NCBI GenBank assembly: GCA_965208575.1
Contig: CBDBOV010000006.1
Coordinates: 1,216,001 to 1,280,000 of the forward strand
Length of the DNA stretch: 64,000 nucleotides
From: Spirochaetia bacterium
Lineage (GTDB): Bacteria > Spirochaetota > Spirochaetia > SZUA-6 > Bin103
Direction: 5' to 3'
The first letter of the stretch is position 1, and each line of letters starts with the position of its first letter. A program made the translations under genes and the position numbers. This document shows positions 1 to 64,000 of this stretch, in pieces. Under the pieces are notes generated by a model. It was not told where the DNA came from, ran no database searches, and was given only the letters and a program-made list of their open reading frames with translations.

Positions 1-1
1 G

Positions 2-1207
2 GAGCAGCGCGTCCAGTACGGGCAGGTGACCGCCACCGCGGAGGAGGCGGTGTCCGGCATCGAGCTGGTCAAGGCGGCGGTGCGGGAGACCTGGGAGCGC
101 AAGCGGTTTCACGCCGGCGCCGCGCTGTTCCGCGACCTGTTTGTGCGCCAGGGCCGCATTGAGGCGCTGTACGTGCCGATGCTGATGTTCGGCGTGGCGG
201 TGGCGCTGTCGCTCCTGCACGGCATCGTGCTGCTGCGCGCCGGCGGCATCGAGCTCAGCGAGCTGATCGCGCTGGTCGGGCTGATGCACCTGCTGCGCAT
301 CCCCGCCTTCATGTCCGCGTTCTCGTTCGCCATGGTGCAGACCGGCATCGCCGGCGCGCGCCGCATCCTGGCGGTGCTCAACGCGTCCACCGAGCTGGAC
401 CAGAACAGCGGCGGCCGGCGGGCCGCGGTGCGCGGCGCCATCGCCTTTGCCGGCGTGTCGTTCGGGTACCAGGACACCCAGAGTGCGCTGACCGACATCG
501 ACGTCCGCATCGAGGCCGGCGAAACGGTGGCGATCGTGGGACAGACCGGCGCCGGCAAGACCACGCTCACGCAACTGGTCAACCGCACCTACGACCCCGA
601 CGCGGGCAGCATCAGCGTCGACGGCGTCGACCTGCGCGACTGGAACCTGACCAGCCTGCGCTCGCAGATCGCCAACATCGAGCAGGACGTGTTCCTGTTC
701 TCACGCACCGTCGCCGAGAACATCGCCTTCGCCCGCCCCGACGCCAGCCGCCACGACATAGAGAGTGCCGCCCGCGCCGCCGCCGCGCACGGCTTCATCA
801 CCGGCTTTCGGGACGGCTACGACACCGCGATCGGCGAGCGCGGCGTGACCCTGTCCGGCGGCCAGCGGCAACGGCTCGCCCTGGCGCGCGCGTTCCTGAA
901 AGATCCGCGCATCCTCATTCTGGACGACTCCACGAGTGCCATCGACAGCAAGACCGAGGACGAGATCCAGCGCGCCCTGCGCACCGTGCAGCGCGGGCGC
1001 ACCACGCTGATCATCACCCACCGCCTGTCGCAGATCCGCTGGGCGGACCGCATCCTGGTGCTGGCCGGCGGGCGGCTGGCGGCGGCCGGCACGCACGACG
1101 AGTTGCTCGCCACCTCCACCGCGTACCGGCGCATCTTCAGCCACTACGACATCGAGCTGCCGCCGCTGCGCGACCCGGCAGCGGCGGCCATCGGAGCGCC
1201 CCGCTAA
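2..1207 (+). CDS. ABC transporter permease/ATP-binding protein (exporter half-transporter), 5'-truncated by window edge
   Basis: Frame open from base 2; TM segment then Walker A GQTGAGKT, signature LSGGQRQR, Walker B ILILDD, H-loop ITHR. Confidence 0.93.
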   Translation, partial: EQRVQYGQVTATAEEAVSGIELVKAAVRETWERKRFHAGAALFRDLFVRQGRIEALYVPMLMFGVAVALSLLHGIVLLRAGGIELSELIALVGLMHLLRIPAFMSAFSFAMVQTGIAGARRILAVLNASTELDQNSGGRRAAVRGAIAFAGVSFGYQDTQSALTDIDVRIEAGETVAIVGQTGAGKTTLTQLVNRTYDPDAGSISVDGVDLRDWNLTSLRSQIANIEQDVFLFSRTVAENIAFARPDASRHDIESAARAAAAHGFITGFRDGYDTAIGERGVTLSGGQRQRLALARAFLKDPRILILDDSTSAIDSKTEDEIQRALRTVQRGRTTLIITHRLSQIRWADRILVLAGGRLAAAGTHDELLATSTAYRRIFSHYDIELPPLRDPAAAAIGAPR

Positions 1208-3024
1208 TGGCGTTCCTGATGGACGGCATCGGCGCCGAGGAGTACGACCGCACCTACAGCGACCGCGAGTTGGTGGGCCGCATCTTCGGCTACTTCCGTA
1301 CCGAGGGCCGGCGCATGCTGATCGTGTCAGCGGCGGTGGCGGCAGCCTCCGTGTTCGGCGCCGCATTCCCGGCAGTGATGTCGCGGGCCATCGACCAGGT
1401 CGCCGACCCGGGCACGTCGAACGGAGTGATCGCTGCCATCGTGGTGGCCATCGCGCTGCTCAACACCGCCAACTGGGGGCTGAACGCGCTGCGCCGCGTG
1501 CTTGGCTCGCGCGCCATCGGCAACGTGGTGCTGCGCATGCGCCGCGACGCCTTCGACGCGCTGATGCGCCACGACCTGTCGTTCTACGACCAGTATCCCA
1601 CCGGCAAGATCGTCAGCCGCGTCGCCGCCGACACGCAGGCGTTCTCGGAGGTGGTGACGCTGTCGATGGAGGTGGTGAGCCAGACCGTCCTGGTGCTGCT
1701 GATCTTCGTCTACCTGGCCACCGTCGATCCGGTGCTGACGCTGATCACGCTGGCGCTCGTGCCGCTGGTGGTGGGCGTGGCGCTGGCGTTTCGCCGCATC
1801 GCGCGCGACGTGGTGACGCAGTCGCGGCGGGCGGTGGCGGAGGTGAGCGCGCACGTGCACGAGACGGTGAGCGGCATCGGCATCGCCAAGTCGTTCCGCA
1901 AGGAGCAGACGCTGTACGACCAGTTCGGCGACGTGAACCGGCAGTCGTTCCGCCTCAACTGGCGCGCCGGGGTGGTATTCTCCAGCATCTTCCCGGTGCT
2001 GTTCCTGATCTCCGGCTTCGGCAACGCCACGCTCGCCTATGCCGGCGGGTTGCGCGCGGACGGCGGCGGCCTGACCACCGGCGAGTGGTACCTGTTCCTG
2101 CAGGCGGTGGGCCTGATGTGGTTCCCGCTCACCTCGATCGCCTCGTTCTGGAGCCAGTTCCAGCTCGGCCTGGCCGCCGGCGAGCGCGTGTTCGCCCTGC
2201 TCGACACCGAGCCGCAGGTGGTTCAGACCAGGTCCGAGCCGGTGTCCAACCTGGCCGGCGCGGTCGAGCTGCGCAACGTCAGCTTCCACTACAAGGAAGG
2301 CGAGACGGTGTTCAAGGAGTTCTCCTTCGCCGTGGCGCCGGGCGAGACGGTGGCCCTGGTGGGCCATACCGGCTGCGGCAAGTCGAGCATCACCAAGCTG
2401 GTGGCGCGCTTCTACGAGTTCCAGAAGGGCGAGATCCTGGTGGATGGCCGCGACATCCGCTCGCTCGACCTGGCCAGCTTCCGCTCCCACCTCGGCTTCG
2501 TGACCCAGGTGCCGTTCCTGTTCAACGGCAGCGTGCTCGACAACGTCCGCTACGGCAGGAGCGACGCGAGCGATGAGGAGGTGACCGCCGCCGCGCGCCG
2601 GGTAGGCGACGGGGACTGGATCGCCACGCTGCCCGACGGGCTGGCCACCACGGTGGAAGAGCGCGGGCGCAACCTGTCCCTCGGCCAGCGCCAACTCGTT
2701 GCCCTGGCCCGCGTGCTGCTGAAGGGGCCGGAGATCGTCATCCTGGACGAGGCCACCGCCAGCGTGGACCCGCTCACCGAGGCGCTGATCCAGGAGGGCC
2801 TGGACGAACTGCTGCGCGACCGCACCGCCATCGTGATCGCGCACCGCCTGTCCACCATCAAGCAGGCCGACCGCATCGTCGTGCTGCGCACCGGGCAGAT
2901 CATCGAGGAAGGTTCGCACCAGCAACTGCTCGATGCCGGCGGCCACTACGCCGAGTTGTACAACACCTACTTCCGCCACCAGAGCCTGGAATACCTGCAA
3001 GCCGCCGGCGCCGCGAGCAATTAG
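1207..3024 (+). CDS. ABC transporter permease/ATP-binding protein, heterodimer partner of upstream gene
   Basis: Hydrophobic TM domain, Walker A GHTGCGKS, LSLGQRQ, ILDEAT, IAHR; TAATG stop/start overlap with upstream gene. Confidence 0.95.
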   Translation: MAFLMDGIGAEEYDRTYSDRELVGRIFGYFRTEGRRMLIVSAAVAAASVFGAAFPAVMSRAIDQVADPGTSNGVIAAIVVAIALLNTANWGLNALRRVLGSRAIGNVVLRMRRDAFDALMRHDLSFYDQYPTGKIVSRVAADTQAFSEVVTLSMEVVSQTVLVLLIFVYLATVDPVLTLITLALVPLVVGVALAFRRIARDVVTQSRRAVAEVSAHVHETVSGIGIAKSFRKEQTLYDQFGDVNRQSFRLNWRAGVVFSSIFPVLFLISGFGNATLAYAGGLRADGGGLTTGEWYLFLQAVGLMWFPLTSIASFWSQFQLGLAAGERVFALLDTEPQVVQTRSEPVSNLAGAVELRNVSFHYKEGETVFKEFSFAVAPGETVALVGHTGCGKSSITKLVARFYEFQKGEILVDGRDIRSLDLASFRSHLGFVTQVPFLFNGSVLDNVRYGRSDASDEEVTAAARRVGDGDWIATLPDGLATTVEERGRNLSLGQRQLVALARVLLKGPEIVILDEATASVDPLTEALIQEGLDELLRDRTAIVIAHRLSTIKQADRIVVLRTGQIIEEGSHQQLLDAGGHYAELYNTYFRHQSLEYLQAAGAASN

Positions 3025-4427
3025 CCGGCGGGCGTGGCACGCAGCGCGTACAGGTCGGCGAGGGAGTACCAGCCGTCTGACTTGCTTCTCGCAGCGGGCT
3101 TGCGGCGGGTGAAGTAGCGGCGGCCGAGCGTGGCGCCGCGGCTGTTGGGATACTGCTGCAGTTTGCGCTCCAGCTCGGCTTCCAGGGCACGCGGCGAGCG
3201 CACCGGACCCCACTTGCACTCGCCGAGGTCGGTCCAGTTGTCGTCGCGCATGCCGACCACGTCGATCTGCGTCGCCGTGCTCCAGTATTCGCCGACTTCG
3301 AATGCGGCTGCCACCCGCTCCTGGGCATAAATGAGCGGCAGCGCCTCCCGGCACAACCGTTCGAAGCAGCCACCGAACCAGGCGTCGAGTGACGGCGCAA
3401 TGCGATCGCCGAAAGCGCGGTCCGGGCCGGCGCTGCGGATCACGCTCACGTTCGGGAACACGAAACGGAACCAGAACCGCAACAGCGGATCATCGATTTC
3501 GAAACGTACCCGACGCCGATTGGGGCGGTGGCCTTCCAGCGGATAGCGGCGGCGCAGGTAGCCGAGACTGGTCAACTGCTGCAGGTAGTAGTGCAGGTTG
3601 CGCTCCGGCAGCCCGGTGGCGGTTGCAATTGCCGGTGCTGTGCCGTGGCCGGAGGCTACCGCATGCAGCAGCGCCTGGTACGGGGCGACTTCACGCAGCT
3701 CCTCACGGAGCAGAAACACCGGCTCGTGAAACAGCGGGGCGAACTCGGAGAGCACTTGCTCCCTGACGTTGGCGCCTATGGAGCGGCTGTCGTCGAGGTA
3801 CAGCAGGTACTGAGGCAGCCCGCCGACCAGGAAGTAGGCTCGCGCCTGGTCCTGGAGCGACCAGCGCGGGTGGAACCGGGCCGCTTCACGGTAGCCGAAC
3901 GGCTGCAGATGGATCTGGGCAGTACGCCGGCCGAACAGCGGGCTCTTGCTGCCCAGCACCTCGCGCTCCATGAAGCCAAGGTAGGACCCGCACAACAGGA
4001 GCATGACGTTGCCGGCATCGCGCCACCAGCGGTCCCAGCAGTGCTGCAGCTCCGCGAGCAGGCCCGGGCTGGCGGCCACGATCCACTGGAATTCGTCGAG
4101 AGCCAGCACCAGTTTCCGGCCGGGGTTGTTGCGCGTCCATTGCTCCGTGACCGTGCGCAGCGCCTCCTGCCAGCCGGTGGCGCGCAATTGCGCCAGCAGC
4201 GGCACGCCGAGTGCGCCGGCGGCCTCGGCCAGGAACTCCCGCACCTGCAGCGCAGGCGAAGACTGCTGGCCGACGAAGTAGACGCCGGGCTGGTCCGCCA
4301 TGAACTGCAGTATCAGTTCGCTCTTGCCTACCCGGCGCCGCCCATAGATCGGGACAAGCTCGGATCTCGGCGAACGGAGCGCTTGCCGCAGCAGGGCCAA
4401 TTCCTCTTCGCGACCAATGAACTGCAC
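3021..4427 (-). CDS. AAA ATPase (archaeal-ATPase type) with wHTH and C-terminal DUF234-like PD-(D/E)xK domain
   Basis: FIGREEEL start, Walker A YGRRRVGKS, Walker B LALDEFQ, C-terminal QIDVVG...GECKW. Confidence 0.88.
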   Translation of the reverse strand: MQFIGREEELALLRQALRSPRSELVPIYGRRRVGKSELILQFMADQPGVYFVGQQSSPALQVREFLAEAAGALGVPLLAQLRATGWQEALRTVTEQWTRNNPGRKLVLALDEFQWIVAASPGLLAELQHCWDRWWRDAGNVMLLLCGSYLGFMEREVLGSKSPLFGRRTAQIHLQPFGYREAARFHPRWSLQDQARAYFLVGGLPQYLLYLDDSRSIGANVREQVLSEFAPLFHEPVFLLREELREVAPYQALLHAVASGHGTAPAIATATGLPERNLHYYLQQLTSLGYLRRRYPLEGHRPNRRRVRFEIDDPLLRFWFRFVFPNVSVIRSAGPDRAFGDRIAPSLDAWFGGCFERLCREALPLIYAQERVAAAFEVGEYWSTATQIDVVGMRDDNWTDLGECKWGPVRSPRALEAELERKLQQYPNSRGATLGRRYFTRRKPAARSKSDGWYSLADLYALRATPAG

Positions 4428-4457
4428 AACAGCGGCAGGATGCCGGATGCATCAGCA

Positions 4458-4511
4458 TTCGTCAAGCCGTGTTTGGACAAGTCACGACTATACAAGTCAT
4501 GACTTGACGAA
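4458..4511 (-). promoter_or_regulatory. Putative operator upstream of AAA-nuclease gene
   Basis: Direct repeat ACAAGTCA(C/T)GACT at 4477 and 4492, palindrome CAAGTCATGACTTG, outer inverted repeat TTCGTCAAG/CTTGACGAA. Confidence 0.55.
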
Positions 4512-4513
4512 TT

Positions 4514-4990
4514 TCACGCGAATCCGGCAAGCAGTCGCGGGTCGTACGCGAAGCTCTCGATGGCTGCAATCGTGATGCGCACGGCGTCACGGTGGCGATG
4601 GTTGATGACGATGTTGCGGTCGTCGGCGTCGGGGATCGGCACTATCGCGGAGGGTACGCGCAGCAGACAGGAGGAAGCGCGGTCCAACCAGGCGCCGCCG
4701 ACCCGGCGGGTCAAGCGCTGATCGGCGCGCCAATCCTCCGGGAGATCGGCAAGCCGCGACTCCTCCACCCGCAGATCGTCGGGCACGTCGTAGCGGATCA
4801 GCATGGTGTCGTCGGGAAGCAGGGCGGCGTCCTCGACGTGCACGAGCTTCTCCAGCACACAGAGGGCCGGACCGGTGGCACAGTAGGTCACCAGTTGCCC
4901 GCGCTCATTCCATCGGCCCGCGTGTTGCAGCCCGTAGCCGCCATCGAATCGATCGGCAAAAGCCGCCCCCGAGAGCCGCCACAGCTTCAT
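4514..4990 (-). CDS. RES-domain toxin (MbcT/ParT-like NAD+ phosphorylase family)
   Basis: GRWN...YCA...LEKLVH and LRVPSAIVP...NIVINH motifs; coupled to upstream antitoxin. Confidence 0.9.
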   Translation of the reverse strand: MKLWRLSGAAFADRFDGGYGLQHAGRWNERGQLVTYCATGPALCVLEKLVHVEDAALLPDDTMLIRYDVPDDLRVEESRLADLPEDWRADQRLTRRVGGAWLDRASSCLLRVPSAIVPIPDADDRNIVINHRHRDAVRITIAAIESFAYDPRLLAGFA

Positions 4991-5433
4991 CAGGCCGCCG
5001 CGCCCCAGGAGATCCGCGCCAGCAGACTCTCGACCACGCGAGCGCCGGCATCGGTGCGGATCAACTCCATCGGCGTGCGACCACCGAGCGCACCGAGACT
5101 GCGGTGCAGCCAGCGGTGTGCCTTGTCCCGGCTGGCGAAGGTCCGCTCCGCGAGCACCAGGCCGCGCGCTACCCGTGCGGCACGATCGGACTCGTCGACC
5201 GTCAGCCGTCCTCCGTTCGCCCGCCGGTGCGACAGGGTACGCGGCTTGATGATCAGAGAGCCTACTTCCGCCTCCGTCACGCCGCGCTGCCTGAGTTCGT
5301 CGATCGCCTTGATCGGGAAACCGCCGGCAACCGCGCCTGCCATGTCGGCATCCGAATGCACTTCGAGGCCGACGCCGGCGACGCCGCCCAGGAGGTCCGC
5401 CGCGTCCTCCGCGAGGCTTCTATACTCATCCAC
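4990..5433 (-). CDS. Xre/MbcA/ParS-type antitoxin
   Basis: RTLSHRR...LTVDESDR...WL...ALGGRTPMELI...GA motifs; GTG at 5433 preceded by GGAGG. Confidence 0.88.
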   Translation of the reverse strand: MDEYRSLAEDAADLLGGVAGVGLEVHSDADMAGAVAGGFPIKAIDELRQRGVTEAEVGSLIIKPRTLSHRRANGGRLTVDESDRAARVARGLVLAERTFASRDKAHRWLHRSLGALGGRTPMELIRTDAGARVVESLLARISWGAAA

Positions 5434-5455
5434 CGGGTCATCCTCCCCCCCGTTC

Positions 5456-5499
5456 GGCAACTTGCCTATACTGTGACGGCATATTGCCGTTTCGTCAAG
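5456..5499 (-). promoter_or_regulatory. xre-res promoter with two operator palindromes
   Basis: GGCAACTTGCC (5456-5466) and ACGGCATATTGCCGT (5476-5490) next to TTGACG on the minus strand. Confidence 0.6.
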
Positions 5500-5536
5500 A
5501 CAATCCCACCGTGGTCTGGTTCCCGGCAACCGCGCT

Positions 5537-8080
5537 TCATGCTTTCATGCGGGTGTCGGCGGGGTCGAAGGTGGCCAGGCCGGGGGCGACGGTGACCGGG
5601 AAGGGCTCGTTCATGTACAGCACCTGCAGGCGGGTGCCGGGGGCGGCGTGCTCCGGCGGCAGGTAGGCGAGCAGCAGGTACTTGCCGACCGACGGCCCCA
5701 TGCCGGCGGAGGTGACGCGCGACTCGCGGCCGTGGGCATCGACGATGCGCGCGCCGTCCGCGGTCAGGAGCGGCTCGTTGCCGCCGGTCGGGAAGCGGTC
5801 GATGCCGGCGGCACCGGCGTGGCGGTCCATGGTCAGCGCGCACATCGTCGCGGCGGGTTCGGCCGCGCGCGCGGCCAGGTAGGCCTGCTTGCCGATAAAG
5901 TCGTCGCGCTTCACGCGCGGGCGGGCCAGGCCCGCCTCCACCGGCGAGTACTCGGCGGTGAGGTCGGAGCCCATCAGCAGGTAGCCCTTCTCCATGCGCC
6001 CGGTGGTGCCGTACACGCCGATGCCGACCGGGCGGGCGTCGAGCGGGCGGCCCGCCTGCCACAGCGCGTCCCACAGGCGCACGCCGTGCTGCATGCGGGT
6101 GGTAATCTCCCAGCCGCTCTCGCCGACGTAGGAGATGCGCAGCATGGTCACCGGCACCCCGTCGATCAGCGCCTCGCGCACCGTGCCGTAGGGAAACTCC
6201 GCCTGCGACAGGCCGGTGTCGGTGATGCCGGCAAGCAGCGCCGCCGCCTCCGGCCCCCACACGCCGATGGTGCACAGCGCCGACGAGGTGTTCTCGAACT
6301 GCACCGAGCCGTCGGCCGGCAGGTGGCGGCGGAACCACACCTCGTCGCGCGCCCCGTCGAAGGCGCCGGTCACCACGCGGAACCGGTTGGCGGCCAGCCG
6401 CCCGATGGTGAGGTCGGCGCGGATGCCGCCGTCCGGCGTGAGCAGCGGCGTGTAGATCGAGCTGCCCACCGGGCGGTCGCACTTGTTGACGGTGAGCCGT
6501 TCCAGGTAGGGCACCACGCCGGGGCCGGAGAGGTCGAAGATCTGGAACGCGCTCAGGTCGACGATGCCCACCTTGTCGCGCAGGTGCAGGTGCTCGGCGG
6601 TGCTGATCGGCGACCACCAGCGCCGGTCCCACTCGTGCGGGCGGTCGGGCACGCCGTAGCGCCGCACCAGGTCGGCGTTGGACTCGTACCACTGCGGACG
6701 CTCCCAGCCGCGCGCGTCATAGTACTCGGCGCCCAGGGCGGTGGTGCGGTCGTGGAACGGCGCGCGGTTCATGCCGCGCTCGGAGGCCCACTGCTCGCGC
6801 GGGTGCACGATGCCGTAGGTCTTGTTGAAGTGCTCGTCGGCGCGGGCGCGGATGTGCTGCCCGGTGCGCTCGTGGGCGTAGAAGCGGGTGATGTCGGAGG
6901 CGTGCGGATCGCACAGCCTCGGATAGCCGTAGGTCATCCACTCCGCTATCAGGCGCGCGGTTCCCGGCCCCTCCTTGATCCACACCGCCGCCGCCGACCA
7001 CAGCTTCTCCACCTCGGCGGTCTCGCCGAGCACCTGGTGGGTGTCGGGCGTCAGCGACAGCAGCCCGTTCACGGAGTACTGCATCTCGGTGCCGGCAAGC
7101 AGCCCGCCCATGATCTCGCGCGCATGGCCGAGCTGGGGCGCGAAGTCGTCGCCGGTGAACGGCATCTCGGTGGGAGAGCGCTCCGCGTCGGCGAGCGATG
7201 GAATGTCGTCCGGGCGGACCAGGATCGGGCGGTGCGCGTAGGAGCCCACCTCCATCGCCTCGTGGCTCTGGCGCTCGTACATGAACACGTCCATGTCGCG
7301 CACGATCGGGTAGCCGATCTCGTTGCCGGTGCGGGCGAGCAGGTCGACCGGCCCCATGTCGGCCATCTGGTGCACGGCCGGGGTGAGCGGAATGCTGGCC
7401 CCGGCCATGGCGGCGATGCGCGGGCTCCACACGCCGCAGGCGATCACCACCTGCTCGGCGGCGATGGTGCCGCGCTCGGTGACCACGGCCCGGATGCGCG
7501 GGCGGCCGTACGGCCGCGGCTCCACCTGCAGCGCGGTGACCTCGGTGTTGTCCAGCACGGTCAGCACGCCCTTGGCCAGCGCGCGCTCGCGCATGAGGGT
7601 GCCGGCCCGCACCGAGTCCACCACCGACACCTGCGGCATCCAGAAGCCGCCCTTGATCACGGCGCCGTCCACGAACGGAATGCGCGCCACCACCTCGTCC
7701 GGGGTGAGCAGTTCCGCCTCGATGCCCCAGGAGCGCGCCGAGGTCATGCGCCGGCGCAGTTCCTCCATGCGCTCCTCGGTGCGCGCCACTTCGGCGCCGC
7801 CGCACGTGGTCCGCACCCCGAGCTCCTCGTACTGCCGCATGCTCTCCAGGGTGAGCATCGCGATCTCCCGGTTGTGGTCGGTGGGAAAGATGAAATTCGA
7901 CGCGTGCCCGGTGGAGCCGCCGGGGTTGGGCAGCGGCCCCTTGTCGATCAGCACCAGCTCGTCCCAGCCCAGCCCGGCGAGATGCCCCACCAGGCAGTTG
8001 CCGACGATCCCGGCCCCGATCACCACGACCCTCGCCCGCCCCGGCACCGCCGGCGAACCCGATTCAGTTGCCCTGTCCAT
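5537..8080 (-). CDS. Dimethylglycine oxidase/dehydrogenase-like FAD oxidoreductase with C-terminal GcvT (folate-binding) domain
   Basis: VVIGAGIVG Rossmann motif, GGSTGHA, GWERPQWY, RISYVGESGWEI, RMEKGY; start chosen at ATG 8080 (ORF track gives 8116). Confidence 0.9.
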   Translation of the reverse strand: MDRATESGSPAVPGRARVVVIGAGIVGNCLVGHLAGLGWDELVLIDKGPLPNPGGSTGHASNFIFPTDHNREIAMLTLESMRQYEELGVRTTCGGAEVARTEERMEELRRRMTSARSWGIEAELLTPDEVVARIPFVDGAVIKGGFWMPQVSVVDSVRAGTLMRERALAKGVLTVLDNTEVTALQVEPRPYGRPRIRAVVTERGTIAAEQVVIACGVWSPRIAAMAGASIPLTPAVHQMADMGPVDLLARTGNEIGYPIVRDMDVFMYERQSHEAMEVGSYAHRPILVRPDDIPSLADAERSPTEMPFTGDDFAPQLGHAREIMGGLLAGTEMQYSVNGLLSLTPDTHQVLGETAEVEKLWSAAAVWIKEGPGTARLIAEWMTYGYPRLCDPHASDITRFYAHERTGQHIRARADEHFNKTYGIVHPREQWASERGMNRAPFHDRTTALGAEYYDARGWERPQWYESNADLVRRYGVPDRPHEWDRRWWSPISTAEHLHLRDKVGIVDLSAFQIFDLSGPGVVPYLERLTVNKCDRPVGSSIYTPLLTPDGGIRADLTIGRLAANRFRVVTGAFDGARDEVWFRRHLPADGSVQFENTSSALCTIGVWGPEAAALLAGITDTGLSQAEFPYGTVREALIDGVPVTMLRISYVGESGWEITTRMQHGVRLWDALWQAGRPLDARPVGIGVYGTTGRMEKGYLLMGSDLTAEYSPVEAGLARPRVKRDDFIGKQAYLAARAAEPAATMCALTMDRHAGAAGIDRFPTGGNEPLLTADGARIVDAHGRESRVTSAGMGPSVGKYLLLAYLPPEHAAPGTRLQVLYMNEPFPVTVAPGLATFDPADTRMKA

Positions 8081-8158
8081 ACCCGCCAATGGTGGGAGCT
8101 TGTCGAGACGGGTCAAGGTGTCCGCGCGGCTGTCGTGTGTGCGGACGCTTCGCCCTAT

Positions 8159-9005
8159 GCAGCAGGAACGCGTTGCTGGGCCCGGCAGGCGGTGCTATCT
8201 TGTCGGAGGCGGAGCGCACGCGATGGCGGATCACAACGGACACAGCGGACCGGCTGACTCAGAGGAAGTGTGGGCCATTCTGCGCGAACTCGCACGGAGC
8301 CAGCAGGAAACCGATCGCCGCATGCAGGAAACCGACCGCCGCATGCAGGAAACCGACCGCCAGATGAAGGAAACCGACCGCCATCTCCGCAAGCTCGACG
8401 ATTTGTTCAACGGGCAGTGGGGCAAGCTGATGGAAGCCCTCGTGGAAGGCGATCTCGTCGAGTTGCTCAACGAGCGCGGCATCAGGGTCGAGCACACCGC
8501 AACCAATCTCAAGAGGGAACGCGGTGCGCGCCGATGGGAAATCGACATTCTGGCCGTCAACGGTGACGAGGTCGTGGTGGTGGAAGTGAAGACCACCCTC
8601 AAGGTGCGCCACGTCGATCACTTGGTGGGTCTGTTGCGCGATCTTCCGGAGTTGATGCCCGAGTATCGAACCAAGCAGATCTACGGAGCGGTCGCCTATC
8701 TCAAGGCCGACGAGTCCTCGGGATCCTACGCCGAACGACAGGGGCTGTACGTGATTCGCGCCACTGGCAGCAGCGCCAGCATCATCAACCGGCACGGCTT
8801 CCGGCCACGCAAGTTCGGCCGTCACGCCGCCACCGCAGGCCGGCACGAGTAACACTCCCGTCGCACTCCCGTCGTAGCGTGGCCGCTGGACCCGCCGGGC
8901 CGAACCCAACTCGGGCAGGCGGCAGTCGACGCGGCGGCAAACAACTCTGCGACGGCCCGCGCTTCCAGCGATGAGGTCAGAGGCGTCCGGTGCGGCGCAG
9001 CAGGG
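8159..9005 (+). repeat. Direct repeat copy 1 (promoter + heptad-repeat nuclease gene + degenerate copy of 3' end of the 13022-14146 gene)
   Basis: Aligns by eye nearly base for base with 12143-13050 apart from 3 fewer 21-bp units. Confidence 0.92.
8223..8852 (+). CDS. Coiled-coil heptad-repeat PD-(D/E)xK nuclease-like protein (DUF3782-like), copy 1, 4 heptads
   Basis: GGAGG RBS; QETDR(R/Q)M repeats; WGKLMEALV, WEIDILAVNG...VVEVKT nuclease-like motif. Confidence 0.85.
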   Translation: MADHNGHSGPADSEEVWAILRELARSQQETDRRMQETDRRMQETDRQMKETDRHLRKLDDLFNGQWGKLMEALVEGDLVELLNERGIRVEHTATNLKRERGARRWEIDILAVNGDEVVVVEVKTTLKVRHVDHLVGLLRDLPELMPEYRTKQIYGAVAYLKADESSGSYAERQGLYVIRATGSSASIINRHGFRPRKFGRHAATAGRHE

Positions 9006-9042
9006 TCAACGGTTGCGGGGCCATGCTGCTCACACCGCGCAT

Positions 9043-10284
9043 TCATTGCCTCCGAAACAGAGCGTGGTAATCGCCGAACCGAACTCTATCGACCCACTGC
9101 ATCGCTGATTCGTCATACCTCTGCTCACGCCAGAAAGGCGACATCCTTATCGTATTGGCATCGTCGGTGGGTACATACGCCGACCGAAGCGTCTCTCCGG
9201 AGTGAACGTCGGTAGCGGCGGAAACCGATTCCCCGTTTCTGACTCGTTGTACGCTTGTGATCGTGTGCAGGACAGTAAGATTCTCCAGATCATGGATGAA
9301 CGTGCCGGTCAGAGTGAAGAGTTGCACGTCTTCACCCTGTGTCCGACGGTTCCTGTATGTCAGGGTTCCGTCCTCCGCGAACGTGTACGAGAACAGCCAA
9401 GTAATACCTTCATCTTCGTTAATGGAGGTCCAAGACCAAGTGCCGGTGAACTTCGCCGGGGCTGCCATTTCGGTACGCTCGAAGACTTCGAATTCAAGCC
9501 CTGGCTCGTCGCTCCACCAAGAATGGATGGCAAGAAGGTCACCACCGAGAAAGTAGTCCTTGTCGACGATGACTTCGGTGCCGTCTTCGTCGCGAGTTCG
9601 CGTCAGTATGGTCCCATCCAGGCTGATACCGAAGCTATCGGTCCAGTCATCCACAAGCTCGCCGGCGCGATTCGTCCGGGTATTGTATTCGACGGCGCGA
9701 GACGCCGTAAGAGTGACCGTCTGCAATTCGTGAATGTCGCCCAGTTCATGGTGGTCGTAGTAACTCGATCGCTGCCAAGTGCCCCGTAACGGCGGCGGGG
9801 CCGCGCCCGGAGCTGGCGCCTCGCCGACGCGTGTGAATTGTTCGAAGCCCACTTCCGGATCGTTGCTTCCCCAGAAGTGAATGAACAGTAAGTTACCGAC
9901 AAGCAGGTACTCCTTGTCGACCGAGATATCTTCGCCGTCATCGTGGTACTCCAGCCGGACCGTGGATCCGGTAACGGTCGCCGTGCCCGCACGATCGCGA
10001 TCGTAAAAGGGATTCCCCTCCGAGTCAGCGCCTACGAGGCGGTCAAAGAAGTGGGTGCCGGTTAAGGTAATCGTCCTGGTTTCGGTAACCTCGACGTTGC
10101 CGTCATCGTCTCGTTCGTGGATGACACTTCGCCATGTACCCAGCAACGTCGGCTCAGATTCCATCGGAGCCGGTTCGTCGGCACGCTCAGCGGGTGTCCG
10201 CACGGCAGTACTACAACCAGCCAGGAGTGTAAGGACAGCGATCAGGAGTGTAGCGACAATCAGCATCGTCGCATTCGCCCGCAT
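9043..10284 (-). CDS. Lipoprotein with three tandem lipocalin-like beta domains
   Basis: Hydrophobic signal ending LLAGC; internal repeats starting LLGTW, LRGTW, FTGTW; start uncertain (10284 or 10329). Confidence 0.75.
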   Translation of the reverse strand: MRANATMLIVATLLIAVLTLLAGCSTAVRTPAERADEPAPMESEPTLLGTWRSVIHERDDDGNVEVTETRTITLTGTHFFDRLVGADSEGNPFYDRDRAGTATVTGSTVRLEYHDDGEDISVDKEYLLVGNLLFIHFWGSNDPEVGFEQFTRVGEAPAPGAAPPPLRGTWQRSSYYDHHELGDIHELQTVTLTASRAVEYNTRTNRAGELVDDWTDSFGISLDGTILTRTRDEDGTEVIVDKDYFLGGDLLAIHSWWSDEPGLEFEVFERTEMAAPAKFTGTWSWTSINEDEGITWLFSYTFAEDGTLTYRNRRTQGEDVQLFTLTGTFIHDLENLTVLHTITSVQRVRNGESVSAATDVHSGETLRSAYVPTDDANTIRMSPFWREQRYDESAMQWVDRVRFGDYHALFRRQ

Positions 10285-10303
10285 GACGCGGTGCTGCAAC
10301 TCC

Positions 10304-11653
10304 CTAAGAAAAACACTCAGTGGTCTCATCGGCTTTCCTCCCGAGCCTGAAAAAGTAGTCCCCATAAGGGTGGTCCTGGTTCTCTGTCCACGTCGCCGTA
10401 TCGTCATCGTACGTAAGCTCCCTCCCAGCGGGAGACAAGATTATTTCGTCGGGGTTGCCCGTTGGTGCGTATGCGTAGCGCAATACGTGGCCTTCATATT
10501 GAGCCGAATCGAAGTCCTCATCGGCTGATCCGTCGATTGTTTGCGCGGCTTGTTGTCCGGTTACGAACACGAAGCCGCCTTCGTCGTCGTACCGGGCGCT
10601 TCCTGTGAAGTAGAACGTGTCGCGCCTGGGCGTGCTCATGCGGTAGTCGTCGGTGAATGATGATTCACCGAACGTGAATATCCAATTGGCATGGAATTCT
10701 TCGCCATCCCTGGTCCAAGTGTCCCCACACGTCCACGAGCCCAAAACGCCACCCGGTAACGGATCCTGCACGCGCATGAAGACGTCGAGTTCATCGAGCG
10801 GATCGTCGGCCCACCACGGATTGATAGCAAGCAGGTCGCCGACGATCACGTATCGCTTTTCGACGGAGTGTTCCTGACCGTCTTCGAAGACTTTCTTGGT
10901 GACGCTGGTCGCGTTGTCGGTCCAACCTCCCTGGTCCGGCCATGTTCGTACCACTTCGCCGTTATCGGTACTGAATCGCACCGTGTCCACGATGAACCGA
11001 TTGCCAGTGAACGTGACCGTCCGTACCTGCTCTATCCAGCCGTCTTCGTCATCTTCCCAAGCCGCGTACCTTTGCCACGTACCCCTCAGAGTGGACGGCT
11101 GACCTGTCGCCGCCGGTGCGTCTGCCACGCGGACGAAGCGGTCGAAGCCATCCACCGGTCCGTCATCTCCCCAGTGATGGATCAGCAGTACGGCGCCGTC
11201 ACCGGCCAGGACGTACTCCTTTTCGACAGAAACCATTCCGTCGTCGTCGACGAAGGTCTTCGTGACACTATTGCCGGTGTGACTGGCCGTACCCGCCCGG
11301 TCATACTTGTCGCGTGTGCGGCCATCTGCATCCTGTACATGGTTTCGTTCAAAGAAGTGAGTTTCGGTAATCGTGAGCGTGGTGGTCTCTTTTTCATCGA
11401 CCGCGCCGTCATCGTCGCGGCCGTAGGAGACCGTCTCCCACGTCCCCAATAACGTCGGCGGCGGTTCTGCAGGCGGCGTTTCGGCGGGAGGCGCTGTCGT
11501 CGGTCGCGGGGGTGCGGCCGAATCGCACGCGACCAGGAACGCGGTCAGCACCGCAGACAGGGCGACGCTGACCACACGCCTCGCCCGCACCCGCGGCAAC
11601 CGCAGGTTGGTTGAGATTACGCTCAGGGCGACGGCTAGTTGGGGCCTGTCCAT
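10304..11653 (-). CDS. Lipoprotein with three tandem lipocalin-like domains, paralog of 9043-10284
   Basis: GAGGAG before ATG 11653; lipobox FLVAC; repeats LLGTW, LRGTW, VLGSW; collinear similarity with neighbour. Confidence 0.78.
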   Translation of the reverse strand: MDRPQLAVALSVISTNLRLPRVRARRVVSVALSAVLTAFLVACDSAAPPRPTTAPPAETPPAEPPPTLLGTWETVSYGRDDDGAVDEKETTTLTITETHFFERNHVQDADGRTRDKYDRAGTASHTGNSVTKTFVDDDGMVSVEKEYVLAGDGAVLLIHHWGDDGPVDGFDRFVRVADAPAATGQPSTLRGTWQRYAAWEDDEDGWIEQVRTVTFTGNRFIVDTVRFSTDNGEVVRTWPDQGGWTDNATSVTKKVFEDGQEHSVEKRYVIVGDLLAINPWWADDPLDELDVFMRVQDPLPGGVLGSWTCGDTWTRDGEEFHANWIFTFGESSFTDDYRMSTPRRDTFYFTGSARYDDEGGFVFVTGQQAAQTIDGSADEDFDSAQYEGHVLRYAYAPTGNPDEIILSPAGRELTYDDDTATWTENQDHPYGDYFFRLGRKADETTECFS

Positions 11654-11761
11654 AAGACACACTCCTCATCTGGTGTATTGGTGATGGTCGCCGCGGTTGT
11701 TACACGTCGGTAGCTGTTGCCCGGGACGCCAACGTCGACCCGGCCAAGGTGCCGGGCCGTT

Positions 11762-11905
11762 AGCGAAAGTCCTGTCCCTACCGAGTGTAGATGGGTCTCC
11801 CTCGGTCTATTCGCCCTGGTCGAGGTAGCTACTCCTCGACCGTCCGGGCTGTTGTATTCAACCGAGTAGCCCGGCCTGAGCCGGGTAGGGACTCGAACTT
11901 TCGCT
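11762..11905 (-). ncRNA. Candidate structured RNA in leader of lipoprotein operon (family not recognised)
   Basis: Nested perfect helices AGCGAAAGT/ACTTTCGCT, GTCCCTACC/GGTAGGGAC, CCGGGCT/AGCCCGG, GGTCGAGG/CCTCGACC, CCGAG/CTCGG; strand inferred from downstream gene. Confidence 0.5.
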
Positions 11906-12142
11906 TGACGAAATGGTTACACGTTGTCGGAGAGATAGTCAACCCCACCGTCGTCCATGGCCTTGATCCGGACTTGCTTGTCTTATACAATCTATTAGTA
12001 TATAATACTTTACTTTGATCTCCGACCCTCTCCGTGACGACGTGAGAACGATTGGCGCACGAGTACCAACTCGTGGCGGACGGACATCTTTATGCAATAG
12101 GGCGTTAATATATGATAGGATTACACTTGGCGGAGGCGGCCC

Positions 12143-13050
12143 GCAGCAGGAATGTTGCTGGGCCCGGCAGGCGGTGCTATCTTGTCGGAGGCGGAGCGCA
12201 CCCGATGGCGGATCACAACGGACACAACAGACCGGCTGACTCCGAGGAAGTGTGGGCTATTCTGCGCGAACTCGCACGGAGCCAGCAGGAGACCGATCGC
12301 CGCATGCAGGAAACTGACCGCCAGATGCAGGAAACCGACCGCCGCATGCAGGAAACCGACCGCCAGATGCAGGAAACCGACCGCCGCATGCAGGAAACCG
12401 ACCGCCAGATGAAGGAGACCGGCCGCCATCTCCGCAAGCTCGACGATCTGTTCAACGGGCAGTGGGGCAAGCTGATGGAAGCCTTGGTGGAAGGCGACCT
12501 CGTCGAGTTGCTCAACCAGCGCGGTATCAGGGTCGAGCACACCGCAACCAATCTCAAGAGGGAACGCGGTGCGCGCCGCTGGGAAATCGACATTCTGGCC
12601 GTCAACGGTGACGAGGTCGTGGTGGTGGAAGTGAAGACCACCCTCAAGGTGCGCCACGTCGATCACCTGGTGGGTCTGTTGCGCGATCTTCCGGAGTTGA
12701 TGCCCGAGTATCGAACCAAGCAGATCTATGGAGCGGTCGCCTATCTCAAGGCCGATGAATCCTCAGGATCCTACGCCGAACGACAGGGGCTGTACGTGAT
12801 TCGCGCCACCGGCAGCAGCGCCAGCATCATCAACCGGCAAGGTTTCCGGCCACGCAAGTTCGGCCGTCACGCCGCCACCGCAGGCCGGCACGAGTAACAC
12901 TTCCGTCGCACTCCCGTCGTAGCGTGGCCGCTGGACCCGCCGGGCCGAACCCAACTCGGGCAGGCGGCATTCGACGCGGCGGCAAACAACTCTGCGACGG
13001 CCCGCGCTTCCAGCGACGAGGTCAGATGCGGCCGGTGCGGCGCAGCAGGG
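12143..13050 (+). repeat. Direct repeat copy 2
   Basis: Matches 8159-9005; extends into the stop-codon end of the dioxygenase gene. Confidence 0.92.
12205..12897 (+). CDS. Coiled-coil heptad-repeat PD-(D/E)xK nuclease-like protein, copy 2, 7 heptads
   Basis: Near-identical to 8223-8852; 21-bp tandem array at 12286-12432. Confidence 0.85.
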   Translation: MADHNGHNRPADSEEVWAILRELARSQQETDRRMQETDRQMQETDRRMQETDRQMQETDRRMQETDRQMKETGRHLRKLDDLFNGQWGKLMEALVEGDLVELLNQRGIRVEHTATNLKRERGARRWEIDILAVNGDEVVVVEVKTTLKVRHVDHLVGLLRDLPELMPEYRTKQIYGAVAYLKADESSGSYAERQGLYVIRATGSSASIINRQGFRPRKFGRHAATAGRHE

Positions 13051-14146
13051 CGAGGTGGTTGCGGACGTTGTCGTGCTCGAAGTAGGCGTCCTGCAGGTGG
13101 CGCCGTCCACCGGAGCCCAGCGCGGTGCGTCCGTGCAGCACGCGGTGCGCGGCGATCAGCAGCACCTGCCCGGCCCCCAGGCGGAGAGAGACCTGTGAGT
13201 CGGCCGCGTTCACGCGCGTGGACAGCTCGTGGTAGGCGGCGTAGAAGGCGCCCAGGCGGTGCTCGGCAAGGGGGACGGTCTTCATCTGCTGGGTGTTGAA
13301 GCGCAACAGCCTGACGTTGCCTTCGCCGTCGAGTTCGACCATCGGATTGACCGCGTAGCTCTCGTCGTGCTCGCTGGCCAGGCGGAACGGCACCGGCACC
13401 GTGCACAGCACGTCGAACAGGCCGGGATGTTCGCGGCGCAAGTCTTCGAGCACCCGGAAGCCGTCCACGATCGAGGACTCGCCGCCGTCGCAGTCGTTGG
13501 CCAGCATGTGCAGCACCTGCACGCTCGGCGGCCAACTGTAGCTGGTGAAGTCGTTGTGCGGCGCGATCGCCAGGTCGGTGTGCGCGATGCTGTATCCCTT
13601 CGGATCTACCACGACGTTGTGGATGCGATCGAACACCACCTCGCGCAGCGGGCCCAGACGGGCGGTGAGCTGCTCGGAAGAGTCGGGTTCGGTGGGCGCG
13701 TCCACGAGCACGCACGCCCCGGTCGCCAGGAACTCCTCGATCAGGTCGGCGGCCGTGCGGTCGTCGCCGAGGAACCGGCTGAAGTCGTACCTGCGCGGCT
13801 GGAAGCTGGAATCCCAATGCTGGACGTGGTCGCGCGTCCGGTGAGGCTGACCGGCCAATCGGCGAAGCTCCCCCGATCCATACCGGGTACGGTGGCCGTC
13901 GGGCCACACGATCGCCAGCGCCTCGTCGTCGCGGCCGCGACACTCGATGGTCACCTGCCGCGGACGAATCTCCCGGGCGACCCGGAAGATGTGGAACCGC
14001 TTCTCCGTGGTCTGCACGACACGGCATTCGCTGCAACCGCAATTGTCGCGCAACCAGAGGTAGGGAAGGCTGGTCTCCTCCCCGCCCCGCCAAACCGCCG
14101 CCATGGCGTCGCCGTTCTCGACGACCCTGCTGATGGAGTGCTCCAT
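13022..14146 (-). CDS. Gamma-butyrobetaine-dioxygenase-like Fe(II)/2OG oxygenase (TauD fold with N-terminal Zn domain)
   Basis: WLRDNCGCSEC, WPDGHRT, HxD motif PHNDF, distal RVLHGR, RHLQDAY. Confidence 0.9.
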   Translation of the reverse strand: MEHSISRVVENGDAMAAVWRGGEETSLPYLWLRDNCGCSECRVVQTTEKRFHIFRVAREIRPRQVTIECRGRDDEALAIVWPDGHRTRYGSGELRRLAGQPHRTRDHVQHWDSSFQPRRYDFSRFLGDDRTAADLIEEFLATGACVLVDAPTEPDSSEQLTARLGPLREVVFDRIHNVVVDPKGYSIAHTDLAIAPHNDFTSYSWPPSVQVLHMLANDCDGGESSIVDGFRVLEDLRREHPGLFDVLCTVPVPFRLASEHDESYAVNPMVELDGEGNVRLLRFNTQQMKTVPLAEHRLGAFYAAYHELSTRVNAADSQVSLRLGAGQVLLIAAHRVLHGRTALGSGGRRHLQDAYFEHDNVRNHLALLRRTGRI

Positions 14147-14401
14147 GTTCGATCACCTCAACCCGTCGCGACCGATCTGGGGCCGTGCGGCCCCGGCGAT
14201 GTGAAGCAAGAATGCAGAATGGGAATCTGGCTCTCCAAATGACGTGTGACGCCCTGCCTTGTCAAGAGTTTTCCGCGCTGTTTTTCAACTATTTTTCTGG
14301 ACCGCCGAAGGTGCGTCCGCCGGCATCCCTCGCGACCGGCGGGAGGCCGTATTGACCCGCCGCGCGATCCCGCGTACATACCATCGCAGGGGGCAGGTTG
14401 C

Positions 14402-14998
14402 ATGCATGGAACCGGAACAGCACGCGCCGCCACGGTGAGCTTCACCGCCATGGCAGACGGCACCCGCGAGGACTACGAACTGCTGGCGCGGTTCGAGGAA
14501 GAATACGCCGCCGGGCTCGCCGACCGCGTGCTGGCACAGTTGCGCGCGCTGGCCGGCTCGCTGGCCGGCTACCAAGTGGACCGCCTGGAGCACTCGCTGC
14601 AGACTGCGACGCGCGCGCACCGCGACGGCGCCGACGAGGAGATGGTGGTGGCCGCGCTGCTGCACGACATCGACGACCTGCTCGCCCCGCACTGCCACGG
14701 CGAGCTGTCCGCCCTCATCCTGCGCCCGTACGTAACCGAGAAGACGTACTGGATCGTGCGCCACCACGGGCTGTTCCAACTCGTCTACTACGCCCACCAC
14801 CATGGCCGCGACCGCAACGCGCGCGACCAGTACCGCGGCCATCCGTGGTATCAGGACGCGGTGGACTTCTGCCACCGCTGGGACCAGGCGGCCTTCGACC
14901 CCGACTACGAGTCGCTGCCGCTGGAATTCTTCGAACCGATGGTGCGCCGGCTGTTCGCGCGCGAGCCGTTCAGCCTGGCGCCGAGGGGGCATTCATGA
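14402..14998 (+). CDS. HD-domain protein of the PhnZ/TmpB-like type
   Basis: LEHSLQ, ALLHDI, further His (HCHG, RHHG) and WDQ; ATGA overlap with next gene; start uncertain. Confidence 0.82.
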   Translation: MHGTGTARAATVSFTAMADGTREDYELLARFEEEYAAGLADRVLAQLRALAGSLAGYQVDRLEHSLQTATRAHRDGADEEMVVAALLHDIDDLLAPHCHGELSALILRPYVTEKTYWIVRHHGLFQLVYYAHHHGRDRNARDQYRGHPWYQDAVDFCHRWDQAAFDPDYESLPLEFFEPMVRRLFAREPFSLAPRGHS

Positions 14999-16299
14999 CC
15001 GGCCAACCGCAAAGCGTCGACCAGTCCGACCGCATCGTTCCGATCAACCTGCGCCAGAGCGGACGCACGCCCACCGAGCTGTTGATCTCCAACCGCGTGC
15101 GCAAGTCGCCGTACTGGCACCTGTCGCACGAGGCGGGCTGCTGGCGCGCCACCGTGTACAACCGCATCTACCATCCGCGCGGCTACGTGCGCCCGGAGGA
15201 TGGCGGCGCGTCCGCCGAGCACGAGGCGCTGACCCACCACGTGACCATGTGGAACGTGGCGGTGGAGCGGCAGATCCGCGTGCAGGGCCCGGACGCGGAG
15301 CGGTTCGTGGACTACGTGATTACCCGCGACGCCACCCGCATCAAGCCGATGCACGGCAAGTACGTGATCCTGTGCAACGAGCGCGGCGGCATCCTCAACG
15401 ACCCGGTGCTGCTGCGCCTGTCCGAGGACGAGTTCTGGTTCTCGCTCGCCGACTCCGACCTGCTGTACTGGCTGCAGGGCGTCAACGTCGGCGCGCGCAT
15501 GGACGTACGGATCGACGAGATCGACGCGTGCCCGGTGCAGATTCAGGGCCCCAGGTCGGAGGCGCTGATGGCCGACCTCGTGGGCGCGGGCATCCGCGAC
15601 ATCCCCTACTACGGCATCATGGAGGCCGAGGTGGGCGGTTGCCCGGTAGTGATCTCGCAGTCGGGGTTCTCGGGCGAGAAGGGCTACGAGATCTACCTGC
15701 GCGACGCCACGCTGCACGCCGAGGCGATGTGGAACGCGGTGCTGGAGGCGGGCAAGGCGCACCAGCTCTCGGTGATCGCGCCCGGCCACCAGCGCCGCAT
15801 CCAGGCCGGCATCATGTCGTGGGGTCAGGACATCGACCACGAGACGCTGCCGTTCCAGTGCAACCTGGCCTACCAGGTGCCGCGCCGCAAGCAGGGCGAC
15901 TACATCGGCAAGGCGGCGCTGGAGCGGGTCCGCGAGCAGGTCGACGCCGGCAACCCGCCGTTCAAGATGATGCTGGTGGGCATGACCCTCGGCGGCAAGC
16001 CGATCGACGACTACGCCCCCGACTTCTGGCTGGTGTCGGACGCCGCCGGCGGCGACCCGGTCGGCTACCTCACCTCGCCGTGGCACGCGCCGGAACTGGA
16101 CACCAACATCGCGCTCGGCTACGTGCCGGTGGGCATGTCCGCGGTCGGCACCGAGCTGACCGTGCGCCTGCCGGACGAGTACGCCACCGAGCCGGGCAAG
16201 CCGGTGCCGGCGTGCGTGTGCGAGGTGCCGTTTCGCCCCTCGGTCAACCCCAGCGCCCGCGAGCTGGCCCACTCCCGCGGCGAAGACGCCACCCGGTAG
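14995..16299 (+). CDS. GcvT/DmdA-like folate-dependent aminomethyltransferase/demethylase
   Basis: MWNVAVERQI, GGILNDPVLLRL, SQSGFSGEKGYEIY, NIALGYV. Confidence 0.88.
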   Translation: MTGQPQSVDQSDRIVPINLRQSGRTPTELLISNRVRKSPYWHLSHEAGCWRATVYNRIYHPRGYVRPEDGGASAEHEALTHHVTMWNVAVERQIRVQGPDAERFVDYVITRDATRIKPMHGKYVILCNERGGILNDPVLLRLSEDEFWFSLADSDLLYWLQGVNVGARMDVRIDEIDACPVQIQGPRSEALMADLVGAGIRDIPYYGIMEAEVGGCPVVISQSGFSGEKGYEIYLRDATLHAEAMWNAVLEAGKAHQLSVIAPGHQRRIQAGIMSWGQDIDHETLPFQCNLAYQVPRRKQGDYIGKAALERVREQVDAGNPPFKMMLVGMTLGGKPIDDYAPDFWLVSDAAGGDPVGYLTSPWHAPELDTNIALGYVPVGMSAVGTELTVRLPDEYATEPGKPVPACVCEVPFRPSVNPSARELAHSRGEDATR

Positions 16300-16323
16300 G
16301 CCGGCGCAACGCGCACAGGTGCT

Positions 16324-16420
16324 CGGCGTGCAGCCCAACGTCGTCTATATCGACTGCCACGATCTGGGCGACTGGCTCGCCTGCTACGGGTATCCGTGGC
16401 CAGACACGCCGCACCTTGAC
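16324..16420 (+). pseudogene. Stranded diverged duplicate of the first ~31 codons of the downstream sulfatase
   Basis: VQPNVVYIDCHDLGDWLACYGYPWPDTPHLD aligns with 17255 onward; differences mostly synonymous. Confidence 0.85.
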
Positions 16421-16523
16421 ATCTTCGGCCAATTTGCTCTATTGACTTTGGGAGTTGGAGGGAGTCCGATGGAGCGTCTCCTTTACTCGGCGTTTCCGAG
16501 ACACAACCTCTCGCGAATTGGCA

Positions 16524-16907
16524 ATGCTGCAAGAGATAGGCCAAATACTGTCCCAGTCGTTCGGAAAACTCCGCATCAAGAGTGCGCTCAACCCCATCCT
16601 ATGGCTTTGCGGAATTGTCGTGATACCAAGTATATGGATGGCCAGCCGACAGGAAGGTGGACTTCCGGTGTGGCTGATTGTCCTGATTTTCCTGCCGGTT
16701 TCTGTCGCTGTGTTGGGTTTCCTCGTCTTGCTCTTCTTTGACAGGGACAAGCTACAATCCGAAGACTACCAGATACGGAAGCAATCACTGGAATTGATTC
16801 AGGAGAAAGGAGATCCGGTCCCCGTTCGGGCTACCTCAATCGACGCGATTACCAACCCAGGGCGACCGAGACTCGACAACAAGGACGAAAGAGGATCAGC
16901 ACCATGA
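16524..16907 (+). CDS. Hypothetical two-TM membrane protein (lower GC)
   Basis: Two hydrophobic segments then DRDKLQSEDYQIRKQSLELIQEKG; ATGA overlap with next gene; start uncertain. Confidence 0.7.
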   Translation: MLQEIGQILSQSFGKLRIKSALNPILWLCGIVVIPSIWMASRQEGGLPVWLIVLIFLPVSVAVLGFLVLLFFDRDKLQSEDYQIRKQSLELIQEKGDPVPVRATSIDAITNPGRPRLDNKDERGSAP

Positions 16908-17185
16908 AGCGGACATACCTTCTGATCTACAGCGACAGATTGGGAACGCGGGAAGAGATCAAGGAGTTCCTCGACGGAAGATCTGAGATTCTGTATTGGC
17001 GCTACGACCTTCCTCATGCATTCTACTTGGTTTCGAACCTCTCCGCAGAAGATCTATACGAGATTGTTCAGAGATACAATCAGGAACGCGGTCTCTTTCT
17101 CATCAGCGAAGTTGGCGAAAATACGCAAGGCTGGCTTCCGAAAAAGACATGGGTGCTGTTGAACGCCGAGTACGCTCGGCAGTAG
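16904..17185 (+). CDS. Small hypothetical protein, possibly Cas2/VapD-like ferredoxin fold
   Basis: GAGGA RBS; TYLLIYS N-terminal strand and C-terminal QGWLPKKTW pattern; fold assignment from memory of the family. Confidence 0.65.
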   Translation: MKRTYLLIYSDRLGTREEIKEFLDGRSEILYWRYDLPHAFYLVSNLSAEDLYEIVQRYNQERGLFLISEVGENTQGWLPKKTWVLLNAEYARQ

Positions 17186-17254
17186 TGTGTCGCAGTCTCT
17201 CCACCGTGCGTTAGCGCACGTCGCCGATGCGACGGCTTAGGTATTGGATTCGGC

Positions 17255-18748
17255 GTGCAACCCAACGTCGTCTACATCGATTGCCACGACCTGGGGGACT
17301 GGCTGGGCTGCTACGGGCGCCCGTGGCTGGACACGCCTCACCTCGACGCGCTGGCGGCGCAGGGAGCGCGGTTCGCGGAGCACATCGCGGCGGCGCCGAT
17401 CTGCATGCCGAGCCGGACCGCCATCTATACCGGGCTGATGCCGCACGAACTCGGGGTAACCGGGCAGGAGTCGCTGCTGCTGGGCGAAGGGGCGCGCCCG
17501 CTGGCGGCCCGGTTCCGAGACGCCGGCTACCGCACGGCGCTGTGCGGGCGGCTGATGGTGCTCAACGACGCGCGGGAGATGGGCTTCACCGAGCAGCTTG
17601 AAGCCGGACGCGACGAGCAGGCCGCCGCCGCGGTGGCGTTCCTGGCAGCCCAGGGCTCCGCGCGGGAAGACGGCGCAGGCGGCGCCCCGTTTCTGCTGTC
17701 GGTGTCCTTTACCGAGTGTCACCGCCCGTTCGGCGACCGCTACGACGCGGAGGTGCCCGACCGCGTGGAGGTGCCGCCCTACCTGCCCGACACCGGCGCC
17801 ACGCGCCGCGACTTGGCCACCCTGGCGTGGCAGATTCGCGGCCTGGACCGGCGCGTTGGCCAGGTCCTGGCCGCCCTTGAACGCGCCGGCCTGGCCAACG
17901 ATACCCTGGTGGTGTTCACCACCGAGCACGGCCCGGCGATCGCGCGCGCCAAGCACACCACGTACGACTCCGGGCTGCGCACGGCCCTGCTGCTGCGCCT
18001 GCCGGGGGCGATCCCGGCCGGCACCGTCGTGGACACGATGACCAGCAACGTCGACCTGCTGCCCACGCTCGCCGATCTGTGCGGCCTGCCGGCGCCAGCA
18101 GCCGTGCACGCGTCGAGCGGGGCGCCACACCTCGCCGCCGGCCCCGGCGCCACCGCCGTGCCGCCCGCCACGCGCGTCGCAGGTGGATTATCTGGCCGCA
18201 CCACCAGCGACCATGCGGCGGCGACGCCGGGCGCGCGCGGCGTGAGTTGGGCCGCACGGGTCACCTCCGGCGATACCCGTGCAGCGCGCCCGTTCGCGTT
18301 CAGCGAGTTCAACTGGGGGCGGCGCAGCGGGGCGTGGTACTACACGCCGAGCCGGGTGATCCGCGGCCCGCGCTACAAGCTGATCCGCGGCTACCGGCGC
18401 ATCCCGATCTACGTGGACTCCGGCTGGCTGGCGCGCTACGCCGGCGACCGGCAGACGGTGGAGCGCTGGTATGCCGAGCCGCTGCCCGCCACCGGGTTGT
18501 TCGACCTGCAGGAGGATCCGTTCGAGCTGCGCAACCGCGCCGGCGACCCCGCCGTGGCCGACATCGAATCCGGCCTCAACCGGCACCTCGACGAGCACCT
18601 CCGCGCCACCGGCGACCCGATCCAGGCCGGGCCGGTGGCCAACCGCGCCGGTGAACCCGACGTGCCGCAGTGGCGCCGCCGGCCCGACGGCAGCTTCCGC
18701 CTGATCACCGACGACCCGGCCGACCCGGGCGAGGTCTCCTTCACCTGA
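17255..18748 (+). CDS. Formylglycine-dependent sulfatase
   Basis: PNVVYI..HDLG, CMPSRTAIYTG (CxPxR), NVDLLPTL, LFDLQEDPFELRN. Confidence 0.92.
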   Translation: MQPNVVYIDCHDLGDWLGCYGRPWLDTPHLDALAAQGARFAEHIAAAPICMPSRTAIYTGLMPHELGVTGQESLLLGEGARPLAARFRDAGYRTALCGRLMVLNDAREMGFTEQLEAGRDEQAAAAVAFLAAQGSAREDGAGGAPFLLSVSFTECHRPFGDRYDAEVPDRVEVPPYLPDTGATRRDLATLAWQIRGLDRRVGQVLAALERAGLANDTLVVFTTEHGPAIARAKHTTYDSGLRTALLLRLPGAIPAGTVVDTMTSNVDLLPTLADLCGLPAPAAVHASSGAPHLAAGPGATAVPPATRVAGGLSGRTTSDHAAATPGARGVSWAARVTSGDTRAARPFAFSEFNWGRRSGAWYYTPSRVIRGPRYKLIRGYRRIPIYVDSGWLARYAGDRQTVERWYAEPLPATGLFDLQEDPFELRNRAGDPAVADIESGLNRHLDEHLRATGDPIQAGPVANRAGEPDVPQWRRRPDGSFRLITDDPADPGEVSFT

Positions 18749-19009
18749 AGGCGGCGCCGGCGTCCGTGGATCTCGGCAAGGAGATCGCCGACGTCCGCAA
18801 GGAAAATCACCATCCAGACGCGGTTGCGCCCGCCCGCCGCCGTCCCGTGCCACCGCACGCGACGCACGACCGAGTGCGCCTTCGGAATGGCGCTTCGCCG
18901 GCGGAGTGGGGCGCCAACCGCTGTTCGGTATCGCGACAAGCGAAAATTGGCTGTCGCTCTTGCAGAAGAGTTGCCGGCCGCCGATGATCGGCGCGCAAGA
19001 GGGGACGCC

Positions 19010-19867
19010 ATGAACGAGATCACGCCAACGGCAAACGAGTACGCCGACGAGCGTTTCGGAGCAGCCGCCCTGCAGCGGGCGGTCACGGCTCTGCACACCG
19101 ACGGGTTCGTGGTGATCAACGGCGTGGTCGACCACGCCCACCTCGACCTGCTGCGGGAACGGATGACGGACGACCTCACGAGGCTGCGCGCGCTGCCGGT
19201 AGTGCCGCACAACTTCGTCTGGGGCAACGTGCAGCAGGGCCCTCCGCCGGACGCCGGCCTGGTGTTCCGCGACGTGATTGCCAATCCGTTCGTGTGCCAG
19301 GTAACGCGCGCGGTACTGGGCGCGGGCGCGTTCAACGACTGCCTGACCGGGAACACCAACCTGCCCGGCAGCGGGCTGCAGCCGGTGCACGTCGACGACG
19401 GCCAACTGTGGCCCGAGCTCGGCCTCGCGCATCCGGCGGCGCGGCTGGTGGTGAACATCGCACTCGGCGACACCACGGTCGACAACGGCGCCATCGAGTT
19501 GTGGCCGGGCACGCACCTCGACACCCACGTGGTGATCGGCGGCAGCATCCGGGTGCCGGAGGAGCGGGTCGCGGCGCGCCGGGCGGTCCGGGGGCCAATC
19601 CGCGGCGCCACCCGCAAGGGGGCGGTGCTGATTCGCGACATGCGGCTGTGGCATCGCGGCACCCCCAACCGCGGCACCGAACCGCGCTTCATGATCGCCA
19701 CGATCCACAGCGTGGCGTGGTACCGGCGGGCGACGCGCTGCGAACTGGAGCAGGCGTGCGCGCCGGTGTTCGACGGCTGTCCCATCGAGAACGCCATTCC
19801 GCTGGTGCCCCGCCCGCGCGACCACTTGGCCGGCAACCACCGCTACGAGTACGACGGGCCCAACTGA
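19010..19867 (+). CDS. PhyH-family Fe(II)/2OG dioxygenase (KanJ-like)
   Basis: GNTNLPGSGLQPVHVD, LWPGTH, RLWHRGTPN...PRFM; AGAGGGG before ATG 19010. Confidence 0.87.
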   Translation: MNEITPTANEYADERFGAAALQRAVTALHTDGFVVINGVVDHAHLDLLRERMTDDLTRLRALPVVPHNFVWGNVQQGPPPDAGLVFRDVIANPFVCQVTRAVLGAGAFNDCLTGNTNLPGSGLQPVHVDDGQLWPELGLAHPAARLVVNIALGDTTVDNGAIELWPGTHLDTHVVIGGSIRVPEERVAARRAVRGPIRGATRKGAVLIRDMRLWHRGTPNRGTEPRFMIATIHSVAWYRRATRCELEQACAPVFDGCPIENAIPLVPRPRDHLAGNHRYEYDGPN

Positions 19868-19923
19868 GCGCGCCGGACGCCGGCGCGCGGCGTCCGCGGC
19901 CCGGCCCCGCGGCGCGGCGCGCG

Positions 19924-20814
19924 CTACCCCTTCACGCTGCCGAGCAGCACGCCCTTCACGAAGTACTTCTGGATGAACGGGTAGACGAACAGGATCGGCA
20001 CCGTGGCCACCATGATCACCGCGCCCTTGATGGCGTCCGGCGGCGGCGGCGCGTCCATCTCGTACAGCATCTCCGGGTTGTCGTTGAGCACCTCGGTGGC
20101 GTTGATCAGGATGCGGCGCAGGATGATCTGCACCGGCATGCGGCGGATGTCGGCGATGTAGATGGCGGCGTCGAACCAGGAGTTCCAGTGCCACACCGCG
20201 TAGAACAGGCCGATGGTGGTCAGCACCGGCAAGCTCAGCGGCAGCACCACCTTCCACAGCACCATCGGCGGGGTGGCGCCGTCGATCAGCGCCGACTCCT
20301 CCAGGCTCTCCGGGATCGTGAAGAAGAAATTGCGCATGATCAGCATCCAGAACGGGTTGACGAGCTGTGGAATCACCAGCGCCCACAGGGTGTTGTACAG
20401 GCCGGTGTAGCGCACCACCAGGTAGGTCGGGATCAGGCCGCCGTGGAACAGGATGGTAAAGAACACGAACATCGTGATCGGCGTGCGCCCCGGCACGCTG
20501 CGCTTGGACAGGGCGTAGGCGAACGGCGCCGTGAACAGCAGGTTCAGCGCCGTGCCCACCACCACCCGGAACAGGGTCACGCCGTAGGAGCGGATGATCG
20601 CGCTGCCCTTGGCGAAAATGGCGTGGTAGGCGCCGAGATCGAAGGTTTGCGGAATCAGCACCAGGCCGCCGCGTCGCGCCGCCTCCGCCGCGCCCACCAC
20701 CGAGGTGGAGGCCACTACCACGAACGGAATGATGAACCACGCCGACAGCAGGATCATGAACACGACGTTGCAGCCGTTGAATACCCGCTCGCCGCGCGAA
20801 ACGCTGATCGCCAC
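19924..20814 (-). CDS. Carbohydrate (CUT1) ABC permease
   Basis: IPESLEESALIDGA EAA loop, YPFIQKYFVKG; GTG overlaps upstream TAG. Confidence 0.92.
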   Translation of the reverse strand: MAISVSRGERVFNGCNVVFMILLSAWFIIPFVVVASTSVVGAAEAARRGGLVLIPQTFDLGAYHAIFAKGSAIIRSYGVTLFRVVVGTALNLLFTAPFAYALSKRSVPGRTPITMFVFFTILFHGGLIPTYLVVRYTGLYNTLWALVIPQLVNPFWMLIMRNFFFTIPESLEESALIDGATPPMVLWKVVLPLSLPVLTTIGLFYAVWHWNSWFDAAIYIADIRRMPVQIILRRILINATEVLNDNPEMLYEMDAPPPPDAIKGAVIMVATVPILFVYPFIQKYFVKGVLLGSVKG

Positions 20815-21800
20815 TACCAGAGCCCTTCCTGCTCCAGCTTCTTGGCGGTGAAGTTGGCGCCCACCACCATCAGCAGCGCGATGATCGACTTGAACACGTC
20901 CACCGCCGCGGCGTACGAGAAGTTGAGCTGCTGCAATCCCTCGCGGTACACGTAGGTGTCGATGATGTCGGACACGTCGTACACCACCGGACTGTACAAC
21001 AGCAGGATCTGCTCGAAGCCGGCGTTGATCAGGTTGCCGATGTTGAAGATCAACAGGATCGAAATCACCATGGCGATCGACGGCAGCGTGATGCGGATGG
21101 TCTGCTGCAGCTTGTTGGCGCCGTCGATGATCGCCGACTCGTACAGCTCCGGGTTCACGCCGGCGAGCGCGGCCAGGATGATGATCGTGCCCCAGCCGAT
21201 CTCCTTCCACACGTGGGTGGCCACCAGCACGCTGCGGAAGTAGCGCGGATCGCCCAGGAAGCTGAGCCGCTCGCCGCCGAGCCACTCGATCAACTGGTTC
21301 ACCAGGCCGTCGGAGGTGGAGAACATCTTGAACGCAAGGCCCGCCACCACCACCCAGGAGATGAAGTGCGGCAGGTAGGAGATGGTCTGCACCACCCGCT
21401 TGAACAGCACGTTGACCAGTTCGTTGATCAGCAGCGCCAGCACGATGGTGGTGGGAAACGAGAACAGCAGCTTGAGGCCGCTGATGATGAAGGTGTTGGC
21501 GACGATGTTGCCGAAGAAGTAGGAGCCGAAGAACTTCTGAAAGTTCTTGAAGCCGATCCACTCGCCGCCGAGCACCCCCTGGAGGCCGATGAACGGGTTG
21601 ATCTCCAGGAAGGCGATCGAGATGCCGACCATCGGCAGGTACTTGAAGATGAGCAGGTAGACGATGCCGGGCAGCATCAGCCAGTAGTAGAAGTGATGCT
21701 TCCTGATGTTGCGCCCGAGCATGCCGCCTCTGCGCGCAGCGGTGCGCAGTTCGGCTTCCGGCGCGATCACGCCGCGTTCACTGCCTGACACGCCCGTCAT
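20814..21800 (-). CDS. Carbohydrate (CUT1) ABC permease, LplB-like
   Basis: SYLPHFISWVVV, ELYESAIIDGA, DIIDTYVY. Confidence 0.93.
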   Translation of the reverse strand: MTGVSGSERGVIAPEAELRTAARRGGMLGRNIRKHHFYYWLMLPGIVYLLIFKYLPMVGISIAFLEINPFIGLQGVLGGEWIGFKNFQKFFGSYFFGNIVANTFIISGLKLLFSFPTTIVLALLINELVNVLFKRVVQTISYLPHFISWVVVAGLAFKMFSTSDGLVNQLIEWLGGERLSFLGDPRYFRSVLVATHVWKEIGWGTIIILAALAGVNPELYESAIIDGANKLQQTIRITLPSIAMVISILLIFNIGNLINAGFEQILLLYSPVVYDVSDIIDTYVYREGLQQLNFSYAAAVDVFKSIIALLMVVGANFTAKKLEQEGLW

Positions 21801-21844
21801 CCTCCTCCGTCATCGTACCATCACCCGCCGTCGTTCACAAAAAA

Positions 21845-21886
21845 GGCCGCCGCGGCACCGGTCGGGGGACCGGGCCGCAGCGGCTT
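21845..21886 (-). terminator. GC stem-loop with U tract between binding-protein and permease genes
   Basis: Imperfect inverted repeat GGCCGCCGCGGC-ACCGGTC...GACCGG-GCCGCAGCGGCT adjacent to A6 on plus strand. Confidence 0.55.
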
Positions 21887-21908
21887 GTGTGGTGCGCAAA
21901 GCGAGCGG

Positions 21909-23411
21909 CTACTGCATCGCGTCGTACTGGCGGGTGTACTCGGCGATCCACTTGTCGACGCCGGCGTCCCGCATCTCCTGCTGGAAGTCGTCCCACTCGG
22001 ACATCGGGCGCTGGCCGGTGATGAACTTGACCGGCTCGGAGTCCCACAACCGCTTCAGGTCGGTCATCGGCACCACGTCGTTGATGGTGGTCATGTCCCA
22101 CACGATGGCGGCGTCGAACGGCGTCTTGACGCCGTCCAGGTCGTCGGTGCCGTTGATCAGGTACTCGCTCCAGAACTCGATCTCCGGGCTCAGCACGCGC
22201 GCCTGCACCTCGACCGGCAGGCCGACCGCGAAGCGGTAGTCCTCGAACAGGGCGCGGTTGCCGATGTACTCGTAGGTCTTGCCCTCATCGACCCACTGCC
22301 AGTGCTTGCCCTTGATGCCGTCCTGGCCGGTGATGTAGTTCTCGACGTCCGAGTACTGCCACTCGAACACTTTCAGGAACGCCTCGGTGTTCTCGTCCGG
22401 CGAGCGCGCCGGAAACACCCAGCCGTGCGTGCCGGCGGGGTTGAGGGTCTCGATCATGCCGGCGGGACCCATGATGGGCCGCATGTAGACCGGGTCGGCG
22501 TCGGGGAAGTTCTTGAGGATGGTGTACTTGCCGATGCCGACGGCCGAGCACCAGTAGGCGGTGGTGGCGAACTGGCCCTGGTAGATCACCGGGCGCACCT
22601 CGCTGGCCGGGATGTTGAAGCTGTCGGGCCAGATGTAGCCCTTGTCGTACCAGTCATGCATCCTGGCGATGAAATCCCGGAAGCCGGGGTGCAGCTCCGG
22701 CGGCTTGAGCATGTTGTCGGCCGGGTCGAGCCACGGTCCGTAGCCGTCCGGCAGCCAGCCGCCGGCCATCACCATGCGCAGGTGCGGGGCGTAGCTGGTG
22801 ATCATCACCTGCGTCTGGCCGCCGCCGACCGGGTCGTTCTGCAGGAACACCTCGAGCACGTTCTCCAACTCGTCGATGGTGGTGGGATACTCCAGGCCGT
22901 ACATGCGCAGGTACTCGCCGCGGATCCACACCGGCCACGCGGTCACCACCTCGCCGCGCGGAATGGCCCAGGTCTGGCCGTCGGTGGTGCTCACCTTGGA
23001 CCAGGCGATGTCGGTCCACGCCTTGCGGGTATTCGGGATCTGGTCGAACCACTTGTTGATCGCCTTGATCGCGCCCTTGGGCTGGAACTGCGGCACCTGC
23101 ATGCCGGCGATCACGTCCATCGGGTCGTTGGAAGCCAGCAGCAGCGTGATCTGCTCGACGCGGCCCTGGCGCGGAATGCGGTGCGTAACCACCCGCACGC
23201 CGGTCTGCTCCTCGATGTAGGCCTGTACGTCGTCGAGCACTTCCTGCGCGGTGCCCGCCTCCGACCCGGCGGAGTGGGATACGGTATCGTAGCTGTGCAC
23301 TTCGATCACGTCGCTCGCGGCGCCGGCTTCGCCCTCGCCGGCCGCGAACGCGCCGGCCACTACGAACAGGCTCAGCAGCGCAACGGCGCCGAGCATCGGC
23401 ATTCTGGTCAT
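21909..23411 (-). CDS. Extracellular solute-binding protein (family 1, carbohydrate)
   Basis: Signal peptide ending AFAAGEGE; WIRGEYL...PTTIDE; KFITGQRPMSEWD; AAGGAG RBS. Confidence 0.9.
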   Translation of the reverse strand: MTRMPMLGAVALLSLFVVAGAFAAGEGEAGAASDVIEVHSYDTVSHSAGSEAGTAQEVLDDVQAYIEEQTGVRVVTHRIPRQGRVEQITLLLASNDPMDVIAGMQVPQFQPKGAIKAINKWFDQIPNTRKAWTDIAWSKVSTTDGQTWAIPRGEVVTAWPVWIRGEYLRMYGLEYPTTIDELENVLEVFLQNDPVGGGQTQVMITSYAPHLRMVMAGGWLPDGYGPWLDPADNMLKPPELHPGFRDFIARMHDWYDKGYIWPDSFNIPASEVRPVIYQGQFATTAYWCSAVGIGKYTILKNFPDADPVYMRPIMGPAGMIETLNPAGTHGWVFPARSPDENTEAFLKVFEWQYSDVENYITGQDGIKGKHWQWVDEGKTYEYIGNRALFEDYRFAVGLPVEVQARVLSPEIEFWSEYLINGTDDLDGVKTPFDAAIVWDMTTINDVVPMTDLKRLWDSEPVKFITGQRPMSEWDDFQQEMRDAGVDKWIAEYTRQYDAMQ

Positions 23412-23530
23412 GAAATACTCCTTGCGGCCCGTCCGGGCCGGTGTCTCTTGGTGCGTACTGGTATATCACGGATTCGCGCGCCGCGCCAACGAACACAACC
23501 GGCGTCCGCGGCTCCGCTGTCGGCCCGCCG

Positions 23531-23630
23531 GGAGTGCCGCGGGGTGCCGCGGGGTGCCGCGGGGTGCCGCGGGGTGCCGCGGGGTGCCGCGGGGTGCCGC
23601 GGGTGCCGGGGGTGCCGGGGGTGCCGGGGC
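23531..23630. repeat. 10-bp tandem repeat (GGGGTGCCGC)n in divergent intergenic region
   Basis: Six perfect units 23541-23600 plus degenerate units on both sides. Confidence 0.95.
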
Positions 23631-23764
23631 CGTGTACCGGGTCCGTAGGGCACGCTGACGCGCGGTGCGGCCAGCGTTGATGCCGCCCGCCGGCATGCCG
23701 ATATTCCTAGGGAGGTCCGTGGGGCCGGAAACGGCGCACGACGGCACACGAATCGGGGGACGCG

Positions 23765-24838
23765 ATGGGCACATCGGACAGCACGCCACTGCGCGTGGCC
23801 GTGGCGGGCTGCCACCGCCAGGTAACGAGGAAGCCGGGGTCGCACAACTGGGCCGCCGCCTTCACCGAAGTGGCGGACACGCGGGTGGTCGCCGTGTACG
23901 ACCGCGGCGCCGACACGCGGGCCGGGTTCTGCGCCGCCTGGCGCGACACGTGGGGCGCTATCGCCGCCTACGACGACTACGGACGGATGCTGGACGAGGC
24001 ACGCCCCGACATCGTGTGCATCGCCACGCGCCAGACCCATCACGCGGCGCAGATCGTCCGCGCCGCGGCCGCCGGGGTGCGCGGCATCCTGTGCGACAAG
24101 CCGTTCGTCACCACGCTCGCCGAGGCGGATGAAGCGCTGGCGGCGTGCCGGAAGGCGGGAGTGGCGGTCGCCTACGGCACCGAGTGGCGCTGGGACCCGG
24201 CCTACCGCCTGCTTGCCGAACGGCTGCGCCGCGGACTGGTCGGCGAGGTGCGCGCCATCCTGGCCTACGGGGCGCCCAACCTGATCTTCCACGGCTGCCA
24301 TTGGTACGACATCGCCCTGCTGCTCGCCGGCGATGCCGAGCCGCTGTGGGTCAGCGGGCGGGTGGACCCGGTGGCCGACGACGAGCCCGACGAGGGCCGC
24401 CGCCTCGACCCGCCGGGCCGCGCCTGGGTGGGGCTGGAGGGCGGCGCCCTGCTGACCCTGCTGCCGGAGGGCGGCGGGCGCGGCTTCTCGGTGATCGGCA
24501 GCGCCGGCCGTATCGAGATCGTCAACGACGCCCGCCAGGCGTATCTTTGGGAGGCGCAGGCGGGCGGGCCGGGCGCCGGTCACCTGTCCGCCGCCCCCAC
24601 CGGCCTGGAGTTGCCGCAGCCCGACTCACCCTGGCCCCGGGGAGCGGTGCTGGTGCGCGACCTGGCGCGGGCGGTGCGCGCGGGCGGCGCCACGCAGTGC
24701 GACGTGGAGCAGATCCGCCGCGCCACGGAGATCGGTTTCGCCGTGCACGAGTCGCACGCCGCGGGCGGCGGCGCCGTCACCTTGCCGGTCGCCGACCGCA
24801 CGCGGCGCATCGATCCGCGCGCCTGGGGCAACGATTAG
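23765..24838 (+). CDS. Gfo/Idh/MocA oxidoreductase
   Basis: PDIVCIAT...H, ILCDKP, HGCHWYD. Confidence 0.87.
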   Translation: MGTSDSTPLRVAVAGCHRQVTRKPGSHNWAAAFTEVADTRVVAVYDRGADTRAGFCAAWRDTWGAIAAYDDYGRMLDEARPDIVCIATRQTHHAAQIVRAAAAGVRGILCDKPFVTTLAEADEALAACRKAGVAVAYGTEWRWDPAYRLLAERLRRGLVGEVRAILAYGAPNLIFHGCHWYDIALLLAGDAEPLWVSGRVDPVADDEPDEGRRLDPPGRAWVGLEGGALLTLLPEGGGRGFSVIGSAGRIEIVNDARQAYLWEAQAGGPGAGHLSAAPTGLELPQPDSPWPRGAVLVRDLARAVRAGGATQCDVEQIRRATEIGFAVHESHAAGGGAVTLPVADRTRRIDPRAWGND

Positions 24839-24866
24839 GGAGAGAATCCGAACCGCGGGAGAGACA

Positions 24867-27800
24867 ATGGGACGCACCGGATTGGCCACTCACAGGGCAG
24901 ACAGCACGCGGCACGTGAATGCCGCCGATGCACCGGTGGCGGACGGCGCGGCTCCCGCGTACGCGCCCGGTCCGGCGCCGCCCGTCCCCCCCGCGGCCGT
25001 CACTCCGCCGCCGGCAGACAACCACGCGGCCGCGGCGCGCGAACCGGGCCGTGCCGCGCCCGGCGCCGCCAACGCTCCCATTCCACCCGATCCGGGCGGC
25101 CGCACCGCGATGGCGCGCGCGCCGAGCCCGGCAACGCCCGCGCCGCCCGCTGCAGGCGGCCGCACCGCGACGCCGCGTGTACCTGGGCCGGCGCCGCCGG
25201 TCCCTCACGGTCCACCCGCGCGACCCGCTACAGGCGGTCGCACCGCGACGGCGCGTGTACCCGGCCCGGCCCGGCCGGTCTCTCGCAATCCGCCCGCTCC
25301 ACCCGCTACCGGCGGTCGCACCGCGACGGCGCGTGTACCTGGTCCGGCGCCGCCGGTCCCTTGCAATCCGCCCGCTCCACCCGCTACCGGCGACCGCACC
25401 GCGACGGCGGCCACGCCCGGTCCGGCACGGCCTGCCCCTCGCAATCCGCCCCCGCCGCCCGCTACCGGCGACCGCACCGCGATGGCGCGTGTACCCGGCC
25501 CGGCTCCGCCGGTCCCCTGCGATCCGCCCGCGCCGCCCGCTGCAGGCGGTCGCACCGCGATGGCGCGTGCACCCGGCCCGGCTCCGCCGGTCCCCTGCGA
25601 TCCGCCCGCGCCGCCCGCTGCAGGCGGTCGCACCGCGATGGCGCGTGTACCCGGCCCGGCGCGGCCGGTCCCTCGCAATCCGCCCGCTCCACCCGCTGCA
25701 GGCGACCGCACCGCGACGGCGCGTGTACCCGGCCTGGCACCGCCGGTCCCCTGCGCTTCGCCCGCGCCGCCCGCTACCGGCGACCGCACCGCGACGGCGC
25801 GTGCACCCAGCTTGGCACCGCCGGTCCCTCACGGTCCACTCGCGCCGCCCGCTACCGGCGACCGCACCGCAAGCGTGCGCACGCCCAGCCCGGCGCGGCC
25901 GGTCCCTCGCAATCCGCCCGCTCCACCCGCTACCGGCGACCGCACCGCGATGGCGCGTGTACCCGGCCCGGCCCGGCCTGTCTCTCGCAATCCGCCCGCT
26001 CCACCCGCTGCAGGCGGTCGCACCGCGACGGCGCGTGTACCCAGCCCGGCGCCGCCGGTCCCTCGCGGTCCGTTCGCCGCGGACGACGGCTCGGCCTCTA
26101 CCCGCGCCCGCGGCTCTGTGCCGCCCGTCCCCTTCGCAGCCCCCAAACCACCGCCGGCGGGCGGCGGCTCAGCCGCGGCGCACGCGCCGGACACCGCCTC
26201 ACCCGACCGTTCCGCGGCTTCCAAACCGCCGGCAGCGGCGCGCACGGCCAGGTCGGCCGCGGCCGCGGCGGCGGTACGCGAGGCCCTTGAGCGGCTGGTG
26301 TCGATGCGCGCCGCCATGGTGCGGCTGGTCGAGACGGGCGTTGCCGCCATGCGCAGTGCCGCGGTGTACGACGGCCCGGCACACCTGGCCGCCAAGCGGT
26401 TGGCGACGGCGAAGTACGCCCTCCCGGCCGCGCTGTTCGCGGTGTGTCTTGCCGCGTACGTGAGCAACGGCGACTTCCTCCCCGGCAGCGACCAGCAGGG
26501 CAACATGCTGTTTAGCATCAACCTGCTCAAGCGCCAGTCGCTGTCTCTCGGCCCGTTGGATGCGCCCTACTCGTTCTCCTGGACCCTGCAGCAGCCCGGC
26601 GAGCAGCCGCTCAGGGTCACCGTGGACCAGTGGAACAGCGCCGCCGACGAGGCGTACCGGGACGGCCGCCTGCAAGCCGTCGATCACCACTTCTACCTGG
26701 CCGAGACGACGCGCCACCAGGTGTTCGTCAACACGTTCGGCCTCGGCGCACCGCTGTTCGGGCTGCCGGTATATGCCCTGCTCGACCTGTTCGTGGAGAT
26801 CGAGAACAATCGCTTCTGGTGGTGGCACGGCGGCGCCCTCACCGCCGCCCTGCTGACCGCCGGCGCGGCGCTGTTCGTGTTCCTGGCGGCGCGCGGCTTC
26901 GTCCGGCCGCTGCCGGCGGCCCTGGTGGCGCTGGCGTTCGGATTGGGCAGTTGCGCATGGCCGGTCAGCAGCCAGGCACTATGGCAGCATCCGGCGAGTA
27001 CGTTCTGCCTCAGCGTGGGCGCCTGGCTGCTGCTGCGCGGTGACCCGCGCCGGCACGCGGACGCCTGGTGCGGGGCGGCTCTCGGGATGGCCGTGCTGTG
27101 CCGGCCGGCGACCTCCGTGGCGGTGGTGTGCGTGGGCGCCTACCTGCTGTGGGCCGATCGCCGCCGATTCCTCGCCTACCTCTGCGGCGGACTGCCGTTC
27201 CTGGCGATACTGGCGTCCTACAACACCTACCACTTCGGCAGCCCGCTGGAGTTCGGCCAGACGCTGGTGTCCAGGGCGGTCGCGCTGCGCGCCACCGGCA
27301 GCGAGCACCTGTGGCAGAGCTCCTGGAGCGAGAGTCTTCCCGGCCTGCTGATCAGCCCGGCGCGCGGGCTGCTCTGGTTCTCGCCGGTGCTGGCGCTGGC
27401 GCTGGCCGGCGCCGCGGCCGTGTGGCGCGAGCGGCGCTACCGTCCGCTGATCCCGCTGTTGGCGTCCGCCGTGCTGATGATCCTGGCGGCCGGCAAGTGG
27501 TTCGACTGGTGGGGCGGCACGGTCTGGGGCTACCGCACCATCGTCGACACCGCACCGTTCCTGGCCCTGCTGCTGATACCGATCATCGAGCGGATGCTTG
27601 CCGCCCGCGCTCCCCGCGCCGTGTTCGCGGCGCTGCTGCTGTGGTCGATCGGCGTGCAGTTCGTGGGCGCCTATACCTACAACCTGGTCGGATGGATCGA
27701 CCACTGGCGCGAGCAGGACAACCCCGACCACGCCAGCCTGTGGCAGTGGCAGCGGCCGCAGATCGGCTACCACCTGGCCAACTTCGGGCAACAGCGCGCG

Positions 27801-28484
27801 CTGAAGAGGCAGTTGGTGGCGGCGCACGCCAACAGTGCGACGCCGATTCTCATCCTGCGCGACCGGCCGCGGCAGGAGACCGCCAACGGCGCCGCCCCCC
27901 GCGGTCCGAACCAACGCGATCCGGCGGTGATGCAGCGCCACGCCGAGTCGCTGCTGGAGCATGGCCGCTACGAAGACGCGCTCGCCGCGTTCGGGGAGAT
28001 CCTGGAGATCGACCCCGAGTACGCGCTGGCCCACGCCGGCACCGGCGATGCGCTGTTTCGCATGCGCCGGTACGAGGATGCCCTGGCGGCAATGGGCCGC
28101 GCCCTGGCGCTGCGGCCCGACCTGCCGGTGGCAGGCTCGCTGCACCGCTTGATGGGCCGCAGCAATCAGGAGCTGGGCCGGCCCGACGAAGCCCTGCCCC
28201 ACTACGAGCGCGCGTTGCAGATCGATCCCGACGATGCGCGGGCAATCGAACTGCTCGCCCGGCTGCAATTCGTGCGGGAGCGCTACCTGGAGTCGTTCTC
28301 CCTGTTCCAGACCCTGGTCGGGTTCGACCCGGACAACGCCGAGATCCATGCCAACCTGGGCGCCGCGCTCTACCACCTGGGACGGGTCGAAGACGCTATT
28401 GCAAGCTTCGAGCGCGCCCTCTCACTCGACCCGGCGCTGGAGTCGGTGCGCACCACCCTCGACCAGTTGCGCAGCGCGCGATAG
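24867..28484 (+). CDS. Multi-TM GT-C-like glycosyltransferase with C-terminal TPRs and possible Pro/Ala/Thr-rich repeat N-terminus
   Basis: About 11 TM segments with GSD, SQALWQHP, ISPARGLLWFSP, WWGGTVWGYR; about 5 TPRs; true start may be near 26304. Confidence 0.72.
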   Translation: MGRTGLATHRADSTRHVNAADAPVADGAAPAYAPGPAPPVPPAAVTPPPADNHAAAAREPGRAAPGAANAPIPPDPGGRTAMARAPSPATPAPPAAGGRTATPRVPGPAPPVPHGPPARPATGGRTATARVPGPARPVSRNPPAPPATGGRTATARVPGPAPPVPCNPPAPPATGDRTATAATPGPARPAPRNPPPPPATGDRTAMARVPGPAPPVPCDPPAPPAAGGRTAMARAPGPAPPVPCDPPAPPAAGGRTAMARVPGPARPVPRNPPAPPAAGDRTATARVPGLAPPVPCASPAPPATGDRTATARAPSLAPPVPHGPLAPPATGDRTASVRTPSPARPVPRNPPAPPATGDRTAMARVPGPARPVSRNPPAPPAAGGRTATARVPSPAPPVPRGPFAADDGSASTRARGSVPPVPFAAPKPPPAGGGSAAAHAPDTASPDRSAASKPPAAARTARSAAAAAAVREALERLVSMRAAMVRLVETGVAAMRSAAVYDGPAHLAAKRLATAKYALPAALFAVCLAAYVSNGDFLPGSDQQGNMLFSINLLKRQSLSLGPLDAPYSFSWTLQQPGEQPLRVTVDQWNSAADEAYRDGRLQAVDHHFYLAETTRHQVFVNTFGLGAPLFGLPVYALLDLFVEIENNRFWWWHGGALTAALLTAGAALFVFLAARGFVRPLPAALVALAFGLGSCAWPVSSQALWQHPASTFCLSVGAWLLLRGDPRRHADAWCGAALGMAVLCRPATSVAVVCVGAYLLWADRRRFLAYLCGGLPFLAILASYNTYHFGSPLEFGQTLVSRAVALRATGSEHLWQSSWSESLPGLLISPARGLLWFSPVLALALAGAAAVWRERRYRPLIPLLASAVLMILAAGKWFDWWGGTVWGYRTIVDTAPFLALLLIPIIERMLAARAPRAVFAALLLWSIGVQFVGAYTYNLVGWIDHWREQDNPDHASLWQWQRPQIGYHLANFGQQRALKRQLVAAHANSATPILILRDRPRQETANGAAPRGPNQRDPAVMQRHAESLLEHGRYEDALAAFGEILEIDPEYALAHAGTGDALFRMRRYEDALAAMGRALALRPDLPVAGSLHRLMGRSNQELGRPDEALPHYERALQIDPDDARAIELLARLQFVRERYLESFSLFQTLVGFDPDNAEIHANLGAALYHLGRVEDAIASFERALSLDPALESVRTTLDQLRSAR
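25095..26070 (+). repeat. 78-bp (26-aa) tandem repeat, about 12 units plus one short unit
   Basis: CACCGCGA(C/T)GGCGCGTGTACC core recurs every 78 bp (e.g. 25241, 25319). Confidence 0.92.
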
Positions 28485-28712
28485 CCGAACCCCACCGGCC
28501 GCGGCGCGGGGCGGACGCTCGGAGAGCGGTTGTCCGGTCGCGCGGGCATGACCGGGTCCGCCCTGCCGGCCGCGGCGCGCTGCGGCGCGGGCAATCAGCG
28601 CGTGGCGTCCGGTGGCGCTGACAACACCCGCTGCTCGCTGCCGAACCTCGCCGGATCTGCCGGACCTGCCGGACTCTGCACCGGCGACCACGATCCGCGT
28701 TACAGTACGGCC

Positions 28713-29492
28713 ATGCGGTTTCTGCGCAAACGGGTGCTGGCCGGCGAGGTGCTGGCCGGCACGTTCTGCAACCTGGGCTCGCCGATCACCACCGAGATCG
28801 CCGGCCGCGCCGGCTTCGACTGGCTGCTGCTCGACCTGGAACACGGCTCCGGCGACCAGAGTGAATTGATGCACCAGCTCCAGGCCGCGGGCGCCGCGGA
28901 CACGCCGGCGCTGGTGCGCATCGCCTGGAACGAGCCTTGGCGCTTCAAGCGGGTGCTCGACGCCGGCGCCGCCGGGGTGATGGTGCCGTGGGTGAGCACG
29001 CCCGAGGAGGCGCGCGCCGCCGCCGAGGCGATGCGCTACTTCCCGGACGGGGTGCGCGGCGCGGCCACGCTGATCCGCGCCAACGGCTTCAGCCGCAAAC
29101 GCGACGAGTACCTGGCGGACGCCAACGACAACCTGCTCACCGTGGTGCAGATCGAGACCCGGCAGGCGGTGGACAACGCCGCCGCCATCGCCGCCGTCGA
29201 GGGGGTCGACGTGCTGTTCGTGGGGCCGTTCGACCTGTCGATCGGCCTCGACATCCGCGGCCAGTTCGACCATCCGCGGCTCACGGCGGCGCTCGAGACG
29301 GTGGTGGCCGGCGCGCGCGCCGCGGGCAAGGCGGCGGGCATCCTGCTGCAGCGCACCGACCAGGTGGCGGCCACCGTGAAGCGCGGCTTCACCTTCGTCG
29401 CGATCGGCTCCGACGCCGGCCTGGTGGCCAACGGCATGGCCGAGCTGGCGGACGCATTCACCCCCTACCGCATGCGCCTGGAGGAGGGGTAG
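28713..29492 (+). CDS. HpcH/HpaI-family class II pyruvate aldolase
   Basis: GFDWLLLDLEHG, KRVLDAGA, VQIET, LFVGPFDLS. Confidence 0.92.
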   Translation: MRFLRKRVLAGEVLAGTFCNLGSPITTEIAGRAGFDWLLLDLEHGSGDQSELMHQLQAAGAADTPALVRIAWNEPWRFKRVLDAGAAGVMVPWVSTPEEARAAAEAMRYFPDGVRGAATLIRANGFSRKRDEYLADANDNLLTVVQIETRQAVDNAAAIAAVEGVDVLFVGPFDLSIGLDIRGQFDHPRLTAALETVVAGARAAGKAAGILLQRTDQVAATVKRGFTFVAIGSDAGLVANGMAELADAFTPYRMRLEEG

Positions 29493-29497
29493 CACCG

Positions 29498-30463
29498 ATG
29501 GCGAGCATCATGATCACCGGCCCGGTCGACCCGCTGGTGGCCGACACGCTCAGCCCGTTCGGGACCGCGGTGGAGACCCCCGACATCGAGGAGCGCACCC
29601 TCATCGAGCACGCCCCCGACGCGGTGGCCATCGTGTGCCGCGGCGAGGCCCGCATCACGCGCGCGGTGATCGACGCGGCGCCGGGCCTGCGCGTGATCGG
29701 GCGCACCGGCGTCGGCGTGGACAGCATCGACGTGGCGCGCGCCACCGAACGCGGCATCCCGGTGATCAACACCCCCGGCGCCAACTCCCGGTCGGTCGCG
29801 GAGGGCGCCCTGACCCTCGCCCTGGTGCTGCTCAAGGAGGTGTTCCACTGGGACCGGCAGGTGCGCACCGGCAACTGGGCGGCGCGCTACCGGCTCATCA
29901 CGCGCGACATCGAGGGCACCGTGCTCGGCATCGTCGGCTTCGGCAACATCGGCCGCACCCTGGCCGGGCTCGCCCTGCCGCTCGGCTTCACCGTGGTGGC
30001 CAGCGACCCGTTCGTCACCGCCGCCGACGCCCAGGCCGCCGGAGTGGAACTGCTGCCGCTGGAGGAACTGCTGGGCCGGGCCGACGTGGTGAGCCTGCAC
30101 GCCACCCTCACCGCCGCCACCGCCGGCCTGATCGACGCCGCCGCCGTGGCGCGCATGAAGCGCGGCGCCCTGCTGCTCAACCTCGGCCGCGGCGGCCTGA
30201 TCGACGACCTCGACACGCTGCACGACGCGCTGCAGGAGGGCCGCCTCGGCGCCGTGGCGCTCGACACCTTCGAGCCGGAGCCGCCCGACCTCGGCCACCC
30301 CATCTTCCGCCATGAGCGCTGCATCTGCTCGCCGCACGTGCTCGGCCTCACCCCCGGCGCCATGCACCGCATCTACACCTCAATGGCCGCCGACATGGCC
30401 GCCGTCCTGTCCGGCAAGCCCCCCCGCCACTGCGTCAACCCCCAAACCCTCCCCGGTGGATGA
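29498..30463 (+). CDS. D-2-hydroxyacid dehydrogenase (SerA-like)
   Basis: RTGVGVDSID, GIVGFGNIG, LNLGRG, LDTFEPEP, SPH. Confidence 0.92.
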   Translation: MASIMITGPVDPLVADTLSPFGTAVETPDIEERTLIEHAPDAVAIVCRGEARITRAVIDAAPGLRVIGRTGVGVDSIDVARATERGIPVINTPGANSRSVAEGALTLALVLLKEVFHWDRQVRTGNWAARYRLITRDIEGTVLGIVGFGNIGRTLAGLALPLGFTVVASDPFVTAADAQAAGVELLPLEELLGRADVVSLHATLTAATAGLIDAAAVARMKRGALLLNLGRGGLIDDLDTLHDALQEGRLGAVALDTFEPEPPDLGHPIFRHERCICSPHVLGLTPGAMHRIYTSMAADMAAVLSGKPPRHCVNPQTLPGG

Positions 30464-30494
30464 ACCAGGACTCACAGGAGGACGAACACTCAAG

Positions 30495-31550
30495 ATGCCC
30501 CTATTTCGGATCGATAATCGCAAGATCTTGCCGATCGAAAGCACCACCTTCGAGGCGAACGATATGCATGAGCGAAAAGATCTGCAGGATATGCTGAAGT
30601 CTCATGTCAAGGTGATCGCACCCGACGTGCTGGTCGTTGCCGAAGAGTTCCGCGAGTGGGAAGACAGTCACCGCCGAATCGATCTTCTCGGGCTCGACAA
30701 AGAGGCCAATCTGGTGGTGATCGAATTGAAGCGAGATGAAGACGGGAAGCACATGGAGCTTCAAGCTCTTCGGTACGCCGCTATGATTTCAGCGTTGACA
30801 TTCAGCAGACTCATCGAGATTTATGAGGACTTTCTCAGCAACGAGGAGAACGACATTGATGCCAGACAGGAACTCCTTACATTTCTCGACTGGGATGAGG
30901 TTGACGAAGACGCCTTTGGGAACATAGTCAAGATTGTTCTTGTAGCGGCAGATTTCTCGAAGGAGCTATGCACCACTGTGATGTGGCTCAATGATTTTGG
31001 TATCGATATCCGATGTGTTCGTATTGCACCGTATCGACACAATGGCGAATTGCTGTTGGACGTTCAAACAGTAATTCCTCTCCCTGAGATGGCAGATTTT
31101 CGGATTAGAATACGAGAAAAGAGAATAGCCCAAGAGGCGCAGAAAGGATCGAGAGACTACACAAAGTACAACGTGACAGTGGCAGGAAAAACATTCCAGA
31201 ATATGAACAAGAGACAGATGATGTTTCGCATTGTCGCTGAGGCAATCGTCGCGCGCAAATCCCCTGATGACATCAACAACGTGATCCCAGTGAAGAAGAG
31301 CAATCTATTTATGGCATTCGACGGCAAACTCGGTTCTAATGAATTCATCGAAAGGATCACGTCCTCAAAGAACGAAGGATCCGCAAACCGGTACTTCACT
31401 CGCACCGCCGAGTTGTTTTGCCACAGCGGGAAGACCTATGCTCTAACCAATCAGTGGAACAAGGACTCGGTCGAGAAGGCACTTAATTCGTTGAAGGAAG
31501 CATATCCAGACATCGGAATCAGCTTTGAGCCCGCCGAGCAGACGGTCTGA
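30495..31550 (+). CDS. NucS/EndoMS-like PD-(D/E)xK endonuclease with C-terminal accessory domain (lower GC)
   Basis: ERKDLQ, RRIDLLGLD...VVIELKR...LQALRYA; AT-richer 3' half. Confidence 0.8.
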   Translation: MPLFRIDNRKILPIESTTFEANDMHERKDLQDMLKSHVKVIAPDVLVVAEEFREWEDSHRRIDLLGLDKEANLVVIELKRDEDGKHMELQALRYAAMISALTFSRLIEIYEDFLSNEENDIDARQELLTFLDWDEVDEDAFGNIVKIVLVAADFSKELCTTVMWLNDFGIDIRCVRIAPYRHNGELLLDVQTVIPLPEMADFRIRIREKRIAQEAQKGSRDYTKYNVTVAGKTFQNMNKRQMMFRIVAEAIVARKSPDDINNVIPVKKSNLFMAFDGKLGSNEFIERITSSKNEGSANRYFTRTAELFCHSGKTYALTNQWNKDSVEKALNSLKEAYPDIGISFEPAEQTV

Positions 31551-31632
31551 GTGGCCTGCGTCGCTAAGAACAAGGATGGCTCGGCCGCTCGGTAAGGGAG
31601 GCCCGGAGCGTTAGGTTAGGAGTTGGTTGATG

Positions 31633-33093
31633 TCACAGCGTTGCTTGCCACAGTTCCACGGCACGTACGAGGGTGGGCTCCAACCACGCCAGGAAACGCT
31701 CACCGGCTTCCTCCATCGGTTCCTTGTAGTTGATCTGAAACACTTCTTCCGAGACCGGTTCACCTGCGGTGACTTGCCGCTCCCCTGTCTCCGTGGCGGT
31801 GCGCTGAAAACAGACCGCCGCACAGGCCAGAACGCCCTGGAACTCTTGGCCAAGGCCATGGAACGAGACCAACAACTCGGTACGGTCGGCATCGTTGTTC
31901 TCCATCACCAACCGCGCCCAGGACCGGTAGGTTTCGCGGTTTGCGTAGTATCCCAGTTGTTTTGCAGATTCGACGATTTGCCAAGCGAAGTAGTGGCTGT
32001 TCTCGCCGTGATCGACAGTACCGTCTACGAAGAAGGTTGCGTTCTTGAGTAGATGCTGCATCCCGCTTTGCAGCTCGTCGCGCACCTCCCGCAACCGGTT
32101 TTCGGCCGTCTCGCGGAGTTCGTGCGCGATATCGCGGGCTTCGTTCCACTCCTTTATGAGTGCGTCCCGGCGACGCTGCAACTGGTCGCGCACCGCTCCG
32201 ATCGCCTGCTCTGCGCGTACAGTGCGCAGAACGCTGCGGGCGATGCCCAGCGCCTTGACGAACTCGTCCTTTTGGAGACTAGCGAACAATCTGACCAGTT
32301 CTCGGAGGTCACCGCAGTCCGCACGTTCGAGGGCATCGAGGTAGCGGACGCGCCCTTCGTTCCGTACCACCAATGGAAACCATCCGGCTTTCACGAACAC
32401 CAGGGTGGCGAGCGCTCGCGCGATGCGGCCGTTGCCGTCCTGGAACGGGTGGATCTGTGTGAATCGGTGGTGCAGCCATGCCGCCTCGACCTCTGGAGGC
32501 ACGCCCACGTGACCCGCATGGAGTGCGATCATCCGATCCATTTCGGCCGCCACGTGCTCCGGCGGACAGTATTCGTGAATGGAGCCGTCGGGTCGAAGTG
32601 GATTGTTGGGCCACTTCTTGTAAGCGCCACGAATCAACTCGACTCGGCTGATGCGGCCCTGTGCATCGGCGGCTTCCGCCCACGCCTGATTGCGGGTCAT
32701 GAGCGCGTGCATCTCCTTGACGTAACCCGTGGAAAGAGGGCGCTCACCCCGCACGAATCTGAAGATGCTCTCTACCGCGGCTTGGTGATCCCCGATCATG
32801 GCGGCAACCGACTCCGGCTGCTGGCCATCCCCATGAGGGATGAGCGCCGCATCAATGCCATGCTCGATCAGCAGTTGCGTGACGCCGCGGTCGAACGCGT
32901 ACAAGCGCTCGATCAGCCCGGTCTCGATGGCCCACTCGCGGTGCAATCGCTCGTTGAATTGTACGAACGAATCCTGCGACTCAAGCCGCTCGCGCTGGTC
33001 GTGCCAGACCGCCGCCAAGTGTTTCAGCTCCGCTTGTGCGAGTTCCGCCGGGTCGGTCTCGTAGTCGCTGATGAAGTCCCATGAGTGACCCAT
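31633..33093 (-). CDS. Fic-domain protein with C-terminal extension
   Basis: Canonical HPFQDGNGRIAR; AIETGLIE in position of inhibitory helix. Confidence 0.92.
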   Translation of the reverse strand: MGHSWDFISDYETDPAELAQAELKHLAAVWHDQRERLESQDSFVQFNERLHREWAIETGLIERLYAFDRGVTQLLIEHGIDAALIPHGDGQQPESVAAMIGDHQAAVESIFRFVRGERPLSTGYVKEMHALMTRNQAWAEAADAQGRISRVELIRGAYKKWPNNPLRPDGSIHEYCPPEHVAAEMDRMIALHAGHVGVPPEVEAAWLHHRFTQIHPFQDGNGRIARALATLVFVKAGWFPLVVRNEGRVRYLDALERADCGDLRELVRLFASLQKDEFVKALGIARSVLRTVRAEQAIGAVRDQLQRRRDALIKEWNEARDIAHELRETAENRLREVRDELQSGMQHLLKNATFFVDGTVDHGENSHYFAWQIVESAKQLGYYANRETYRSWARLVMENNDADRTELLVSFHGLGQEFQGVLACAAVCFQRTATETGERQVTAGEPVSEEVFQINYKEPMEEAGERFLAWLEPTLVRAVELWQATL

Positions 33094-33388
33094 CAGCCGA
33101 ATGATTGCACATCCCGGAGCGCAGTTTCCACCACTGGGCTCGTGTGGGTCGTGTGGGCGGGAACGCCAAGTGGAAAAATCGAAAAAAAGTTGCGCACACC
33201 CCTTGACGCGATTTTCGGGGCGCGTAACGGCTCGCTACGGCCCGCGGCGGCCCCTCCGACTGTCCGAGAACGACTTCGCGTCCGCGGACGCGGCGGCGCC
33301 CCGCTGAGCGGCCTGCAGGGCGCCGCTTCACCGTGGTCGAGGGCTCGATGAAATCGGCTATTTTCAATCCCATGTTATACTTATGAGT

Positions 33389-34920
33389 ATGAGCGAGTCG
33401 TCTTCTCCCGCCCTCTGGTCCACCGTCGCCGCGCTCCCCGACTATCTCCTGCTGGCGCAGACCCGGCAGCTCGCCCGCCACGAGCAGGCGCTGCAGATCC
33501 TGGTGCTCGACCACTTGCGCGAGATCGAGGTGCGACGCCTGCACCTGACGCGCGGGTACGGGAGCCTGTTCGACTACGTGGTGCACGAACTGGGCTACAC
33601 GGCGGCCGCCGCCTGGCGGAGGATCAAGGCGATGCGGCTGTGCGACCAAACCAGCGCGGCGCGCGAGCTGCTGCGGGACGGCTCGTTGAACCTGAGCAAC
33701 GCGGCGCAACTGCAGAACCTGTTCGAGCGCAGCGACCGCAGCGACCGCAGCCGGGGCCGTGCGCCGGGCAGTGCCGGAGCGGGGGGCGGCGCGAGCGGGG
33801 TGCCGCGGAGTGACGGCGCACCGGGGGAATCGGGACCGGCGGCGCCGATGCGCGGCGGCGAGCACGATCCGGCGCCACCGGCAGCCGGGCCGGCGCCGGT
33901 AGCCGGGCCGGTGCTGGACGCGGCGGCGCGGGAGGAGCTGGTCCGGCAGGCGGCGGGCAAGAGCACGCGCGAAGTGCAGCAGATGCTGGCCGAGGTGGAC
34001 CCGGAGTTGGCGCAGCCGAGCGACCGGTTGCGCGCGCTCGGAGGCGGGCGCTGGGAGCTGAAGGCGGCGATCGACGCGGAGTGCCGGCATGGGCTGGAGA
34101 AGTTGCTGATGCTGCTGTCGCACCGCGACCCGCACCTGTCGCTGGGCGGGCTGGTGGCGCGGCTGGTGCGCGACGGCCTGGACCGCTACGACCCGGCGCG
34201 GCCACCGCGCGTGCGGCGTACGGGCGGTCGCGGCTCGGTCGACGGCGCGGGTCCGGTGAGCACGCCGGCGCGGCGCGCTACGGATTCGGTGCCGCGGAAC
34301 GTGGCGCGCGCGACCGGGAGCGATGTCGAACCGCAGAACGAAGTCGAGCGGGATGACAGGTCGTGGACGGCCGATCGGGTTGGCACTCCCCCTCCTTCGG
34401 CGCCGAAGCGGAATGCGCAAACCGAGTGCGACAACACGAAGTCGGCGCCGGTGAGCCACACGGAAGCCGAGCATGGCAGTACGACGTCCGCGGCGGCGGG
34501 GGCGGCGAACGGCGGCGAGCGGGACGATTCGGCGGCGAAGCGGGGTGCGCAAGCCGAGCACGGCACCGCGAAGTCCGCGTCGGCGCGGGGAATTGCGCGC
34601 CGCGCTGATACGGCGGCGGAACCGTCGTCGGCCGAGCAAGGCAGCGCTGCGCTCGTTGCGGCAGCGGGCAGCGGCGCGAACGCCACGCCGTTGGCGGCAC
34701 GCCCATCCGGAGCCGGACCGGGTTGCGCGGTGCGGGTTGGCCGCGGGCGCTCCGATACGGCGACGGAGCGGCACACGAAAGCCGAGCGCGTGTCTGCGGC
34801 GGTGCGCGGAATCTCCGGCCGCGCCGTATCGGCGGCGAAGCGACACCTGGAGTCCGAGCACGGAAGCGATTCGCTCATGGGGGCACCGAACAGCGGCGGG
34901 CACACCACTTCGCCGGCTAA
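33389..34920 (+). pseudogene. HNH endonuclease (DUF222-like N-terminus), fragment 1 of 3
   Basis: HLREIEVRRLHLTRGYGSLFDY...AWRRIKAMRL then low-complexity linker; ends at IS1634 boundary. Confidence 0.85.
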
Positions 34921-36994
34921 CGTGAGTTTCCTAGTTATTTCGGGTGGCTGGTAGTTTGAGTGGATAAGTCATTTTAGGATAGCAAGTTACTCGCTATCCT
35001 GTCGGACGGGGCTTGTATACACTGACCGTGGTGCTGTCAGGGATGGGCGTGTCGGTATACGTCAAGTAGGCGGCACAGTTTGTCTTGCAGGGACGACCGT
35101 TCAGAGAGCACGTATTGAGCCCGGTAGCGCCCTCTGGTGGCCGGCTCAGGCGCGGCGTAGAGGTTGACCACTTCGGTCACGCCGCTGAGTTCCGTCAGTA
35201 GTTGCTCGATGGTAAGGAGTTGTCCGCCGTCGGCCGCCTTGCGTTGCAGCAGCGAACTCAGCAGCAGTGCCAACACACAATAGAACACGTGTACGCGCAG
35301 CTTCTGATCGGTCCAGTGGAAGGTCGGCGAGAAGCTCACCCAGTGGGGATTCTTCATCTGCTTGAACGCCCGCTCCACGTGATGTTGAGCGCGGCTGGCC
35401 AAGATGATCTCCTGGTCGCTCCACGACTCGTTGTCGGTGCACAGGATGCGTTTGCCCAAGCGCCGGCGTTGCAAGCGCTGGTACGCTGCCCAATCGGTGC
35501 GAAATCGAAAACTGAGCACGCCGTCGGATTCGCTGATCTGAACCTTGAGAATCTGCTTTACGTACTGACCCGAGGTGATCGTGTCGAAATGCTTCTGCAA
35601 GGATGCTCTGCTGTAGCCTTTGCCCTTTGCTCCCGGTAGCTGGCTGCGCGCCAGCTTGCTGCGCAAGGCGCGCAACGCAGCGCGCTTCTTGCGCAACGCG
35701 TGGTTGATCCCAGCCAGCTGCCCGTCCAGCAACCGGCGACTGTTGGTGACCACCACGGTGCGGCGCTCACCCCAGATCACCTTGTCGCTGCGGTAAGCGG
35801 TCACCCCGGCCAGCCGTGGGTCAGTGAAGGAGTGAAACCTGCCGGCGGGAACCGCCAGCAGATCCTCGTGCTGAGTCACGGTCAAGGAGGTGACGAAATG
35901 GTATGGGCCGGCTTGCAGCGCCTCGATATTCGCTCTCGAGGTGTTGCCGCCATCGAACACCAGCGTGACATCTTCGCAGTCCTGGGCCAACTGCTTGCAG
36001 CGGCTGATCAGCGTCTCGATCAAGCTCGAGAACATCGCGGCGTCATTCTGATTTCCCGGATACGGGTGTGAGAGCAGCGGAATGTGGTAGTCGCAGCTTA
36101 CCAGGAGTGCCAAGCCCAGGATCCGCAGATCGGCGCGTTTGCTTTTCGCGTGGCCACGTTGTGCCAGTGCACTGACGGTGCGACTGTCGATGAACGTATC
36201 GAAGTTGGTCGCATCGAAGATGAGCGGTCGCAGATCGATCCGGTAGTGGTCGATCACCCGCTGCGCCAGTTGTTGCTCAATCGCGCCGATGGCAGCGCTG
36301 TCGAGCATGTTCATGTGATCCCAGAATCGCTGACTGGCGAGCGAGCGCTGTGCAGCGGGGAGCAGCCGATTCAACACCGTGCGTCGATACCACTGGTACA
36401 GAGAAGCCTTGCTGGAGGCGGCCACACAACGGTTCAGCGCCGCCACCAGCAGATACTGTCCGCAGGACAGTCCTTGGTCTCGCTTGGGGACCTGGGTATC
36501 GATAAGGCCCACCACATCCAACTCTTGGGCGATCTGCCAGAGCGCGGCCAACGCACCGAACTGAATGACCTTCGCCTTTGCCGGTCGGGTGGGAGCCTCA
36601 CGGAGGCGCTGGAGCAACTTCTCTGCGCTGCCGAGATGTTCGAGGACGATGGGACGTGGTTTGCCGTTGACGCGTCTGGACTCGACGATCTGCCAGTAGG
36701 TGTGCCCGCGGGAGACCTTTTTCTGGAGGGTGGCCACTGCAATCAGTGTATACACTTAGTACGGAGACAGTCAAGGAGAACCGGCATGAGTGGGTCGGAA
36801 GGATCGAAGAGGGGATACTTCGAGTAGTATTGAGGAAGCTGTCCGGCACGGCGCTCGATATATTCAGTGTATACACTGATCCTCTCAAGAGGAGAGTCCA
36901 CTTCCGTGAACCTATCTTGTTTCATGGTAACAACTTATCTGGATGAACCAGAGAATCCCGCGGTCAAATCAACGGGATAAGTAGGAAGGTCAGG
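34921..36994 (-). mobile_element. IS1634-family insertion sequence (A)
   Basis: Imperfect 22-bp TIR CGTGAGTTTCCTAGTTATTTCG / CCTGACCTTCCTACTTATCCCG; flanked by (GG)CTAA duplication. Confidence 0.88.
35037..36755 (-). CDS. IS1634-family DDE transposase
   Basis: YWQIVESRRVNGKPR, FDATN, RGHAKSKR, VFDGG, VERAFKQMK, RVHVFYCVLA. Confidence 0.92.
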   Translation of the reverse strand: MYTLIAVATLQKKVSRGHTYWQIVESRRVNGKPRPIVLEHLGSAEKLLQRLREAPTRPAKAKVIQFGALAALWQIAQELDVVGLIDTQVPKRDQGLSCGQYLLVAALNRCVAASSKASLYQWYRRTVLNRLLPAAQRSLASQRFWDHMNMLDSAAIGAIEQQLAQRVIDHYRIDLRPLIFDATNFDTFIDSRTVSALAQRGHAKSKRADLRILGLALLVSCDYHIPLLSHPYPGNQNDAAMFSSLIETLISRCKQLAQDCEDVTLVFDGGNTSRANIEALQAGPYHFVTSLTVTQHEDLLAVPAGRFHSFTDPRLAGVTAYRSDKVIWGERRTVVVTNSRRLLDGQLAGINHALRKKRAALRALRSKLARSQLPGAKGKGYSRASLQKHFDTITSGQYVKQILKVQISESDGVLSFRFRTDWAAYQRLQRRRLGKRILCTDNESWSDQEIILASRAQHHVERAFKQMKNPHWVSFSPTFHWTDQKLRVHVFYCVLALLLSSLLQRKAADGGQLLTIEQLLTELSGVTEVVNLYAAPEPATRGRYRAQYVLSERSSLQDKLCRLLDVYRHAHP

Positions 36995-36998
36995 CTAA

Positions 36999-37873
36999 GG
37001 GTGATTCGGACACCGAGCGCGGCAGCGTGTCGCCGACGGCGGCGCTACCGATCAGCGGCGCGCTCAGCGGTTCGCCGGCGAAGCGCCAGGCCGAGGCCGA
37101 ACTCAGTTTGGCGTCGCGTGCGGTGGCTCAGGACGGCGACGGTCGGGCGGTGTCGGCGGCGAGACAGCGTGCGGAGGACGCGCGCGGCGGCGCGGAGTCG
37201 GCGGCGGGCCGGGACTCTGTCCGCCGTTCCGATTCGGCGCCGAAGCGAGTCACGCAGGACGAGGGCGGGCACACCGAGGAAGCGGAGCGCGTTTGTGCCG
37301 ATGCGGCTTCGGCGCCGGGGCGCGGTCGCGAGAGGGATCACGCATGCGGGCAACCGACGGCGATGCGTGGCAGCGGCGTTCGGGCTGCTTCGCCGGCGAA
37401 GCGGCGGGGGCGAGCAGACGGCGGTGGCCGGGACACCTTGGTGCCCGGCAACTGGCCGCCTTCGCCCGGCTACGCGGGGGTGGGAGGTGTCCCGGACCGC
37501 GCAACGTGCGCCGCCGGCCCGCGGTTCGACGCCGATCGGCGCGGCGCGGGCACCGGGGCGGGGCGGCCGCTGGTGTCCGGCTTCGGCGGCGAAGCGGCTT
37601 GCGGCCGTCGCCGGGCATGGCGCGATGGGGCCGGGGGAGCGTTCGCCGGCACTGGAGCGGCACCTGGCCGCGCTGCGCGGCGTCGGCGCGGTGCCGGGCT
37701 CGCGGTCGCGGTACATTCCGGCGGTTGTGCGGCGCGAGGTGTGGCGCCGAGACCAGGGTTGTTGCAGCTATGTCGACCCGCACAGCGGGCGGCGCTGCGG
37801 CTCCCGCTATCGGCTGGAGATCGACCACATCGTGCCGTTCGCGCTCGGCGGCCCTGCCGAGTCATCGAACTTG
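36999..37873 (+). pseudogene. HNH endonuclease fragment 2 (contains a frameshift near 37550-37580)
   Basis: Removing IS1634-A restores SPAKGDSDTERG frame; later frame gives SRYIPAVVRREVWRRDQGCC...C...EIDHIVPFALGG...NL. Confidence 0.85.
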
Positions 37874-37969
37874 TGAGAAGGAGTCTATCCGAGCTGTGCC
37901 CGAGAGCAGCGTGCGCTAGCCATAGCCGGCGTCGCCGGGCACAGTTCGGATAGGGTTGATTGAACTAAA

Positions 37970-39946
37970 CCGAAGTTCCAGAGCGGGAATCTTGTTAATT
38001 CGTTATTGATCTGAAAATTGCGCTCAACAGCCGATGTCCGTTACTGGCTACACTTGGGCGCTGACCTCCAGGAGATCGAAACAGCGCTGCTGCAGCGCGG
38101 TCGGTTCGCTGTGCATGGTGAACGTGGCGCCGCTATCCACTATCCGCACGCGGTTGGCCGTCAGCGTCCCCAACTCGCTCATCAGGCTGCGAAAGCTGTG
38201 CACCGGCAGACCGTCGTCGGTACGCTTGCTCGCCGCCTTCCGGTGTGCGGCCGGTGAGCGTTCCGCCGGTTGCACCACCGACTCGCGCAGCGCCTCGCCG
38301 GCGGCGCGGTCGTGGTCGTCGAACAGCACCGGCGCCAGCTTGCTGCGCATGTGCCACTCCACGTAGTAGGCCAGCATGCACAGGAACACGTGCGCCCGCA
38401 CCCGGTCAGCACTGCGGTGATAGATCGGTCGCACCTTCAGATCCACCGTTTTCATGCTGCGGAAGGCGCGCTCCACCTTGGCCAGATCCTTGTACGCCGT
38501 CACCGTCTGCTCGGCGTCGAACAGCTCCGGCTCCACGTTGGAGCGCACGATGTAGAGCCCGTCCAGTTCTTCCTCGGCCGCGATCTTGTCCAGGTCACGC
38601 ACGAACGAGAACGAGTCGTCGGTGATGGTGGTGGTGAAATGCTTGCCCACCTTGTAGTGGTTGATCACCTTGCCCACCCGCAGGCCGATCGCGGCGGCGC
38701 CGCGCAGCGGCTTTTTGGCGCGCTGCGTGGCCGTCACGATCGGCGTCAGTTCCTCCTCCGTGGAGGCCAGCAACTTCTGCCTCTTGCGCTGCCGTTGCTC
38801 GGCCAGGATCGGGTTGCGGCACACGATCAGCCGCTCGCCGGGGAACTCGGGTGAGCTGATCTCCGCCAGGTCACGCTCGTCGAACATGGTCTGCGCCACT
38901 TCGCCGGCCTCGATCAGCTTGCGGATGGTGGGCGCCCGCAGGGTCGTGATCCAGCGCAGGCCGTCGATCCCCTGCAGGTCCTCGCGGATGCGCGCGCCGG
39001 TGAGCATGCCGCGGTCGCCGACCAGCACGACGCGCTGCAAGCCGAAACGGTTGCGAATCTTGTCGACCTGAGCGGCGACCGTCTTGGGGTCACTGGTGGA
39101 GCCCTCGAATACCTCGACGGCGATGGGACAGCCGTCTGCGGTACACAGCAGGCCGAACACGATCTGCAAGGTGCCGCGTTTGCCGTCGCGGCTGTGACCA
39201 CGGCGCGCCAACGGGCAGGTGTGGCCATGGAAGTAACTGGAAGTCAGGTCGTACAACATGAGCGTGTTGTCATGCAGATGGCGCTTGGCCAAGCGCTGCT
39301 CGATGCCGTGCTGGCGAGCGAGCAGCCAATCCATGGCGGCATACAGCTCATTCTCGTCGACGGCTCCCAACTGCAGCAGGTGGCCGAGGGAGGAGACGGC
39401 GCTTTCGGGGTTCAGGCCGCGAGCGGTGGCGAGTTTGGAGCGAGCGTCGACGACGCGAGCGACGATCATGGCGACGACCAGGTCGCGTTCACGGGAGGCG
39501 GGACGAGCGACGAGGGAATGGAGGGAGAGCTTGCGGAGGGAACCGAGGACGGCGGCGACGTGGCCGTGGGGATAGCTGCGCAAGATGGAGAGCAGTTCGT
39601 TGGGAGAGCGCAGAGCGATACCGCCGTTGAGGAGGACGCGCAAACCCTCGACGAGGTGATCGGGCCACTTGGAGAGGTTGGCGATGGTGCGTTTTTTGAC
39701 CTTGCCGTGCTGGCGGAAGGACTCGCGGAGGAGGACGGCTGGGGGAGAGTTGCGGTTGGGGACGGTGTCGATGTACATGGGCACCCTACGGAGGGAATGG
39801 TAGATCATTTAATAATTACATGTCAACCAGATGAGAGAAAATTAACGCTGAACCACAGGACTATTTACATGGACACGATTTACACCCATGAACACGCTAA
39901 TTCCTGTAATAGGAAACAGTTACAAGAACGGCCTCTCAAACCTCGG
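37970..39946 (-). mobile_element. IS1634-family insertion sequence (B)
   Basis: TIR CCGAAGTTCCAGAG / CCGAGGTTTGAGAG; 6-bp TSD ACTAAA at 37964-37969 and 39947-39952; empty site visible at 48613-48625. Confidence 0.92.
38048..39808 (-). CDS. IS1634-family DDE transposase
   Basis: MYIDTVPNRNSPPAVLLRES, LYDLTSSY, VGDRGM, VERAFRSMK, VRAHVFLCMLAYY; start may be 39778. Confidence 0.93.
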   Translation of the reverse strand: MIYHSLRRVPMYIDTVPNRNSPPAVLLRESFRQHGKVKKRTIANLSKWPDHLVEGLRVLLNGGIALRSPNELLSILRSYPHGHVAAVLGSLRKLSLHSLVARPASRERDLVVAMIVARVVDARSKLATARGLNPESAVSSLGHLLQLGAVDENELYAAMDWLLARQHGIEQRLAKRHLHDNTLMLYDLTSSYFHGHTCPLARRGHSRDGKRGTLQIVFGLLCTADGCPIAVEVFEGSTSDPKTVAAQVDKIRNRFGLQRVVLVGDRGMLTGARIREDLQGIDGLRWITTLRAPTIRKLIEAGEVAQTMFDERDLAEISSPEFPGERLIVCRNPILAEQRQRKRQKLLASTEEELTPIVTATQRAKKPLRGAAAIGLRVGKVINHYKVGKHFTTTITDDSFSFVRDLDKIAAEEELDGLYIVRSNVEPELFDAEQTVTAYKDLAKVERAFRSMKTVDLKVRPIYHRSADRVRAHVFLCMLAYYVEWHMRSKLAPVLFDDHDRAAGEALRESVVQPAERSPAAHRKAASKRTDDGLPVHSFRSLMSELGTLTANRVRIVDSGATFTMHSEPTALQQRCFDLLEVSAQV

Positions 39947-40201
39947 ACTAAACCGCGGGCCTATCTATGGGGCTTGGAATGCCGGTATCGCGTGCCGGCG
40001 GAGTGCTGAGCGTGGTGGGGAACGCCCAGGCTGACGAAGAAAGACCGGGAAGCGGTGATGTTGCCGTGCGATGCGGCGGCGGCGCGCGGTTGGCGGGCAG
40101 ATCTCGGGTTCCCGACGGGCACGGATGCGCTCGGGCAGCGACAAAAGGGCTGCCAGAGAGGCGAGTGCTGGAGTCGAGCCGACGGCGTGGTGGCGATTGC
40201 T

Positions 40202-41395
40202 TCATGCGGTGTCGGGTGGACCACGGCGAAGCGGCCGGTATTCCCAGGTGGTTTGGGAGCGGAATTCCTGGATACGCCGCATGGTTTGCTGACACGCAGG
40301 ACAGCGCTCGCCATCATCGGTGGAAGTTTCGAGAGCAGGTGCAGCAATCATTTCGTTGCCGGTGGTGCGCGCGATCAGGCGGCGGCACAGCGGCAGTTTC
40401 TCCTTGCGGGCACGATTGGCGAGAAATCCGTAGTGACGAATGCGGACGAAGCGGTCGGGCAGGACGTGCTGCAGGAAACGACGCAGAAATTCGACCGCAT
40501 CGAGTTGCATCATGCGGTGCCGGTGGCCACCAGCATAGTCCTGGTAGCGGAAGCGCACCGAGTCCGCGTCAGCCGCCGTGATCCTGCTGTTGGCGATGGC
40601 GACGCGATGGGTGTAGCGGGCGAGATATTTCAGCACCTGCTCGGGGCCGCCGAAGGGTGGCTTGCAATACACCACCCACTGCTTGGCGCGCAGTTGCTCG
40701 CAGAGTGCTCGGAAGCGACCGGGATCAGCCAACTCGGCAAGGGCACCGTGGAACTGGAGGCGGTCGGCAGCGAAGTGTTCCTGCAGCGCCGCCAGCATCT
40801 TGCCGCGAAACAGTTTCGAGAGAACCCGGACCGGGAGGAAGAAGCCGTTGCGGCAGGATATCCAGTCGGCGCCGTCGGGTGACAGCCCGCCGCCGGGGAT
40901 GACGCAGTGGAGATGGGGATGGTGCACGAGCGTCTGGCCCCAGGTGTGCAGCACAGCGATGAAGCCGATGTCGGCGCCCAGATGTTTGGGATCGGCGGCG
41001 ATGGTCTTGAGGGTAGCTGCGGTGGCAGCGAACAAAGCGCCGTAGATTGCGCGTTGGTTCTGCAGTGCCAGCGGCGCCAACTCGGCCGGCAGGGTGAAGA
41101 CGAGGTGGAAATAGGGCACCGGCAGCAGATCCTGGCAGCGATTCTCCAGCCAGGTGGCGCGCTGCTGCGCCTGGCACTTCGGACAGTGGCGATTGCGGCA
41201 GGAGTTGTACGACACGCGTACCTCGCCACAGGCATCGCAGGCATCGACGTGGCCGCCGAGCTTGGCGGTACGGCAGGCTGCGAGGTCGCGCATGACGCGC
41301 TGCTGGGCCTGCGACACCCGCAAGCCGGGCACGCGGCCATCGGCAGCTGCCAGGGTACGGATGACGTCGGCCACCTCGAAGGGCGGCTGGGGCAC
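40202..41395 (-). CDS. IS91-family (HUH, Y2) rolling-circle transposase
   Basis: Zn domain CRT...CDAC...NSCRNRHCPKC, HUH HPHLH, YLARYTHR. Confidence 0.94.
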   Translation of the reverse strand: MPQPPFEVADVIRTLAAADGRVPGLRVSQAQQRVMRDLAACRTAKLGGHVDACDACGEVRVSYNSCRNRHCPKCQAQQRATWLENRCQDLLPVPYFHLVFTLPAELAPLALQNQRAIYGALFAATAATLKTIAADPKHLGADIGFIAVLHTWGQTLVHHPHLHCVIPGGGLSPDGADWISCRNGFFLPVRVLSKLFRGKMLAALQEHFAADRLQFHGALAELADPGRFRALCEQLRAKQWVVYCKPPFGGPEQVLKYLARYTHRVAIANSRITAADADSVRFRYQDYAGGHRHRMMQLDAVEFLRRFLQHVLPDRFVRIRHYGFLANRARKEKLPLCRRLIARTTGNEMIAAPALETSTDDGERCPACQQTMRRIQEFRSQTTWEYRPLRRGPPDTA

Positions 41396-41402
41396 GGCTC
41401 GC

Positions 41403-41936
41403 TCAGCGCAGCGGCGGCAACGACTCCAGTGGGCTCTCGACCGCGGTGATGCGCTTGCGGGTGACGTGGGTGTAGATCACGGTACTCCTGATCGAGGCGT
41501 GCCCGAGCAGCGCCTGAACGGTGCGCAGATCGGTGCCGGATTCGAGCAGATGGGTGGCGAAACAGTGGCGCATGGTGTGCGGGGATACAGGCTTGCCGGC
41601 GACGACGTGGCGCACCTTGGCGATGGCCTGCGCCACCGCATCCCTGGTGACGTGGCGGTCGGGATAGGTCCTGCTGGGAAACAGCCAGGAGCGGGGCCGG
41701 TAGCGTTGGTAGTGGCAGCGCAAGTGGTGCAGCAGGGCCGGCGACAAGGTCACCAAACGATCCTTGCGGCCCTTGCCTTGCACGACATGCAGCAGCATCC
41801 GCTTGCTGTCGATGTCTGCGACCCTCAGGGAGACCGCCTCGGAAACGCGCAGCCCGGCCGCATACAGGGTCATGGCGATGACGCGGTTCTGCGGGTTGGT
41901 GATCGCTTCGAGTACGGCGCGCACCTGGTCCTGGCT
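41403..41936 (-). pseudogene. Tyrosine recombinase, catalytic C-terminal half (split by transposon)
   Basis: AGLRVSE, GKGRKDR, HTMRHCFATH, LLGHAS...IYTH; joins 45509-45820 as LPLVLS|QDQV. Confidence 0.92.
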
Positions 41937-41990
41937 TGTTGGGTCTCACGTAATTCTGCTGTTTTTTCGCACGGTAATCTGGACACCATA

Positions 41991-42305
41991 TTATTCTGCA
42001 CCGGGTTGCCGGTGGCCGCGGGCGAGATCTCCTGTCGGTGGTGCTGAGGGGTCCTCAGGAGATTGTCTCAGGAAGCCGAGAACGGCAGGATGTTTGAGAG
42101 AGAGTTCCTGTTCGACGAGAGTCAGCTTGACGGGTGAGTTCTGGAACACGGCGCGCAGCATGTCGGTGAAGTTGTGCAGCACCATGGCGCCCCAGATGTC
42201 ATCACGGAAATACACGAAGTAGGTGGCGCGACCGGCGAACGTCCTGGCGTAGGCGAAGTATTCGCGGTCGCTGCCGGCGATTTTTCTGATAGCGACGTTG
42301 ATCAC
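41991..42305 (-). CDS. Hypothetical protein, last gene of transposon
   Basis: 104-aa ORF 10 bp after ATPase stop, protein-like composition. Confidence 0.6.
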   Translation of the reverse strand: MINVAIRKIAGSDREYFAYARTFAGRATYFVYFRDDIWGAMVLHNFTDMLRAVFQNSPVKLTLVEQELSLKHPAVLGFLRQSPEDPSAPPTGDLARGHRQPGAE

Positions 42306-42314
42306 GGAACCGAC

Positions 42315-43145
42315 CTACAGAATCTCGGTGGCAGCGAGCCGGACATGCTCGGCGGCGACCACCGAGCAATGCTCGCGAGCGGCCGCCATGAGGGCGCCGC
42401 GGGCGAGATGATTGGCGCGCCGCAGGAGCCCGCCGGAGCCCTGATGGATGGCGACGGCGGCTTCGTCGCTGAGCAGGTCGGCGCTGCGCCGCGCTGTGGC
42501 GGACTGGGTGTCCCGCCCGGCGGCGAGCTGCAGATGGTGGTCGAGGTAGCCGCGCATGTCATCAAGGGAGAGAGCATCGAGGTGGCTGCGGCCCACGACC
42601 CGTGAGGCGAGCGGGCGCGAGGTATGGAACAACAGGCGGTCAAGCAGGCTGCTCTGGCCGGCCAGCACCATCGGCATCAAGGTCTGCGAATCGAAGGCGA
42701 ACTGAGTGAGAGTGTGGAGCTGTGCGAACACCTCGAAGCGGAGCAGATGTGCCTCGTCGACGACCAGCAACGGGGTCTGCTTCTTGCGCCTGATGTCGGT
42801 CAGCAGGTCGCGCACGGTGCGGCTGAGGACGGCCAGTGAGGAGCGCGGGGGGGTGCCCATCTCCAGGCAGATCTGGCGCAGCAGGTCGAGCAGCGTGCCG
42901 GTGGTGGCGATGACCGCCAGGAGACGGTATTCGGCGGGGTGCAGGGTGCTCGTGACATGGCGCAGGGAAGTGGATTTTCCCGCTCCCACCTCGCCGGTGA
43001 TGACGGTGATGAGGCCGAGCCCGAGGGCATACTGAAAGCGCTCGGTGAGCGCTTTCAGGCCCGGGATCGGGTACAGACCGTTGATCGGGACGTCCTGGGG
43101 GAACGGATCGCGTTGGAAACCGAAGGCATGTCTGAGGTCGATCAT
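42315..43145 (-). CDS. ExeA-like AAA ATPase (transposition helper)
   Basis: Walker A GEVGAGKS, Walker B VVDEAH, LAGQ; ATGA overlap with transposase. Confidence 0.9.
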   Translation of the reverse strand: MIDLRHAFGFQRDPFPQDVPINGLYPIPGLKALTERFQYALGLGLITVITGEVGAGKSTSLRHVTSTLHPAEYRLLAVIATTGTLLDLLRQICLEMGTPPRSSLAVLSRTVRDLLTDIRRKKQTPLLVVDEAHLLRFEVFAQLHTLTQFAFDSQTLMPMVLAGQSSLLDRLLFHTSRPLASRVVGRSHLDALSLDDMRGYLDHHLQLAAGRDTQSATARRSADLLSDEAAVAIHQGSGGLLRRANHLARGALMAAAREHCSVVAAEHVRLAATEIL

Positions 43146-44458
43146 CGGTCGGACTCCTCGAACAGCTGGCCGCCGCGGGGGCCGGGCTGGGGGTCATCAG
43201 CGGGCGGCTCCGGCGCCGGCTCGAGCTCGGTCTCATGGCCGCTGATGCGGCGCACGCGGCTGTTGACGTGGGGGTTCAACTCACTGAGGAAGCCGTAAGA
43301 GCGATCTTCGAAGAACACCTCGATGCGGGACGGATCAGCCTCATGATAGAGCAGGTTGACGGTGTTCCCGATGAGCCCCACCGGCGCTTCGTAGAGCTTG
43401 CCGTAGAGGGCGACGGCACGATCCTTGTCGACCTTGCGGCGCACCATGGTGCGGAAGTGGTCACGCACATTCTGGGGCGCAGGCCGCAGCAGTTCCAGGT
43501 GGCGCAGATAGCGCTGCAGGGGCTGCTCCCCGGTGCTGGAGTGAAGCCGCTGATGGTAGCTGTGGTCGAGCCACTCGGCAAGCTGGGCGTTGAGCTGCTC
43601 GAGGGTATCGTGATCGCTGACCAGAGGCAGCATCTGGGTGCGTATGGTGCGGAAATAGCGCTCGATTTTACCCTTTCCCTGGGGCGTGTATGGGGTCGCG
43701 AAGAGGAGCGCTATGCCCAGCGATGCACAGGCGTAACTGAGTCGTTGGGAGCGAAAGCTGGGGCCGTTATCGACATACAGTTTGCGTGGCAGACCGCGCG
43801 TTTCGAGCGCCCGCAGCAGGCAGTCCTGGAAACAGTCGATGTTTTCACGCAGATAGAAGCGGGCGCCGGTGATGAGCCGCGAGTGATCATCGATGCAGGC
43901 GAACAGAAACGTCTTGCGCAGCTTGCCGTCGCTTTTCACGCGCGGGCCGTGCATGCAATCCGCTTGCCACAAGTCGTTCGGCAGTTCCGCTTCGAAGCGC
44001 CGCCGGTCCTGCGTCGCGGGCCGCTGCCGGTGCAGACCATGGCGCCGGAACAATCGGTAGATGCTTTGCCGTGAGGCTGCGAAGTCGGGCGGCAGGAGAT
44101 TGCGGCGGCGCGCCACCTGCAGCACCACTGACAACGACGCCTGTGCCAGTTCACGCCGGAGATTGACCAGTGCCAACTCGGTCTCGGGATCGATGCTGCG
44201 CCCCACGCCGGCGTCCGCGCGGTCCTTCGGGAACAGGCTCTCCAGTTTCTTGCCGCTGTGCTCGTAACGCCGCAGCCAGTCGCGGATCGTCGACCGGCTG
44301 ATCGAACTGCGCAGCGAGAATGGGATCTTCCATTCCTGCTCCGCCAGGTCCTTGATGCGCGCCTCGCGCTTGCCCTGGTCGAGCTTCGCATACCCGATCA
44401 GGCCGGCGATCACACCGAACCGGAACAACGCGATCCGCTTTTTCTTCTCTTCCTCCAT
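43142..44458 (-). CDS. IS481/Mu-like DDE transposase (rve + Mu C-terminal domain)
   Basis: IALFRFGVIA, WQADCMHG, IDDHSR, LYVDNG, KGKIERYF; GGAGG before ATG 44458. Confidence 0.92.
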   Translation of the reverse strand: MEEEKKKRIALFRFGVIAGLIGYAKLDQGKREARIKDLAEQEWKIPFSLRSSISRSTIRDWLRRYEHSGKKLESLFPKDRADAGVGRSIDPETELALVNLRRELAQASLSVVLQVARRRNLLPPDFAASRQSIYRLFRRHGLHRQRPATQDRRRFEAELPNDLWQADCMHGPRVKSDGKLRKTFLFACIDDHSRLITGARFYLRENIDCFQDCLLRALETRGLPRKLYVDNGPSFRSQRLSYACASLGIALLFATPYTPQGKGKIERYFRTIRTQMLPLVSDHDTLEQLNAQLAEWLDHSYHQRLHSSTGEQPLQRYLRHLELLRPAPQNVRDHFRTMVRRKVDKDRAVALYGKLYEAPVGLIGNTVNLLYHEADPSRIEVFFEDRSYGFLSELNPHVNSRVRRISGHETELEPAPEPPADDPQPGPRGGQLFEESDR

Positions 44459-44739
44459 GATCGAGGAACCTCCTGGGGTGTTGGTGGCATCAATTTGCTC
44501 CCCATTGGTTCGCCGATCACCGCAAAGATCCGGTAGGCTTGGGGTCACCCAGGCGCCAGTTCGCGTTATTTTCTCCGCTCCGATCATGATCAGCCGCGCC
44601 ACCAGCGCCCTGCCCGCAGCGTCGCCCGGACAGCCACCCAAGCGCCAAAGGCGCTCGCCAGCACCGCGGCGGCGTCCTCCTGCACTGCTCACCAGCCACT
44701 TGCCCGGTCTGAGCCGGCACCCCGCGACCAGCACCGTGC

Positions 44740-45351
44740 TCATCGTGCCCCGTGACTGGGTGTCGGCTCATTCCCTGGCTCCTTCAGGGCGCTGTCTGCT
44801 GTGCTCCCGACGCCATCAAGGTGTCCCGCAAAGCCCACCACCGGCACCGCCAGCACCAACTCGGGGGCGGCATCCACTCGCCGTATCTGGCGGTAGCTCA
44901 CCGAATGCGTACTGACGATGATCAACCGCACCACCAGCGCCTTCAGCGCACTGGCCGCAACCTGGCCCGGCCGGCTCACCGCGGTCACCCCCTCCAGCAA
45001 CAACTGCCGGCGCAACCCCTGGCGCCAGTACTGCTGCCGCTGTCGGCTCACCCGCGCGATCCAGCGACCACCCTTCAGCTTGCCCAGCAGGGCTACCAGA
45101 ATCACTCGCCACGGCGCCCAGAACCCGCGGTAGTGGCTGTCCGGTCGCAGCGTGTACACGGTCCCGCAGTCCGGACACCGGTAGCGCTTCATCCACAGCG
45201 GCTCGCCGCAGCCATCGAAGCACCGTCCGACATAGCCATGGCCCCACGGCCGCCTCCGACCGCACTCCAGGCAGCGCTCCGGCCGCGGCCACCGATACTC
45301 CTTGCCCTGTTCCTGAAGTCTCTTGAAATCAACCGCCAGATGGAGTACCAA
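44740..45351 (-). CDS. Transposon-associated Zn-ribbon protein (DUF6431-like)
   Basis: CLEC...WGHGYV.R...RYRCPDCG.VYTLRP. Confidence 0.75.
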   Translation of the reverse strand: MVLHLAVDFKRLQEQGKEYRWPRPERCLECGRRRPWGHGYVGRCFDGCGEPLWMKRYRCPDCGTVYTLRPDSHYRGFWAPWRVILVALLGKLKGGRWIARVSRQRQQYWRQGLRRQLLLEGVTAVSRPGQVAASALKALVVRLIIVSTHSVSYRQIRRVDAAPELVLAVPVVGFAGHLDGVGSTADSALKEPGNEPTPSHGAR

Positions 45352-45508
45352 TCGGCTGTCCTTAGTTCAGGGTAGCTGTCCGGTTCTCATCACCTGGGGC
45401 AGCTACCCTGTTTTTCTGGTCAGTTTACCTCGACTCTCCCGTCCTCCACTCCAGTCGATCGTGAGACGTCCGCCCCCATTCCGCTCAGATCAATCTGAGA
45501 GCCGACAC

Positions 45509-45820
45509 GCTCAACACCAGCGGCAGCTTCTTGGGCTGCTTGGCGAACGGGATGGACTCGATGTGCCAGTCCTTGCCGAGGGTCTTGAGGTACAGGAAGC
45601 GGAGCGCGCAGACCGCCTGATTGAAGCTGCCCCAGCCCAGATTTCGCTCCTGCACCAAGTGCAGTTGATAGACCCGTATGTCGTCGAGCCCGAGAAGTTC
45701 CGGAGAGCGGTTGAAGTAGCGAGCAAACAACGCGACCTGGCGGACGTAGTATTCGATGGTGTGCGGCGACAGGTTGCGCACCTGCATGTCTTCGATCATT
45801 CTCTGGCGCAGTGGTGTCAT
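45509..45820 (-). pseudogene. Tyrosine recombinase N-terminal (SAM-like) half
   Basis: MTPLRQRMIEDMQVRNLSPHT...ALRFLY...KKLPLVLS; GAGGAG RBS. Confidence 0.92.
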
Positions 45821-45987
45821 GATGGACTCCTCCTCGTGTCGAGACACGTGGACCATCAGCCCCCGGGGCGGCGCTTCGCTCCGGGGGCAACCACCTGTCT
45901 CCCGGTTAGTAGCGTTCAGACACCATATGAGCGTTGCGTTTGGAAAGGGGCTCCCGCATCGCGACGGCAGGCGCCCCTACCGCGGAG

Positions 45988-46035
45988 CGGTTTAGTTCAA
46001 CGCATTTTATGTGAAGTGCGGGATTATGTGAAGTG
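45988..46035 (+). other. Upstream terminus of integrase/IS91 unit: CGGTTTAGTTCAA plus two TTATGTGAAGTG boxes
   Basis: 13-mer identical to 48613-48625; 12-bp direct repeats at 46007 and 46024 resemble Xer-type binding arms. Confidence 0.7.
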
Positions 46036-46356
46036 ATTCAACTTAAATCATGGTATACAGGTAATTTGTATCGACGATCGCTTCGCATTATCCCAAGTCC
46101 AGGAGCATGGCGATGAGAGTGTCGGGTGACGTGGACCCGATAGGTTGGACAGTGGATGGGATATTGTAGAGTGCATCTCGTTCGTTGTCAACCCACCCTC
46201 CTGGTCGAGATGATCAGGCGGCGGTAATGGGGGTGGGGTCCGGGGAGGGGGTGAGCGAGCCTGTGGATATGTGGATACTTCGTCCCCACTGCTCGCGCTC
46301 CCGTTGGTCCTCGGATGCCCTTGCACCCCATGCCAACCGCCTGCCGTTCCTGTTCG

Positions 46357-47193
46357 CTACGCCACCTCCTGCTGTTGTTCCGCCACCCCGTCGCGGTACG
46401 CTTCCGCGGGCGTACGCCCGCCGAGCGCCGAGTGTGGTCGGGTCTCGTTGTAGAATGCCATCCACCCGTCGATCACCCGCTGCGCCTCGAAGCCATCCTC
46501 CAAATCGTGCAGGTATACCGACTCGTACTTCAGCGAGCGCCACAACCGTTCGATGAATACGTTATCCAGACAACGACCGCGCCCGTCCATCGAGCACCGT
46601 ATCCCGGTCGCCTCCAACTGGCCGGTGAACGCGATGCTGGTGAACTGGCTGCCCTGATCGGTGTTGAAGATCTCGGGAATGCCGAAGTCTTCCAGAGCGT
46701 CCGCCAACGCCTCCAGGCAGAAGGAGGTGTCCATCGTGTTGGACAGCCGCCAGGCCAACACCCGCCGGCTCGCCCAGTCCATGATCGCCACCAGGTACAG
46801 AAATCCTCCCTGCACCGGGATGTAGGTCAGGTCCGCGCACCACACCTGGTTCGGGCGCTCAATCGTAAGCCCTCGCAGCAGATACGGATACACCCGATGG
46901 TCCGGGTGCGCGACGCTGGTGCGTGGCTTGCGGTAGATCGCCTCCAGCCCCAACAGCCGCATCAGCCGCCGCACCCGGTGCCGACCGACCCGCTTTCCCT
47001 CGCGTGCCAGATGGCGCATCATCTGCCGGCTGCCGTAGAACGGACATTCCAGATAAAGTTCGTCGATGCGGCGCATCAACGCGAGCGTGTCAGCGCTCTC
47101 GCCCACCGCTCGGTAGTACAGCGTCGACCGGTTCAGCCCGATCAGGCGGCACTGCCGGCTGATGCTCAGACCCTCGTGCTCGCGGTCGATCAT
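46357..47193 (-). CDS. IS3 transposase OrfB
   Basis: WCADLTYI, FNTDQGSQF, DNVFIERLWRSLKYE. Confidence 0.94.
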   Translation of the reverse strand: MIDREHEGLSISRQCRLIGLNRSTLYYRAVGESADTLALMRRIDELYLECPFYGSRQMMRHLAREGKRVGRHRVRRLMRLLGLEAIYRKPRTSVAHPDHRVYPYLLRGLTIERPNQVWCADLTYIPVQGGFLYLVAIMDWASRRVLAWRLSNTMDTSFCLEALADALEDFGIPEIFNTDQGSQFTSIAFTGQLEATGIRCSMDGRGRCLDNVFIERLWRSLKYESVYLHDLEDGFEAQRVIDGWMAFYNETRPHSALGGRTPAEAYRDGVAEQQQEVA

Positions 47194-47213
47194 CTCTCGT
47201 CGCTCGGCCCGGC

Positions 47214-47498
47214 TCAGCGCCCGAGCCCGCGTGCTAAAAAATCGCGCTCCACGGTCAACTCCCCGATCTTGGCATGCAGGTCGTGAATGGTCTCATCGTG
47301 CTCCTTCTGCCGCCGGCTCCGGCCGTCGGCGAACAGGTCCCGCAGACCGGTCTGAGCCTGCCGCTTCCAACTGCTGATCTGGTTCGGATGTATTTCGTGC
47401 TTGGCCGCGATCGCCTGGATCGTACGGTCTCCCCGCAGCGCCTCAATCACTACCTTCGCCTTGAACTCCGCTGTGAACCGACGCCTCTTCGTCGCCAT
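47214..47498 (-). CDS. IS3 transposase OrfA
   Basis: RRRFTAEFKAKV HTH, KIGELTVERDFL with T6 slippery tract. Confidence 0.93.
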   Translation of the reverse strand: MATKRRRFTAEFKAKVVIEALRGDRTIQAIAAKHEIHPNQISSWKRQAQTGLRDLFADGRSRRQKEHDETIHDLHAKIGELTVERDFLARGLGR

Positions 47499-47565
47499 CT
47501 TGCTGGCCCTCCTCGTGGCCTTGGATACACTCTACCATACCGTCCGTTTTTCCGGGACCAGCTCA

Positions 47566-48366
47566 ATCGCCGCCGATCCCAAACATCTGGGCGCCGACAT
47601 CGGCTTCATCGCTGTGCTGCACACCTGGGGCCAGACGCTCGTGCACCATCCCCATCTCCACTGCGTCATCCCCGGCGGCGGGCTGTCACCCGACGGCGCC
47701 GACTGGATATCCTGCCGCAACGGCTTCTTCCTCCCGGTCCGGGTTCTCTCGAAACTGTTTCGCGGCAAGATGCTGGCGGCGCTGCAGGAACACTTCGCTG
47801 CCGACCGCCTCCAGTTCCACGGTGCCCTTGCCGAGTTGGCTGATCCCGGTCGCTTCCGAGCACTCTGCGAGCAACTGCGCGCCAAGCAGTGGGTGGTGTA
47901 TTGCAAGCCACCCTTCGGCGGCCCCGAGCAGGTGCTGAAATATCTCGCCCGCTACACCCATCGCGTCGCCATCGCCAACAGCAGGATCACGGCGGCTGAC
48001 GCGGACTCGGTGCGCTTCCGCTACCAGGACTATGCTGGTGGCCACCGGCACCGCATGATGCAACTCGATGCGGTCGAATTTCTGCGTCGTTTCCTGCAGC
48101 ACGTCCTGCCCGACCGCTTCGTCCGCATTCGTCACTACGGATTTCTCGCCAATCGTGCCCGCAAGGAGAAACTGCCGCTGTGCCGCCGCCTGATCGCGCG
48201 CACCACCGGCAACGAAATGATTGCTGCACCTGCTCTCGAAACTTCCACCGATGATGGCGAGCGCTGTCCTGCGTGTCAGCAAACCATGCGGCGTATCCAG
48301 GAATTCCGCTCCCAAACCACCTGGGAATACCGGCCGCTTCGCCGTGGTCCACCCGACACCGCATGA
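47566..48366 (+). pseudogene. 5'-truncated second copy of IS91 transposase
   Basis: Translation identical to C-terminal part of 40202-41395; begins exactly at IS3 end. Confidence 0.93.
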
Positions 48367-48631
48367 AGCAATCGCCACCACGCCGTCGGCTCGACTCCAG
48401 CACTCGCCTCTCTGGCAGCCCTTTTGTCGCTGCCCGAGCGCATCCGTGCCCGTCGGGAACCCGAGATCTGCCCGCCAACCGCGCGCCGCCGCCGCATCGC
48501 ACGGCAACATCACCGCTTCCCGGTCTTTCTTCGTCAGCCTGGGCGTTCCCCACCACGCTCAGCACTCCGCCGGCACGCGATACCGGCATTCCAAGCCCCA
48601 TAGATAGGCCCGCGGTTTAGTTCAATCAACC

Positions 48632-48700
48632 CTATCCGAACTGTGCCCGGCGACGCCGGCTATGGCTAGCGCACGCTGCTCTCGGGCACAGCTCGGATAG
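48632..48700 (+). other. Terminal hairpin of IS91 unit (oriIS-like)
   Basis: CTATCCGAACTGTGCCCG / CGGGCACAGCTCGGATAG, 17 of 18 complementary; mirrored near 37885-37953. Confidence 0.7.
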
Positions 48701-48731
48701 ACTCCTTCTCATTATGCGAAGCTTCACATAA

Positions 48732-48872
48732 CGCGTTCGTTGCGGAGCTCACCACAGGTTGCGCCACGCTCAGCGCCATGCTTACGCCGAGAGTGTGCCG
48801 TCGACGATCCACGATCGCGTGCACGACCGGGTGGGCGCCGTCGAACGTGATCATGTCAGGGCGCGCCTCTGA
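48732..48872 (+). pseudogene. HNH endonuclease fragment 3 (C-terminus)
   Basis: RVRCGAHHRLRHAQRH...RARL-stop completes the HNH motif. Confidence 0.82.
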
Positions 48873-49212
48873 AGCCCGGCGTGCTCCGGTGTTCGCGGTC
48901 GATCCCGGGAACGCGGGCGGACCGTCGGATTGCATGCGGTTATCAAGCGAGCCGGGGCGTGATCGCGCCATCATGGAACCTGCGCTCCCGACTACCGGCG
49001 CCGGCGGGTCGTTCACCGCTCCTACCGCTACCGTCGCCGCGGTCGAAGCCGCGCACGATCGCGCCGCCAATCCAGTTCGCCAGTCTCCGGTCGTTCACTT
49101 CCGCGCCATTGAGCGGGTAGACCTCGCTGCAAAGTTGTCCATGCCGCTCTCCCCGCTCTCCCCGCTCGTGTACCGCGTGTGCCCCGCGCCGCCCACGCCG
49201 TCGCTTGCGTGG

Positions 49213-50013
49213 TCAGCGGGCGAGGATTGCTTCGAGGTTGGGGCGGTCGATCAGGGCGGCGTCGGCGGGGCGCTCCAGGAAGGGCTGCACGTCGCGGGCC
49301 AGTTCGCGGGTGTCCAGGCCGGCCAGGCGCGCGGACAGCAGGTCGCGCCAATCGGCCGCCCGGTACGTGCCTGCGCCTTGCGTCTGGTCGAGTGCGTTCT
49401 GCAGGAGTTGCAGGTTCGGCTCCAGCGGCGGGCGGCGTGAGCGGTACCAGATCAGGTCGTACCAGTCGCGGCCCTTGGGGTAGCCGCGGGTCAGCAGCGC
49501 GTGCAGCTTGCCGGCGAACAGCGATGGCAGGTCGTAGTGGCTGACGACGAAGGTGAAGTGGCGGGTCACGAGCGTGCGCTGCATCGCGGCGCCTGCCGGC
49601 GGACGGATGTCGATCTCCAGCTTCACGGAGAGGTTCTGGCGCGCGTGGCCGGACAGGCCGGCCTCCGCTAGCAGGTGCGCGGTTCGCACCCAGGCCACCT
49701 GCACCGGCTCGCGGTCGATCCAGCGAATGGTGCTGTCGAAGCCGGCGAGGTGGAGGTCGCGCTTCAGTTTCTCCAGCCAGCGCACGGGTTCGTAGCCGTC
49801 AGCAGAGACGCGGGAGAAGTCGAGGTCTTCCGAGAAGCGCGGCAACTCCTCCAGGAAGCGCAGCGCCGTGCCGCCGACGAACGCCACCGCCCGCCCCGCC
49901 TCGCTCTCGTGCAGCGACCGCATGATGAACGCCTGCAGGTACTCGCGCAGCGCGTTGAGCCGGCGCGGCGGATCGTCGAATCGTAGCGCCTGGGCGAGCG
50001 CCTGATCCTTCAC
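49213..50013 (-). CDS. abiEii: AbiEii-family nucleotidyltransferase toxin (type IV TA)
   Basis: FVGGTALR...RFSEDLDF, KLEID, GKLHA...KGRDWYDL; GTG overlaps upstream stop. Confidence 0.9.
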   Translation of the reverse strand: MKDQALAQALRFDDPPRRLNALREYLQAFIMRSLHESEAGRAVAFVGGTALRFLEELPRFSEDLDFSRVSADGYEPVRWLEKLKRDLHLAGFDSTIRWIDREPVQVAWVRTAHLLAEAGLSGHARQNLSVKLEIDIRPPAGAAMQRTLVTRHFTFVVSHYDLPSLFAGKLHALLTRGYPKGRDWYDLIWYRSRRPPLEPNLQLLQNALDQTQGAGTYRAADWRDLLSARLAGLDTRELARDVQPFLERPADAALIDRPNLEAILAR

Positions 50014-50651
50014 AGTTCGACTCCCTCGGCTTCCTGCTCGGCGCTGCACGCCAGCCACACGTCCACGGCGCGCCCGATGCGCGGCTTTCCGATGCGATGC
50101 GCAAAAGCGCGCAGGCGGTCGCGGTCGACGACGTCGGTCTGCTGGAACCGCATCTCGGTCATCCGGCGCCGGTCCCACTCGCCCGGGTGCAGGTGGAACA
50201 GGTCGAGCAGCGCCTTCTCGGCGGTCGCCACCAGCGCGTCGCTGCCGGCGACCGACACGCCGTGGTAGCCGAAGAACATGCTCCTCTTGATGGCCGTGTA
50301 GCGGAACATGCCGAACGTATTTTCGAAATGAGCGGGACCGCGGGTGGTCACGCTGGTGTAGACCGGCACCGCCTCGGGGATCAGGCCGTAGAAACCGAGC
50401 GCCCAGGGGCCGCTGAGATAGGACGGAGAGCAGAGGGCGTTGGCCAGCGCCGCCGGCGGCACCGGCACGCGGCGGTAGCGGTCGGCCAGGGCATACATGC
50501 CGCGGCGCAGCGGGATCAGCTTGCCCGCCCGGCTCCAGCGGTAGAGCTGGTTCACCACGTCGCGCCGCGGTTCGCCGCACAGTTGCACGACCGTCGCCAA
50601 GTCGAACCAGGGCGTCGCACCCAGCAGGTCTGCCACTTCATCAAGGCGCAT
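50010..50651 (-). CDS. abiEi: AbiEi-family antitoxin
   Basis: wHTH with LRRGMY, PSYLS..WAL.FYGLIPE, ATAEKALLD. Confidence 0.88.
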   Translation of the reverse strand: MRLDEVADLLGATPWFDLATVVQLCGEPRRDVVNQLYRWSRAGKLIPLRRGMYALADRYRRVPVPPAALANALCSPSYLSGPWALGFYGLIPEAVPVYTSVTTRGPAHFENTFGMFRYTAIKRSMFFGYHGVSVAGSDALVATAEKALLDLFHLHPGEWDRRRMTEMRFQQTDVVDRDRLRAFAHRIGKPRIGRAVDVWLACSAEQEAEGVEL

Positions 50652-50661
50652 ATTACAAACC

Positions 50662-50699
50662 GTTGATGATAACCTACAGAAACGCCGGTTATTGTCAAC
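50662..50699 (-). promoter_or_regulatory. abiE promoter/operator inverted repeat
   Basis: GTTGATGATAACC / GGTTATTGTCAAC overlapping TTGACA on the minus strand. Confidence 0.65.
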
Positions 50700-50760
50700 A
50701 GTTCCCGCCTGAGAGACCCAGGGTTCCACCAAGTTTCGACGGGCAGTGCTGCGGACCGTA

Positions 50761-51324
50761 CTAAACGTTAGCGGCGTCGAAGAGCGAGTGGACGTCGACG
50801 GTCAGGCCCGGCAGGAGGGGGGATTCCACTTGCGCTCCACGGGCAAAGGTGCCGTGCTCGATATACGCGCCGTCGCGGTAGGTCAGCACCGTGACCTCGG
50901 CGGTGCGAGGGTCGACGATCCAGTACTCGGGGATCCCGGCACCGGCGTAGTCGCGCCGCTTGTCCACCACGTCGCGTTCCGGTTGGTCTGGGCTGACGAT
51001 CTCGACCACCACGTCCGCCCCGGTCCAGAACCGGTTGCCGCGGCGGGCATCGGCGGCGTCCCGCGCCAGCAACAGGTCCGGTTCGCGAAACGTCCCGTCC
51101 GCTGTGCGCAACCGCAACGGGGCGAACAGTACCTTGCCGCCGCGTCCATGCACGAACGCCGCAAACAACTCGTAGAGAAAGGCCAGGATGCTCTGGTGCT
51201 CGTCGGTCGGCATCGGAAGCAACTCAAGGTGGCCATCGGTCAACTCGATCAACTGACTGCTGTGGTCGCTCAGCCATAGATACTCGTCCTCGCGCCACCC
51301 ACCTTGCTGGAGACAAACCGCCAC
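50761..51324 (-). CDS. Uma2-family (DUF820) endonuclease-like protein
   Basis: EPDL...VVEIVSP...DKRRDYA.AGIPEYWIVDP. Confidence 0.9.
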   Translation of the reverse strand: MAVCLQQGGWREDEYLWLSDHSSQLIELTDGHLELLPMPTDEHQSILAFLYELFAAFVHGRGGKVLFAPLRLRTADGTFREPDLLLARDAADARRGNRFWTGADVVVEIVSPDQPERDVVDKRRDYAGAGIPEYWIVDPRTAEVTVLTYRDGAYIEHGTFARGAQVESPLLPGLTVDVHSLFDAANV

Positions 51325-51328
51325 TGTC

Positions 51329-52249
51329 TTACTTTGCCTTCCTTGCTGCGTCGTAGCGGCCGGCGCCGCCTCTCAGGCGCGGGTCGAGGAGGTCCCTTAT
51401 CGCGTCGCCGACCATGTTCAGGCTGTACACCACGGTGGTCAGGCAGAGACCCGGCCAGAGCGCCAGCCACGGCGCCGACTCCATGTACTTGCGGCCTTCC
51501 CGGCTGAGCATCCCGCCCCAGCTCGGGACCTCGATCGGCATGCCGTAACCGAGGAAACTGAGGGACGCCTCCGATATGACTACCGCGCCGATGTTGATGC
51601 TGAAGATGATGATCACCGGAGCCGCAATATTGGGCAGCACGTGGCGCGTGAGTATATTCCATTGCGAGCATCCGATTGCTTCTGCGGCCTGAAAATAGGT
51701 GTTCTCCTTCACCCCGATGACCGCGCCTCTGGCGATTCTCGAGCCGGGTATGCCGCCGGATATGCCGAGCACGATGATGATCTGAAACATTCCACGTCCC
51801 ACTATCGACATGATCGTCAACAACAGGAGAAGGCCGGGGAAACACATCCAGGCATCGACGAATCTCTGCACCGCCAGGTCGAATCTGCCGCCGATGAATC
51901 CCGACGTCCCGCCGATGAGCACCGCTACCGTGACCGTCAAGGCGCTGGCCACCATGCCCACGGTCAACGAAATACGGGCACCGTAGATAAGGCGGCTCAA
52001 GAAGTCCCGCCCCAGGTAGTCGGTGCCCAACGGATACGTTATCGATGGACCGGTCAAGCGGTCCTCCAAGTGCGGCTCATCATACGCGTACGGAGCAACG
52101 AAATCGGCACAAACAGCGACGATCACGAAGACCACGACGACGACACCGCAGATCGTGCCGAGCGGTTTTCGTTGCCACAACCGAATCAGGAAATTGACCG
52201 ACCCGATGCCTCTCTTGCGGTCGCCGTCCGCCGGCCCTGTTTCCCTCAC
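51329..52249 (-). CDS. Peptide/nickel-type ABC permease (DppC-like)
   Basis: LGTDYLGRD, EAA loop YFQAAEAIG, RHVLPN, PSWGGML. Confidence 0.93.
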   Translation of the reverse strand: MRETGPADGDRKRGIGSVNFLIRLWQRKPLGTICGVVVVVFVIVAVCADFVAPYAYDEPHLEDRLTGPSITYPLGTDYLGRDFLSRLIYGARISLTVGMVASALTVTVAVLIGGTSGFIGGRFDLAVQRFVDAWMCFPGLLLLLTIMSIVGRGMFQIIIVLGISGGIPGSRIARGAVIGVKENTYFQAAEAIGCSQWNILTRHVLPNIAAPVIIIFSINIGAVVISEASLSFLGYGMPIEVPSWGGMLSREGRKYMESAPWLALWPGLCLTTVVYSLNMVGDAIRDLLDPRLRGGAGRYDAARKAK

Positions 52250-53202
52250 TTGTAGCGGATCCGGGGATCGAGATATGGATAGATCAGGTCGATGAGCAGG
52301 TTGATCCCGACCACCGATGTGGCGAAAAAGAGATTCACCCCGGACACCATCGGGTAGTCTCTATCCTCGAGGGCGAGCAGAAACAACCGACCCAAACCGG
52401 GCAGGTTGAAAATGTTCTCTATGATGACAGAGCCGCCGACCAGTACCGGAAGCTGGAGACCAATCAGGGTAACCACGGAGATGAGGGCGTTCTTGACCGC
52501 ATGCCTCATGACCACCACCCGCTCCCGCAATCCCTTCGACCACGCGGTCCTGATGTAGTCCTGCCGGAGCACCTCCAGCATCATGGTACGGGTCATGCGC
52601 ATGGTCGACGCGGAAAAGTATGTCCCCATAATTAGACTGGGGAGGAAGAACATGCCCAGATTCTCGAGCGGGTTGTCGGCGAATCGGATCAACCTCATCG
52701 GCGGTGACCAGTTCCACCAGATTGCCGGGAACACCATGATCATGGTGGCGATCCAGAAGCTCGGGGTGGCGATGCCGATTACCGCTACGGTGCGACCCAG
52801 ATAATCGCCGGCGGTCTCCTGCCGGATCGCTGAATAGACGCCGATCGGGAGAGCTATCACGAGGCCGATAATGATCGCCAGCAGACCAAGTTCGAGGGTC
52901 ACCGGTAGTCGGTCGGCAATCTTTTCTTCCACGGTCCAATCGCTCATCATCGATTCGCCGAGGGTGCCGTGCAGAATAATCCCGCCGATCCAGCGTCCGT
53001 ACTGGACGTGCGCGGGCACGTCCAGGCCCAGCCTGCGCTCGAGAATTTCCCGGTCGACGTTGCCGATCTGCTGTTCCATCACGCCCAGCATGGCATCTAC
53101 CACGTCACCCGGAATGAACCGGACCGAGAAGAACACCAGGACGCTGAGCAGAAACAGGGTTGGGATGATGAGCAGCAGCCGCCTGATGATGTAGGCTCTC
53201 AT
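52246..53202 (-). CDS. Peptide/nickel-type ABC permease (DppB-like)
   Basis: MRAYIIRR, DYIRTAWSKGL, RDYP, LDPRIRY. Confidence 0.93.
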   Translation of the reverse strand: MRAYIIRRLLLIIPTLFLLSVLVFFSVRFIPGDVVDAMLGVMEQQIGNVDREILERRLGLDVPAHVQYGRWIGGIILHGTLGESMMSDWTVEEKIADRLPVTLELGLLAIIIGLVIALPIGVYSAIRQETAGDYLGRTVAVIGIATPSFWIATMIMVFPAIWWNWSPPMRLIRFADNPLENLGMFFLPSLIMGTYFSASTMRMTRTMMLEVLRQDYIRTAWSKGLRERVVVMRHAVKNALISVVTLIGLQLPVLVGGSVIIENIFNLPGLGRLFLLALEDRDYPMVSGVNLFFATSVVGINLLIDLIYPYLDPRIRYK

Positions 53203-53222
53203 GTCCCCAACCTCAAGGTTGC

Positions 53223-53249
53223 GGGACGGCGGCGTGGCACCGCCGTCCC
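53223..53249 (-). terminator. Stem-loop after binding-protein gene
   Basis: GGGACGGCGG / CCGCCGTCCC perfect inverted repeat. Confidence 0.55.
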
Positions 53250-53262
53250 ACGGGTGAAATCC

Positions 53263-55056
53263 CTAGTAGCCCATTTCCTTTTTCAGCGCGCTGTCGAGCC
53301 AAAGCCGCGACCAGATGATACCGCCATAGTTCATCCCGCCGAGGGTGACCTCGCCGTTGAACCCGACAACCCACGGCTGAGCCGCCTGGTAGAGCGGGCC
53401 CTTCGGACCCCACGTCTGCACGTGCTGCTCTACCCAATACATGCTTCCCTTGATCGACTGTTCCTTCAGTTCCTCGATGGTGGTAGCCGCTCTCGCAGCC
53501 GCCACGATCGCGTTATAGGCAGGATCGTCAAACTGTCCGCGGTTCCATTGATGTCCTACCTCAAAGGTCGACAGGGCATCTACAGGCGGATAAGGAGTGC
53601 CCGCAATCGATTGTACCAGGCCACCAAAGCTCAGGTCCTTGATGCGGGCGACATGGGTAGCTCCTTGCACCGGCGTCAACGTGACATCGACACCAATCTT
53701 GGACCAGGAATTCTTGACCAGCTCTGCCCACTCCGGAGTGCTCGTCCAGTGGTCCAGGTTGGTCCTGATTCTGATCCCGTCGGCGCCCCGCGGATAGCCG
53801 GCTTCATCGAGCAGTTCCTCTGCCCGTTCCGGATTGTACGCGTACTCTTCCTTGAGCTCATCCGGCCACTCGTCGTATGGGGTCACGTACCCCACCCAGC
53901 CATCGCCGAGATAAGCTTGCGGCTTCCAAAAACTCGCGCCACCGAAAAAGGTATTGTGGAATGTCTCATTGTCCAGCGCCAACTGCATCGCGATACGCAC
54001 CCTGATGTCGTCGAATGGCGGTGCCGTCATGTTGAAGGCAAAACAATAATTGGACCTGAAGTACCACGGATACAAAACGATATCCGGATTGGTCTCGGCA
54101 AGGTTTTGCGCGGTCTCCAATACGCGTATGTTCGAGCCCCTCGCGCCGTGCCCGATGAAATCGATCTTGCCGGTTCTCAGTGCCGACAGGCGGGTGGTCT
54201 CTTCCGGCATGACCAGGGCTTCTACCCGGTCCATGTAGGGCAACCGGTTTTCCGGAAATTTCTCGTCGAATCCCCAGTAATTCGGGTTCCTTTCCCAGGT
54301 GATGGAACTGCCATCGACCCAATCGGTCAGCATGAAGGGGCCAGTACCGACCACATCCCGCCAATCGTTCACATCGCCCTTCTCCATGATCACCTCGGGG
54401 GGCAGGATGTAGGCAAGCGCGTCGTCGATGATTACCCGGAAGGCGGCCAGAGACGGTGTCTTCAGCTTGAACACGACGGTGTAGTCGTCGACCGCGGTTA
54501 CGGATTCCGCCGGAACCTGCGGAAGCTGCAAAGTGTAGCCGGGATAGTCGGTGAAGCCGCTGCCCAGGCCCATCAGGCGATGATAGTTGTACTCGATATC
54601 CTTGGCGGTCAGCTCGCGTCCGTTGAGCGGCGCCTTGTCGTGCCAATGCACGCCTTTGCGGATGTGGAAGACGTAGGTTAGCTGGTCCGGTGTCTCCCAG
54701 CTTTCGGCGAGAGCACCGGTATAGGCGACGTCGGCGACCAGCTCGGTACCGTAGTCGTACACGCTCCTGTCTATGCCCCAGTTTCCCTGGGAGAGCTTTT
54801 CATTGACGCCGCTGAGCAGGAATCCGGCGTGGTGACGTGCTACCGAGGGATCGGTTCCGTCCGGTTGACCGTTGTAGCCTGGAAAGAACGTTCCGCCGTA
54901 TTGCGGCGCCAGGATTTCCTTGCCGGTGGTGGGGTCGGTCACGTATGTCTTGGCGGCTGCCGGCGCCTCTTCCGAGGCAGCGGCCCATAGGCCGGTTGCG
55001 GCCAGGACGAGGACCAACGCAACCGCGAGGGTGGTCGTGAGTTTTCCTACCTTCAT
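53263..55056 (-). CDS. ABC solute-binding protein family 5
   Basis: Signal ending LWAAASEE; LAESWE, GTGPF, RNPNYW, PFDDIRVR; AAGGAG before ATG 55056. Confidence 0.92.
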   Translation of the reverse strand: MKVGKLTTTLAVALVLVLAATGLWAAASEEAPAAAKTYVTDPTTGKEILAPQYGGTFFPGYNGQPDGTDPSVARHHAGFLLSGVNEKLSQGNWGIDRSVYDYGTELVADVAYTGALAESWETPDQLTYVFHIRKGVHWHDKAPLNGRELTAKDIEYNYHRLMGLGSGFTDYPGYTLQLPQVPAESVTAVDDYTVVFKLKTPSLAAFRVIIDDALAYILPPEVIMEKGDVNDWRDVVGTGPFMLTDWVDGSSITWERNPNYWGFDEKFPENRLPYMDRVEALVMPEETTRLSALRTGKIDFIGHGARGSNIRVLETAQNLAETNPDIVLYPWYFRSNYCFAFNMTAPPFDDIRVRIAMQLALDNETFHNTFFGGASFWKPQAYLGDGWVGYVTPYDEWPDELKEEYAYNPERAEELLDEAGYPRGADGIRIRTNLDHWTSTPEWAELVKNSWSKIGVDVTLTPVQGATHVARIKDLSFGGLVQSIAGTPYPPVDALSTFEVGHQWNRGQFDDPAYNAIVAAARAATTIEELKEQSIKGSMYWVEQHVQTWGPKGPLYQAAQPWVVGFNGEVTLGGMNYGGIIWSRLWLDSALKKEMGY

Positions 55057-55078
55057 CAGGTATCTCCTTGTGTCGATG

Positions 55079-55224
55079 TGTCGATTTTCCGAGAGTATTG
55101 CAGTGCGGGTGGTCGCTCCCTGGCTACTCCCTCGCCGGCAACGCCGGCGGCCAGACGTAGTCAAATGGATTACAGCGCGCGGCGTGTGACTCAGCGGGGT
55201 TCACCCGCGCTCACGCCGCGCGCG
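55079..55224 (-). ncRNA. Conserved structured leader of family-5 binding-protein gene, copy 1 (candidate cis-regulatory RNA)
   Basis: Block-wise conserved with 63871-64000, with compensatory changes in hairpins. Confidence 0.6.
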
Positions 55225-55558
55225 GGTAGGGTTCTTTGAGTGTCATCAAGCACCTCCAACGTTCGGTACGGTGACGGTGAATGGCGGCGACGGCGCGCGC
55301 GGGGGAGTGATCAGCCGGAGTGCTTGGTCGTTCTCGGTTCGACAAGGTTGACGGGTGGGCACCGGCTGCGTCACCGCCAACCGGTCACTGCGCTCACTGT
55401 CGCCATTGCGCATCATGACCATCCGTTCGATCCTTGAACCCTCCCGAGTCTCACAGGCTCGCCGGACCATGTCAAGCGCGCCGGCCGTCCGGTCTCGCCG
55501 GCCGGCGACTGTTCCGCCGTTACCCAGGCAGGCGGCGACGGCGCCGCGCGGGCAAGGG

Positions 55559-56710
55559 CTACTTGTAGGGGTCGGCGGCGTCGCGGAGGCCGTCGCCGAG
55601 GAAGTTGAAGGCGAGCACCGCGGCTACCACGAACAGGCCGGGGATCAGCAGCCACGGGTGCAGCAGCACGGCGTGCACGTTCTGGGCGTCCTTCAGCAGG
55701 GTGCCCCAGCTCACCACCGGCGGGCGCAGGCCCAGGCCCAGGAAGCTGAGCGCGGTTTCGCCCAGGATCATGTAGGGCACCGCCAGGGTCAGGCTCACGA
55801 TCAGGTAGCTCAGGAACGACGGCAGGAGGTGCAGGGCGACGATCTTGCCCTCGCCCCTGCCCGCCACCCGCGCCGCGGTTACGAAGTCCTGCTGGCGCAA
55901 CTCCAGCAGCTTGCCGCGCACCACCCGCGCCAGCCCCGCCCAGCCGAACATCGACAGGATGATGGTGATCGCGAAGTAGGTCTTCAGGGTGCCCCAGTGG
56001 GTCGGCAGGGCGGCGCTCAGCGCCATCCAGAGGGGGATGGTGGGCAGCGAGATCAGGATCTCGATGCCGCGCTGTATGATCATGTCGGGCTTGCCGCCGT
56101 AGTAGCCGGAAATGCCGCCCATGGTGCAGCCGAGCACGAAGCTCAGGAACACGCCCACCAGGCCGATCGACAGCGAGATGCGCGACGCGTAGACGGTGCG
56201 CGAGTACAGGTCGCGGCCGAGTTTGTCGGTGCCGAACAGGTAGAACGCACCGTCCTCGACCCCGGCCAGGCGCAGGTCCGCCTCCCAGATGCCCCACAGC
56301 TTGTAGGGGTCGCCGTGCACGAAGAAGCGGACGTAGTGGCGCGTCTCGGGGTCTTCCTTGTACACGCGGCGGAACGCCTTGCGGTCCACCACCTTCTGCA
56401 CGTCGTACACGAACGGGCGCAGCCCCCAGCCGTTCTGGTCGCCGAAGCGGATCTTCTGCGGCCGCATGTACACGAACTCCGCGTCGTGCTTGAGGATGTC
56501 GTGGGTGGCGAAGAACTCGCTGAAGAGGGCGAACAGGTAGAACACCGCCAGCACCGCCCCGCCGGCGATGGCCAGCCGGTGGCGCGTGAACTTGCGCCAC
56601 ATGAGCTGCCACTGCGAGGCGACGAAATAGCGGTCGTCCTCGGCGGCACGCGAGACCGGTCCGGCGGTGCGCGGCGCCTGACCCGCGCCGGGTGCGGCGA
56701 TGTCGCTCAT
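55559..56710 (-). CDS. ABC permease (OppC/DppC-like)
   Basis: FGTDKLGRDL, FVTAARVAG, HLLP, GDGLRDAADP. Confidence 0.93.
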   Translation of the reverse strand: MSDIAAPGAGQAPRTAGPVSRAAEDDRYFVASQWQLMWRKFTRHRLAIAGGAVLAVFYLFALFSEFFATHDILKHDAEFVYMRPQKIRFGDQNGWGLRPFVYDVQKVVDRKAFRRVYKEDPETRHYVRFFVHGDPYKLWGIWEADLRLAGVEDGAFYLFGTDKLGRDLYSRTVYASRISLSIGLVGVFLSFVLGCTMGGISGYYGGKPDMIIQRGIEILISLPTIPLWMALSAALPTHWGTLKTYFAITIILSMFGWAGLARVVRGKLLELRQQDFVTAARVAGRGEGKIVALHLLPSFLSYLIVSLTLAVPYMILGETALSFLGLGLRPPVVSWGTLLKDAQNVHAVLLHPWLLIPGLFVVAAVLAFNFLGDGLRDAADPYK

Positions 56711-56711
56711 G

Positions 56712-57707
56712 TCAGCCCGCCATCGCCTCGTAGCGGATGCGCGGATCGATCAGCACCAGCAGCATGTCGGAGATGAACGTGCCGATTACCACCATGAAGG
56801 TCAGCAGCATGGTGATGCTGCCGGCCAGGTACATGTCCTGCGCCAACAGCGCCCGGAACAGCAGCGGCCCGGTGGTCTCCAGCCCCAGCACGATCGCCGT
56901 AATCGTCTCTCCCGAAACGATGCCGGCCAGCGCCCAGCCCACCGTGCTGACGATCGGGTTGATCGACAGCCGCACCGGGTACTTGTACAGCAGCGTATGC
57001 TCGTCCACCCCCTTGGCGCGCGCCGTGATCACGTACTGCCGCGCCAGCTCGTCGAGCAGCGAACCGCGCATCACGCGCACCAGGTAGCCGGTGCCGGCGG
57101 TGCCGATCACCAGCACCGGAATCGGCATGTGCTTGAGCAGGTCGAGCACCCGCGCCCAGCTCCACGGCGCGTCGACGAACTCCGGCGAGAAAAGCCCGCC
57201 GATGCTCCAGCCGAACCAGCGGTTGAACAGCAGCATGAAGATCAGCGCGAGCAGGAAGTTGGGCGTCGCCAGGCCCACGAATCCCATGAAGGTGAAGGAG
57301 AAGTCGGCGACCGAGTACTGGTGGGTGGCGGAGTAGATGCCGATCGGGATCGCGATGACGTAGGCGAACAGCAGCGACGACAGCGACAGCAGCACCGTGA
57401 ACGGTAGCCGGTCGGCGATCAGCGTGCCCACCTTCTCCTTGAGGTTGAACGACCAGCCCAGGTTGCCGCGCGAAATGCGCCAGATCCACACCGCGTACTG
57501 CACGTGCACCGGCTTGTCCAGGCCGTACAGCTTGCCCATCGCCGCCAGCTCCGCCTCGTCGACGTCGCGCCCGAGCGCCTGCTGGTTGGCGCGGTACACG
57601 GTCAGGTAGTCGCCCGGCGGAAGCTGGATGATCAGGAACGAGATCATCGACACCAGCACCAGGACCAGGGCCATGTACAGCACGCGCCGGATGACGTAGT
57701 TAACCAT
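56712..57707 (-). CDS. ABC permease (OppB/DppB-like)
   Basis: IQLPPGDY, QYVITARAKG, QDMYLAG, DPRIR. Confidence 0.93.
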   Translation of the reverse strand: MVNYVIRRVLYMALVLVLVSMISFLIIQLPPGDYLTVYRANQQALGRDVDEAELAAMGKLYGLDKPVHVQYAVWIWRISRGNLGWSFNLKEKVGTLIADRLPFTVLLSLSSLLFAYVIAIPIGIYSATHQYSVADFSFTFMGFVGLATPNFLLALIFMLLFNRWFGWSIGGLFSPEFVDAPWSWARVLDLLKHMPIPVLVIGTAGTGYLVRVMRGSLLDELARQYVITARAKGVDEHTLLYKYPVRLSINPIVSTVGWALAGIVSGETITAIVLGLETTGPLLFRALLAQDMYLAGSITMLLTFMVVIGTFISDMLLVLIDPRIRYEAMAG

Positions 57708-57725
57708 TTGCTGCGCTTGGAAAAA

Positions 57726-57762
57726 ACGGCGGGCACCGGCTGCTGCGGCCGGCGCCCGCCGT
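57726..57762 (-). terminator. Stem-loop with U tract after binding-protein gene
   Basis: ACGGCGGGC(A)CCGGC / GCCGG(C)GCCCGCCGT preceded by A6 on plus strand. Confidence 0.6.
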
Positions 57763-57791
57763 CATCTATCGTACGCTAACGCTCCGTGGAG

Positions 57792-59747
57792 CTACTGCTT
57801 GACCCACCACTGGTAGACGCGCCCGCGGAAGTTGCCCGCGGTGGCGTTGGTCCACGCCAGCTCGTCGTACAGGTTCATGATGTTGCGGCGGAAGATCATC
57901 GGGCGCGGCGGCAGGCCGACGGTACCGATGGCAAACACGTTCTCGGCGAACATCATCATGAATTCCTTGCCCATTGCCTGCCACTTGGCGTCGTCGAGCT
58001 CGTTGCGCATCGCGTGGCCGAGATCGAGCATCTCCTTGGCCACGCCGACCGGCTCCTCGCCCGACTCGCCGTTGGACTGGTACCAGTTGCGCCACATCGG
58101 CGCCCAGTGACCGATGGTCAGGAACCAGCCGCTCGCCGGGCTGTCGGTGCGGTACTTCAACTGGCTCGGTTCCATGATCCAGGTAGTCAGGTCGTAGTCG
58201 GCGTTGTTGGTGCGCAGCGAGAACAGGCTGCGCTCGATGATGCTGAACTTCAGCTCGATGCCCACCTCGCGCCAGTAGTTGGTGACCAGCTCGGAGATGG
58301 TGACCAGGTCGGCCAGGCCGGTGCCGGTGATCACCTCCAGGGTCAGGCGGTTGCCGTCGGAACTGAGCCGGTAGCCGTCGCCGTCGCGCTCGGTCAGGCC
58401 GATCTCGTCGAGCAGCCGGTTGGCCTCGTCCACGTCGTAGCGGATCGCCTCCTGCTCGGCGGCCTGCACCTCTTCATCGTAGAACGGCTCGTCGCCGAGG
58501 GCGAAGCCGAGCAGCGGCGTGGCCAGCCCCTGGAACACGATGTCGTTGATCTCGTCGCGGTCGATGGCGTGCGACAGCGCCTGCCGGAACCGCTTGTCGC
58601 GGTACAGCTCGCGCCGCACCGGGTCCTTGTGGTTCAGGTTCAGGTAGTAGGAGCCGGCGCCGGCCCAGGTGTTGGGGCCGATGATCACGTTGTAGTTGTA
58701 GCGCTCGGCGTTCTGCTCCAGCAGCGGCGCCTCGTCCATGCCGAAGCCCTCGACCAGGAAGTCGAACTCGCCGGCGATGCCGCGCGCCTTGACCAGCTCC
58801 GACTCGACCACCAGCACGCCGTAGATGTTGTCCAGGTAGGGGAGCTGGTTGCCGGCCTCGTCCACCTTCCAGTAGTAGGGATTGCGGTCCCAGACGGTGC
58901 GGTCCATGGTCACCGAGGTGGGTACCCAGGCGTACAGGTAGGGCGGGCCGGGATAGTGGATGTAGGGCCGCGTCTTTTCGCGCGTCTGGTTGAACAGTTG
59001 CCACCACTCCTCGAGCCCCTCTTCCTTGGCCTTCTTGTCGGCGTCCTCGTTGTAGTCGATGTGCAGCTCCTTGAAGTAGTGCGCCGGGAAGTAGTGGTTC
59101 ATGTAGCCATTGGCGGCCGTGAACATGAACAGTTGCGCGGGCGACGGCCCGGCGAACCCGAACTGCACGGTGCTGTCGTCGATCTGCGTGAAGGTCATGC
59201 GGGAGCCGTGCGACATCCAGGCGCCAGGGGTGAGCGGCGTCAGCTTGTCGTTGAACTGCACGTCCTCGTAGTAGAAGCGCAGGTCCTCGGCGGTGAACGG
59301 CGATCCGTCCGACCACTTGATGCCCTCGCGCAGGTGCACGGTGAGCTGCGACTTGTCGTCGTTCCAGTCCCAGGCGCGCGCCACGTTGGGCACCACGTTC
59401 AGGGAGTCCTCGGGGTCGAGCTCCATCAACGGTTCGATGTTGACGTGCGCGATCATGTACCAGTTGCCGGTGCTGTGCTTGATCGCCGTGATCGCACCGC
59501 CGTACTCGCCGATCTCATCCTTGACCTTTACCACCAGCGGCTCCGGCGGCAGCCGTTCCTCCACCGGCGGCAGGTCTCCGGACGCCACCAGTTGCGCCAG
59601 CGCGGGCGCCTCGTTGAAGCTGCCGGAAGCGGCCATCGCCCCCGCCGAGCTCGCCTCTGACGAGCCCTCGTCCTCGCCGCCGGCCCAGACCATCGCGGCC
59701 GAACCGAGCAGCACCAGCGAAACCATTACGCCGGTCATCGCTTTCAT
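57792..59747 (-). CDS. ABC solute-binding protein family 5 (likely oligosaccharide-binding subgroup)
   Basis: GDLPPVEERLP.EPLVV, GEYGG, KWSDG.PFTA, RNPYYWKVD.AGNQLPY. Confidence 0.92.
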   Translation of the reverse strand: MKAMTGVMVSLVLLGSAAMVWAGGEDEGSSEASSAGAMAASGSFNEAPALAQLVASGDLPPVEERLPPEPLVVKVKDEIGEYGGAITAIKHSTGNWYMIAHVNIEPLMELDPEDSLNVVPNVARAWDWNDDKSQLTVHLREGIKWSDGSPFTAEDLRFYYEDVQFNDKLTPLTPGAWMSHGSRMTFTQIDDSTVQFGFAGPSPAQLFMFTAANGYMNHYFPAHYFKELHIDYNEDADKKAKEEGLEEWWQLFNQTREKTRPYIHYPGPPYLYAWVPTSVTMDRTVWDRNPYYWKVDEAGNQLPYLDNIYGVLVVESELVKARGIAGEFDFLVEGFGMDEAPLLEQNAERYNYNVIIGPNTWAGAGSYYLNLNHKDPVRRELYRDKRFRQALSHAIDRDEINDIVFQGLATPLLGFALGDEPFYDEEVQAAEQEAIRYDVDEANRLLDEIGLTERDGDGYRLSSDGNRLTLEVITGTGLADLVTISELVTNYWREVGIELKFSIIERSLFSLRTNNADYDLTTWIMEPSQLKYRTDSPASGWFLTIGHWAPMWRNWYQSNGESGEEPVGVAKEMLDLGHAMRNELDDAKWQAMGKEFMMMFAENVFAIGTVGLPPRPMIFRRNIMNLYDELAWTNATAGNFRGRVYQWWVKQ

Positions 59748-60014
59748 ACCTACCTCCCTTGGAAGTGTGATGGTCGTTTATAGGCCACCCGGCCCCACCC
59801 GTCAAGGAGCACCGGCTCGCCCATCGGCGTCCGCTGATGCGAATCGGCACGTCGTCACGTGCCGCGCGGGCGGTTGGGGCGCTGCAGCGATGGGGGAGGG
59901 ACAAAGGCATTGCAGCGGGGTAGATCAAGGGTTAGCATGTACCTATGGCTGAGAGGTTGCAACCAGCCCTCGTCGCCTTGATTCCCGCGTTGATCGGCTC
60001 CGGGATGGCGTTGT

Positions 60015-60980
60015 TTATCGCCGTGAAGGGGTGGCGACGTTCGACTTGGCGGCATCGGCGCCGAGACGACCCACGCCGCCCCTGAGCGTGGTTGCGCCAC
60101 GCAACCTTGGATCGAGCAGGTCGCGCACCGCGTCACCCAACATGTTGAAACTGTACACCACGATGGTCAGGCACAGGCCGGGCCACAGCGCCAACCACGG
60201 CGCCTGCTCCATGTACTTGCGCCCCTCCCGGCTGAGCATGCCTCCCCAGTCGGGGATGGTGGCCGGCAGACCGAATCCCAGGAAGCCCAGTGCGGCCAAC
60301 GCCATGATCACGCCGCCTATACTGGTGCTGAATGAAATGATTATGACCGGTGTGATATTGGGCACGACATGGCGTAGGAGCGATCTCCATCGCGACGAGC
60401 CAACCGCCTCGGCGACGTCGAAATAGGCGTTCTCCTTGATAGCGATGACAGCGCCTCTGATTACTCTCGCGCCGCCTATGCCGCCCGATATCCCCATGAC
60501 CAGGATGATCTGCAGCAGTCCCTCCCCCACTATGGCTATGAGGGTCAACAGCAGCAGCAATCCCGGAAACGCCATCCAGGCATCGACGAATCTCTGCACG
60601 CCCAGGTCCAGTTTGCCACCGACAAATCCCGAAACCCCACCGATCACGGTGCTGATGAATACGCTGATGGTGGTCACCGATACGCCGACCAGTACGGACA
60701 CGCGAGCTCCGAAGATAAGGCGGCTCAGGAGGTCTCGTCCGGCCTGGTCGGTACCAAGCAGATAACGGGCCGATGGGCCCTGCAGGCGGTCTACCAGGTG
60801 CAGTTCGGCATATGGATAGGGCGACAATGCATCTCCAAAGACAGCCACCAGGATTACCATGAGTATGACGACCCCGCTGGCCGCGCCCAACGGCTTCTCG
60901 GTGACCAGCCTGATAACGAATCTGGCCGCCGCGCTGCGTCTCCTGGGCTCGTTCACTGCGCCGACGGGCATCCGAGACAT
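60015..60980 (-). CDS. ABC permease (DppC-like), paralog of 51329-52249
   Basis: LGTDQAGRD, RHVVPN, WGGMLSREGRKYME. Confidence 0.92.
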   Translation of the reverse strand: MSRMPVGAVNEPRRRSAAARFVIRLVTEKPLGAASGVVILMVILVAVFGDALSPYPYAELHLVDRLQGPSARYLLGTDQAGRDLLSRLIFGARVSVLVGVSVTTISVFISTVIGGVSGFVGGKLDLGVQRFVDAWMAFPGLLLLLTLIAIVGEGLLQIILVMGISGGIGGARVIRGAVIAIKENAYFDVAEAVGSSRWRSLLRHVVPNITPVIIISFSTSIGGVIMALAALGFLGFGLPATIPDWGGMLSREGRKYMEQAPWLALWPGLCLTIVVYSFNMLGDAVRDLLDPRLRGATTLRGGVGRLGADAAKSNVATPSRR

Positions 60981-61945
60981 CACTGGTAGCGAATCCTGGG
61001 ATCCAGGTAGGGGTACAGCATGTCGATGAGTAGAGAGCTGAACAACACGACGCTGGCCAGGAGCAGGTTGATTGCGGAAACGACCGGGTAGTCTCTCTGG
61101 TTGAGCGCAGCCACGAACAGGCGACCTATGCCCGGCAAAACGAATATCTCTTCCAAGATAACCGAGCCCCCGACCAGGAGAGGGAGCTGCAGGCCGATCA
61201 GGGTAAGGACTGGGATGAATGCATTCTTGATGGCGTGTCTGACAATGATCACCCTCTCCCTGAGCCCCTTGGACCAGGCCGTCCGGATATAGTCCTGCCT
61301 GAGCACCTCCAGCATCATGGTGCGCATCAGCCGCATGGTGGCGGCCGACATGGCCGTGCCCAGGATGAGGGACGGAATGAGGAACATCCCGAGATTCCCC
61401 AGCGGGTCTTCCGCAAACGGAATCAACTCTACCGATGGCGACCAGCCCCACCAGATTGCCGGGTAGAGCATGACCATGACGCCAAGCCAGAAGTTGGGCG
61501 TTGCCAAGCCGATGACGGCGACGGTGCGGCCTGCGTAGTCGATCGCCGTATCCTGGCGAATCGCCGAGTAGAGACCGACTGGCAGCGCTATGACGAGCCC
61601 TATTACGATTGCCATAACGCCAAGCTCGACGGTTACCGGCAATCTGCTTATGATCCTCTCCTCTATTGACCAGTGTCCCGTAAGTGACTCACCGAACGTG
61701 CCGCGCAGGAGAATATCTCCCATCCAGCGTCCATATTGCACGTGCACGGGCACGTCCAATCCCAGCATGCGCTCAAGCGCTTCACGGTCTACCACGCCAC
61801 CGGCGGAAGACCATGCTTCCATCTCCGCCACCATTGCGTCTATTACGTCGCCGGGGAGGAAGCGGACCGCGAGAAAGACTATGACGGTCAATATCCACAA
61901 GGTGGGGATGGTCAGCAACAAGCGTCTGATGAGATAGGCTCTCAT
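60980..61945 (-). CDS. ABC permease (DppB-like), paralog of 52246-53202
   Basis: MRAYLIRR, DYIRTAWSKGL, LDPRIRY. Confidence 0.93.
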   Translation of the reverse strand: MRAYLIRRLLLTIPTLWILTVIVFLAVRFLPGDVIDAMVAEMEAWSSAGGVVDREALERMLGLDVPVHVQYGRWMGDILLRGTFGESLTGHWSIEERIISRLPVTVELGVMAIVIGLVIALPVGLYSAIRQDTAIDYAGRTVAVIGLATPNFWLGVMVMLYPAIWWGWSPSVELIPFAEDPLGNLGMFLIPSLILGTAMSAATMRLMRTMMLEVLRQDYIRTAWSKGLRERVIIVRHAIKNAFIPVLTLIGLQLPLLVGGSVILEEIFVLPGIGRLFVAALNQRDYPVVSAINLLLASVVLFSSLLIDMLYPYLDPRIRYQ

Positions 61946-61988
61946 GGGACAAATGCCCTTGTCATTGCTTAGCCTGAGCTATTTAGAT

Positions 61989-62032
61989 GGGGAGCCGGGA
62001 AGCGCCCGCAGGCGAATCGCCTCCCGGCTCCC
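61989..62032 (-). terminator. Stem-loop after binding-protein gene
   Basis: GGGAGCCGGGA / TCCCGGCTCCC inverted repeat. Confidence 0.55.
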
Positions 62033-62042
62033 TTATTCATCA

Positions 62043-63857
62043 CTAGTTTCCCATCTCTTCCTTCATCTCCTGGTCGATCCAGAGGCGCGCCAGGTGGGTC
62101 ATGCGTTCGCCCCATCCCATGCCTGCTTCACCGAAATAACCCTGAACCCACGGTTGGTTCACGAAATGATTGGGGATGTTGGATTTCACCAAGCCGCAGT
62201 GCTCCCTTACGCAGAGCTCATCGGACTGTCTCTGTATCCTCTTGAACTCCTCGATGTCGGTAGTCTCCGAGGCGGCAACATAAAGGGCGTCCATGCGCGG
62301 ATCATTCATCTTGTTGGCGCTGCGGCCGCTGACCAGTGTGGTTACCGCTCCAAACGTGTATCCGACCAGGCCGGGGCCGCCGAAGTAGCCGTAATACGAA
62401 GTAAATAAGCCGTACTCAAGCGTTTCCGCCTTCAAGGCAGCTCCCATTTCAGCGGTACCGAACACCTCAAGCTCGCCTTTTACGCCAATGGCGTCGAGGT
62501 AGCCGATGACCAGTTCCGGATAGGTCTCATCCCACCGGTCGAAATGGCCCAGCTTGATGGTAAATCTATAACCGTCGTCGCCGCGCGGATAGCCGGCAGC
62601 ATCAAGCAACGCCTCTGCCTCTTCCGGGTGATACTCATACTCATGCTTGACGTCGTCCGGCCACTCTGCATATGGCCAGCTATACTGTGGCGTGAATTGG
62701 CCAACCAACCCGTACGGTGTTGGATCGCCCATACCCTTGTTGTAGGTAGCGTTGATGGTCTCGCGGTCCACTGCCATCTGCAGTGCCTTGCGCACATTGA
62801 CGTCCTGCATGAACGGCACAGTCCAATTGAAATAGAACGTGCCGCTAGGCCGGCTATAGACCGGCCAGAACTCCATTTCAGGGTTGGTCTGCTGGAGGCT
62901 CGCTACGTCGTCGATAGAGGTTACATAGGCGTCGCCGACGTTACTCAGCATATCAATCTTGCCGGTGCGCAGTGCCGCCAGACGTGTCGATGTGTCCGGC
63001 ATGAGCAGCGACCGGTACTCGTCAATATAGGGCAACCGGTTGCCGAATTTCTCGTCAACGCCCCAGTAGTCAGGATTCTTCACCCAGGTTGCCGAGCTGC
63101 CCTCCACGAAATCAGTCAGTCGCAAGGGCCCGGTGCCGACCACGTTGTTCCAGTCCTTGGCGTCTCCGTATTTCTCGATTACTTCGCGAGGTAACACGAT
63201 AAAGTAGTTGTTGGTCATTTTCCCGAGCACATCGAGCTGAGGCTTTGCCAGCTTGATCTCAATCGTCCATTGGTCGGTGGCCGTTACCGAGACGATTTCT
63301 GCACCCTGAGTTACCCCACCCTTGCCGGTGCTCGGCCCGTCTTCGGCGAAGTCCCCCAGGCCCAGAAAGCGGTGATAGTTCCATTCGACGTCATGAGCAT
63401 CGAACTGCCGACCGTTGACCGGCTCCTTGTCGTCCCAGTTGACGCCCTGGCGAATGTTGAAGATGAACGTGGTGTCGTCGGGCATCGACCAGCTTTCGGC
63501 CAGAGACCCTGTGCTCATCTCCGGGGTCACCACTTGGTACAATTCACCGCGCCATATATCTCTGGATAGTCCCCAGTCGGCGAACGCGAGCCGTTCATTG
63601 ACACCCCCGATGAGGTGTTGCGCCCAGCCAGTATTGAACCAGGGGTCGATACCCGGAGGATAGACCTTGGCGCCCCACGTGAGGATCCCGCCATACTCCG
63701 GCGCGGTCCACGTCCTTCCGGTCGCGGTGTCGAACACCGTTTCCCTCTCCGTAGCCGCCGCCGGCTCCTCTTCCGCGGCGGCGGCCCAGAGGCCGGTCGC
63801 CATCAGCACCAGGATCAACGCAACCGCAAAGGTCCTGGTAACTTGCATGAAATTCAT
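62043..63857 (-). CDS. ABC solute-binding protein family 5, paralog of 53263-55056
   Basis: LWAAAAEE signal, LAESWS, GTGP, KNPDYW, LRTGKID. Confidence 0.92.
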   Translation of the reverse strand: MNFMQVTRTFAVALILVLMATGLWAAAAEEEPAAATERETVFDTATGRTWTAPEYGGILTWGAKVYPPGIDPWFNTGWAQHLIGGVNERLAFADWGLSRDIWRGELYQVVTPEMSTGSLAESWSMPDDTTFIFNIRQGVNWDDKEPVNGRQFDAHDVEWNYHRFLGLGDFAEDGPSTGKGGVTQGAEIVSVTATDQWTIEIKLAKPQLDVLGKMTNNYFIVLPREVIEKYGDAKDWNNVVGTGPLRLTDFVEGSSATWVKNPDYWGVDEKFGNRLPYIDEYRSLLMPDTSTRLAALRTGKIDMLSNVGDAYVTSIDDVASLQQTNPEMEFWPVYSRPSGTFYFNWTVPFMQDVNVRKALQMAVDRETINATYNKGMGDPTPYGLVGQFTPQYSWPYAEWPDDVKHEYEYHPEEAEALLDAAGYPRGDDGYRFTIKLGHFDRWDETYPELVIGYLDAIGVKGELEVFGTAEMGAALKAETLEYGLFTSYYGYFGGPGLVGYTFGAVTTLVSGRSANKMNDPRMDALYVAASETTDIEEFKRIQRQSDELCVREHCGLVKSNIPNHFVNQPWVQGYFGEAGMGWGERMTHLARLWIDQEMKEEMGN

Positions 63858-63870
63858 ACGTTACTCCGCA

Positions 63871-64000
63871 TGTCGATTGTCGAGAGTATTGCGTAGCGGC
63901 CTGCCGCTCCCTGGCTACCCTCAAGCCCGCAACGCGGGCCGCCAGACTGAGTCAAAATTCACCGGCAGCGCGCGGCGTGTGACTCACCGGGCTCGCCCGG
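63871..64000 (-). ncRNA. Conserved structured leader copy 2 (cut by window end)
   Basis: Aligns with 55079-55210. Confidence 0.6.

Follow-up and report, generated by a model that had tools for sequence, protein, structure and literature searches.

An undescribed, multi-copy mRNA leader with a translated upstream ORF and several RNA helices precedes family-5 binding-protein operons in one genus of Spirochaetia

We describe a leader of about 210 bases that contains a tiny translated gene and several hairpins, and that is the commonest leader (type 1) of an expanded family of family-5 binding-protein operons in an uncultured Spirochaetia bacterium. No Rfam family includes it, and we consider it a genuinely undescribed, unusually multi-copy element; in the limited full-text collection available to us we found no literature description of such a leader. 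We think that it is probably a cis-regulatory mRNA element which depends on the translation of its upstream ORF (uORF) and which controls the binding-protein operons together. The features of one copy, in the 64,000-nucleotide stretch of DNA that we analysed (the window), are collected in Table 1.

An earlier note on this DNA had drawn attention to the span 55079-55224 and had quoted its conserved blocks on the plus strand. The downstream genes are on the minus strand, and therefore the leader is read as the reverse complement and the functional strand is minus. The span was also too short, as it did not include the Shine-Dalgarno sequence of the uORF or the first half of the uORF; homology among the leader copies begins about 45 nt upstream of the end given there. 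The earlier reading missed the uORF altogether. The 5' part of the leader has a strong Shine-Dalgarno sequence and a translated frame of 11 codons that overlaps the 12-bp helix.

What the note had said about the two copies in the window was right in its details. All six blocks that it quoted are present and are invariant between the two copies when aligned, and all of the pairings that it listed for the variable parts are present in both. The 12-bp helix that it saw in the first copy is the one we call P1, and both copies are indeed just 5' of a binding-protein gene. Over 223 columns, the two copies have a mean column identity of 75%. The second one is cut at its 5' end by the edge of the window and is complete in the genome (G000:C6:1279848-1280063). 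The Shine-Dalgarno sequence and AUG of the binding-protein gene are found about 20-40 nt past the domain formed by P2-P5.

Table 1. Features of the leader and its surroundings, in window positions
Feature	Positions	Strand	Remarks
Leader unit	~55271-55047	-	covariance model, 174.4 bits
Shine-Dalgarno GGAGG of uORF	55253-55257	-	6 nt before ATG
uORF, 11 codons + TGA	55211-55246	-	MTLKEPYPRAA here; family consensus MILKEPHARAA
P1, 12-bp G+C helix	5' arm 55212-55223, 3' arm 55175-55186	-	96.5-97.9% paired, near-invariant
P1a hairpin inside P1	55194-55208	-	3 pairs changed on both sides in each alignment
Invariant UGAGUCA enclosed by P1	55187-55193	-	
Conserved single-stranded linker with (U)UGAC-UC	55155-55174	-	
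P2, CUGGC/GCCAG	55150-55154 / 55120-55124	-	88-98% paired, almost invariant
P3 hairpin, 7 bp, GUU loop	55133-55149	-	G-U 122 vs A-C 10
P4	5' arm 55125-55132, 3' arm 55090-55097	-	5-6 of 8 pairs changed on both sides
P5 hairpin inside P4	55102-55119	-	G-U 55 vs A-C 22
Spacer with Shine-Dalgarno (55064-55069) and start codon (55054-55056) of binding-protein gene	55046-55089	-	
Family-5 solute-binding protein, 597 aa	53263-55056	-	PF00496, E 4.5e-73
Two permease genes, same operon	52246-53202 and 51329-52249	-	
Second leader copy	63848-64000	-	141.7 bits, model positions 63-212; upstream of gene 62043-63857
Binding-protein gene of second copy	62043-63857	-	PF00496

The note had described the motif as shared by two operons. 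It is rather shared by dozens. We searched the 6.5-Mb assembly of this genome (67% G+C, 6 contigs; G000 in the counts below), in which the window is G000:C6:1216001-1280000, and found 56 copies with blastn, 63 with an nhmmer profile and 62 with our covariance model, R1, numbers that go far beyond chance. Every one of the 56 blastn copies is 5' of a family-5 binding-protein gene and has the same orientation, and in the relatives 30 of the 31 copies with enough flanking sequence abut such a co-oriented gene. Random scatter of the kind seen with REP or MITE elements, which the note had put forward as a test against its own reading, is not what we see. The leader does resemble these elements: it is about 200 nt long, is repeated dozens of times and contains many inverted repeats. 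It keeps, however, a single orientation and position relative to one gene family and has a coding signature inside. With this fixed placement, it is not a REP or MITE. The proteins downstream of the 56 copies are 55 paralogs with 33-55% amino acid identity and one distant member with 25.6%.

Matches to R1 occur in 8 of the 24 genomes of the family. There are 62 in this genome, 84 in G005 (a relative with 4.9 Mb), 43 in G001, 35 in G006 and 33 in G003, and three genomes have few copies (5 in G007, 2 in G008 and 1 in G004). Outside this genome the total is 203 copies in seven of ten congeners. The model had no match in the congeners G002, G009 and G010 or in 13 genomes of the sister genus, and blastn found nothing in 17 genomes from seven other families of the order. 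Among the genomes searched, the leader is confined to one genus. It occurs in the Spirochaetia bacterium MAGs OZ253572.1 and OZ242313.1 and in the MAG of the bacterium isolate RHO3_bin_31. There were 19-mer matches in Algimonas, Parahaliea, Archangiaceae, Myxococcaceae, Solirubrobacterales and others; these are a G+C palindrome similar to P1 with scores of 10-22 bits, and we rejected them as copies of the element.

For the uORF, we examined 146 copies (50 from this genome and 96 from relatives), and 133 of them have a canonical start codon for the uORF, which is ATG in 116, GTG in 12 and TTG in 5; the other 13 have none. Of these 133 copies with a start codon, 120 have a Shine-Dalgarno-like motif within the 20 nt that precede it. 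The frame is 11 codons long in 112 of the 146 copies and 6 codons long in 14, where MILKEP is followed by TAG. In codons 3-6 (Leu-Lys-Glu-Pro) we counted 81 synonymous against 15 non-synonymous differences from the consensus. At codon positions 1/2/3 the differences are 2/7/24 for Leu, 0/1/11 for Lys, 0/2/31 for Glu and 1/0/20 for Pro, and all four CCN codons occur at Pro6. After Pro6 comes His, Tyr or a stop. This excess of synonymous changes is a coding signature; it shows both transcription and translation of the region, and that the core of the peptide matters. Judged by these codon differences, the core M-I-L-K-E-P is kept by selection.

We did not find coding-type variation in codons 7-11 in the 146 copies, and these codons are the 5' arm of P1. 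The 3' half of the uORF, which is its last five codons and the stop codon, makes up this arm of the 12-bp G+C helix, and therefore a ribosome finishing the uORF must unwind P1. The peptide MILKEPHARAA has no run of codons for a regulatory amino acid; its Ala and Arg codons fall in the P1 arm.

For the helices we used two alignments. One holds the copies of this genome and was made with MAFFT without any structure (A2); the other holds the 96 copies of the relatives, fitted to a model that includes P1, P1a and P3-P5 (A4). P2 was left out of the model, and thus the A4 counts for P2 are not biased by the fit. P2 encloses the P3 hairpin and the 5' arm of P4. P4, which is CGAGAGUA/UACUCUCG, crosses P2 as an H-type pseudoknot, with its 5' arm directly adjoining the 3' arm of P2. 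Folds of single sequences recovered P1, P3, either P4 or P2, and P5. RNAalifold on the MAFFT alignment gave only P1 and the core of P3, and we set the remaining helices by hand and then tested them.

As controls on the pairing we used column shuffles and partners slid along the alignment. Standard pairs fill 90.0% of the cells in A2 and 89.4% in A4, compared with 29-54% and 28-53%, respectively, when the partners are slid by 1-3 columns. Overall covariation is modest. The number of pairs changed on both sides is 15 in A2 against a shuffle mean of 7.9, and 17 in A4 against 9.0, and none of 500 shuffles was as high in either case, figures that overstate the significance because the leader copies are related. 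An all-against-all scan of mutual information was dominated by signal from neighbouring columns and subfamilies and gave no usable pairs.

We also counted G-U cells on the sense strand against A-C cells, the form in which a G-U pair of the opposite strand would show up. G-U is far in excess in P3 and P5. The counts are 28 against 19 for P1, 16 against 15 for P2 and 41 against 81 for P4. The A-C excess in P4 appears to come mostly from its outermost C/A position, which is uncorrelated in A4 (CG 26, UA 17, UG 14, other 38) and is probably not a pair. We also located P4 upstream of all 107 paralogs with nothing but its invariant cores as anchors, and both cores were present in 49. Here the two inner positions read TA/TA in 21, TG/CA in 8, CA/TG in 2 and CG/TG in 2, and they are 81.6% paired, against 70.5% on average and 78.6% at most in 2000 shuffles. 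The inner pairs of P4 thus covary from one leader type to another.

These substitution patterns support P1a, P3, P4 and P5 as helices of the sense-strand RNA. P1 and P2, and the UGAGUCA/UGACUCA pair, are nearly invariant and thus uninformative, and palindromes in the DNA would fit them equally well. The note had called the leader covarying. That holds for P1a, P3, P4 and P5, which have compensatory or G-U changes; the 12-bp helix and CTGGC/GCCAG vary too little to bear on it.

We considered three further pairings. A candidate pseudoknot, PK1, would join the consensus UGACUCA of the linker to the complementary UGAGUCA in the P1 loop over 7 bp; at least 93 of 96 sequences have standard pairs at its five core positions, yet these are invariant, and the copy in the window reads TTGACTA. 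A hairpin whose loop holds the Shine-Dalgarno sequence of the binding-protein gene and whose 3' arm includes the AUG has 57-63% of its cells paired and is a feature of a subfamily only. We rejected a helix between UACUC of the uORF and GAGUA of the P4 5' arm, which is present in the consensus, as a change from CTC to CTG breaks it in 15 of 96 copies; changes in the 5' arm of P4 are compensated, where they are at all, in the 3' arm of P4 and not in the uORF.

Searching the whole window against Rfam 15 at gathering thresholds gave no match. At E<=10, the region 54950-55400 had only two hits, to radC on the opposite strand with 20.5 bits (gathering threshold 40) and to a miRNA model with 12 bits. 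In eight further copies, too, the element had no match to Rfam. The author of the note could not match the leader to TPP, cobalamin, SAM, glycine, FMN, lysine, ZTP, yybP or guanidine riboswitches, and the Rfam 15 search agrees.

The genes behind the leader belong to a large family. Each binding protein is about 600 aa long, and there are 107 full-length paralogs in the genome (tblastn, at least 350 bits), 55 of which have a type-1 leader. We found no ATPase gene in these transporter operons. The binding proteins are of a generic peptide/nickel/opine type and score below every NCBIfam equivalog cut-off. Other paralogs have other leaders. Type-2 leaders follow the same plan; they share the P4 box and a GGCGAGGG core, and have a very strong Shine-Dalgarno sequence followed by a Met-Lys-Lys-stop mini-ORF or a bare start-stop about 130-170 nt before the gene. 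A P2-like helix is weak in them: pairing reaches 64% in the best register and 39-51% in the rest. Type-3 leaders have nested G+C hairpins adjoining the Shine-Dalgarno sequence.

Every type of leader is paired with its own type of signal peptide, and the proteins behind type-1 leaders have a conserved signal peptide and N-terminus. We placed the leader types on a FastTree tree of 106 paralogs, which has SH-like supports only, and the type-1 label changes 27 times, with at least 20 of these changes forced by starred branches. For example, C6_936781 (type 1) and C6_943528 (type-2-like) are, from about +95 onwards, 92-100% identical over the greater part of the coding sequence, with a dip to 53-73% around +335 to +570, and are unrelated in the leader and the first 60-90 nt. 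The mismatch between leader type and protein tree, along with near-identical gene bodies that have unrelated 5' modules, points to recombination as what spreads the cassette. In these comparisons, the leader and signal peptide behave as a swappable 5' cassette of about 300 nt (~55260-54960) that is exchanged among paralogs by recombination. Part of the contrast between a conserved leader and diverged proteins is therefore due to this exchange and not to selection alone. Recombination cannot account for the patterned substitutions in the uORF and the helices.

We looked for the step by which the leader would act on its operon. Five or more T in the 8 nt after P1 are found in 14 of 146 copies (1 of 50 in this genome and 13 of 96 in relatives), and P1 does not qualify as a canonical intrinsic terminator. 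A consensus scan of the minus strand found neither a terminator nor a sigma-70 promoter. We then blocked the uORF together with the 5' arm of P1 in folds of 50 copies. Blocking costs about 29 kcal/mol, with P1 itself contributing about -30 kcal/mol. In these folds the 3' arm of P1 did not gain a consistent new partner, and the pairing of the Shine-Dalgarno sequence of the binding-protein gene did not change consistently. An expression platform, whether a terminator or an alternative helix that sequesters the Shine-Dalgarno sequence, was thus not found by the terminator scan or the 50 constrained folds. The flanks upstream of the uORF are several unrelated repeated modules, and they have no promoter-like motif in common.

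The RNA data came from three metatranscriptome runs and one run of unspecified kind, as assembled contigs of a relative that is about 91% identical. The contigs are mostly 90-95% similar to our sequence and so come from relatives or paralogs. Among the RNA pieces listed, none spans the junction of leader and gene and the longest one on the gene ends at 54957; assembled contigs cannot reveal ends or strand.

Since neither a terminator nor an alternative pairing was found, we can only infer how the leader works. A translated uORF that overlaps a 12-bp helix points to a device that depends on the ribosome or the leader peptide rather than to a classical riboswitch. Transcription would start upstream of the uORF, which would make the leader part of the mRNA. 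A ribosome on the uORF would have to melt P1, and its occupancy of, or pausing on, MILKEP may decide whether this helix can form. Together with the P2-P5 domain, P1 would then control the binding-protein mRNA at the level of its read-through, its stability or the initiation of its translation. Such a design would put 60-80 operons per genome under one global signal rather than under their individual substrates. The note had proposed a ligand- or protein-responsive leader of an expanded transporter family; we confirm a strand-specific structured leader in front of that family, and find no support for a ligand.

A true riboswitch for a metabolite or second messenger is one alternative, and we find it unlikely. 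The pseudoknotted P2-P5 domain, perhaps with the linker, would be the aptamer, and the uORF and P1 would be accessories. This domain is indeed compact, has covarying stems and invariant unpaired junction nucleotides, matches no known class and is only 20-40 nt from the Shine-Dalgarno sequence of the gene, and a related P4 box is in the type-2 leaders. However, we found no expression platform for such a model, and it leaves the translated uORF unexplained. The binding proteins share about 45% identity and fall short of all equivalog cut-offs, so no single substrate unites them, which also speaks against a riboswitch. To our knowledge, no riboswitch class reaches 84 copies in a genome. We would likewise not expect the leader to be mainly a 5' stabiliser or the binding site of a trans-acting protein or sRNA. 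As a stabiliser, it would protect the mRNA through P1, which is very stable, and a ribosome on the strong Shine-Dalgarno sequence and mini-ORF, and type-2 leaders also have very strong Shine-Dalgarno sequences (GGAGGTG), with mini or even start-stop uORFs whose peptide cannot matter. Yet a mere ribosome-binding stabiliser has no need for selection on the amino acids of LKEP. As a protein target, it would be bound by a global regulator at its conserved GGA-containing or GUU-loop hairpins. There are GGA motifs at both Shine-Dalgarno sequences and at the junction of P2 and P5, hairpins with a GCGUUGC loop recur across several leader types, and one shared factor suits a regulon of 60-84 operons. 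Against this, we found no candidate protein or sRNA, and the GCGTTGC-loop hairpins are not specific to the leader, as only 56 of 145 precede binding-protein genes.

The conservation could also be at the level of DNA, in a promoter or operator cassette where P1, TGAGTCA/TGACTCA, P3 and P5 are sites for transcription factors and AATACT in the 3' arm of P4 is a -10 box that gives a short 5' UTR. P1, P2 and TGAGTCA/TGACTCA are invariant palindromes without a strand-specific signal, ATACTC occurs both at the start of the uORF and in the P4 3' arm, and a portable unit with heterogeneous upstream flanks would be expected to bring its own promoter. We nevertheless consider this very unlikely. The coding signature of the uORF implies transcription and translation, G-U cells far outnumber A-C cells in P3 and P5, and the compensatory changes of P4 join segments about 40 nt apart. 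In addition, the TTG of the TTGAC block varies (TCG, CTG) and is about 60 nt from the -10-like hexamer, and we had found no sigma-70-type site on this strand. Finally, a repeat without function might be kept alike only by gene conversion among paralogs. The many changes of leader type on the tree and the near-identical gene bodies with unrelated 5' modules are what such a process would leave, but we give this explanation almost no credence. The differences among copies are patterned, at wobble positions of the uORF, as G-U in P3 and P5 and as compensatory pairs in P1a and P4, and 8 genomes of the genus have kept the leader.

There is also a bolder form of the uORF-dependent reading that we prefer, which we regard as possible though doubtful. 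MILKEP may be a new nascent-chain sensor that holds P1 open, with the new pseudoknotted P2-P5 domain switching 60-84 operons at once. The device and its own signal peptide would then form a portable 5' cassette, which recombination distributes over more than 100 transporter paralogs. The cue for pausing on MILKEP would be a metabolite, an aminoacyl-tRNA or the state of a translation factor.

Among known kinds, the leader comes closest to the leader-peptide devices. Leaders that act through an arrest peptide or through the position of the ribosome include tnaC, ermCL and secM, and there is also coupling of the pyrBI type. As in tnaC, ermCL and secM, there is a short leader ORF with a conserved peptide and a downstream RNA element that a ribosome would occupy or melt, and selection on the amino acid sequence, as is characteristic of arrest peptides, is found here too (LKEP, 81 against 15). 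There is no sequence likeness to these or to pyrBI, and the ORF enters a 12-bp hairpin without an evident alternative partner. The trp, his and ilv attenuators also have a uORF with Shine-Dalgarno sequence, start and stop, but we did not find their codon run or their U-tract terminator and antiterminator here. T-box leaders and c-di-GMP-I riboswitches form multi-copy cis-regulatory RNA regulons. The present leader is like them in placing one RNA design before many operons of one genome, under what would be a common signal, and differs in having no Rfam match, a higher copy number and a single genus among the genomes searched.

In Borrelia, the paralogs linked by the upstream homology box (UHB) have a leader peptide in common. 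The UHB itself is described as similar promoter sequences upstream of ospE/ospF/erp on cp32 plasmids (PMC7002432). It resembles our case in that diverged spirochaete paralogs have a near-identical 5' flank that is thought to be spread by recombination (PMC7002432), although here it is a transcribed leader with a uORF and helices on chromosomal contigs. A parallel for how the element was read is the ilvB-II motif of Corynebacterium, a riboswitch candidate that was re-read as a uORF attenuator (PMC10272879). Both are conserved structured-RNA candidates that hide a Shine-Dalgarno sequence with an in-frame start and stop, and translation of the uORF was considered a likelier regulator than a riboswitch there, which is also our reading here. 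The ilvB-II peptide has many residues of the amino acids under regulation, and its motif belongs to a single biosynthetic operon (PMC10272879), whereas here the LKEP sequence itself is conserved and there are 60-84 copies per genome before binding-protein genes.

For those who hunt for motifs there is a caution, in that a covarying riboswitch candidate contained a translated uORF, as was the case with ilvB-II. With about 265 natural variants of the leader in hand, the constraints on its structure and peptide can be studied. If our reading is true, the few candidates for sequence-dependent control of the ribosome would be joined by a new conserved leader peptide, and the regulon of this leader would be an unusually large cis-regulatory one. 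A regulatory leader and a signal peptide would travel jointly as an exchangeable module, and one small device made of RNA and peptide would govern the largest gene family of these genomes.

One family of family-5 binding proteins is very greatly expanded in the genome assembly to which the window belongs (G000, 6.5 Mb), with 185 tblastn loci. We counted 107 of these as full-length paralogs, using a tblastn score of at least 350 bits. We looked at gene order in one leader-bearing operon of the window, where the binding-protein gene 53263-55056 has two permease genes after it and no gene for an ATPase. This arrangement would suggest that ATPases are encoded elsewhere.

Third-position G+C differs sharply between adjacent operons in the window (51329-55056 versus 55559-59747). 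It is 0.74-0.79 in the two genes measured from the leader-bearing operon (53263-55056 and 52246-53202) and 0.95-0.97 in the upstream family-5 operon (57792-59747, 56712-57707 and 55559-56710), which lacks a type-1 leader, the roughly 210-nt uORF-bearing form. A short way downstream of the leader-bearing operon are ORFs for an AbiEii toxin and an AbiEi-like protein; these overlap as listed, so their gene limits within the tabulated interval are provisional. By word sampling, 24-34% of sampled words of window 51300-58000 were present in DNA runs labelled 'sponge metagenome', which is only a hint as to the habitat of the organism.

Coordinates and example loci of the features discussed (C, contig of G000; L, leader locus)
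Feature	Location	Strand	Remarks
Family-5 binding-protein genes, examples	window 53263-55056; 57792-59747; 62043-63857		
AbiEii nucleotidyltransferase toxin and weak AbiEi-like antitoxin ORF	window 49213-50732	-	toxin: PF08843, E 4e-22
P3-duplication subfamily, example copies	L143, L160, L183, L099		relatives, alignment A4
Upstream-flank modules of type-1 copies, examples	C4:509077, C6:953166, C4:502603, C5:323649		
Type-2/type-3 leaders, examples	C6:172804, C5:378842, C1:15866, C5:117326		upstream 330 nt
Gene pairs with unrelated 5' modules	C6:936781 v C6:943528; C6:947326 v C5:378842; C4:524518 v C5:486800		

Among relatives (A4, the alignment of copies from other genomes), one leader subfamily, about 230 nt in length, has a tandem duplication of P3, the hairpin with a GUU loop. 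The DNA 5' of the uORF in type-1 copies sorts into several repeated modules, each common to up to about 10 copies; some contain a further hairpin with a GCGTTGC loop, and one ends, about 55 nt from the SD of the uORF, in what resembles the start of a divergent gene. An Rfam match to group-II intron D1-D4-6 (130.5 bits, truncated by the end of the locus) was found next to a leader copy of one congener (L164 441-616, G006:C33).

Paralogs without a type-1 leader carry other types. In type-2 leaders the SD is full-length (GGAGGTG), and after it comes either a start-stop or a mini-ORF of 3-4 codons. These leaders also have in common a box of the form CGAGAGNN...NNCTCTCG, with GGCGAGGG as its core; one example, C6:172804, has a G+C hairpin as well. 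In type-3 leaders, nested CGGG/CCCG hairpins adjoin the SD. Upstream of the type-3 leader at C6:513149, an 11-nt unit (CCGTCCTGCTC) is repeated in tandem several times, and there is a shorter run upstream of C5:201812.

In three pairs of closely related binding-protein genes, the two members have unrelated leader-plus-signal-peptide modules. The clearest is C6:936781 and C6:943528, which from about +95 onward are 92-100% identical across most of the coding region; identity is 63-97% in the other two pairs. The breakpoint between unrelated 5' module and related gene body falls inside the coding sequence, between about +60 and +130. Since related genes carry unrelated modules joined at such a breakpoint, the leader plus signal peptide is a recombining 5' cassette.
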